A stretch of 32,000 bases of DNA, from NCBI GenBank assembly GCA_048886185.1, contig JBHLKY010000007.1, forward strand, positions 150,001 to 182,000, given 5' to 3'. Of this stretch, positions 1 through 32,000 are shown one piece after another (positions within the stretch are counted from its first letter, which is position 1; every line of letters starts with the position of its first letter). The DNA comes from Candidatus Hermodarchaeota archaeon. Its GTDB lineage: Archaea > Asgardarchaeota > Heimdallarchaeia > Hodarchaeales > Hodarchaeaceae. A program made the position numbers and the translations under genes. Below the pieces are notes generated by a model. The model searched no databases. It saw only the letters and a program-made list of their open reading frames with translations, and had not been told where the DNA came from.

Positions 1-4
1 CATC

Positions 5-475
5 ATGGATAGTGAAATTATCCCAGCTATTACTCCTGTCGGATATGCAGCAAAACATCGTAGTAAAGTTGATAGATTGGCACGTTGGGCAGCTCGGTCA
101 AAAAATCGCTACCCTTTTACAAATTTATTCTTCGAAGGAGACTGTAAGCATCCGCTTACTCAAGAGAAAGCAGTTCCATACGATATACCATTGGAGATGA
201 TACGAATTGCTCCCTCGGCATCCAATCGACAACCTTGGCGAATTATAAAGGAAATTGATAGCCATCATTACCATTTCTTCATTCTTCGGAATAGAAGCTG
301 GTACAGCCACTTTCTCTCATGGCCTGATTTTCCAAGGGTTGATCTAGGAATCGCTATATGTCACTTTAATTTAACTGTTCAAGAATTATGTCTTCAAGGA
401 AGGTGGCAATTTATTCGACCTAAATTCACCATTCCAAATCATCTAGAATATTTCATCTCATGGATTAGTGAGTAA
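5..475 (+). CDS. Nitroreductase family protein, C-terminal part (probably 5'-truncated by the window edge)
   Basis: Motifs RIAPSASNRQPW and VDLGIAICHF; the frame is open back to the window start. Confidence 0.85.
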   Translation: MDSEIIPAITPVGYAAKHRSKVDRLARWAARSKNRYPFTNLFFEGDCKHPLTQEKAVPYDIPLEMIRIAPSASNRQPWRIIKEIDSHHYHFFILRNRSWYSHFLSWPDFPRVDLGIAICHFNLTVQELCLQGRWQFIRPKFTIPNHLEYFISWISE

Positions 476-510
476 AACTTTTTTAAAATAAAGAAATATT
501 TACGAAAGCT

Positions 511-2526
511 ATGTTAACAACTCACTCATTTAAGAACTACATCAATCAATTTTATTCAGAATTAGCCCTAATCAGTATAACATTTCTATTTTTCTTCGAA
601 TTAATATCGGATTTCGTAGAGGCAATTTATGCCCTCTGTCTTTTGACTCTATCCCTCAATGAGAACATTCTAAGCATTATTTTTCTCTTTTCTCCTATAC
701 TTCTAGTATTCTTAAGGAAAAACTTTTCAGATAAAATTCTCATTATTGTTGGGGAATTAATGGTTGTTTCTCGAATTCTTGAACCATTATTAAGCAATTA
801 CACACAAATTAGGATGATAGTTGCTGGTTTGGGCGTTGCTTGTTTTCTTATTTTTTTACCGTTATTTCTCTACCGAAAATATGGGTATGAAGAAGAGCAA
901 AGTGCTATAACAATTGGATTAGGATTGAGTATTGGATTAGCATTATCAATTTTGTTTAGGACAATTGGTTCATCAATTGATATTTCCACTTATAGCTGGT
1001 TTCAATCGATTGGTTGGATACTGGCAATAGTCGCAGGTATCATGTTTCTTGGCTTGGTAACAAGAGAGCAAAAGGTCGCTAACTCATTAAGTCTAGGAGA
1101 CTCTATTAGTATTTGGAGAACAGTAGGGCTCACAATTGGCTTAATTGGAATTCTAATGATGATATATTATACTTTTGCTAGTCCTACTGTCGTTTCTAGG
1201 TGGACTGAAGGGAATTACTTTCTTATTGTCTTCTTAGCTATTATTATGCTTACTCTCTTTGTTGTTATTGTAATAATGAAGCGTGATTTATTGAAGAGAT
1301 TAGATCCTTGGATAATTTGGTTAGGGAATGCCCTTTTTGTTATATCATTAGTCTTAACAATCATGCTAAATCAAACAGATTTTTCAAGAAATGCTTATCC
1401 AATTGATGCCCTTCCGACAACAATACTAAATCATATACCACTAATCTTGATGATATTTCTTTTCCCAATAATCTTAGTTGATTTTATGTTAATCTCTCGT
1501 GAGGTAATAATTAACAAACCAACATTGGGGAAATTAGCTGTGGGTTTCGCTCTCGCATCGATGTTTTTCTTACTTATGATCTTTGCACATGTTTTTACGA
1601 CAGTTTATGACTACATTGATGTTGTTGGCCCTTTTTTTCGTGACATGTTTTGGTTTGTGTATTTAATCGGGGGATTGAGTGTTGCCTTACCAGTATTTTT
1701 TGTGAGAAGGGGAGCTTTCATTTTCGATCCATTCGTTCTCGAATTCCGATCCAAGATAGTTGCTATAGTTATTATGACCATTACAATAGGAACTATTTTT
1801 GCTGCGTTTCTAACCGCCCCCACGCCTCCTACTCTTGGAGAAACCCCCTCAATAACTGTTTTGACTTATAATATTCAACAAGGATATAGCGAAGATGGCA
1901 TTAAAAATATTGATGGTCAATTACACGTAATTAAAGCAATTAATCCTGATATTATTGGATTACAGGAATGTGATACAGCTAGGATTGCTAATGGAAACAT
2001 GGATGTCGTTAGATATTTTGCTAATAATCTGAATATGTATTCTTATTATGGTCCGAAGACAGTTACGGGAACATTTGGGATTGCATTACTCTCAAAATAT
2101 CCAATCATGAATCCTAATACTTTTTTCATGTCTAGTGAAGGTGAACAGGCAGCAACCATTACAGCACAAATCAAAGTGGGTACGATTCTTTTGAATGCAT
2201 TTGTGACACATCTTGGTAATGGTGGCCCCCTTGTGCAACAAGAAGAAATACTTGATCGGATCGAAGGAAAAAACAATCTAATTCTGATAGGTGATTTTAA
2301 TTTTAGACCAGGTACTATCCAGTATAATAAAACCATGAGTAATTTAAATGATTCATGGTTAATCTCACAGACTTCAAATCTAGAATATTTGGATGATATT
2401 GAATACAACATTAATCGAAGGATAGATCACATCTTTGTATCTTTCGGAGTAGCTGTTTCCGAATGTGAATATATTGTAAGTAAAGAATCAGACCACCCAG
2501 CAGTTTGGGCTGAAATCATACTATAG
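511..2526 (+). CDS. Polytopic membrane protein with C-terminal endonuclease/exonuclease/phosphatase (EEP) domain, CWH43/PGAP2IP-like architecture
   Basis: About 435 aa of hydrophobic helices, then EEP motifs TYNIQQG, GLQE, THLG, GDFN, IDHI and SDH. The segment DIIGLQECDTARIANGNMDVVRYFANNLNMYSYYGP resembles the Cwh43 C-terminal domain as recalled. Confidence 0.8.
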   Translation: MLTTHSFKNYINQFYSELALISITFLFFFELISDFVEAIYALCLLTLSLNENILSIIFLFSPILLVFLRKNFSDKILIIVGELMVVSRILEPLLSNYTQIRMIVAGLGVACFLIFLPLFLYRKYGYEEEQSAITIGLGLSIGLALSILFRTIGSSIDISTYSWFQSIGWILAIVAGIMFLGLVTREQKVANSLSLGDSISIWRTVGLTIGLIGILMMIYYTFASPTVVSRWTEGNYFLIVFLAIIMLTLFVVIVIMKRDLLKRLDPWIIWLGNALFVISLVLTIMLNQTDFSRNAYPIDALPTTILNHIPLILMIFLFPIILVDFMLISREVIINKPTLGKLAVGFALASMFFLLMIFAHVFTTVYDYIDVVGPFFRDMFWFVYLIGGLSVALPVFFVRRGAFIFDPFVLEFRSKIVAIVIMTITIGTIFAAFLTAPTPPTLGETPSITVLTYNIQQGYSEDGIKNIDGQLHVIKAINPDIIGLQECDTARIANGNMDVVRYFANNLNMYSYYGPKTVTGTFGIALLSKYPIMNPNTFFMSSEGEQAATITAQIKVGTILLNAFVTHLGNGGPLVQQEEILDRIEGKNNLILIGDFNFRPGTIQYNKTMSNLNDSWLISQTSNLEYLDDIEYNINRRIDHIFVSFGVAVSECEYIVSKESDHPAVWAEIIL

Positions 2527-2617
2527 GAATAATCAAAGAGAATTAAAAGAAACAGAAACAAGATTTTGAATAATAATAACGAATGGAGACTCACTTTTGT
2601 CTTTGAGGACAAAATCA

Positions 2618-3496
2618 ATGTCTGATTATGGTTGTCAGTCAATGATAGGAAAAATGAGAAGGGTGTTGATTAAAACTCCAAAAGATGCTTTTATTAGTCA
2701 AGATTACTTGTATAAAAACTGGAATGATTATAACTACTTATCCTGTCCCAGTTACGAGAAAGCATTAAAGGAATATGAAGCTTTTGAAGGAATACTAAAG
2801 GAGTTTGTACCAGTGATAAACTATCTACCTTATGACCCAGAAGTTGGTTTGGATTCGATATTTACTCACGATCCAGTGAAGATCACAAAAAAGGGGGCGA
2901 TCTTACTAAATATGGGTAAAAGAGGACGAATGAATGAGCCTTATGTAATAAATAAAATACTAGAAAAATTAGGCATTCCTATTCTTGGTTCAATAACAGG
3001 AAAAGGGACAGTTGAGGGGGGAGATTTATTGTGGTTAGACGAGAAAACACTAGCTATAGGGAGAGGATATCGGACGAATGATGAGGGTATCATACAAATA
3101 AAAGAAATCACAGCAAATATTGTAGAGAAATATGTGATTGTGCCTTTACCCCATGGAGATGGTCCAGAAGCATGTCTTCATCTGATGTCCATAATAAGTA
3201 TGATTGCTGAAGACTTGGCAGTAATTTACTCTAAATTCATGCCTGTTCAATTTCGTGAATTATTGATTACATGGGGGATAAAATTACTCGAAGTTCCTGA
3301 AAAAGAATTTTACACATTAGGATCCAATGTACTAGCTATTGAACCTAGAAAGTGTATTATGGTTGCAGGTAATCATAAAACAAAGAAATTACTCGAAAAT
3401 GAGGGTGTTGATGTATTTGAGTATGAGGGAGAAGAAATATCACTCAAAGGTTCAGGGGGACCAACTTGTTTAACCTGCCCTATCGTTCGGAAGTGA
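2618..3496 (+). CDS. Amidinotransferase / dimethylarginine dimethylaminohydrolase-like (pentein) enzyme
   Basis: VEGGD, GRGYRTN, HLMS and C-terminal GSGGPTCLT with the catalytic Cys. ATG 2618 is preferred over TTG 2597. Confidence 0.85.
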   Translation: MSDYGCQSMIGKMRRVLIKTPKDAFISQDYLYKNWNDYNYLSCPSYEKALKEYEAFEGILKEFVPVINYLPYDPEVGLDSIFTHDPVKITKKGAILLNMGKRGRMNEPYVINKILEKLGIPILGSITGKGTVEGGDLLWLDEKTLAIGRGYRTNDEGIIQIKEITANIVEKYVIVPLPHGDGPEACLHLMSIISMIAEDLAVIYSKFMPVQFRELLITWGIKLLEVPEKEFYTLGSNVLAIEPRKCIMVAGNHKTKKLLENEGVDVFEYEGEEISLKGSGGPTCLTCPIVRK

Positions 3497-3647
3497 ATTA
3501 ACCAAACTATTCAGAAAAATAGCTTTTTCAAATCTCATTAATCGTTTCTCATCTTCTTGTATTGTACATCATACTTTTCTTATATAAAGAAGAAAAAACC
3601 ATAAAAGATTGAATTCAATTCTTCTGCAATAAACTTGGTAGATAAGC

Positions 3648-4058
3648 ATGAGTAAATGTATATTTTGTAAGATTGTCAGTGGTGTGGAACCTGGGATTTT
3701 TATTTATGAAGACAAAAAAACATTGGCAATTTTAGATATTTACCCAATATCTAGAGGGCATACACTTGTTATTCCTAAAAAACATTCACGAAATCTCTTT
3801 GACATTCAAGATGATGATGTCGCAGCGATTGGAATAACAATTAGGCGTGTAGCTAATGTATTGAAACAAGTTCTCCAATGTGATGGAATTAATATTCTTC
3901 AGGGAAATGAAAGAGCTGCATTGCAAGAAATCTTTCACACACATTTTCATGTCTTACCACGGTGGTTTAATGATAAAATTATCTTTGGAGCACAGCGAGA
4001 ACGACTTAAGGAAGATCCTGTATTGATATCACAACTAAAACAGGGATTTTCTAAATAA
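3648..4058 (+). CDS. HIT family nucleotide hydrolase
   Basis: N-terminal CIFC, GHTLVIPKKH and histidine triad HTHFHVLPR. Confidence 0.95.
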   Translation: MSKCIFCKIVSGVEPGIFIYEDKKTLAILDIYPISRGHTLVIPKKHSRNLFDIQDDDVAAIGITIRRVANVLKQVLQCDGINILQGNERAALQEIFHTHFHVLPRWFNDKIIFGAQRERLKEDPVLISQLKQGFSK

Positions 4059-4077
4059 TTTAAAGAGGTGTTTTCTT

Positions 4078-5190
4078 ATCTCTGAATTTCAGAACACAAT
4101 ACTTCATGGAGATGCATTTAAACTCATTGATAAACTTCCAAATGACTCAATTGATACTGTAATCACAAGTCCCCCATATTGGCGGCAAGTAAGATACAGT
4201 GAATCTGATAATGAATTAGGCCAGGAAAGCTCTGCTCAAGAATACATAAATAAAATATGTCTTCTCTTCAATAAAATCAAACACAAGCTTAAGGATCATG
4301 GATCACTCTGGGTCAATGTGGCAGACAATTATATAAGCAATAAAACGAAAAATATCCATTCCCTGAGTCTAGCAGCAATCCCTGAGCTTTTTAAATCGAC
4401 CATGATTTACACTTATTCTTGGATCTGTCGAAACGACATTATCTGGTATAAACCAAACGCTAGACCGAGTGGTGGAGTTTCAAGTCGGTTCGGAGTTGAT
4501 TATGAGCACATTTTTTGGTTTGTGAAGAGTCCATATTATTATTTTGTTACTCAACGTCTTCCTCATGAATGGATTGAAAAAGATAATCTTTCTCTGATAG
4601 GAAAATCAAGTAAAGCTGATCTTCTCGAGCATAATGAAAAGAAAACTGTTGGGATGCATGAAGCATTAAGCTTACGGGGGAAACCACGGACAAAAAGATA
4701 TCATCCATTGGGGAAATTGATGCGTAGTGTGTGGCCCATTGAGATTGAAAATGGCGAACTACCATTTATTATCTATCCTACCATCTGGATGATAAACACA
4801 ACTGGATATTCAGGAAAACATTTTGCTCCTTTTCCCTCTCAACTTGTACATCGTGTTTTAACCACTACCTGCCCCAGAAGAGTATGCAATCTTTGTGGGA
4901 AACCTATATTCGATCCGTTAGTTAAGGCTTATTATCCTAAAACGACTAAGAGAATCCTTTGCACTTGTGGAACAGTTTTGGAGTCGGAAGAGTCGAACCC
5001 AGGTTGTGTTTATGATCCCCTTGCAGGAACTGGGACAGTAGCTAAAGCAGCTATTGAATGTGGTAGGAATTTTATTGTTAGTGAGATACTTCAAGATAAC
5101 ATTAAGCAAATTCATGACAGAATAAAGACCGCTGAATTTAAAGACTTCTATATAATGGAATTTTTAGATTATTCAGATAAATTGAAGTAG
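4078..5190 (+). CDS. Beta-class N4-cytosine/N6-adenine DNA methyltransferase, orphan; N-terminus extends upstream of the called GTG at 4318
   Basis: The same frame upstream of 4318 reads ISEFQNTILHGDAFKLIDKLPNDSIDTVITSPPYW (SPPY at 4168-4179). It also has HFAPFP and C-terminal motif I DPLAGTGT. GAGGTG at 4065-4070 lies 7 nt before ATC 4078; the start position is inferred. Confidence 0.85.
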   Translation: MSEFQNTILHGDAFKLIDKLPNDSIDTVITSPPYWRQVRYSESDNELGQESSAQEYINKICLLFNKIKHKLKDHGSLWVNVADNYISNKTKNIHSLSLAAIPELFKSTMIYTYSWICRNDIIWYKPNARPSGGVSSRFGVDYEHIFWFVKSPYYYFVTQRLPHEWIEKDNLSLIGKSSKADLLEHNEKKTVGMHEALSLRGKPRTKRYHPLGKLMRSVWPIEIENGELPFIIYPTIWMINTTGYSGKHFAPFPSQLVHRVLTTTCPRRVCNLCGKPIFDPLVKAYYPKTTKRILCTCGTVLESEESNPGCVYDPLAGTGTVAKAAIECGRNFIVSEILQDNIKQIHDRIKTAEFKDFYIMEFLDYSDKLK

Positions 5191-5223
5191 AATTAATTGT
5201 TATAACCTGCAAATAAAAATGAT

Positions 5224-5673
5224 ATGGTAAGAATTATGTCAACTCAAAAAGGAAAATTCACAATTGGGATCGGTGCCATAATTGAACATTCTCAAACAGG
5301 TAAAATTCTTCTTCTCCATAGAATATCTTCAATGGATTTTGCAGCAAATCAATGGGATGATGTTGGCGGCAGAATGAGGCAATTTGAAACTCCAGAGGAG
5401 ACTTTACGAAGAGAAGTGAACGAGGAGACTGGAATAAGAAGTTTTGAAGTCGTAAAACCAATAGATGTGTCACATTACTTTCGTGGAGGGGAAACTGCTG
5501 ATAACGAAATGATAGTCATAACTTTCTGGTGTAAAACATCATCTAATAAAATCATTCTCTCTCCTGAACATGATGACTATCGCTGGGTGCTCCCAGAAGA
5601 GGCATTGTTCTTGATTGATGATCCTCCTCTAAAGCGGAATATCCAGAGATTCATTGATGAAAAAAATGCATAA
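5224..5673 (+). CDS. Nudix hydrolase
   Basis: Nudix box GGRMRQFETPEETLRREVNEETG and EHDDYRW. Confidence 0.93.
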   Translation: MVRIMSTQKGKFTIGIGAIIEHSQTGKILLLHRISSMDFAANQWDDVGGRMRQFETPEETLRREVNEETGIRSFEVVKPIDVSHYFRGGETADNEMIVITFWCKTSSNKIILSPEHDDYRWVLPEEALFLIDDPPLKRNIQRFIDEKNA

Positions 5674-5690
5674 AAATCAGCCTTTCATCT

Positions 5691-6668
5691 TCAGATCTGC
5701 GTGTTTTTCCATATTACTCTATAACCACCGATTAATAATCCTCCTATAATAAATAGTACAATTGTGGGAATAACTAATGCTCCAGCTAATCCCGTGAGAT
5801 CAAGAACTATTCCTTCTGGTTTTGAGGAATAATAGAGAACGCTATTTTCCCCCGTTAACATGTACGAGAAGACTGAAAGGACAGTGAAAAAATCAAGATA
5901 CATTACTAGCTCAAAAGCTTCTGTTTGACCAATAAGGGATTGCACAATTATTGTACTAGATAGAAAAAACATGAATGATAATAAACCTGCATACAATCTT
6001 CTTTGGGTCAGAGAAGAAAACACAAGTATAATGCTTGAGAGAACTATTGTTAAAATCTCAGTAAAAAAGACAACTCCACAAAGGACTGGAAAAGCTACAA
6101 GGATATCGACTGAACTTCCAATGCCTATAATCAATAAGACCCATTCAATGACACAAGGTAATGTATAGAAAAGATTACCGAAAATAAGAAGAGAACCATA
6201 TTTTCCGAATAGATATTCATATCTACTTACTTTTGAATCATAAATCTCCGAAACCTTATATCGAAGATCATCCGATATTAGCCCAGCTCCCATGATTACT
6301 ACCCCAATCAACATCAAAATCGAGAATCCTGTGTCGAAAGTTGGATCTGTTTCGTCAGGAGCCGTTATCATTACTTGGAATCGGGCGAAATTGCGAACTG
6401 TACTCCATAAGTGATCCTCTAAAATCTCATTGGACGTTTGTGTCTCTAGTTGAGTGTCTAATCCTACAAAAAGAAACATATTGGGAATGATTAGTATAAA
6501 AAGAGTAACAATGATTAGTATCTTGATAATTCGTGAACGATGCCATTGATGGATCATATTAAACCATGAGATTGACCATATTCGCCATAGTCTTCCTCTA
6601 TGTGTCCCCTCAAATGAACGAAATCCAAACCTTCTAACATATGCCTTTTCATTCACCTTAAACACCAT
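5691..6668 (-). CDS. ABC-2-type exporter permease-like membrane protein (no adjacent ATPase)
   Basis: About six hydrophobic helices and the GAGLISDDL...YEYLFGKY segment typical of ABC-2 permeases. Confidence 0.65.
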   Translation of the reverse strand: MVFKVNEKAYVRRFGFRSFEGTHRGRLWRIWSISWFNMIHQWHRSRIIKILIIVTLFILIIPNMFLFVGLDTQLETQTSNEILEDHLWSTVRNFARFQVMITAPDETDPTFDTGFSILMLIGVVIMGAGLISDDLRYKVSEIYDSKVSRYEYLFGKYGSLLIFGNLFYTLPCVIEWVLLIIGIGSSVDILVAFPVLCGVVFFTEILTIVLSSIILVFSSLTQRRLYAGLLSFMFFLSSTIIVQSLIGQTEAFELVMYLDFFTVLSVFSYMLTGENSVLYYSSKPEGIVLDLTGLAGALVIPTIVLFIIGGLLIGGYRVIWKNTQI

Positions 6669-6770
6669 AAAACATGAAAATAATAACTAGGATTTATACA
6701 CTTAACAAATTGGTCTCGTTCAAACTTTTTATTTTATCTACTTAATCTATTTAAAAAGATGTGATTGGGG

Positions 6771-7355
6771 ATGCATATGGTACAAGATCAAACAATAATT
6801 GAAGAATGGACCGATATAGAGCCCCCAGTACCACCAGAACTTGAAGAAGTGACTGTTGATGTGGATTCAACAGCGCTACTTGTATTAGATTTTCAATATT
6901 TAAATTGCAATCAGGAAAGAAGGCCTAGATGTGTATCTAGTCTCCCTAAAGTACATAAATTGATCTCGAATGCAAGGGAGAAGGATTTGTTTATCGTTTA
7001 TGCACTAATAAGGTCTTCAGCTGTTGAAGATATTCGTGAAGAAGTCAAACCACGAGGAGATGAACCAATAGTAAAAGCAGGGGTAGATAAATTCTATAAA
7101 ACTGACTTAGAAGAGATTTTGAAGACGAAAAATATCTCAAAAATCATTATTGTTGGAACATCTGCTCATGGTGCTGTATTACATACTGCTGTTGGGGCAG
7201 CACAGAGACAGCTAGAAGTAATCGTTCCAATTGATGGAATCTCTGCAAGTGAGGTCTACGCAGAACAATATACTATCTGGCATTTAGCGAATTCTCCAGG
7301 AACCAGACGAAGTGTGACATTGACAAAGTGTGATATGATTAAATTCCCCTTGTGA
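6771..7355 (+). CDS. Isochorismatase/cysteine hydrolase family protein lacking the catalytic Cys
   Basis: TALLVLDFQ (Asp) and IVKAGVDKF (Lys) are present; GTSAHGAV has Ala where GxxTxxCV has Cys. The start could be 6765, 6771 or 6777. Confidence 0.8.
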   Translation: MHMVQDQTIIEEWTDIEPPVPPELEEVTVDVDSTALLVLDFQYLNCNQERRPRCVSSLPKVHKLISNAREKDLFIVYALIRSSAVEDIREEVKPRGDEPIVKAGVDKFYKTDLEEILKTKNISKIIIVGTSAHGAVLHTAVGAAQRQLEVIVPIDGISASEVYAEQYTIWHLANSPGTRRSVTLTKCDMIKFPL

Positions 7356-7364
7356 GATAAAACA

Positions 7365-8465
7365 ATGGAATTAAAACATCTCTTCAGTCCTCATAAAATA
7401 GGAAAAGTCCGAATAAATAATAGAATCATAAGATCAGCTACGGCAGAAAACATGGCAGAAAACGGGCACCCTAGTGATCAGCTCATTAATCTCTATACTG
7501 AGCTAGCAGAAGGGGGAGTTGGATTAATTATCACAGGAGGTATTGCAGTTGATCCTTCAAGCACTTTTTCAAAGAAAGGAACCAGTTTACATAGTGATGA
7601 ATTTATTTCCAGTCATCGGAATTTAGTTGATATTATTCATAATTTTGATACAAGAATTGCGGCTCAAATTGGTCACACAGGTCGTCAAAGTTCGAATCGA
7701 AGATATGAGGCGGTCGCACCGTCTTCGATACAATATCCTATAACCAAACGAGTTCCACGGGCACTAACAACTGAAGAAATCATTAATGTTATCATACCCT
7801 CATTTGTTAATAGTGGTCGAAGAGCTTTTGAAAGTGGTTATGATATGGTACAATTACACGCTGCTCATGGATATTTATTGGGGAGTTTTCTGACACCTTA
7901 TACTAATCGACGAGCAGACGAATTCGGAGGCAGCATCGCTAATCGTGCAAAAATCTTGGTAGATGTATATAATGGTCTCAGGGATGAAGTAGGGAAGGAG
8001 TTTCCAATTATTATTAAATTACAAACCCATGATGGGGATTTAGTTGGAGGATTACGCCTTGAAGAGGGATTAAAAATTGCTAAAATAATATTAAAAACAG
8101 GATTTGACGCTATAGAACCTAGTGGGGGTGGTGGGGATCTTTTTGAAGCTGATAGGTGGTTTCCAAGTGTCCAAATTGAATCTCCTATAGACGAAAACTA
8201 TTTTCTACCAGTAGTGAAAGAAATTCGTACATTTAGCAATGATTGTACGCTTATTCTTATGGGCGGAATTAGAAATCCTTTACTAGCAGAAAGTTTCGTT
8301 CAAAAAGGGATAACGGATTTCATATCAATGAGTAGACCCTTAATTTGTGAACCAGATCTCGTCAATCGGTGGAAGAGTGGTGATCACTCCCCAGCTCTTT
8401 GCGAAAGTTGTAATTCTTGTTCTTTCTCTATAATCAATGGCCCCCTAGAATGTATTCTTAACTGA
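7365..8465 (+). CDS. NADH:flavin oxidoreductase (Old Yellow Enzyme family)
   Basis: NNRIIRSAT, QLHAAHGYLL, NRRADEFGGSIANR, SMSRPLICEPDL and C-terminal CESCNSC. Confidence 0.93.
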   Translation: MELKHLFSPHKIGKVRINNRIIRSATAENMAENGHPSDQLINLYTELAEGGVGLIITGGIAVDPSSTFSKKGTSLHSDEFISSHRNLVDIIHNFDTRIAAQIGHTGRQSSNRRYEAVAPSSIQYPITKRVPRALTTEEIINVIIPSFVNSGRRAFESGYDMVQLHAAHGYLLGSFLTPYTNRRADEFGGSIANRAKILVDVYNGLRDEVGKEFPIIIKLQTHDGDLVGGLRLEEGLKIAKIILKTGFDAIEPSGGGGDLFEADRWFPSVQIESPIDENYFLPVVKEIRTFSNDCTLILMGGIRNPLLAESFVQKGITDFISMSRPLICEPDLVNRWKSGDHSPALCESCNSCSFSIINGPLECILN

Positions 8466-8581
8466 AAAGATGAAGTATTATATTTCATTAAATCAATAAT
8501 AATTAAATAAATGTAAACAATATTAGAATCCATTTTGACTCACCCATTATAGACTATTCATGAAAAGGACCTGATTTCCAA

Positions 8582-9367
8582 ATGAAAATCCTTCCAGTTG
8601 AACTCTCTCTCATTCAAGACATTATTGTCATAATTATCTCATTTATCATCAGTATACTGTTCTTCTATTTCACTGATTGGATAAAAAAGAAAGAGATTGC
8701 CTCGCAATACTTCACTCGTAAACTGATACACCTTGCTTTAGCCCCAATTTTTTTATTCACCTTTCTATTCTATTCAGGGGAATGGTTTAGTCCTTGGATC
8801 GCCGTTATAATTCCTATCATTTATTTCATTGCAATTCTTTTGATTAATTTTGACATTATAAAATTAAGCCAGCTAACAACAACAATGAGTCGTTCTGGCG
8901 ACCCACGTGAACTTCTCCGTGGTATCGCTTACTATCTGGTTGTCGTGATCGTTGTTTGCATTATCGGGTGGACATCTTACCCTCTTATGACATGGTATAG
9001 CCCATTATCCATTTTTGTAATTACTATCCTAGCAATAGGAGATGGATTCGCGGACATTATTGGTCGCAAAGTAGATCGGTTAAAATTTAGAATTTTCGCT
9101 GATAAATCCATCCCTGGATCCCTAGCAATGTTTTTCTCTTCCCTTGCTGGTTGTCTGGCATTTCTAGCTGTTTTTGGCTACAATGTCCTAACTATGACTT
9201 TTCTTACTGTTTTAATTGTATTAATTGCTACAATCGTTGAGGCATTTTCTCTTGGTGACTTGGATAATATAACGGTTCCCCTCAGTACCCTTATTGCTTT
9301 TTTAATACTGTCTCCAATTCTTGTACCTTCAGCTGAATGGTCTTTGTTATCATTACCTCTACCTTAG
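8582..9367 (+). CDS. CTP-dependent polyprenol/phytol/dolichol kinase family membrane protein
   Basis: TRKLIH, GDGFADIIG, KSIPGS and DNITVP motifs with multiple TM helices. Confidence 0.85.
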   Translation: MKILPVELSLIQDIIVIIISFIISILFFYFTDWIKKKEIASQYFTRKLIHLALAPIFLFTFLFYSGEWFSPWIAVIIPIIYFIAILLINFDIIKLSQLTTTMSRSGDPRELLRGIAYYLVVVIVVCIIGWTSYPLMTWYSPLSIFVITILAIGDGFADIIGRKVDRLKFRIFADKSIPGSLAMFFSSLAGCLAFLAVFGYNVLTMTFLTVLIVLIATIVEAFSLGDLDNITVPLSTLIAFLILSPILVPSAEWSLLSLPLP

Positions 9368-9483
9368 TGATTAGCGTTATTACTACCTATTAGTCTTTCT
9401 TAGAGTTACAACTTTTCGAAGTCAGAAGCATTCTGCTTTTTATTTTCTCATGAAATCGATCAAATGTGTGGAATGGATAATCT

Positions 9484-11565
9484 ATGGATCAGAATAGACA
9501 AGCTAATCAATTAGCTAATGAAACAAGTCCTTATCTTCGTCAACATATGTATAATCCAGTCGAATGGTATCCATGGGAGGAAGGTTTGGCGAAAGCAAAG
9601 CAAAAAAATAAGCCATTACTAATCTCAATAGGTTATGCGGCTTGTCATTGGTGTCATGTCATGGAAAAGGAATCATTCGAGGATCCTGAGACTGCTGTAC
9701 TAATGAATGAGCTATTTATCAACATCAAAATTGATCGTGAAGAACGGCCAGATTTAGATTCATTTTACCAAAAAGCTGTTTCATTGATAACTAGAAGAGG
9801 GGGAGGATGGCCTCTTACTGTTTTTGCAACACCTTCAGGTGAGGCATTTCGGGGAGGAACATATTTTCCTAAGAAGGCGATGTATGGACTTCCGAGCTTT
9901 AAACAAGTACTTAAAAGCGTAGCAAGTGAGTATCAAAGAAAGAATAATCAAATTCAAGATATCTCACAAAATGTTATTTCAAATCTGAAAATGCAGTCAA
10001 GTACCGCAGCTGCAACCGATATATCACCTCTGAGTGATGTTCTCGATTCATCAATGATCCAATTAGTAGATCAAATTGATAATATCTTTGGTGGGTTTGG
10101 ATTTCAACCAAAATTTCCTCAAGTGACTGAATTACGATTCTTACTGCTTTCCTATTATCGGCATAAAAAAAATCGAGAATTGCTTAAGCCAATCACATTA
10201 ACTCTCGATAACATGGCTGCAGGAGGAATTTATGATCATTTAGGGTATGGTTTTCACAGATACTCAGTCGATCGAAAGTGGTTAATTCCTCATTTTGAGA
10301 AAATGCTTTACGATAATGCTCAACTTATTGACTTATATTTGGAAGCTTATCAAGTTACAAAACGTCCTAGATATGCAGAGATCGCTAGAGAAATAATAGA
10401 ATATCTTTGTCGTGAAATGAGGCATTTTGAGCATGGCGGGTTTTACTCCTCCCAAGATGCCGACTCAGAAGGAATCGAGGGGAAATTTTTTATCTGGAAG
10501 CCCCAAGAGATCCTGAATATCCTAGGTGAGAAGGATGGAAGGGAATTTTCTACTTATTATGGGATCACAAAAGATGGTAACTTTGAAAATGGTTATTCTA
10601 TCCTCCATGAAACAGTGGAACTCGGTAGTGCTATTGAAAAGGGTATTTCGTGGAACAAAATTCAGCAGTTAAAACAGAAGTTATTCTTTCACCGTGAAGA
10701 ACGTGAAAAGCCCTTTGTAAATGATAATATTATTGTCTCTTGGAATGCTCTAACCATTCATGCGTTGGCGAGAGCCTCATTTGTATTGAATGAACCTGAT
10801 TATTTGATTATGGCTGAAAAAGCACTTAACTTTATTTTAACACACCTAAGAGATGAATCAGGAAAACTTTTCCGAAACTTTCGTGAAAAAGTGAAATCCT
10901 TAGCTTTTGCAGAGGATTATGCTCTGATGATAAGATCCCTCTTGGAAGTTTTTTCTAGATTAGGAGAGAAAAAATATCTCGATGAGGCGCTGAAGCTACA
11001 AAAAATTCTGGATAAAGAATTTTGGGATCCAACTGATTTTGGGTATTATATTAGTGGTAGCCAGCAAAATGAATTAATAGTCCGCGAAAAACCTGTAGTG
11101 ACGTTTGCTCTTCCTAGTGCAAATGCAGTTAGTCTTAAGAATTTACTTCGTCTGTATCATTTTACAGGGGATGAAATGTTCTTGGAACAAGCAGAAAAAC
11201 AGGCCCATTTTCTTCTAGGCTGGTTTCAAGAGCATGGTTATTTGAGCGGGGATTCATTAATTGCGTTGGATATGTTTCTTAATAAACCCCTTGAGATAAT
11301 CGTTTTTAATGGAAGCGATATTAATGATTCAGATTCAACCGAGAATTTTCTTCGTGCAACATATTTACCTCAATCAGTTTCCATCTATGTTAAACCTGAT
11401 ACGCTCAATGAGTTAAGTCAGCTTCCTTTACTTGAACAAAGGCTTAATTCACAGGATTACCATGAATGGTTTAATGGAACTACATTCATCTGTAGAAATT
11501 TCACTTGCTCCCTCCCTTTAAACAGTGGATTAGATATCGATTTCTATTTAAAAGAGTCTGGATAG
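9484..11565 (+). CDS. yyaL: Thioredoxin domain-containing protein, YyaL/SPATA20 family
   Basis: [43 protein letters not shown] and [13 protein letters not shown]. Confidence 0.93.
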
Positions 11566-11767
11566 GATAAACCGTAAAAATTCTATTTTTCTCTTCTCTA
11601 CTCTGATAACATCAATTCGAACAGTTTCATCACTCCTTTTCAAGATGACATGAAAGGTACTTATTTTTACAAGACGATCCTTGGCAAACAATAACACTTC
11701 TTGTTCCTAAAAGAGGAATTCTTCCAGTGATCAGAGAGACTTTTCCATCGTTGAAAGTACTTTATAC

Positions 11768-11807
11768 AAAGTACTCCGCATTACATAGTAAAGTACTCCG
11801 CATTACA
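11768..11807 (+). repeat. Perfect 18-bp direct repeat AAAGTACTCCGCATTACA x2 (22-bp period), immediately upstream of a TATA-like box
   Basis: Copies at 11768-11785 and 11790-11807; palindrome AAAGTACTTT at 11754-11763; TTTATAA at 11812-11818. Confidence 0.85.
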
Positions 11808-11842
11808 AAGCTTTATAAGATCTGTTATATGCCAATCTAATT

Positions 11843-12520
11843 GTGAAAACAATGTCTGAGTATCATAAAAACGTTGATTTAAAGGAGATTTCACAAAAAG
11901 TATATCGTAACGAGTATATAGACGGTTTTATATTTATTTTTCTTGGTATTATGCTACTTCTTGCCGCAGGTATAATTAATTTACATCCTGTGTTCTTGAA
12001 CTTGTTAGTTGCGGTATTTATTGCGTTTTTTCCTATAAGTAAAGCATTACGTTCACGTTATACCTATCCACGACTTGGATATTTTAAAGTAAAAACTGAA
12101 GACCTTAAGACTCTAGTTCCAGGAATGTTTTTGTTTTCTTTCTTGGTCATCATTCTATTTCTCGTGCTGCTGATAATTTTTACTGGTGATGATCCCAGAT
12201 CCTTTTACGACTTTGAGAATTGGTATAGATTTCTACCCATTCTTTTTGGTCTTATTATGTTTGGCCCAAGCTTAGATCTAGTTGATAAAACAGGCCAAAG
12301 AATATATTATGGTCTTGGAACGTTTTCAACCATTTTAGGTTTGATAATAGTCTTGTTGAATTTTCAAAATGCCAAATTTGGCTTAACAATCTATTTATTA
12401 CTATTAGGCAGCATTTCTTGTATTATTGGCTTTATAATTTTCATTAGATTCATTAAAAAGTATCCAATAATTGCAGATACAGAACTTCTGGATATGCAGG
12501 AAGATTCCGATGACTCCTAA
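11843..12520 (+). CDS. Hypothetical polytopic membrane protein
   Basis: About six hydrophobic helices; overlaps the start of the downstream regulator. Alternative ATG at 11852. Confidence 0.75.
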   Translation: MKTMSEYHKNVDLKEISQKVYRNEYIDGFIFIFLGIMLLLAAGIINLHPVFLNLLVAVFIAFFPISKALRSRYTYPRLGYFKVKTEDLKTLVPGMFLFSFLVIILFLVLLIIFTGDDPRSFYDFENWYRFLPILFGLIMFGPSLDLVDKTGQRIYYGLGTFSTILGLIIVLLNFQNAKFGLTIYLLLLGSISCIIGFIIFIRFIKKYPIIADTELLDMQEDSDDS

Positions 12521-12863
12521 GAAAAAGGCTAGTATTTTTCCAATCGATATGAAAACCATTGACAAGATTGACAGGACTTTACACGATCCATCTCGGTTAA
12601 AGATCATTGCATATTTATATTCATTAAAAGAAACTGATTTTAGTTTTTTAAAAAATCAGACTGAGTTTAGTTGGGGGAAATTAGCCTCCCACCTAGATAA
12701 ACTACAAGAGGAGGGTTATGTCGTGCTAAAGAAAGAACTCGTTCAGAAGAAGAAAAGTTCAAAGAAAACACCTAGAACTTTCATTAGCTTGACAATTGAA
12801 GGAAGGAGAGCATTTGACAAGTATAGAGAGTCTATGCAACAACTCTTGCAATTGGACAAATGA
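12510..12863 (+). CDS. Winged-helix (MarR/ArsR-like) transcriptional regulator
   Basis: LHDPSRLKIIAYL...FSFLKNQTEFSWGKLASHLDKLQEEGYV and PRTFISLTIEGRRAF. ATG 12510 is preferred over 12471. Confidence 0.88.
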   Translation: MTPKKKASIFPIDMKTIDKIDRTLHDPSRLKIIAYLYSLKETDFSFLKNQTEFSWGKLASHLDKLQEEGYVVLKKELVQKKKSSKKTPRTFISLTIEGRRAFDKYRESMQQLLQLDK

Positions 12864-12885
12864 AAAAACTGAAAGTGAAACAGAA

Positions 12886-13695
12886 ATGAGAAATTCTATA
12901 CAACATGAAAATGATATAGTCTTAGAAGTGAGTAATTTAACAAAAAAGTTTGGCCAAACCATAGCAGTTGATCAACTTGCCTTTAAAGTATTCACTGGTG
13001 AAATTTATGGTTTATTAGGACCGAATGGGGCGGGTAAATCGACTACCATTAAATCGATCCTCGGTTTACTTAAAATTGATTCTGGAAATATATCTGTGTT
13101 TGGAGATGACCCTATTAAGACTCCTTCCAAAGTTAAGAAGAACATTGGTTATGTTCCAGAGGAGTTTTCATTATATGAATCTATGACTGTCGCTGAATTG
13201 CTTAGTTTTATTGCCTCATTACGAGGATTAAATCCAGAGATAACTTCTCAAGATGCTGACGAACTTCTTAAATCACTGAATGCGAAAAAGTATTATAATT
13301 CATTATTAGCTAGTCTTAGTCAGGGGAATAAACAAAAGATACAAATTATCTGCGCTTTACTACACAGACCAAATTTATTAATTCTCGATGAACCATTCTC
13401 TGGATTAGATGCACGATCTACAGCGATCTTGAAAAAATTATTTCAAATTCATATAAAAAAAGGGGGATCTATTCTATTTTCGACGCATATTATGGAACAA
13501 GCACAGATTCTATGTACAAGAATTGGCGTAATTAATCAAGGGAAAATGGTTGCTGAAGGAACGTTTGAGGAACTTCAAAATATAGCCCAATCTATCGGAG
13601 CTACATTAGAAGAAGTCTTCTTGAAATTAACAGATCAGGATGAGGTAGCCAATGGAATCATTGCGAATTTAGAGAGACTCGCGGAGAAAATATAA
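12886..13695 (+). CDS. ABC exporter ATP-binding protein
   Basis: Walker A GPNGAGKST, signature LSQGNKQK, Walker B LILDEP and STH switch. ATG 12886 is preferred because it follows the regulator stop. Confidence 0.95.
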   Translation: MRNSIQHENDIVLEVSNLTKKFGQTIAVDQLAFKVFTGEIYGLLGPNGAGKSTTIKSILGLLKIDSGNISVFGDDPIKTPSKVKKNIGYVPEEFSLYESMTVAELLSFIASLRGLNPEITSQDADELLKSLNAKKYYNSLLASLSQGNKQKIQIICALLHRPNLLILDEPFSGLDARSTAILKKLFQIHIKKGGSILFSTHIMEQAQILCTRIGVINQGKMVAEGTFEELQNIAQSIGATLEEVFLKLTDQDEVANGIIANLERLAEKI

Positions 13696-13702
13696 GAAGG
13701 TA

Positions 13703-15472
13703 ATGTACTTGTCAAATTTATCTCGCAGTGAACTCTGGCAGTTCTCAAAAAAAATTCATGAGGAGATCTACTTTCAGACACAATTAGCTACAGGAATTTC
13801 TACAAAAGTGGAAACTATTGAGAAATATGAAAAGAATCTTAAATCTCAAAGGAGATTAACACTTCTTGGAGGCTTGTTTATTTGTTATATTTTGGGAGTT
13901 GTTACAATATTACCGGCAATCGGCATCTTACAATTGGTTTCAATAGACATTACTTCTATTAACTTTGATGTGGTCGTATTTACATTTAGCTTAATACTAT
14001 CGGTTTATAACTTGTATATTTTGTTTATTCTATTCATGGCTAGTTTAATGAATTATGTAACCTTTATGAGAGGAGATTATTTCAGATTATTACGATCTCT
14101 TCCTTTAAGCTCTCATGATATGATCCAGTTAACCCTCTTTGTTTTCTTTCGTATGAATGCTATTCAGCTTATATTCATCCTTTTTGCCCTTCCAATTGTG
14201 GGATTCATTCTGACTCTTTCACCGTTATCTTTTTTTATCCTATTACTAAATAATCTTATTAATTTAGGATTCATTGTACCAGTGCTTGTAATAATCGCTT
14301 GGGTATTGGCTCAAAAAGTTTTTAATAATGCAGAGAAGTCTGCAGTGGGCCCAATTATAACAGTTCTTACAATAGTGGTGTATATATTAACAGTGATCCC
14401 GATATTTTTCCTTATGTCATCTTTATATCATATAATCAATATTTTATTCAATTCTAGTCTTATCACGGGAGAATTTACTCCAGAAATCAATTTTATCCTC
14501 ACATTAATCCCATTCCCTTTTTCTAGCAGTTATTTAACGACAATACTATTATTATTGCCCCCTAGTTCACTATCTCTGTCTTTAATACTGTCTTCTAGTT
14601 CTGGTGTTTTCGTTCTTTTGGGTATCATAACAATCGCTTTCAGGAAAGGGAGTTCATTAATACAAAAATTAGCATTTGAGCCATCTGTTGATAGTTATAA
14701 AGTTATATCAGAAAAAGACATTAGCATACAACTTAAAACTTCCCATCCAGTGTTTACTTTCATGAAAAAAAATTTAAAAATGGTCTTTCGTGATTATGGT
14801 GCTTTAACACTATTTGTATGTGGCTTGCTAATACCATCAATTCTTTTTATGTACTCAATTACGATGCCTAAAAGATACATTGATAGCAGTGGAGGCCAAT
14901 CTTGGTTTATATTATCAATGTTACTTCTTATGCCTGGATTCCTGATATTCATGTTTTTTAACAGTTTAAGACTATCTGAAAGGAATCTAGGAGGATTACT
15001 TTCCACTTTACCCTTTGAAGAAAAGGATCTTTTTCGATCTAAGCAAATTATTATAACAATTGGATGTTTACTCCCTGTTCTATTCATTTTTCTAATTCTT
15101 CAGGATTTTATGACAATTAATATGTATTATGCATCCATTAAAATCTTCTTTGCTAATATTATTGCTGTTTATATTTTTCTTATTCTATATGCTTTCTTTT
15201 TTGGTAAGATAAATAATCGTTATACCTTCACAACAGAGAACACTGAAAATCAAATTCTTAAATGGATAATAATCATGGTGGGCTTAAATGGATGCATTTT
15301 GTGTTATGTAAAACTCACTGAGATTGTTTCAGAATCTTTCTTGCACATTTTTAAATTCTGTTTCATTCTCTTGATTAGCCTGATTTTTATAATCATATTA
15401 GAATTTATTACAAAATGGATCTTTCCCCAAGAACCTTTGGTGAAATCAGTTAAGGGGATAAAACCATCTTAA
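13703..15472 (+). CDS. Large ABC exporter permease (multi-TM)
   Basis: Two hydrophobic halves, an LLRSLPL motif, and position 7 nt after the ATPase gene. Confidence 0.75.
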   Translation: MYLSNLSRSELWQFSKKIHEEIYFQTQLATGISTKVETIEKYEKNLKSQRRLTLLGGLFICYILGVVTILPAIGILQLVSIDITSINFDVVVFTFSLILSVYNLYILFILFMASLMNYVTFMRGDYFRLLRSLPLSSHDMIQLTLFVFFRMNAIQLIFILFALPIVGFILTLSPLSFFILLLNNLINLGFIVPVLVIIAWVLAQKVFNNAEKSAVGPIITVLTIVVYILTVIPIFFLMSSLYHIINILFNSSLITGEFTPEINFILTLIPFPFSSSYLTTILLLLPPSSLSLSLILSSSSGVFVLLGIITIAFRKGSSLIQKLAFEPSVDSYKVISEKDISIQLKTSHPVFTFMKKNLKMVFRDYGALTLFVCGLLIPSILFMYSITMPKRYIDSSGGQSWFILSMLLLMPGFLIFMFFNSLRLSERNLGGLLSTLPFEEKDLFRSKQIIITIGCLLPVLFIFLILQDFMTINMYYASIKIFFANIIAVYIFLILYAFFFGKINNRYTFTTENTENQILKWIIIMVGLNGCILCYVKLTEIVSESFLHIFKFCFILLISLIFIIILEFITKWIFPQEPLVKSVKGIKPS

Positions 15473-15629
15473 ACTAAATTAAAATTGATTAAATTACGTC
15501 CTATATCCTCAAATGCTTATTTACATTATTATCAAGATTCATATAAAATATTTTAAACATTCAATTTCGGTAGGAAAAGATTTTACTAGAATTATAAATC
15601 TAGACTAGGGATTCAAAACTTTCAAAAGA

Positions 15630-16319
15630 TCACTTTACTAAAAACCTGCTAATAAAGGAATTTATTCTCCACCAAATGTAATCAAGCCAATCAGCAAATT
15701 GGTTGATAATAGGTACCTCCATTTTCTCAATTAAAAAAGCAAGTAATATTGTTCCTATAAACCCTAAAACTTTAGAAGAGACATCATGTCCCCAATAAAA
15801 TGCAGCTTCAGCATCCATGTCGAAATATAACACTAAAATTGTTATGGACCAGAAATGGAAGGTTATTCTGAATACATTCATGAAGAATAATACGATAAAT
15901 GTTATTATAGTCGCTTTTAGCTTTGAGGATCTTGATGTTTCGGATACAAAGATAATACTAATGAGTAGAGCTCCTGCCTGCATCGCTGTACATGTTTTAG
16001 AAATATAATACCTACCATTTGTTAGTGGAATAAAAACTCCAGGTGTTTTTTCCGTTGCTTCTAAGAATGGGAAGGATCCTCCTCGAAGCTCCATTGGTAT
16101 AATAAATTGTCCATTGAAGGGTATAGGTTCACTAACAATACCCAACAATGAGAGAAGGAATTGAACGAGATCTCTAATAGGATATTCAAGAAAAACCCAG
16201 TCAGGAACAGTATAAATTAGAAATGTCAAAAAAGAAGCAACAGTAATGGATGTAAGCATAAGTTTGTCATTTTGGAATCTTCTATGTTGATTACTCTCAC
16301 TATTTTTTGTCAAATCCAT
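15630..16319 (-). CDS. Exosortase/archaeosortase family transpeptidase
   Basis: Polytopic protein with Cys (ISKTCTAM), Arg (NVFRI) and His (WGHDV) in exosortase order. ATG 16319 is preferred because longer starts overlap the upstream HTH gene. Confidence 0.8.
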   Translation of the reverse strand: MDLTKNSESNQHRRFQNDKLMLTSITVASFLTFLIYTVPDWVFLEYPIRDLVQFLLSLLGIVSEPIPFNGQFIIPMELRGGSFPFLEATEKTPGVFIPLTNGRYYISKTCTAMQAGALLISIIFVSETSRSSKLKATIITFIVLFFMNVFRITFHFWSITILVLYFDMDAEAAFYWGHDVSSKVLGFIGTILLAFLIEKMEVPIINQFADWLDYIWWRINSFISRFLVK

Positions 16320-16326
16320 CAATATC

Positions 16327-16545
16327 CTATTTCTCTGCAAATATGAAAATATCTTCAATTTTACAGTCAAATAGACGTGCAATCTTGAATGCTAGAGTAA
16401 GAGAAGGGTTATATTTTCCTTTTTCAATAGCGATAACGGTTTGTCTGGTGATGTTCAACTTATTGGCCAATTCTTCCTGTGTTAAACTATTTTCTTTGCG
16501 TAATTCTTTCAAACGGTTTTTAATCCTCATCACCGCGGATTTCAT
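16327..16545 (-). CDS. XRE/Cro-C1 family helix-turn-helix regulator
   Basis: KNRLKELRKENSLTQEELANKLNITRQTVIAIEKGKYNPSLTLAFKIARLF; ATGA overlap with the upstream gene. Confidence 0.95.
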   Translation of the reverse strand: MKSAVMRIKNRLKELRKENSLTQEELANKLNITRQTVIAIEKGKYNPSLTLAFKIARLFDCKIEDIFIFAEK

Positions 16546-16940
16546 GACAACATATTGTACTGGATAAATTCTACAATGACAAATACAATAAAAACAGTAT
16601 TCGTCACAACGAAAAAAGTGTCAAGAGTGCTGATAGTCACTTCAGTCAGAATTTCCACTAAAGCAAGTTGAGTGAGTATAATAATTCCTGCAACAGCAGA
16701 AATGAGATATGCTTGTTCTGCAAGCATTTCAATTCTTTCGTCATCGACTCTTCTACTCTGGAATTTGGCTTCATATATTTTAATTGAAGTAAATACAAAC
16801 CCAATTCCTGTAAGAATAGCACAGGAGAAAATAATATCATTTCTTTTCATCAGAAGAGCCCAAATTGTGATCCCAAAAAATTCAATGAAAATTAATAAAG
16901 AAATGCCTAATTCTGCCTTCCATCGTTTATTAAACGCCAT
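16542..16940 (-). CDS. DUF2178-like small membrane protein
   Basis: Four hydrophobic segments around a VDDERIEMLAEQA motif; translationally coupled to an XRE gene. Confidence 0.7.
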   Translation of the reverse strand: MAFNKRWKAELGISLLIFIEFFGITIWALLMKRNDIIFSCAILTGIGFVFTSIKIYEAKFQSRRVDDERIEMLAEQAYLISAVAGIIILTQLALVEILTEVTISTLDTFFVVTNTVFIVFVIVEFIQYNMLS

Positions 16941-16984
16941 TGTTCGTTCCTACCAGTTGCATTACAGAGTTTTCTTAATAAAAT

Positions 16985-17016
16985 GTAAAGGCCCCTTTAC
17001 GTAAAGCTTCCTTTAC
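16985..17016 (-). promoter_or_regulatory. Two abutting palindromes GTAAAG-N4-CTTTAC (candidate XRE operator) just downstream of a TATA-like box
   Basis: GTAAAGGCCCCTTTAC at 16985-17000 and GTAAAGCTTCCTTTAC at 17001-17016; minus-strand TTTATAAT at 17030-17023. Confidence 0.75.
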
Positions 17017-17364
17017 ATTGATATTATAAATCTTCCTTTAGAGGTTTTAACATAAAATATAATCAGACAACTTGTAATTATACGATCACACTATTGGCAA
17101 CATGGGGATAATGCGATATCCAAGACGACTAGTTTGATGGTAAAGGTTCTAGTAAGTTCAGTTAAATCACTTGTACTCGAGATTTTTTCGAGTGGACGTA
17201 TGTAAGTGGGGAAAGGGAAAAGAAGGAGAGTCTTGGAGAATTTTGGAGAAGACATACACACAGATTGATAGCCTCAACACTTCATTACTTTTTTTACGAA
17301 TCTGCCTATTTTATGTTCCTTCGAGAATCAGCTTAATGCATTGTTTTGTAGACGTGTTGATAAT

Positions 17365-17775
17365 CTAGAGGTATGAGTTAAATGCTACTTTATTTAAAAA
17401 TTTTGTAAATGCACTTGAATCAAGTGGGTGGGAGGGATTTAGCAAGAACTTTTCTTGATTGAGGATAATTTCTAGTGCTGGTGTATTCAGAATTCTTTTT
17501 GTTAGTAAATACTTAATTCCTTTCACTATCCCTGAAATATCTTTAATCTCTAAGGGGATTCCATGTTTTTCACAGTAGTCTTTTGTTGCAATGATAATTT
17601 CTTGTGTTCTAGTGCAATAGAAACTATTTTCTAAATTGGTAGTTGCCTGTGCAAGTCTTTCGTTAACTACAAGTGAATGGCAATCCCCCATCTTACATCC
17701 TTTTTCAATCATTACTGGTTTGGACATTTTACTTACATAGAGGATTACCTGAAAGGTCCTTTTATCCTCCGACAT
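17365..17775 (-). CDS. Hypothetical Cys-containing protein, possibly thioredoxin/glutaredoxin-like fold
   Basis: AGGAG ribosome-binding site before the ATG; pattern VILYV...LEIKDIS...NTPALEI; GCKMGDCH segment. The fold call is weak. Confidence 0.6.
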   Translation of the reverse strand: MSEDKRTFQVILYVSKMSKPVMIEKGCKMGDCHSLVVNERLAQATTNLENSFYCTRTQEIIIATKDYCEKHGIPLEIKDISGIVKGIKYLLTKRILNTPALEIILNQEKFLLNPSHPLDSSAFTKFLNKVAFNSYL

Positions 17776-17787
17776 TTTTTTTTCTCC

Positions 17788-17813
17788 TTAAGATAACTAT
17801 TGTATTATCTTAA
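17788..17813. promoter_or_regulatory. 9-bp perfect inverted repeat TTAAGATAA-N8-TTATCTTAA, candidate operator
   Basis: Lies 12 nt upstream of the ATG at 17775, between a wHTH regulator and the next gene. Confidence 0.55.
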
Positions 17814-17931
17814 ATTTCGGAACGTGCCGTTTTTTAAAAATGTTATCTTTCCTGCAAAAACAAGTATAGAAAAGATTTAATATTAAATAATAGTTCAGAA
17901 AATACTTAGACACTGAGGGAAGTGGTTATGC

Positions 17932-18531
17932 TTATTCAGGGCCAATAAAGCCAAAAAAGAAATTGCCATAGGTTTTCTCATATGTTTCAGGGTCAATAGA
18001 ATCCCTGACATGATGTTTTATCTTGGTATCTAAAAATTCATAAAAACTGTCTAAAAATTGTTGTTCTCTATCCATTGAATAGAATAATAATCCGATTACC
18101 CTAGAAAATCGATTTTCCTCCATTGCTTTCTTTTTGCTTTCTAATATTTCCTCATTTGTTGTATTCAGAGTTTTCCTAATTTCAATTTGTATTAACGTTA
18201 AAATTGTGAAAAGTGAGAATAATTTTATTTCTCTCGGTTTTTCCATGAGTTCTTCTCTCTTTTGAAGGACTTTCTCGAATTCTTTGCTAATACGATATTT
18301 CTTCAGGATTAAAGAATGTTTTACAGTAATTTCTTCAGCTTCAATTAAACCTGATTTTAACATTTCTTTCAAATTATAATACATCTTGGTTTTTTTGAAG
18401 TCAAGAACTTTTATGAGTTCTTTAGCAGTAATTCCTGGTTTCCGGAAGATTTCAGCCCAAATGGCTATTCTTGTAGGGTTCGTCATCAATTTTTCGAAAG
18501 CAGCTATATTCGAAGGCAAATCAGTCACCAA
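17932..18531 (-). CDS. Winged-helix (ArsR-like) transcriptional regulator with C-terminal extension
   Basis: LMTNPTRIAIWAEI...ITAKELIKVLDFKKTKMYYNLKEMLKSGLI. Confidence 0.85.
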   Translation of the reverse strand: MVTDLPSNIAAFEKLMTNPTRIAIWAEIFRKPGITAKELIKVLDFKKTKMYYNLKEMLKSGLIEAEEITVKHSLILKKYRISKEFEKVLQKREELMEKPREIKLFSLFTILTLIQIEIRKTLNTTNEEILESKKKAMEENRFSRVIGLLFYSMDREQQFLDSFYEFLDTKIKHHVRDSIDPETYEKTYGNFFFGFIGPE

Positions 18532-18643
18532 TCTTTACAAAAGTTGGCATTTACTTATTAGTTTTTTAATGAAGGAGGTTATTGGGTAAATAAAATTTCA
18601 AGAATGATTACATCTAGTTTCAACTATGATTTTATATCCTTAT

Positions 18644-19177
18644 TCAACTAATTAATTGTTTTCTTTCTTTAAACATGATAATAAGTCCAGTTATTATAGA
18701 AATAATTAAGAAGAATCCCATTAACATTATCGTTGCTAGAAACATAAACTGAACGTATATCTCAAAAGTTGAAACATAGTTATGCTTGGGTTTTGGTAAA
18801 ATAGGAGATGTATGATCAATAATTCTATATGTACCTGCAGCACTTGTAGCATTAGTCCCCCAAGTGCTTAATGTGATCCTCCACGTTTGAAATTGATCCT
18901 CAAAATTTCCTTTACTAGTGATTTCGTCAGTGATATCATCACTTATTACTGCATGAATCAGTAGTAGTGGTCCTCCTGATGATAACTCTATCTCTACAGT
19001 TACTTTACGAGTCCATTTTTCAAAAATGATTTGATCTTCAGTAGCTGCTAATGAAAAATTTCCTTCTGTAATTGAATAAGGCAGAGGAGCAAAATAAATT
19101 ACATTTATAATAAAATAATAAATTATTATGAAGAAAAAGATAATGAGAGTAAGTTTTATCTTTGTTGAGTTTTTCAT
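18644..19177 (-). CDS. Hypothetical protein with N- and C-terminal TM helices and a small beta-rich external domain
   Basis: Basic N-terminus plus hydrophobic helix; C-terminal hydrophobic helix followed by KERKQ. Confidence 0.7.
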   Translation of the reverse strand: MKNSTKIKLTLIIFFFIIIYYFIINVIYFAPLPYSITEGNFSLAATEDQIIFEKWTRKVTVEIELSSGGPLLLIHAVISDDITDEITSKGNFEDQFQTWRITLSTWGTNATSAAGTYRIIDHTSPILPKPKHNYVSTFEIYVQFMFLATIMLMGFFLIISIITGLIIMFKERKQLIS

Positions 19178-19344
19178 TTTAAATTCCTTAGTTAATGTAA
19201 GACTATTCTAAATTTGCAATGGAATAATTCCTTAAATATCTAATTATAAATGAAAGAAATTCCATAAACAAGTATTCTCAAAGCGAGGACTAATAGATGA
19301 TTAATATATCCACAGATATTTCAGTTACAGACATTCCTTTTTTA

Positions 19345-19779
19345 TTAGAAAATAATTATTCTATTTACAGAAGTAACTTCGCTCCCATTATATCTACTAG
19401 CCAATAAAAATGTTGGATTTTTACAAAAGGGGTTTTTGCGGTTCTTGCTTGTAAAAATGATAGAATAATTAGCCAAATGTGGGGACATCCTCTGCGAATT
19501 TACAAGAATCTTAAGCAAATTAAACATGCAGCTAATCCATCTCGGTGGTGGGGTCTTTTCATATGGTAGAGATGTATATTCCCTAGTATTCACTAAACCT
19601 TTTTCATCAGCAAAAAACTTCGCATATCCACATTCTGTACAGATGTAAACCTCAAGATCTGCAGTTTTAAAAAATGCTATTGGTACAGACGATGAATGCG
19701 GTCTATGATATTTCAACTCTCCACGGATGTCAGATGCTCCACAATTTGGACAATACTGTACAAATCATACGTTTACCAT
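19345..19779 (-). pseudogene. Zn-ribbon protein (DUF2082-like) interrupted by an in-frame TGA at codon 5
   Basis: ATG 19779 reads MVNV*FVQYCPNCG, in frame with the called ORF containing VYICTECGYAKFF. The first CxxC pair lies upstream of the called TTG start at 19716. Confidence 0.6.
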
Positions 19780-19903
19780 AATTGATTCTATAGGTTAATA
19801 TTTCTAATGATTCTAGAAGAGTACTTCTATACTAGTTAACTAAAAATTTTGATTCAACATCCTTTTATTTCAATTGCGACACTAAAAATAAGGATGAAAC
19901 AGT

Positions 19904-20407
19904 ATGATTGATTTGAATGAGTTCATTAAGTTACTAGAAAAGCGATTTCAGTATATTAGTGGTGTGCCATGTTCATATTTCAAGGAATTTTTAGCTTATC
20001 TAGCTTCTCACGAGACCGAGACTCTGTTGAAACACATTTACGCCACAAGAGAGGACGAAGCAATAGGTATTGCGTCGGGAGTGGCCTTTTCGGGAAAGAG
20101 AGCTCTCGTGTACATGCAAAATAGTGGTTTAGGAAATATTGGTGATGCTTTAACGTCACTTGCCCAGTTATACAAGCTTCCCATGTTGATATTCATTAGC
20201 TACCGAGGATTAGATCCTGATAAAGATTTTTCTGAGCATTCAATAATGGGAGAGGTTAATGAACCTGTTTTACAAGCTTTGAATGTTCCATATTGGATTT
20301 TATCAGAAAATATGTGGAGATCAGATATAACAAATGCTGTAAAGGAAATGGAAGAGACTTCCTCTCCAGTGGCTCTACTTGTTAAAAAGGGGGTGTTGTG
20401 TCGATGA
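19904..20407 (+). CDS. TPP-dependent sulfopyruvate/phosphonopyruvate decarboxylase, alpha-type subunit (ComD-like)
   Basis: GVPCS, REDEAIGIASG, MQNSGLGN and ISYRG. Confidence 0.85.
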   Translation: MIDLNEFIKLLEKRFQYISGVPCSYFKEFLAYLASHETETLLKHIYATREDEAIGIASGVAFSGKRALVYMQNSGLGNIGDALTSLAQLYKLPMLIFISYRGLDPDKDFSEHSIMGEVNEPVLQALNVPYWILSENMWRSDITNAVKEMEETSSPVALLVKKGVLCR

Positions 20408-20958
20408 AAGGTTTTGAAGTGATCTCTGCTCTGAGAAAATTTATCAACAAGAATGATATAATTGTGAGTTCAAATGGAAACATTAGCAGAGAAGTTTATA
20501 ATATCCTTCCTAAACCTCAAGTCTATCTTAGGGGATCGATGGGTTTACCAATTGCTGTCGGTTTAGGTTTAGCCTTTACCAATCCTAATAAGAGGATCAT
20601 AGTAATCACAGGAGATGGTAATTTTTTGATGGGGTTGGGTTCAGCTATTACTGCGGCATTTTACAGACCTAAGAATCTGAAAGTACTCATCTTAGACAAT
20701 GCTACATACTATACAACGGGTGGTCAGAAAAATGTTTCTTCAGCAATTAATTTTTCGAGATTCTTTGAATCACTAAATATCGAATATTCCTCTCAAGAAA
20801 CCACTCAAGATCCAATAACTCATAAACTATTAGCATTTCTAAATTCAGATGCTTTCTATGTTCTTCACTTGGTTATCGAGGGGTTTAAAATGGACTTAAC
20901 GAATATTCCTTGGCATCCAGAAGAAATCTCAAAACAAATTTTTGTTAAACTGAGTTAA
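20404..20958 (+). CDS. TPP-dependent sulfopyruvate/phosphonopyruvate decarboxylase, beta-type subunit (ComE-like)
   Basis: GSMG, TPP-binding GDGNFLM...LDN and TTGGQ; ATGA overlap with the alpha subunit. Confidence 0.85.
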   Translation: MKGFEVISALRKFINKNDIIVSSNGNISREVYNILPKPQVYLRGSMGLPIAVGLGLAFTNPNKRIIVITGDGNFLMGLGSAITAAFYRPKNLKVLILDNATYYTTGGQKNVSSAINFSRFFESLNIEYSSQETTQDPITHKLLAFLNSDAFYVLHLVIEGFKMDLTNIPWHPEEISKQIFVKLS

Positions 20959-21124
20959 TTGATATAAGAGATTCTGTGTTTCCTCCAAAGAAAAGATAGG
21001 TTTTACCTGAATAATTACCATAAGCAACTGAACTTTTGGTAAAATCGTCGAATCTTTCACCATTAACATCGCCAAGACCAGCAATCCAGCGTCCAAGGAA
21101 AATTTTACCTGTTTTTTTACTTTT
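20945..21124 (-). pseudogene. Isolated FG-GAP (integrin-alpha-type beta-propeller) repeat fragment
   Basis: Stop-to-stop frame with no canonical start codon reads KSKKTGKIFLGRWIAGLGDVNGERFDDFTKSSVAYGNYSGKTYLFFGGNTESLISINSV, matching the FG..AG.GDVNGDG.DD....A......G..Y.F.G pattern. Confidence 0.65.
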
Positions 21125-21785
21125 TTAACTTGGGTACAATATCTCCAACACGAGATGACAGAAGAATGAAAATATGGTTATCAAGATCTATAAAACCATC
21201 GATATCAACCTCAAAAACCTTTTCTGATTGTGGTTTAGATTGAGGCTTGATTACCTCTCGTACACTTTCGGTCAATTCATTCAATTTTTGAATAAATATA
21301 GGTCCCTCATCCTTATCTAGTAAGAAGAGTGTAAATAATCCTTTCTCTCGAGATTTTTGCTCTTGAATTATATTCGTTAATTCTCTAATTTGAACATTAA
21401 AGATTGTTCGTGTAATTTCTCGAAAAATGAGTAAGATGTTTTGAATTTGAGTTATAATTTGTTGTTGTTCATTACTTGGAAGTTTATTTAGTTCATCACT
21501 TTGAATAAGATTTTCTTCAAGTTTTATATTAGGATTTAGCCTCCAATATTTTTTTGATAGATTTTTTACCTGTTCAATTCGTGAGACCTCGACTAAATTC
21601 GCATCCTCCATCTTTTTTAAGCTTCTAGTCACTGTAGAGAGACTTTTTCGGGATAATCTCGAAATCTGTGACGCATTTAGTTCTTTATAAACAAATAAGT
21701 ACCAAGAAATTAATCCAGTTGTGGGACTGTCAAATAATTTCAATATGGAAGGTGCTTTCATAATTTTGGCTCCTAACATTACCAT
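21117..21785 (-). CDS. Winged-helix (MarR/ArsR-like) transcriptional regulator with C-terminal extension
   Basis: ELNASQISRLSRKSLSTVTRSLKKMEDANLVEV...KKYWRL; divergent from the OPT gene. Confidence 0.85.
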   Translation of the reverse strand: MVMLGAKIMKAPSILKLFDSPTTGLISWYLFVYKELNASQISRLSRKSLSTVTRSLKKMEDANLVEVSRIEQVKNLSKKYWRLNPNIKLEENLIQSDELNKLPSNEQQQIITQIQNILLIFREITRTIFNVQIRELTNIIQEQKSREKGLFTLFLLDKDEGPIFIQKLNELTESVREVIKPQSKPQSEKVFEVDIDGFIDLDNHIFILLSSRVGDIVPKLKK

Positions 21786-21851
21786 TTAGGAAATAGTTAT
21801 AAAGGCATTCGTTTGCATATATGCAAACGATAAGATTTATGAAAGTGAATT

Positions 21852-23756
21852 ATGATGCAAGGAAGTCAAGGACTCAAAACAATAACTGGATTATCCGAAA
21901 CAAAACGATCTCAATCTGTAGTAATCATAGGTGTGATTATCGGAGTGTTTATGAATTGGCTAGCTCTTTATCTAAACGTGATTTTAGGACTATTATCCGT
22001 GGGTATTTCGAGTTTTGTAGTACTTTTGATGGTAAAAGTCTTACTCAGAGATAAAGCGACATCTGAGAATTTAACCTTGGTATCTGTAGCATATGGCGCA
22101 ACTTCCTCTGCAGAAGCAAGTGTTGGTTTATTATTCTTAATCTGGTTATATAATAATGCTAGAGTGTATGGCCTTTCTTTTAATCCACCAAGTTGGCTAT
22201 TACCAAGTCACGAAGTATTATCGGAACGTGTTGTTATAACTGTCGAATGGATTATTCCACTATTGATTCATTACTTCTTGATGTTTATTCCAGGCATAAC
22301 TGGGTTAATTTTGGGTGCCTATTTGGCCCCTAAATTTATACATAATGATGAAGAATACCCATTCCCTGGAACAATCCAACGTGTGAAGACTGTTGAGGTT
22401 CTTGTAACAAATCAGACATCTAAAGTAAGACTATTTAAAAAATTTCTAGCTATTGGGTTTGTTAGTGCATTTATTACCTTGTTTGTACCAATTATCGATT
22501 TATCTAACCTTGACTCTGGAATGATCTTTGGAATTATGCTAGGAACTATTGGAATTACGATGTTTACGCTTGGAGTTCTAATTAACTCCCCTAAAATTAC
22601 AATTCCTACTGGAATTGCATCTATTCTTACTTATACATTAATAGGGCCATTATTGTACACTAGAAGCGATTTTCATAGTAAAGTTAATCAGGGCATTTTT
22701 AGTAACGATTTTTTTGGCTTATATTCCTATCTCCTCCAAACAAAGTTTCTTTCCTTTCTTATTGGATTTATTCTATCAGCTGCTCTCATTTCTCCATATG
22801 TTTTTTCAATGATAAAGAGAGTTTATAGACGTCTCAGATCTAAAACAACTGAATCTCTAGAAGAAAATGTAACTGCAGAAATTCAAAATAATAATCCCAT
22901 AGCACATCCTACTCCTAAAAGTAGTGAAAAAACAAGCCAAATTTTCAATAAATTAAAATTTCAAGGTATAATTGGAAAAAAAGAATTACTTCTTTTCTTG
23001 ATGTACACACTGAGTTTGATTGGTTCAATGTTCTTCGTTATCTATTTAGATATTCTCCCCAATACAAATTATCTGCTAATTTTACTATTATTAATCTGGA
23101 TTTTGTTTTTAGGGTCATTGATTCAGGGTTTCATTACAGTGACGACGATTGCAAAGAGTGGAACAGCAGTAATTCCTCCTTTCCTTTTTGATAATTTACC
23201 ACTATTTTTTGTTGGAGCTAGAGGGATAACACCATATGTTGCTACACCAAAAGGGGAGGTTGGGGAGACCATTAATATTGTTTCAACCTTGAAGTTCGGA
23301 CAACAAATGAAAATCAACCCACGACACATTCTACCAGCATATTTTGCTGGATATGTGACCGCTGCCTTATTTACTCCGATTTTCACTCTATTTCTATGGA
23401 AAGCTCTCGGTATTGGGACTGTTGATTTCCCAGCGCCAGGATTCCCGATTTCAATTGCTTTGATTGGTCCCTTTGCAGCAGGAGCGATTGATGTATTTTT
23501 GAATATCGTTGAATTGATAGCTGGAGGATTTATTGCATTATTATTCCCAACGATTGGTGTTAGCTTAGCTATTGGGATGTTCTTTCCTCCTCACATGGCA
23601 GTTTGTATAACACTTGGAGGTTTAGTTGCTCTTATTCTCGAGAAAAAGAAGGGAAAAACATGGATGGATGATAGGGGTAAAATGGCCGCTACTGCAGTAC
23701 AAGTTGGAGCTACTTTAACAGTGCCTATCTTAATTCTTATGAAGCTATTTTTCTAA
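21852..23756 (+). CDS. OPT (oligopeptide transporter/YSL) superfamily membrane protein
   Basis: 634-aa polytopic protein with YPFPGT, APGFP and LAIGMFFPPH motifs characteristic of the OPT family. Confidence 0.75.
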   Translation: MMQGSQGLKTITGLSETKRSQSVVIIGVIIGVFMNWLALYLNVILGLLSVGISSFVVLLMVKVLLRDKATSENLTLVSVAYGATSSAEASVGLLFLIWLYNNARVYGLSFNPPSWLLPSHEVLSERVVITVEWIIPLLIHYFLMFIPGITGLILGAYLAPKFIHNDEEYPFPGTIQRVKTVEVLVTNQTSKVRLFKKFLAIGFVSAFITLFVPIIDLSNLDSGMIFGIMLGTIGITMFTLGVLINSPKITIPTGIASILTYTLIGPLLYTRSDFHSKVNQGIFSNDFFGLYSYLLQTKFLSFLIGFILSAALISPYVFSMIKRVYRRLRSKTTESLEENVTAEIQNNNPIAHPTPKSSEKTSQIFNKLKFQGIIGKKELLLFLMYTLSLIGSMFFVIYLDILPNTNYLLILLLLIWILFLGSLIQGFITVTTIAKSGTAVIPPFLFDNLPLFFVGARGITPYVATPKGEVGETINIVSTLKFGQQMKINPRHILPAYFAGYVTAALFTPIFTLFLWKALGIGTVDFPAPGFPISIALIGPFAAGAIDVFLNIVELIAGGFIALLFPTIGVSLAIGMFFPPHMAVCITLGGLVALILEKKKGKTWMDDRGKMAATAVQVGATLTVPILILMKLFF

Positions 23757-23776
23757 AAATCGATTAATTGAGAAAA

Positions 23777-24139
23777 TTATCTGTCTACAAGGACTGATAG
23801 AGTGTTATGGAACTCTGGTGGCTCGTGTTTTGGTACAACACTTACTACACGATAATCAATTCCCTTTTTTCGCTGAATAAGACTCGCTGAATGAGCACCT
23901 ATAAATCTGGATCGAACAGAAACCCTAGATCCAATCCACAAGAAAATCCTTTTTATAGTATCATTAATGAGAATATAGATTTCATTCTCCTGTAAATCAT
24001 CAAAATGATACTTTAACGATTTTAATTCCTCAGTTTCGGAATTTAATTGGAAGAAGTGCACATCACACTCTTCACTTTCTTTCTGATGAGGAAATTTTTC
24101 GTTCTTGCTAGATTTACAGATGGGAATATGTTGAAACAC
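23777..24139 (-). CDS. Single-domain gelsolin/villin-like protein (Asgard eukaryotic-signature-type)
   Basis: LQENEIYILIND...IFLWIG..S..SRFIGA..A...V..HEPPEF matches the gelsolin repeat. GAGG lies 8 nt before the GTG start; minus-strand TTATATATAAAG at 24206-24195. Confidence 0.8.
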   Translation of the reverse strand: MFQHIPICKSSKNEKFPHQKESEECDVHFFQLNSETEELKSLKYHFDDLQENEIYILINDTIKRIFLWIGSRVSVRSRFIGAHSASLIQRKKGIDYRVVSVVPKHEPPEFHNTLSVLVDR

Positions 24140-24308
24140 GGTTGTTTCCTCAATTTCCTGAGAAAAAGGCTTTCAAGAAAATCATCTTTTTGACCTTTAT
24201 ATATAATCGAAAGATGAGCAGAACATCATTCGTAACGTCAAGCTAAGTAGATGGGCACACTTGATGAATAACTTCCTGTGATGATTCAGCAAATTTAAAA
24301 ACGACAAT

Positions 24309-24410
24309 CTAACTAGTAATTCTTTTTAGAAATCTAAAGAAAAACGCAATAAATAATAATAAGATTCCTAACAATAGTAATATCAAAATAAAAGGAAATT
24401 GATCAGACAT
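24309..24410 (-). CDS. 33-aa single-TM microprotein B (MSDQFPFILILLLLGILLLFIAFFFRFLKRITS), not in the ORF track
   Basis: Hand translation from ATG 24410 to TAG 24309; same length and last 8 residues as the neighbouring sORF. Confidence 0.75.
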   Translation of the reverse strand: MSDQFPFILILLLLGILLLFIAFFFRFLKRITS

Positions 24411-24431
24411 TATTATACCAATAATTCTTTA

Positions 24432-24533
24432 TCAACTTGTGATTCTCTTAAGAAATCTCATGAGAACAGTTACAAATAATCCTAAAATGAATAAACCAAA
24501 TACAAAAAGCATTATTAAGAACCAGATTTCCAT
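24432..24533 (-). CDS. 33-aa single-TM microprotein A (MEIWFLIMLFVFGLFILGLFVTVLMRFLKRITS), not in the ORF track
   Basis: Hand translation from ATG 24533 to TGA 24432; GGGTGA ribosome-binding site 8 nt upstream. Confidence 0.8.
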   Translation of the reverse strand: MEIWFLIMLFVFGLFILGLFVTVLMRFLKRITS

Positions 24534-24575
24534 GAGATGATTCACCCAGATTATGAGAACACGTTCTTAATTTGC

Positions 24576-25316
24576 TTAATAGGATTTTTGAAATTTTTCT
24601 AATTTTCTATCTAATTCTTCTAATTTAGATTCCATTCCTTCCAGTCGAGTACTCATTAAATTCTTAATTTCCTTTAATTCAGAAAGCATTTGTAGTGGGA
24701 TTGATTCTAGGGGTTCTTCCTCACTTTTGGTTCCATAAGCAGCTTGAAATTGCCGAAGTTGCGTGAGAATGTAATCTCTTACTTCACGAAAAACTTTGAT
24801 TCCCTCCAATTTCTCTTCTGCGGTCTCATCGAGAGAGTACCCTTTTCCACCAGCTGTTTGGATTTCAATGGTTCCAATACCAAATAACCGATCAAAAGGG
24901 CCCGTTTTCATGTTGATGTTGGTCACTGTACGATAAGGAACATGTTTTTCCGATTTATTGATTAGTCCTTTGTGAACCACGATTTCATGGCCGTGAACGA
25001 TGAATAACATGGATTTGACGTATAGCTGCATCCCTACTATATAACAGATAGTGATGACAAACCAGATCGCTAAATAAATAGCCCCCATCCAGAAGAACGC
25101 CTGAAATAAAATCTCTCTCTGTGGTTCAGCGAGCTCTGGGCCTAACCAGGTGCCAAAACCACCAAAAATAATTATTAATGCAGCTGTGAAAATAATAAAC
25201 ACGATAACATATAGTAAGTAATTTTTCCATAAGAGATTTTTACTTGGGCGAATAATTCGGGGTTTCCCGGGTGGAGGGGGAATATCAGATCCCTTGATTA
25301 CCTTAACTTCATTCAT
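24576..25316 (-). CDS. Membrane-anchored bacterial-type PH domain protein (bPH_2/YdbS-like) with coiled-coil tail
   Basis: Two TM helices, then EIVVHKGLINKSEKHVPYRTVTNI...GPFDRLFGIGTIEIQTAGG. Confidence 0.88.
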   Translation of the reverse strand: MNEVKVIKGSDIPPPPGKPRIIRPSKNLLWKNYLLYVIVFIIFTAALIIIFGGFGTWLGPELAEPQREILFQAFFWMGAIYLAIWFVITICYIVGMQLYVKSMLFIVHGHEIVVHKGLINKSEKHVPYRTVTNINMKTGPFDRLFGIGTIEIQTAGGKGYSLDETAEEKLEGIKVFREVRDYILTQLRQFQAAYGTKSEEEPLESIPLQMLSELKEIKNLMSTRLEGMESKLEELDRKLEKFQKSY

Positions 25317-25906
25317 GGTTTTTCTCTTCTAATGATTTCATTAAATGTATCTTCAAATTGTTCTCGGGTTAATTTATCACTAAATGATTTTTTAAGTTCA
25401 TGTTCTTCTCTAATAAGATTAAGAATATCTTTACATTGATCTTGGCATTTAATATTACAAACATGCTCTTGCCAGAGAATGTACCCATCTTTTAGGGTAT
25501 AAAAAATGTAGACTTTTCTATCAATTCTAAAATCATGGCCATATAAAATACCATTTTTTTGAAGTAATTCTAGATTTTCCTCTTCCAGATTATCTTGAAT
25601 TGAAAGATCTAATCGAGACGTTTCAGCAAGTTCTATAAGTCCTTTACGGATTTTCTTTAGCCCTACTGATTTAAATTTTGAGATAGTCCGAATATCTACT
25701 TCCTTAGGCTCACGAAATCGCTTATCTTTCTTTCCTGTTTCTCTTTCCCGTTCTTTTATCCATTCTTCCCTCTCTTTCTCTAATACAACCGCGATTTCGT
25801 CTAGACTGATGTGTGGATTCTGAAAAATTTCTCGAATAACAACTCGCTCTGAGTCTGACAATTGAGTAGTCACACTAACAGCCTCTAGAAAGCTTTTACT
25901 GGCCAA
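25313..25906 (-). CDS. Archaeal HTH-type regulator-like protein with C-terminal His/Cys cluster
   Basis: LSDSERVVIREIFQNPHISLDEIA is HTH-like; WQEHVCNIKCQDQC; 4-nt overlap with the PH-domain gene; TTG start. Confidence 0.65.
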   Translation of the reverse strand: MASKSFLEAVSVTTQLSDSERVVIREIFQNPHISLDEIAVVLEKEREEWIKERERETGKKDKRFREPKEVDIRTISKFKSVGLKKIRKGLIELAETSRLDLSIQDNLEEENLELLQKNGILYGHDFRIDRKVYIFYTLKDGYILWQEHVCNIKCQDQCKDILNLIREEHELKKSFSDKLTREQFEDTFNEIIRREKP

Positions 25907-26251
25907 GTAATGTATTAGTTACTAATTATAATTCATTACTAATATCCCGTAATCTCTTTTTAAACCTTTCGTTTCCATAAATTAATGTAATTTTTTAACT
26001 CATTTTTGCCAATATTCTCTTCTTCATAAGATACTTCCTTTTCAAATGAAAGAGTTGACTTTCTTAGCTATTTTCCTAAATATAAACATTTATAAATATG
26101 TGACCAAAAAATAGTAACTGAAGAAAAAATGGTAACATTAGTAAAAAAGTCTATTGCTGATGTTGAAAGGAGCATAAAAATTGCTTAATCAAGAAACAAA
26201 AGTAAAATTTCTGATAAAATTGGTTATAGAGCCTGATGGAGGTTCTACATA

Positions 26252-26707
26252 ATGGCATGGATAGGTGGTGTTGTTGCTGCAACGGCAGCTTGCAATAATG
26301 GACGAAAGCGGAAAAAACCTAAGCTATTTGTATTGATTACTATGTTTTGTCTCATAATCGGAATTTTTGTACCTTTGGTATTACTCCTTGGCACACAAGG
26401 CAATCGTGAAATAATGCTTTTTCCATTAATCCTTATCATGATAATTGGAATCATTGTATTTATCGCTGCTAGTTTTGCTGAATCCCTGGATTATGATGAT
26501 GAAACTACAACTCATCATTATAGGAAATCAAGACCTTATCAAACTGAATCGAGATCAAACCATACTTCCTATCGTAATCCTGTAGCTGTAGAAGATTATT
26601 ATTGGGGATCTGAACCAAAATCAACCTCTTTTTTCTGCATTAATTGTGGTATGCGATTAGAGTCAGATGATCGGTTCTGTGCTTCCTGTGGATGGAGAGT
26701 AAATTAG
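26252..26707 (+). CDS. Two-TM membrane protein with C-terminal zinc ribbon
   Basis: Two hydrophobic helices and terminal FCINCG...FCASCG. Confidence 0.8.
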   Translation: MAWIGGVVAATAACNNGRKRKKPKLFVLITMFCLIIGIFVPLVLLLGTQGNREIMLFPLILIMIIGIIVFIAASFAESLDYDDETTTHHYRKSRPYQTESRSNHTSYRNPVAVEDYYWGSEPKSTSFFCINCGMRLESDDRFCASCGWRVN

Positions 26708-26726
26708 ATTACATGGTGTAAACAAA

Positions 26727-27536
26727 ATGCAAGTACAAGAAACTATAATTGAAACAAAACAAACTAAAAAAGTTCTTATCCGCACGGATAAGTTATCGAA
26801 ATATTATGGAAAAGAGATCAAAGCCGTGGAGGAGCTCGATCTTGAAGTATATGAAGGAGAAACATTCGGACTTCTTGGTCCTAACGGAGCTGGAAAAACC
26901 ACGACAGTTCGTCTTCTAAACTGTATTCTAAAACCAACCAGTGGTACTGCTGCTGTGAATAGCTACAACATTCTAAAAAATCCAAGAGAAGTAAAAGCCA
27001 TTTCTGGGTTGTTAGCGGAATCCCCAGGATTATATGAGAAGCTTAGTGCTTATGAGTTTCTTGAATTCATGGGAGCCCTTTATAATATCAAAGGAAATAT
27101 CCTAAAAGATAGGATTGAAGAGCTTTTAAAGCTATTCGGTCTTATAGAGAGGAAAGATTTTCTCCTTGAAGGTTTTAGCTCTGGAATGAAACAGAAAGTG
27201 TTAATTGCCGCAGCATTAATTCATGATCCTTCTATCATATACTTCGATGAACCTACAGCAGCACTGGATCCTCGTGCCGCTCACATGGTTAAAGATCTAA
27301 TTAAGGGATTAGCTGATCAACTTGGAAGAACTATTGTGATTTGCAGTCATATTCTTCCGATCGTTGAGGAGCTATGTGATCGAATTGGTATAATTAACCA
27401 AGGACGACTCATTGCTGTGGGTACAGTTGATGAAATCATTGCTCAAGCAGGAACTGAAACACTAGAAGAAGCTTTCATTGTCTTAACTGGAGGAATTGAT
27501 GAAAAAGAACTCCTAGCTTGGAGGAATCACAATTGA
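26727..27536 (+). CDS. ABC exporter ATP-binding protein
   Basis: GPNGAGKTT, FSSGMKQK, IYFDEP and CSH switch. Confidence 0.95.
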   Translation: MQVQETIIETKQTKKVLIRTDKLSKYYGKEIKAVEELDLEVYEGETFGLLGPNGAGKTTTVRLLNCILKPTSGTAAVNSYNILKNPREVKAISGLLAESPGLYEKLSAYEFLEFMGALYNIKGNILKDRIEELLKLFGLIERKDFLLEGFSSGMKQKVLIAAALIHDPSIIYFDEPTAALDPRAAHMVKDLIKGLADQLGRTIVICSHILPIVEELCDRIGIINQGRLIAVGTVDEIIAQAGTETLEEAFIVLTGGIDEKELLAWRNHN

Positions 27537-29134
27537 TTTCGTTCCGAAACACTCGTTGGTTACCAATCGCTAAAACCGAATATCGTGTAACAACGAGTCG
27601 AATTCGTGAAATTAGGCCTTATCTTCCCTATATATTAATTGGAGGATTGGCTATTTATACCTTTTTCATAGCTCCTTATATCATTGATATGTTTGTCGAT
27701 GAATTACACGAGTTATTGCTTTCAGCTGTAGCTGTAGCTCTTATCGATGTGTTCTTTTTCGTATTTTTTGTAATGTTTGCGTCTTTTCCAATCGCGTCAA
27801 CTTTACAGGATATTAAAACAGAACATATTGAGATCTATCTTTCTTCTCCTGTCCTATCTAGTGATATTTTGATTGGTGAATTCTTGGGAAAAATCCCCTT
27901 TTATGCTGCCTTTGCAGCGATCATTGGTGGTACTTTTACCGCGGCATTGTTCCCCCTTGGTTTAGACATCTTCCAGATTTTCATTATTCTTGTAGTTTTT
28001 ATAATCCTCTTCCTAACAGCTACTTGGGTTGGAAACCTAATAGCTGCGCTATTACGATCAATTTTAATGAAATCAGCTCGAGGAAGAGATATTGGTAAAG
28101 GTTTAGCAATAATCGTAATCTTACCATTAGTTGCTGTAATATATCTATTAATTGGTGGATATTATGAAGTTCTTAAAAATCCTGAAAACGCAAAGCTTGT
28201 CCAGGATCTGTTCGGATTCTTTCCATGGGGATGGGGATCAGAGACCATCGTAGCTCTTGCCCAGAATCCTGGAAATATCTTGGATATTGAATTCACAACA
28301 ATCATACAATTCAGCACATTAGTAACCTTCTTCTGTGCTTCTCTTTTGATAGGTGGATTTTTAGCCAATCGTTTATACAATCTTGAACCAACTTCTTTTT
28401 CCGCCTCTAAATCAAAATCAGACAGTTTCTTCTATAACTCTATCACAAAGCTCGGTGGTGGTGGATCATCAGGCCTTCTTCTTTCATTAGGGTTTAAGAC
28501 CTATTTTCGGAAAGCAAAAAACGTTGCGTGGATAATCTATTGCGTGGGTTTAATTGTTGTAATGAATATCTTCCTAACACAGCCTGATGATCCAGAGAGT
28601 GCCTTTGTTATGTCTTTATTTATAGGCCCTCTTTTAGCGGCTTTCGTTACTTCTGATATCAGTCTACAGGGAAAAGAAAACCTCTTACTCTATAAGCAAA
28701 CCCCTACGATGACAAGAAAATATTTGAGGATTAAACTGTTTCAATATCTATTAATAATTCTACCAATCGTATTAATTGTTGAAACTACTGTCAACTTACT
28801 TGTTCCAGAAATAACATTGGATATACTGTTTCTTAATGTTATCTTGACACTCCTCATTGCCACAGCAGCTATTACTTTTACGTTTGGTTTATTTCTAGTA
28901 AATCCCGCATTTCATGACAAAAGTGGTGAATTCATGATTAATATCCAAATTTGTGTTTTTGGAGTCATGATTCCATTCTTTATTTTGATGATTTTCTTGG
29001 ATCCGATTCTGTGGGATGTATTTGCCATCGCAGATGCACTCTATCCTGTGGCAGTAATTTATTCTGCTTTACAACTGATCTTTGGTATAATCATGGTCTC
29101 GCTAGGAGCAAGAAAACTCAATTCCATGGAGTAA
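27533..29134 (+). CDS. Large ABC exporter permease (multi-TM)
   Basis: Two hydrophobic halves; GGAGGA precedes TTG 27533, which overlaps the ATPase stop (preferred over 27518). Confidence 0.78.
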   Translation: MISFRNTRWLPIAKTEYRVTTSRIREIRPYLPYILIGGLAIYTFFIAPYIIDMFVDELHELLLSAVAVALIDVFFFVFFVMFASFPIASTLQDIKTEHIEIYLSSPVLSSDILIGEFLGKIPFYAAFAAIIGGTFTAALFPLGLDIFQIFIILVVFIILFLTATWVGNLIAALLRSILMKSARGRDIGKGLAIIVILPLVAVIYLLIGGYYEVLKNPENAKLVQDLFGFFPWGWGSETIVALAQNPGNILDIEFTTIIQFSTLVTFFCASLLIGGFLANRLYNLEPTSFSASKSKSDSFFYNSITKLGGGGSSGLLLSLGFKTYFRKAKNVAWIIYCVGLIVVMNIFLTQPDDPESAFVMSLFIGPLLAAFVTSDISLQGKENLLLYKQTPTMTRKYLRIKLFQYLLIILPIVLIVETTVNLLVPEITLDILFLNVILTLLIATAAITFTFGLFLVNPAFHDKSGEFMINIQICVFGVMIPFFILMIFLDPILWDVFAIADALYPVAVIYSALQLIFGIIMVSLGARKLNSME

Positions 29135-29173
29135 AGGTATCTCTCTCTCTTCTTTTTTATTTTTTATTATATT

Positions 29174-30118
29174 ATGGTGAAAAACATGAATAAAACATTA
29201 AGAATAATCCTGATTGGTTTTTTTATTTGCACATTTATTGGAAATATAATTCTTTGGGTGTACTTTGATTCAATGCGTTCTTCTTACAACCAAGGAATGT
29301 CTATCAGAGGCGCTGATGTTGTTTTCTTTGTCGCAGACGGATTTTCTGAGAGCGATCTTCTAGGAGTAAAAGAATTTCTAGATCAATGGCATGGGAAAGT
29401 AACCATTGCAGGATTGTCTGAAGAACAGACAACTAGTGAGGGTTCATTAGTCACTGGTATCCTTATATCAGACATAGATGAGATAACTCTATACGACGCG
29501 ATAGTTATCCCTGGAGGAGAATCAGCACTAGCACTTAACGTAAATCAGGATGTGGCAAGTCTTCTTCATGATGCGGATGATCAAGGACTAGTGGTTGCAG
29601 GAATAGGGATCGGAACACTTGTTCAAGCAAAAGCTGGTTTAATTACTGGGAAAAAGTTTACTTGTGATAGTTCCATAGTTACTAATCTGACTGCTGCAGG
29701 TGGTTTTTATGTTAATGGGGCCGCAGTAGTGACTGATGGCACTATCATTACTGCATTTCCTCCAAATTATGAGGAGATATCCTATGCTATTGCTAATGCA
29801 CTGGGTTACTCCTATACTCTTGTTGTTGATATTTCATTTGAAAAGGAAGATGATGGATGGAATTATTCATTAGTTCTTAACCCCTCTGACAAACATATAG
29901 TTGATAGTATCGATATTAACCTTTCCAAAAAGGAAACAACTGGTGAAAAAACACTTATCAATTCTTACAACTTGATGAAAGAAAAAAATGGTGGATTTTC
30001 TATAAATCTCGGAATATTAGCCAATGGTTACTATATTGTGGACATTAAGAGTGTGAGTATCTACGGGAAGATAGAAGTTCGAACTAATGTTAAGGAATTT
30101 TCTGTTGGCAGCAATTAG
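29174..30118 (+). CDS. Membrane-anchored DJ-1/PfpI-fold protein lacking the catalytic Cys, with a C-terminal beta-rich domain
   Basis: N-terminal TM helix; ADGFSESD, YDAIVIPGG and VVTDGTIITA. The nucleophile elbow reads AGIGIG instead of AICxG. Confidence 0.8.
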   Translation: MVKNMNKTLRIILIGFFICTFIGNIILWVYFDSMRSSYNQGMSIRGADVVFFVADGFSESDLLGVKEFLDQWHGKVTIAGLSEEQTTSEGSLVTGILISDIDEITLYDAIVIPGGESALALNVNQDVASLLHDADDQGLVVAGIGIGTLVQAKAGLITGKKFTCDSSIVTNLTAAGGFYVNGAAVVTDGTIITAFPPNYEEISYAIANALGYSYTLVVDISFEKEDDGWNYSLVLNPSDKHIVDSIDINLSKKETTGEKTLINSYNLMKEKNGGFSINLGILANGYYIVDIKSVSIYGKIEVRTNVKEFSVGSN

Positions 30119-30261
30119 TCGTATCTATCCACTTAATCTTCTCTTCTTTTTAAAATTAGGGACTCCCCAGCTTTATTAAACATATTAACTACTATAATTA
30201 GAGACTTTCTCTTTGATTCAGACTAATGTATGAATAAAAAAGCAAGAATTTTTGACAAAAA

Positions 30262-30960
30262 TCATAATTCTTGAATATTATGTTGGAGTGTTTGAAAAAG
30301 CTCATTTAGAAGCTGAACATATGTAGGATGGATAGAATTAACACATTTTAGAAATTCATACAACAATCCCATGCTTAATCTCTTTTCATCAATAATTTCT
30401 TCGTGTACCAATAACCATTTCCCAAAGATTCTAAAGAAATGTTCATCTGAATCAATATAACGTTTTGGAATCTCTGGATAATTATCAGGGAGTTTAAAAC
30501 CAATAATGTCAGCGAATTTCTGAAATTCCTCGAATTGTTCTTTATAGTTTTCAATGCTGTCATCACTGCTAGTAATAAAAAGATTCCTTGCAGTTCGACC
30601 GAAATACTTTGTTTTATTGCGTCTATAAGGGCCTTCGTGCAAAATAGCAACTAGTTTGATTAATCCAAGTTCAACAAGGACATCTAAGTGAAAATAGAGA
30701 GTGGATTTACTCAATTTTATATCTTTCATTAATCCTCTTTTAATTTCAGAAACATTCAGAGCACGACGTACCTGAAAATTTCCATCAGGTGATTCCTCGT
30801 CTATTCCTTTCCTTAATAGTCTTATTATGTCTCTTCTAACAGGATGAGAGTAATATTTTTCCTTTGAAACATTAACAAACTTAGATGCTGGTAGATTCTT
30901 CCAATATTCAAAGAGTTTTTGACGATCTTTTGTCATTAGTTGTCTTTCCACTGCTTTCAT
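30262..30960 (-). CDS. Winged-helix (ArsR-like) transcriptional regulator with C-terminal extension
   Basis: SHPVRRDIIRLL...LSKSTLYFHLDVLVELGLI...KTKYFGRTA; divergent from the AKR gene. Confidence 0.85.
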   Translation of the reverse strand: MKAVERQLMTKDRQKLFEYWKNLPASKFVNVSKEKYYSHPVRRDIIRLLRKGIDEESPDGNFQVRRALNVSEIKRGLMKDIKLSKSTLYFHLDVLVELGLIKLVAILHEGPYRRNKTKYFGRTARNLFITSSDDSIENYKEQFEEFQKFADIIGFKLPDNYPEIPKRYIDSDEHFFRIFGKWLLVHEEIIDEKRLSMGLLYEFLKCVNSIHPTYVQLLNELFQTLQHNIQEL

Positions 30961-31050
30961 ACAGATAGTACTTTATTATTTATCAGTGTTTATTTCATTT
31001 TTGATTATTTTGTCATAAAGGAAAGATATTTAGACCTCGGGACTTCTCAT

Positions 31051-31101
31051 TACGTTTCGATATGATTCGAATTGTCACGATTCGAACTTAGTCGAAACGT
31101 A
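31051..31101. promoter_or_regulatory. Symmetric element with four TCGA cores: 10-bp terminal inverted repeat plus two internal GATTCGAA copies
   Basis: TACGTTTCGA at 31051-31060 and TCGAAACGTA at 31092-31101; GATTCGAA at 31064-31071 and 31079-31086; located between the divergent regulator and AKR genes. Confidence 0.65.
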
Positions 31102-31146
31102 TCCAAAAGCATCTATTATGATACTACAAATAGAAGATGTGATAGA

Positions 31147-32000
31147 ATGAAATACAAACTATTGGGAAAAAGCGGATTAAGAGTTTCAGAACTTAGTTTA
31201 GGAACAATGACCTTTGGAGAAGATTGGGGATGGGGGAGTTCAAAAGAAGTAGCAAAACAAGTTTTTCAGAAATTTTCTGATAAGGGTGGAAATTTCATTG
31301 ATACTGCCTGTAATTATACCAAAGGAACAAGTGAGAGATTTATTGGAGAATTCAGTGAAGGCGATCGTGATCGTTATGTAATTGCTACCAAATACACTTT
31401 ACACGATTATCGCTGGAAAAAAGATCCTAATGCAGGGGGAAATCATCGTAAAAACCTACTCCGAACTGTTAAAGAAAGTTTAGAAAGACTTCGGACTGAT
31501 TATATTGATTTACTTTACTTACATATGTGGGATTATACCACACCAGTTCATGAGGTCATACGAACACTAGACGACTTAATTAGTTCTTCTAAAGTTAATT
31601 ATATTGGTATATCAGATACCCCTGCATGGATAGTCTCTCGTGCTAATACTATGGCGGAAATAAGAGGATTAAATCCTTTTATAGCTTTTCAATTTCCATA
31701 TAATCTTTCTTTTCGAGACCCAGAGAGAGATATCATCCCTATGTGTAATAAATTAGATTTAGCTATGACTACTTGGGCACCTTTAGGTGCTGGTTTATAT
31801 ACAGGAAAATATACAAGAAAAAATCAGACTCCAGGAAGATTAACGGAGGGAAAATGGGGTGTTCCTTCAGAAGACAGATTGAAAATTGCTGCAGAAGTAG
31901 ATAAAATCGCTGATGAAATAGGATGTTCCTCAGCTAATGTTGCTCTCAATTGGATAAGAAAACAGGATGGATTATTTATCCCTATATTTGGGGTAACTTC
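31147..32000 (+). CDS. Aldo/keto reductase (3'-truncated by the window end), not in the ORF track
   Basis: MKYKLLGKSGLRVSELSLGTMTFG; catalytic tetrad in FIDTA (D), NYTKG (Y), ATKY (K) and LYLHMW (H); the frame is open to the window end. Confidence 0.95.
   Translation, partial: MKYKLLGKSGLRVSELSLGTMTFGEDWGWGSSKEVAKQVFQKFSDKGGNFIDTACNYTKGTSERFIGEFSEGDRDRYVIATKYTLHDYRWKKDPNAGGNHRKNLLRTVKESLERLRTDYIDLLYLHMWDYTTPVHEVIRTLDDLISSSKVNYIGISDTPAWIVSRANTMAEIRGLNPFIAFQFPYNLSFRDPERDIIPMCNKLDLAMTTWAPLGAGLYTGKYTRKNQTPGRLTEGKWGVPSEDRLKIAAEVDKIADEIGCSSANVALNWIRKQDGLFIPIFGVT

Follow-up and report, generated by a model that had tools for sequence, protein, structure and literature searches.

A divergent whole-length relative of PGAP2IP/Cwh43 in an Asgard archaeon, with a predicted MFS-like membrane domain and an intact EEP phosphodiesterase site

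The gene at positions 511–2526 of the forward strand of the window (the whole 32,000-nucleotide stretch of a Candidatus Hermodarchaeota contig analysed here) encodes a genuine relative of mammalian PGAP2IP (gene CWH43) and of the C-terminal two-thirds of fungal Cwh43, divergent but related over its whole length, and not a generic EEP domain on an unrelated anchor. It belongs to a divergent branch of this family, the 'Asgard/Chloroflexus group' already known from PMC10704324. On balance we consider it probable that the protein, as a member of the PGAP2IP/Cwh43-C family, works as one integrated enzyme in the membrane and processes a lipid head-group phosphodiester at the outer face.

Results

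The open reading frame is complete and comprises 671 codons plus stop; reading of the ORF together with full-length homologues gives an MFS-fold membrane domain, a linker helix and an EEP phosphodiesterase domain (511–2526, +). Its start is the first one downstream of an in-frame stop, and only eight open codons lie upstream of it. In the sequence collection the gene call begins at the alternative start M84 and yields 588 aa. We favour the longer form because homologue alignments reach residues 1–20, because Y40, L44 and P62, all located before M84, are nearly invariant and because the 12-helix fold requires TM1–3. The gene is present in a single copy in the host genome. A 35-nt A+T-rich spacer, found by sequence reading (476–510, +), follows the stop codon of a nitroreductase gene, and inside it, about 20–30 nt upstream of the ATG, lies TTTTTTAAAATAAAG, a possible archaeal TATA/BRE element. 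If this is true, the gene may have its own promoter, and its mRNA may be leaderless or carry a short leader.

The EEP domain covers residues 447–671 (1849–2523, +), is predicted to be extracytoplasmic and was identified by Pfam, Foldseek and profile matches. Specifically, it scores 86.4 bits with the PGAP2IP subtype model PF23226 (cut-off 27) as compared to 58.3 bits with the generic PF03372, and PF23226 is matched by 69 of the 69 family members. The catalytic and metal-binding set consists of N454 (1870), E486 (1966), H567 (2209), D595/N597 (2293–2301), D639 (2425) and D661–H662 (2491–2496), i.e. 1870–2496 (+). In alignments A1 and A2, with 69–87 members, N454, E486, H567, N597 and H662 are invariant and D595, D639 and D661 are nearly invariant (at least 90%). 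The roles of the conserved residues are presumably those of EEP enzymes in general. As read from these alignments, the phosphodiesterase active site is intact and apparently active. The first-pass annotation had described a polytopic N-terminal region joined to an EEP domain with intact catalytic motifs, and this description stands, given the 13 TM helices predicted by AF2, the PF23226 match and the conserved residues; the strings that it quoted are also in place (GLQECDTARIANGNMDVVRYFANNLNMYSYYGP at residue 483, GIALLSKYPI at residue 523). A PDB search with the single sequence returned no match, and the same search with the family profile returned EEP domains only, mannosyl-6-phosphatase (4c1r) being among the best. 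Sphingomyelinases are found among both the profile and the fold matches of the domain.

The full-length AF2 model (pLDDT 93.4, pTM 0.94) predicts 13 TM helices within the N-terminal 434 residues, and these high values mean that the position of the EEP domain relative to the membrane domain is predicted to be fixed. TM1–TM6 (residues 17–184; 559–1062, +) would make up the N-terminal half of an MFS-like fold and are the predicted counterpart of the PGAP2IP 6TM_1st domain, as indicated by AF2, fold matches and hhalign to the PF23022-bearing TM region of the E-type proteins. By E-type we mean the Heimdall-class proteins of four Asgard genomes, G111 (protein P0289), G151, G152 and G159. TM7–TM12 (residues 201–397; 1111–1701, +) would form the C-terminal half and correspond to 6TM_2nd, based on a weak PF23021 match, hhalign and BLASTP to P0289. 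According to AF2, TM13 (residues 412–434; 1744–1812, +) is an extra helix through which the chain passes from the cytoplasm to the exterior, and a 12-residue linker follows it. All of the top 50 fold matches in VIA-align are MFS transporters (Z 12.9–17.8, 306–369 residues aligned), as are the top Foldseek matches of the membrane part, and lipid carriers are included (Spns1, Spns2, LtaA, EfpA and MFSD2A). The model shows the membrane part as a predicted twelve-helix, 6+6 MFS-transporter fold over TM1–12. Note that MFS_1 is absent from the Pfam matches of the window protein and from the 25 families listed for the 69 members at E up to 10, and that the TM2–TM3 loop reads LRKNFSDK, with no GxxxDRxGRR-like motif A. 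Polar residues within the membrane are conserved (E37, R88, N273 and D324), and it should be mentioned that these residues, together with a complete MFS fold, would also suit a true transporter, which counts against a lipid enzyme.

Six K/R-rich loops (residues 68–75, 121–130, 185–198, 256–267, 330–343 and 399–413) are situated on the inner side, opposite the EEP domain. From this positive-inside pattern we infer that the EEP domain and the loops 224–231 and 362–378 are placed outside the cell. The first of these loops, SPTVVSRW (residues 224–231; 1180–1203, +), is a predicted short outward-facing helix found conserved in the alignments; W231 is invariant, P225, V227 and R230 are nearly invariant, and the segment aligns with SNYGIIPRW in the E-type proteins. 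The second, FTTVYDYIDVVGPFFRD (residues 362–378; 1594–1644, +), also picked out by the alignments, is a predicted outward-facing loop after TM11 with nearly invariant Y368 and R377; its counterpart in P0289 is FATVYDYVPLGELFRE. Conservation of the membrane domain is concentrated in such outward loops adjoining the EEP domain and not along a translocation path. Moreover, the 12-helix domain with its invariant outward motifs is retained down to 26–30% identity.

Kinship with CWH43/PGAP2IP, which had been put forward before any profile search, is borne out, mainly through intermediate sequences. The direct match of the window protein to PF23021 is weak (12.5 bits, residues 276–397, collinear, under the cut-off of 27), and the window ORF has no direct match to PF23022. 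Among the 69 family members PF23021 is matched by 13 (best E 9e-6) and is the sole TM family that recurs there, PF23022 is matched by 2 (best E 0.012), and in seven Asgard genomes a PF23021 match is located just upstream of the PF23226 match. TM-only hhalign of the window family against the four E-type sequences gave 98.4% with E 6.2e-15 over 315 columns, residues 20–249 align with the PF23022-bearing part of P0289 (E 2.6e-7), and the full-length comparison of the window family with the E-type reaches E 3.9e-41. BLASTP against P0289 gives a match from residue 346 onward, at about 30% identity over TM11 to the EEP domain. Our results indicate that the membrane part is homologous over TM1–12 to both PGAP2IP 6-TM domains via the E-type bridge. 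Generic EEP similarity combined with an unrelated TM region is not what the profiles show, the 12-TM domain being collinear with proteins that exceed all three PGAP2IP cut-offs. In the ESM Atlas there is an Ascomycota PGAP2IP cluster (608-aa representative) with a language-model score of 0.96; likeness to the eukaryotic cluster is equal for E-type and window-type proteins (0.96 each) and does not separate them. Homology searches for longer proteins with the family alignment, and with a 410-aa C-terminal alignment designed to leave out proteins of about 670 aa, matched prokaryotic proteins only. A published EEP sequence cluster names the 'Asgard/Chloroflexus group' beside Cwh43p and PGAP2IP; this group was set apart by size and domain organisation and left uncharacterised (J Biol Chem 2023, PMC10704324).

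The family is patchy, occurring in 56 of the 151 Asgard genomes sampled. Full-length homologues are 62–68% identical in related Asgard MAGs and 45–50% identical in Chloroflexota, in agreement with the expectation that bacterial proteins of similar architecture may exist. Quick trees nested bacteria inside Asgard, and we do not adopt this arrangement: the main Asgard clade held together survives the AU test (p 0.57) and is 4.1 lnL better. G131 and G027 encode the TM part and the EEP part separately, in two genes that overlap, which argues for functional coupling of the two parts. Fusion with a Ste24-like membrane protease is recurrent (P0283 and P0284; 24 member sequences), and other PF23226 EEPs (P0270, P0285 and P0286) are fused with cell-surface lectin, SLH, PASTA or cohesin modules. 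Related loci were found with a 16-sequence alignment, and no conserved operon was detected among them; genes for an ABC ATPase, Sir2, SDR, nitroreductase, Fpg and a DNA methylase each occur in at most 10 of the 80 loci. Large apparent neighbour clusters turned out to be antisense ORFs within the gene itself, and a suspected tandem paralogue upstream of the window is absent, Fpg being in that place. That no conserved neighbourhood points to a pathway is an observation counting against the lipid-enzyme view.

The first-pass annotation also proposed a role akin to GPI-lipid remodelling, and here the genome offers no backing. No match to GWT1, GPI2 or Gpi16 was found in the 96%-complete host genome (control genomes were all prokaryotic), and Frag1 (PF10277) has no match above cut-off genome-wide. 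Two candidates were discarded as GPI evidence: an apparent Frag1/PGAP2-like gene 30 kb upstream (C7:119943-120386) is DUF998 (80.9 bits), and a PIG-M match is borderline and GT87-like. The genome contains two myo-inositol-1-phosphate synthase (MIPS) homologues, an enzyme that is common in archaea, as the control genomes show, and hence not diagnostic. A GPI pathway role of the protein in its host is not supported.

Discussion

How does the window protein compare with known systems? It shares with PGAP2IP and with the C-terminal two-thirds of Cwh43 the same order of parts, 6 TM, 6 TM and then EEP (for PGAP2IP the Pfam models PF23022 6TM_1st, PF23021 6TM_2nd and PF23226), a similar size (671 aa as compared to the 608-aa Ascomycota representative), the same EEP subtype with intact catalytic residues and an EEP domain that is extracytoplasmic or lumenal, which for the window protein is a prediction. 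It differs in that its direct TM Pfam scores are under cut-off and that its host has no detected GPI pathway. Full-length fungal Cwh43 additionally carries a Frag1/PGAP2-like N-terminal domain (PF10277), whereas the window ORF starts with TM1 and has no such domain. The GlcNAc-6-phosphocholine/phosphoethanolamine phosphodiesterases (GlcNAc-PDases) fall into the same EEP cluster and are metal-dependent extracellular phosphodiesterases, as the window protein would be, but they are soluble, secreted, single-domain proteins of 219–357 aa, in contrast to 671 aa and 13 TM helices here (PMC10704324). Neutral sphingomyelinases (Bacillus cereus SMase, Staphylococcus beta-hemolysin, human nSMase2) have the EEP fold and act on a lipid head-group phosphodiester; their sequence relation to the window EEP is distant (E 4e-5 to 0.1), and the bacterial ones, toxins or enzymes, are soluble and lack a polytopic domain. 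MFS lipid carriers (MFSD2A, Spns1/2, LtaA, LplT) have a similar fold, although the window protein lacks detectable MFS_1 membership. In LtaS and EptA a polytopic membrane domain is combined with an outward phosphoester-handling domain, a layout similar to that of the window protein. Polytopic head-group transferases of this kind (LtaS, EptA/MCR-1, GPI EtNP transferases) use a sulfatase/alkaline-phosphatase fold instead of EEP, and the likeness is in working principle only.

Most likely, the substrate is a membrane-embedded (glyco)phospholipid, which the protein would process at the outer face as a metal-dependent phosphodiesterase or head-group transferase. The MFS-like 6+6 domain would bind its substrate, a phosphodiester that is lipid-linked or embedded in the membrane, from the outer leaflet, possibly in the way in which MFS lipid flippases hold head groups. 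TM13 would bring the chain outside, so that the Mg2+/Mn2+-type EEP domain rests right against the external surface of the membrane domain, beside the conserved loops. The head-group phosphodiester could then be presented by the MFS-like domain to the EEP site and hydrolysed or trans-esterified there, in a PLC/SMase-like or head-group-exchange reaction. We infer the substrate class and reaction type from relatives, the nearest characterised EEP relatives being sugar-phosphate head-group enzymes (PMC10704324; 4c1r). The head group (inositol, sugar, ethanolamine or choline phosphate) and not the tails probably determines what serves as substrate, since ether-lipid archaea and Chloroflexota have proteins in common at 45–50% identity. 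It counts against this view that even for the eukaryotic relatives a catalytic role is so far deduced from genetics (PMC10704324).

Two other functions are unlikely, to a similar degree. In the first, hydrolysis would be coupled to uptake: the outward EEP domain frees a nutrient (phosphate ester, inositol, choline or sugar) from phosphodiesters outside the cell and a working MFS transporter imports the product. A complete MFS fold over TM1–12 (Z up to 17.8), conserved polar residues within helices, sediment-dwelling hosts and the existence of split two-gene forms agree with such a scheme, but no member matches MFS_1 among the Pfam families listed (E up to 10), the conserved positions are in the EEP-adjoining outward loops and not in the translocation path, and eukaryotic homologues are ER proteins for which no transport role is known.

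In the second, the protein would be a glycan-editing phosphodiesterase: N-glycans, S-layer glycans or glycolipids would lose phosphocholine, phosphoethanolamine or some other group attached through a phosphodiester, with the membrane domain serving mainly as anchor and positioner. This possibility fits the GlcNAc-6-PC/PE phosphodiesterase function of the characterised proteins in the EEP cluster (PMC10704324), the fusions of PF23226 EEPs with cell-surface modules and the mannosyl-6-phosphatase among the best PDB profile matches. However, one anchor helix would suffice for this task, yet a 12-helix domain is conserved to 26–30% identity, and in the split forms it is retained as a coupled gene. 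Soluble PF23226-type EEPs do handle glycans without a membrane domain, a further observation that counts against the lipid-enzyme view.

A much less probable alternative is an archaeal GPI-like anchor lipid remodelase, carrying out lipid exchange on an inositol-phospholipid-anchored glycan or protein as thought for Cwh43. Whole-length homology to PGAP2IP, the two MIPS homologues, which make inositol lipids plausible, and the fusion with a protease of lipid-modified proteins speak for it; the missing GWT1, GPI2 and Gpi16 matches, the reassignment of the Frag1 and PIG-M candidates, the presence of the clade in Chloroflexota and the non-diagnostic nature of MIPS speak against it. Least credible of all is a membrane-anchored extracellular nuclease: the EEP superfamily contains exonuclease III, and LINE-1 EN and TDP2 are among the fold matches, but the Xth NCBIfam models reach just 19–21 bits, far under their cut-offs, the PGAP2IP subtype scores highest and the conserved polytopic domain would be left unexplained.

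Returning to the preferred outer-face lipid head-group enzyme, the E-type deserves separate attention. These proteins pass all three PGAP2IP cut-offs (PF23022 29–42, PF23021 64–87 and PF23226 76–109 bits), and by this measure the most PGAP2IP-like Asgard version is the E-type, not the window gene. Both have the same architecture and the motifs RW and TVYDY(I/V)P in common; in trees the E-type clade is separate from the window clade, and the window's genome has no E-type copy. It is conceivable, if doubtful, that Heimdall-class Asgard hold an ancient set of PGAP2IP paralogues in which the E-type stands to eukaryotic PGAP2IP/Cwh43 as its direct sister or its ancestor and the window clade is a second branch, both acting on inositol- or sugar-phosphate lipid anchors. 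If this is true, lipid-anchor remodelling activity goes back to the archaeal ancestor and is older than the assembled GPI pathway.

Conclusions

To our knowledge no other enzyme of GPI-anchor lipid remodelling is as poorly understood as Cwh43/PGAP2IP, which has no structure and no in vitro activity; we likewise know of no substrate, product or phenotype for a prokaryotic family member. The role of the EEP domain of Cwh43/PGAP2IP is still called vague, and deletions in human CWH43 are linked to normal-pressure hydrocephalus. For the origin of eukaryotes our results are a lead and not an answer: the family is patchy and common to Chloroflexota, and Asgard hold several deep branches of it, one of which meets all three PGAP2IP Pfam models. 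The prokaryotic homologues, compact, whole-length and well predicted (pTM 0.94), are tractable proxies for the structure and chemistry of the family, and their models indicate an MFS-like fold for the membrane part, with conserved loops on the outer side that adjoin the active site.

Results

The ORF at window positions 511-2526 (+ strand) is single and unbroken and encodes 671 aa, position 511 being the earliest start past the in-frame stop. The public gene call starts at M84 and gives a protein of 588 aa. The longer start is right, because alignments of homologues begin at residues 1-20, Y40, L44 and P62 upstream of M84 are near-invariant, and TM helices 1-3 are needed for the MFS-like fold of the membrane part. 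An A+T-rich spacer of 35 nt immediately 5' of the ATG contains a TATA-like run, which suggests that the gene may have its own promoter.

The C-terminal part belongs to the PGAP2IP type of EEP (endonuclease/exonuclease/phosphatase) domains. Specifically, the Pfam model PF23226 ("PGAP2IP C-terminal nuclease-like domain") covers residues 448-641 with 86.4 bits (cut-off 27), while the generic EEP model PF03372 reaches 58.3 bits. The motifs quoted in the first-pass annotation were found at residues 483 and 523, and its statement that the EEP catalytic motifs are intact agrees with our alignments of 69 and 87 family members, where N454, E486, H567, N597 and H662 are invariant and D595, D639 and D661 are kept in at least 90% of the sequences. 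With these catalytic residues so conserved, the active site is intact.

The AlphaFold2 model of the full-length protein, built with an alignment of 69 sequences, is of high confidence (pLDDT 93.4, pTM 0.94) and has 13 transmembrane helices: TM1-TM4 at residues 17-46, 51-67, 74-94 and 98-122, TM5-TM8 at 128-152, 162-184, 201-222 and 236-256, and TM9-TM13 at 266-287, 305-335, 339-365, 380-397 and 412-434. There is a short surface helix at residues 225-232, and 12 linker residues connect TM13 to the EEP domain (447-671). The high pTM indicates a predicted fixed placement of the EEP domain relative to the membrane domain. The K/R-rich loops 68-75, 121-130, 185-198, 256-267, 330-343 and 399-413 are all on the same side of the membrane, which we take to be the cytoplasm. 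This would place outside both the EEP domain and the two most conserved motifs beyond it, SPxV(I/V)xRW (residues 224-231, with invariant W231) and FTTVYDYIPxVGPxFRD (residues 362-378).

Modelled alone (residues 1-440, pLDDT 91.9), the membrane part matches exclusively major-facilitator transporters. All 50 matches listed by VIA-align are MFS proteins (Z 12.9-17.8, 306-369 residues aligned, model residues 8-404), and the top Foldseek matches, at E about 1e-3 and TM-scores of 0.4-0.55, are likewise all MFS. Among the proteins matched are several that handle lipids, namely Spns1 with LPC, Spns2, LtaA, EfpA and MFSD2A. In sequence, Pfam detects no MFS_1 in the window's protein, nor is MFS_1 among the 25 families listed for 69 family members at E up to 10, and motif A is absent from the TM2-TM3 loop of the window's protein. 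In the model TM1-12 form an MFS-like 6+6 fold, with TM13 as an extra helix carrying the chain outside.

Direct Pfam evidence for a PGAP2IP-type membrane part is weak but specific. The second membrane model of PGAP2IP, PF23021 (6TM_2nd_PGAP2IP), gives 12.5 bits at residues 276-397, directly N-terminal to the EEP domain, and the first, PF23022, has no match in the ORF. When 69 family members were scanned singly, PF23021 matched 13 (best E 9.1e-6), PF23022 matched two (best E 0.012), and each remaining membrane family matched two of the 69 at most. PF23021 has 26 matches across 151 Asgard genomes; seven of these, the three best included, are followed directly by a PF23226 match on the same strand.

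The decisive link between the window's membrane part and PGAP2IP is a bridging subfamily, the E-type. In genome G111, which shares its class with the window's genome, an ORF of 630 aa (protein P0289; L085:2416-4305, + strand, contig C285) has PF23022, PF23021 and PF23226 in proper order and all over cut-off (42, 83 and 109 bits). The contig that carries it is prokaryotic: coding is dense on both strands, and NikR, NadA, GNAT and NUDIX genes are present. The other E-type loci are L091:1373-3253 (-), L092:1501-3297 (-) and L093:1429-3402 (+). Genomes G151 (66% identical, with the same genes on its flanks), G152 and G159 also have each of the three domains over cut-off, and the E-type scores range over 29-42 bits for PF23022, 64-87 for PF23021 and 76-109 for PF23226. 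An alpha/beta-hydrolase (Hydrolase_4) gene is conserved just downstream in G111 and G151. Of the prokaryotic forms seen here, the E-type comes closest in likeness to the eukaryotic one.

In hhalign, P0289 matches the profile of the window's family from end to end (E 3.9e-41, 599 columns). With the EEP domain removed from both, a TM-only profile of 24 sequences still matches the TM part of P0289 (E 2.6e-7), and against the four-sequence E-type TM profile it gives a probability of 98.4% and E 6.2e-15 over 315 columns from TM1 to TM12. Motifs common to both groups are ExxYxxxLxxxSxN (TM1-2), the RW helix and TVYDY(I/V)P. In addition, a protein-language-model search matched, with a score of 0.96, a PGAP2IP cluster of three-domain proteins that is exclusively eukaryotic (Ascomycota). 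From these alignments we conclude that the window's protein is probably a whole-length homologue of PGAP2IP/Cwh43-C, the membrane domain of which would have diverged past what Pfam models detect. The relation to Cwh43/PGAP2IP proposed earlier thus extends to both the TM and the EEP parts and is not generic EEP similarity alone.

In genomes G131 and G027 the membrane and EEP parts are encoded by two adjacent genes, the stop codon of one overlapping the start codon of the next. In G131 (contig C22, L086:4009-6053, - strand) they encode 399 aa (PF23021, 27 bits) and 281 aa (PF23226, 79 bits); in G027 (C7, L087:3465-5260, + strand) 412 aa (PF23021, 24 bits) and an EEP part cut by the contig end (PF23226, 83 bits). 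This gene overlap argues that the two parts may act jointly. A recurrent metagenomic form, P0283 (1138 aa) and P0284 (1096 aa), with 24 member sequences together, consists of a whole MFS-EEP protein followed by a Ste24-like CAAX prenyl protease module (Peptidase_M48_N + Peptidase_M48). Separately, P0278 (757 aa, one 3.3-kb JGI contig) combines the N-terminal half of a Wzx-like flippase (Polysacc_synt_3, 283 bits) with TM9-13 and the EEP domain of the family; either a real fusion or an artefact of assembly or gene calling could account for it.

With clustering at 50% identity, 246 clusters of the family reach E <1e-30, its full architecture is retained down to about 30% identity, and relatives are encoded in 258 stretches of species-representative genomes. 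Named archaeal members come from Hodarchaeota, Heimdallarchaeota, Promethearchaeota (Loki), Thor-, Hel- and Odinarchaeota, together with one Thermoplasmatota cluster. The earlier caveat that bacteria may have proteins of similar architecture was justified: Anaerolineae and other Chloroflexota have homologues at 45-50% identity. PF23226 is present in 56 of the 151 Asgard genomes sampled (28/72 of the high-quality ones), very unevenly across families.

Quick tree searches with the best 80 of 258 loci, rooted on the E-type, place the window's protein in a Hodarchaeales-like clade (support 99-100) and the bacterial sequences in a single clade (support 100) that falls within Asgard diversity. This nesting is uncertain: an AU test does not reject the alternative tree with the main Asgard clade kept together (p 0.57, 4.1 log-likelihood units better), so the trees do not fix donor and recipient of the gene.

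The window's genome has one copy. Its closest relatives have a second, very divergent paralogue of 642-646 aa on a long branch (L005:3072-5000, L006:3071-4999, L007:3085-5022 and L008:3057-4997, all + strand), upstream of the same nitroreductase gene that precedes the orthologue; in the window's genome this place is taken by an Fpg DNA glycosylase (L084:6541-7398, -). The nitroreductase, of TM1586 type and 289 aa, is the upstream neighbour of the window's gene (window 2-475, + strand, cut by the window's start; full gene L084:7606-8475) and is syntenic with the EEP gene solely in the six closest genomes. Downstream follow an arginine-deiminase/DDAH-like gene and then HIT, DNA methylase and NUDIX genes and one for an unassigned membrane protein. 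The first has no match at any related locus; the other neighbours, like the nitroreductase, recur in the 4-6 closest genomes only. No neighbour family occurs in more than 10 of 80 loci searched for a conserved operon, and the window's gene is a stand-alone unit.

Elsewhere in the window, four ORFs have no Pfam match at E <=1e-4: 13703-15472 (+, 589 aa), 27518-29134 (+, 538 aa), 8582-9367 (+, 261 aa) and 15630-16382 (-, 250 aa). A polytopic membrane protein at 5691-6668 (-, 325 aa) has no Pfam family at E <=1e-3, and the ORF at 9484-11565 (+, 693 aa) joins a DUF255/thioredoxin-domain to a six-hairpin glycosidase-like part (SSP411/SPATA20-like architecture).

Discussion

The protein has a metal-dependent EEP phosphodiesterase domain of the PGAP2IP subtype with an intact active site, predicted to lie outside in a rigid arrangement with an MFS-like domain, and the conserved residues of the latter cluster on the EEP side. 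Among relatives, the sole biochemically characterised members of the EEP cluster are phosphodiesterases removing phosphocholine or phosphoethanolamine from GlcNAc (PMC10704324), and the nearest solved structures include a mannosyl-6-phosphatase and sphingomyelinases. The best inference is that the membrane domain would take hold of its substrate, a lipid or a lipid-linked molecule, from the outer leaflet, and the EEP domain would next cleave or trans-esterify its head-group phosphodiester. Since the protein is common to archaea and Chloroflexota, the head group is probably what it recognises in the substrate.

Alternatives are a hydrolysis-coupled importer and a glycan-editing enzyme.

A third possibility is a true GPI-like remodelase. 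Cwh43 is required for swapping GPI-anchor diacylglycerol for ceramide (PMC13409885), and the role of its EEP domain has been described as still vague (PMC10704324). Two myo-inositol-1-phosphate synthase homologues in the window's genome (G000:C43:10202-10519 and G000:C2:108356-108676, both -; 112 and 66 bits) make inositol lipids possible; this enzyme is common among archaea. Against a remodelase, GWT1, GPI2 and Gpi16 had no match in this 96%-complete genome, and as all control genomes were prokaryotic these GPI markers are read as "not found" rather than "absent". Regarding other markers, the best intact-ORF match to Frag1 (19 bits) is a DUF998 membrane protein (211 aa, 80.9 bits; L088:1285-1920, + strand, = G000:C7:119784-120419, 30 kb upstream on the same contig), which is not evidence of PGAP2; the remaining Frag1 matches are in stop-interrupted frames. 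A PIG-M candidate (20-24 bits) matches GT87 equally well. A nuclease is the last alternative; with the window's protein, NCBIfam exonuclease III models reach no more than 19-21 bits (cut-offs 99-280).

Neither the family nor its link to Cwh43/PGAP2IP is new to the literature: an "Asgard/Chloroflexus group" was shown in the same EEP cluster, its differing size and domain organisation were remarked on, and the group was not studied (PMC10704324). Pfam annotation of the EEP domain agrees with this link. The present analysis adds the E-type subfamily, which matches each of the three PGAP2IP Pfam models, a proof of homology by profile-profile alignment of the TM region alone, the forms split into two genes, the Ste24 fusion, and an Asgard-versus-bacteria branching order left undecided by the AU test. 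The main value of these compact prokaryotic proteins is as a route to the chemistry and origin of PGAP2IP.

Follow-up and report, generated by a model that had tools for sequence, protein, structure and literature searches.

Predicted single-pass membrane microproteins encoded behind a bPH_2 membrane protein gene in Hodarchaeales: a lineage-restricted family with a conserved basic tail

Small membrane peptides and bPH_2 proteins in described systems

Annotation of archaeal genomes is poorest for small membrane proteins, and we know of none described in the Hodarchaeales, which have been proposed as the closest relatives of eukaryotes. Several small single-pass proteins are partners of membrane machines: AcrZ with AcrB, KdpF with KdpABC, MgtS, and the regulins, including phospholamban, with SERCA. 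These proteins have fewer than 50 residues, a single transmembrane (TM) helix and a short charged cytoplasmic segment. They are encoded beside a larger membrane protein or co-regulated with it, and they are missed by annotation. The type I toxins (Fst, Ldr, TisB, Hok) are of comparable build, with about 30-50 aa, one TM helix and a charged tail.

To our knowledge, the biochemical role of bPH_2 membrane proteins is established in no organism. The family PF03703, formerly DUF304, was connected to bacterial PH domains by Xu et al. The PHb domain of the membrane families was predicted to be intracellular, and the membrane PHb proteins were proposed to form pores or act as transporters, with oligomerisation brought about by their PH domains; structures of ring oligomers come from the soluble PF08000 family only (PMC2817789). 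Export of the two tandem leaderless EntDD14 peptides in Enterococcus faecalis requires DdE as well as DdF, two YdbS/YdbT-like proteins, and the enterocin DD14 cluster also encodes an ABC transporter (PMC8657885). Genome mining showed that leaderless-bacteriocin clusters comprise one or more core peptides, PH/bPH_2 proteins, ABC genes and an HTH regulator (PMC11580447).

The Hodarchaeales locus described here has the same gene content as the leaderless bacteriocin clusters (EntDD14/L50 with ddAB, ddEF and ddHIJ; aureocin A53; lacticin Q). Tandem paralogous small peptides, one or more bPH_2 proteins, an ABC transporter and an HTH-type protein are found on both sides, and in the bacterial clusters there is a functional tie between bPH_2 proteins and peptides. 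However, those clusters carry a YdbS and YdbT pair, whereas the present locus has one single-domain bPH_2 gene in an archaeal host. Moreover, leaderless bacteriocins are cationic amphipathic helices, whereas the archaeal peptides are predicted to be uniformly apolar TM anchors with a cytoplasmic tail. The Hodarchaeales peptides are not known to be secreted or antimicrobial. The archaeal peptides share the short charged segment of AcrZ, KdpF and the regulins, without sequence relationship to them. They differ from these proteins in having three paralogues and a variable copy number, in a putative partner that is a bPH_2 protein rather than a pump of known function, and in a conserved element that is the C-terminal tail rather than the helix. 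With type I toxins they have in common size, a TM helix followed by a charged tail, multiple copies and a narrow phylogenetic range. In our search of the literature, no such small component was described for an Asgard bPH_2/ABC module.

A tandem gene pair and its family

The window, that is, the whole stretch of DNA that was analysed, is 32,000 nt long (G000:C7:150001-182000). It is present in sediment-metagenome DNA runs, which may be its source. Its minus strand carries two short open reading frames (sORFs), A (24432..24533) and B (24309..24410), each of 102 nt with the stop codon and encoding 33 aa. Their ATGs, at 24533 and 24410, are 123 nt apart, and 21 nt separate the stop of sORF A from the start of sORF B. 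Between its charged ends, the A peptide has 23 uncharged residues and the B peptide 21. Both finish with the tail RFLKRITS, followed by TGA in A and TAG in B. The N-tip of A is acidic (Eisenberg <H> 1.05 and muH 0.03 for this peptide), while that of B contains F-P-F. A Shine-Dalgarno (SD)-like motif, GGGTGA, is found on the same strand at 24542..24547, 8 nt 5' of the ATG of sORF A; the GTG start given at 24545 by a mechanical list of open reading frames falls within this site.

An earlier note on this DNA had reported the tandem pair, the ribosome-binding site of sORF A, TM parts that have diverged and a shared tail kept by synonymous changes. All these observations were found again on re-reading. 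The two peptides are 48% identical overall and 8/8 tail positions are identical. Between the tail codons of A and B there are four third-position differences and no amino-acid change. Of the 24 tail bases, 5.17 count as synonymous sites, which gives a probability of about 0.002 that 4/4 changes are synonymous. In addition, a six-frame translation of the whole 4.84-Mb assembly contains the strict tail pattern only twice, in these two sORFs. Given these two results, the tail shared by A and B is not a chance resemblance.

Downstream of sORF B, 7 nt past its stop, a T5 tract (24297..24301, minus strand) is a possible archaeal oligo-T terminator of a four-gene unit; its presence among orthologues is inconsistent. 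A bacterial-type terminator scan gave nothing at this locus, the promoter and terminator models being bacterial and uninformative for an archaeon. Rfam had no match in 23700-26300.

Orthologues of the neighbouring 246-aa bPH_2 protein were gathered from 40 related genomes and the sequence downstream was examined. In eight species whose bPH_2 orthologue is 71-88% identical, one to three sORFs start within about 40 nt downstream, and they encode an apolar helix followed by the tail [RK]-F-[LI]-[KR]-[KR]-[IV]-T-[SRK]. Altogether, sORF A and B orthologues are present in 9/9 loci of the nine sORF-bearing species, which belong to one Hodarchaeales genus. In one of them (G009), the second sORF begins and is then interrupted by the contig end; it is counted as present. 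The spacer between the bPH_2 gene and A is about 40 nt and that between A and B 20-45 nt across the nine species. In nucleotide alignments of the whole stretch, these spacers have diverged with many indels, while the length and frame of the open reading frames are preserved.

The claim that both sORFs are coding and under purifying selection was well borne out by these comparisons. The 18 copies were checked for stops, and the assigned frame is open in 18/18, as against 10-102 stops in total in the five alternative frames. Values of dN/dS (NG86) are 0.10-0.36 for nearly all orthologous pairs and reach 0.7-0.8 in two distant pairs only; they range from 0.10 to 0.36 for sORF A (33-aa group) and from 0.0 to 0.36 for sORF B. 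Finally, in the relatives, GGTG, GGAG or a motif with one mismatch lies 5-10 nt 5' of every A, B and third-paralogue start. From this comparative evidence, A and B are near certain to be translated protein-coding genes, members of a lineage-restricted family of 32-36-aa peptides.

A third paralogue, C, was found with a 17-sequence profile on the plus strand at G000:C7:185968-186072, beyond the window and 11.5 kb from the A/B pair. GGTGAAA precedes its ATG. This copy stands alone in an intergenic region of about 1.1 kb, with no adjoining bPH_2 gene, and is syntenic in five species, between a flavin-reductase gene and a SAM-methyltransferase gene. Orthology thus divides the family into three groups: A and B, found behind the bPH_2 gene, and C, found elsewhere. 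Lineage-specific departures consist of one extra tandem copy in one genome (G012) and of a copy in the B position that resembles C in another (G015).

With a 24-sequence profile, the family was found in 9/83 genomes of the class, all from one genus (9/22 of its genomes). Each positive genome has two to three matches at the stricter threshold and up to four with the earlier search. No member was found in the 13 other genomes of the same genus, nor in the 61 genomes of the 17 other genera of the class (E<=1e-4). Members of the genus whose bPH_2 protein is 50-65% identical keep the regulator-like and bPH_2 genes and have other genes directly downstream, with no sORF; in one such sORF-free locus with a longer flank, the ABC genes are kept as well. 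Since the bPH_2 loci of these more distant species lack the sORFs, the family appears to have arisen or survived in one subclade only.

The earlier note had recognised no known family, and database searches agree. The sORF peptides have no match in Pfam (E<=0.01) or PADLOC and chance-level matches only in NCBIfam (E>=0.066). A collection of 15 billion proteins contains none of the exact sequences of A, B, C and five orthologues. When 1.84 billion representatives were searched with a profile, three proteins were retrieved (35, 36 and 73 aa), all singleton clusters that are unnamed or labelled 'hypothetical protein'; that of 73 aa is a B-type open reading frame read from an upstream start. In the ESM Atlas, the best scores (0.80-0.81) correspond to unnamed clusters. 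PF28111, a 'transporter-adjacent small subunit', scored 0.75 there, too weak to be used. This unannotated family thus appears to be new and without detectable relatives, while its probable general kind, small single-pass proteins beside a larger membrane protein, is known.

The build of the peptides is constant. In 24/24 sequences, the eight N-terminal residues carry a charge of 0 to -2 and the final nine a charge of +3 to +5, for a net peptide charge of +1 to +3. The charged ends are separated by 19-24 uncharged residues, a run split by one Asn in the C type. Over the best 18 consecutive residues, the Eisenberg <H> is about 1.0 and the muH 0.03-0.15. As predicted from composition, this profile is typical of an anchor that spans the membrane and not of an amphipathic, surface-active helix, and A, B and C are nearly certain to be single-pass membrane microproteins. 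Groups A, B and C all have the tail, an L-F pair and a Gly at mid-helix, where the C group has an Asn too. According to the positive-inside rule, positively charged segments flanking a membrane helix stay on the cytoplasmic side. The acidic N-tip and the basic tail, read with this rule, predict an outside N-terminus and an inside C-terminus, which would place the tail at the cytoplasmic face of the membrane.

The tail had also been proposed to be a selected motif. In keeping with this, the Thr at tail position -2 is invariant in 24/24 sequences and the Phe nearly so, in addition to the exclusively synonymous changes between A and B. For a mere stop-transfer signal, the order of Lys and Arg would not matter; that Phe and Thr are fixed therefore argues for specific recognition of the tail. 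A tail motif of the KKXX or PDZ type was considered and dropped, because its residues are not at the positions that those motifs require. By eye only, the tail matches a basophilic-kinase site (K/R-K/R-x-T).

The bPH_2/ABC-2 module, and bPH_2 clusters in Thorarchaeota

The gene directly upstream of the pair (24576..25316, minus strand) encodes a 246-aa membrane protein composed of a TM hairpin, a bPH_2 domain (PF03703, E=2.7e-14, 53.6 bits for a cut-off of 22) and a long C-terminal helix. The ATG of sORF A is 42 nt past its stop. Identity to its orthologues is 83-88% in seven species, and an eighth has 71%. The AF2 model is poor (pLDDT 58), with confidence for the TM hairpin (residues 26-102) only, and a PDB sequence search with the alignment of the protein gave no match. 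Co-folding of the bPH_2 protein with sORF A yielded ipSAE values of 0.01 and 0.00, for a mark of 0.32, and is evidence neither way.

Overlapping the bPH_2 gene by 4 nt, the preceding gene (25313..25906, minus strand) encodes a 197-aa regulator-like protein. By eye, its N-terminus shows a helix-turn-helix pattern of the sigma-70 region-4/LuxR type, and the alignment reveals an invariant W-Q-x-H-x-C-x3-C-x3-C. The gene is syntenic in all loci. The protein has no match in Pfam or NCBIfam, and its AF2 model (pLDDT 83) has none in the PDB by Foldseek at E<=0.001.

A divergent unit lies on the plus strand. Its first gene (26252..26707) encodes a 151-aa membrane protein with a C-terminal zinc ribbon, for which Pfam scores are slightly under the cut-offs; it is syntenic in 8/9 related loci with flanks, the ninth locus ending early on that side. 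It is followed by an ABC ATPase of the DrrA/ABC-2 exporter type (26727..27536; PF00005, E=1.8e-24; TIGR01188 drrA, 256.8 bits, under the cut-off of 312), then by a 538-aa ABC-2-like permease (27518..29134) with a weak match to PF01061 (20.3 bits for a cut-off of 26.9). In the related loci, the ATPase (76-91% identical) and the permease (60-85% identical) are syntenic.

The regulator-like protein, the bPH_2 protein, A and B, with the divergent ABC-2 exporter arm, form a conserved module, both arms of which keep their synteny in the related loci as far as the flanks extend. The association of the pair with the PH-domain gene, which the earlier note had put forward for verification, is thus found in all nine species: A and B are directly downstream of an orthologous bPH_2 gene in 9/9. 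The link with gelsolin did not stand. In the window, sORF B is followed by a gelsolin-like gene (23777-24139) and an OPT transporter gene; in the nine related loci with 6-kb flanks, gelsolin follows the sORFs in none (0/9), and neither does OPT. The two genes were accordingly ruled out as parts of the module, and their absence from these loci makes the end of sORF B a synteny break. The genome also has a second cluster, 20 kb away, with a gene for an HTH protein, three bPH_2 genes, an ABC ATPase and a permease, and without sORF.

Homologues of the bPH_2 protein in Thorarchaeota are found in clusters made of an HTH gene and three or four bPH_2 genes. These loci yielded no RFLKRITS-family homologue. 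A scan for small apolar open reading frames retrieved two other single-TM sORFs with GGAGG-type sites upstream: T1, of 32 aa, after the first bPH_2 gene (8 loci; pN/pS 0.30), and T2, of 30 aa, directly after the last one (11 loci; pN/pS 0.58). T1 and T2 share with the RFLKRITS pair a single TM helix, a length of 30-33 aa, strong SD sites and conservation within bPH_2 clusters. Unlike A and B, they sit inside clusters of three or four bPH_2 genes. Their sequences are unrelated to the family; moreover, they have basic residues at the N end and no basic C-tail, so that their predicted topology is opposite. The presence of T1 and T2 in another Asgard class makes single-helix microprotein genes a repeated feature of Asgard bPH_2 clusters, and supports a putative functional tie between such microproteins and bPH_2 proteins beyond the Hodarchaeales loci alone.

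From a comparative-genomics standpoint the case is clean: a family of three paralogues, probably born in one genus, with a strongly selected tail predicted to be cytoplasmic, and genomically tied to a bPH_2 membrane protein. Taken together, the recurrence in Thorarchaeota and the part played by bacterial bPH_2 proteins in peptide export make the locus a testable handle on the function of membrane PH-domain proteins. The narrow range of the family (9/83 genomes of the class) limits its general reach, and the locus has no bearing yet on eukaryote-like trafficking or cytoskeleton.

Possible roles of the peptides

We tentatively propose, giving it slightly less than an even chance, that A and B have been added to the bPH_2/ABC-2 membrane module as partners or clients and that their tail is read by a common partner. 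A and B would be on the same transcript as the regulator-like and bPH_2 genes. Within the membrane, the peptides would serve the bPH_2 protein and the divergent ABC-2 exporter as small partners, or be their clients. The TM helix of the peptide may pack against the TM hairpin of the bPH_2 protein, and the invariant tail could be a handle for a shared partner in the cytoplasm, for which the PH domain close to the membrane is the best candidate. The peptides may thereby tune, or use, a module that handles membrane-active peptides in bacteria. Single-pass peptides of fewer than 50 aa encoded beside the presumed partner in 9/9 species are what is expected of accessory subunits. Since the module operates without sORFs in related species, the peptides would be a recent addition to it rather than a core part. 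They would also be dispensable for its basic function, as sORF-free modules exist where the bPH_2 protein is at most 65% identical. Two observations stand against the proposal of partners or clients: copy C is away from any bPH_2 gene, and the second bPH_2 cluster of the genome has no such sORF. Moreover, the copy number varies from 2 to 4 with a lineage-specific turnover, which makes the peptides look more like effectors or cargo than like fixed subunits.

This last point bears on another explanation, somewhat unlikely in our judgement, in which the locus corresponds to a leaderless-peptide system. The products of A, B and C would then be membrane-active peptides without a leader, archaeocin-like or otherwise secreted or extruded, and the bPH_2 protein and the ABC-2 transporter would ensure export and self-protection. 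The gene content matches, with tandem paralogous peptides, a YdbS-like bPH_2 protein, an HTH-like protein and an ABC transporter (PMC8657885; PMC11580447). The peptides are small and in tandem (32-36 aa, A and B 21 nt apart), and this size leaves no room for a leader in addition to a mature part. Multi-copy, quickly diverging and lineage-restricted peptides are typical of such effectors. The peptide-free machinery of related species recalls orphan immunity loci, and the non-homologous T1 and T2 of Thorarchaeota fit interchangeable cargo. However, the peptides are not cationic amphipathic helices: with <H> near 1.0 and muH not above 0.15, their 19-24 uncharged residues are those of a resident TM anchor. 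In addition, the conserved part is a basic tail with a predicted cytoplasmic position, the Pfam and NCBIfam searches brought up no bacteriocin family, and copy C is distant from any exporter. The purely TM character of the predicted helix and the predicted cytoplasmic position of the conserved part would therefore favour partners or clients over leaderless cargo. An extension of the same idea, in which Asgard archaea possess their own version of the leaderless-peptide system, bPH_2 and ABC-2 proteins handling both RFLKRITS and T1/T2 effectors (archaeocins or self-directed toxins), is doubtful. If a leaderless-peptide system were nevertheless involved, the bPH_2 domain would be a general peptide-handling device common to bacteria and to the archaeal relatives of eukaryotes, and the peptides would be fast-evolving membrane-active effectors, not passive subunits.

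Returning to the small hydrophobic membrane peptides of type I toxin systems, to which A, B and C conform in general build, it might be imagined that the peptides depolarise the membrane of their own cell and are held in check by an antisense RNA. Their size, their TM helix with a charged tail, their tandem and dispersed copies and their narrow range do resemble those of Fst, Ldr and TisB. Copy C, alone in its intergenic region of about 1.1 kb, could have its own promoter and leader. In contrast, A and B are distal genes of a presumed operon whose position behind the bPH_2 gene is preserved in 9/9 species. Their SD sites are exposed, and the gaps of 42 and 21 nt in front of them leave no space for an own promoter and a long structured leader. 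Furthermore, neither the frame check nor Rfam revealed an antisense frame or an RNA family, and no antisense RNA is evident. On balance, a toxin of this type is improbable.

Still less probable is the idea that the peptides are stand-alone sorting signals of the archaeosortase type, processed by the heimdallarchaeosortase encoded 8 kb from the sORFs (window 15630-16382; NF045528, 233.7 bits). Their tripartite arrangement of motif, TM helix and basic cluster does resemble archaeosortase C-terminal signals, and the B copies carry P-x-P or F-P right before the helix. However, this proline motif is missing from the A and C copies, no NCBIfam sorting-domain model matched, and the peptides have neither a cargo domain nor a signal peptide. 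The likely substrates in this genome are of other types, L-L-P-V-x-Q...I-I-I-R-R and P-G-F, and the identification with archaeosortase signals was rejected on comparison with these motifs.

The least tenable explanation, that the sORFs are chance open reading frames or a conserved RNA or DNA element, might invoke the absence of the exact sequences from the 15-billion-protein collection, but it is contradicted by the comparative data as we read them, the frame being kept in 18/18 copies with stops in all others, Rfam giving no match, SD sites being conserved, third-position changes dominating in the tail and dN/dS being well below 1.

Proteins and downstream boundary of the bPH_2 module

The 246-aa bPH_2 membrane protein carries near its N-terminus a proline-rich motif, G-S-D-I-P-x-P-P-x-x-P-R-I-I-R-P (residues 9-24; window positions 25240-25290, minus strand), that is invariant in all 13 orthologues. 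Thorarchaeota homologues begin with a similar motif, V-I-K-P-P. This stretch is a conserved peptide, predicted to be cytoplasmic. The adjacent regulator-like gene (25313-25906, minus strand) encodes a 197-aa protein without family match, for which Foldseek gave no match although the structural model was confident. By eye, a sigma-70 region-4/LuxR-like HTH carrying an inserted basic stretch can be recognized. In addition, the protein contains an invariant W-Q-x-H-x-C-x3-C-x3-C motif resembling the zinc-binding motifs of anti-sigma factors. Paralogues of this protein precede the other bPH_2 clusters.

On the other side, the locus boundary falls directly after sORF B. Across nine related loci, synteny with the module was seen for neither the gelsolin-like gene (23777-24139, minus strand; PF00626, 19.5 bits, just under the cut-off of 21) nor the OPT transporter gene (21852-23756, plus strand), both of which adjoin the sORFs in the window.

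sORFs and bPH_2 clusters outside the window

A third paralogue of the RFLKRITS family of single-helix peptides, of the C type (35 aa, with an Asn in mid-helix), lies 3968-4072 bases past the window end (contig positions 185968-186072, plus strand; L049:1501-1605 in the fetched locus). Its ATG is preceded by GGTGAAA. This lone copy is flanked by genes for a flavin reductase and a SAM methyltransferase, a synteny kept in five species. Farther along the contig (194614-199480), a second bPH_2 module comprises genes for a 165-aa HTH protein, three tandem bPH_2 proteins, an ABC ATPase and a 447-aa permease; it contains no sORF.

In Thorarchaeota (loci L061-L073), clusters of a HTH gene and three or four bPH_2 genes contain two further conserved families of single-TM sORFs accompanied by GGAGG sites, T1 (32 aa, e.g., L071:5627-5725; pN/pS 0.30) and T2 (30 aa, e.g., L071:8207-8299; pN/pS 0.58). 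Their sequences are unrelated to the Hodarchaeales RFLKRITS family and their predicted topology is the reverse.

Heimdallarchaeosortase and candidate substrates

The window also encodes a heimdallarchaeosortase (15630-16382, minus strand; NF045528, 233.7 bits, cut-off 130). About ten large proteins of the genome share a C-terminal signal of the L-L-P-V-x-Q-x-L-E...I-I-I-R-R-x-Q type and are probably substrates of this enzyme. Tails of the P-G-F type also occur in the genome, separately from these.
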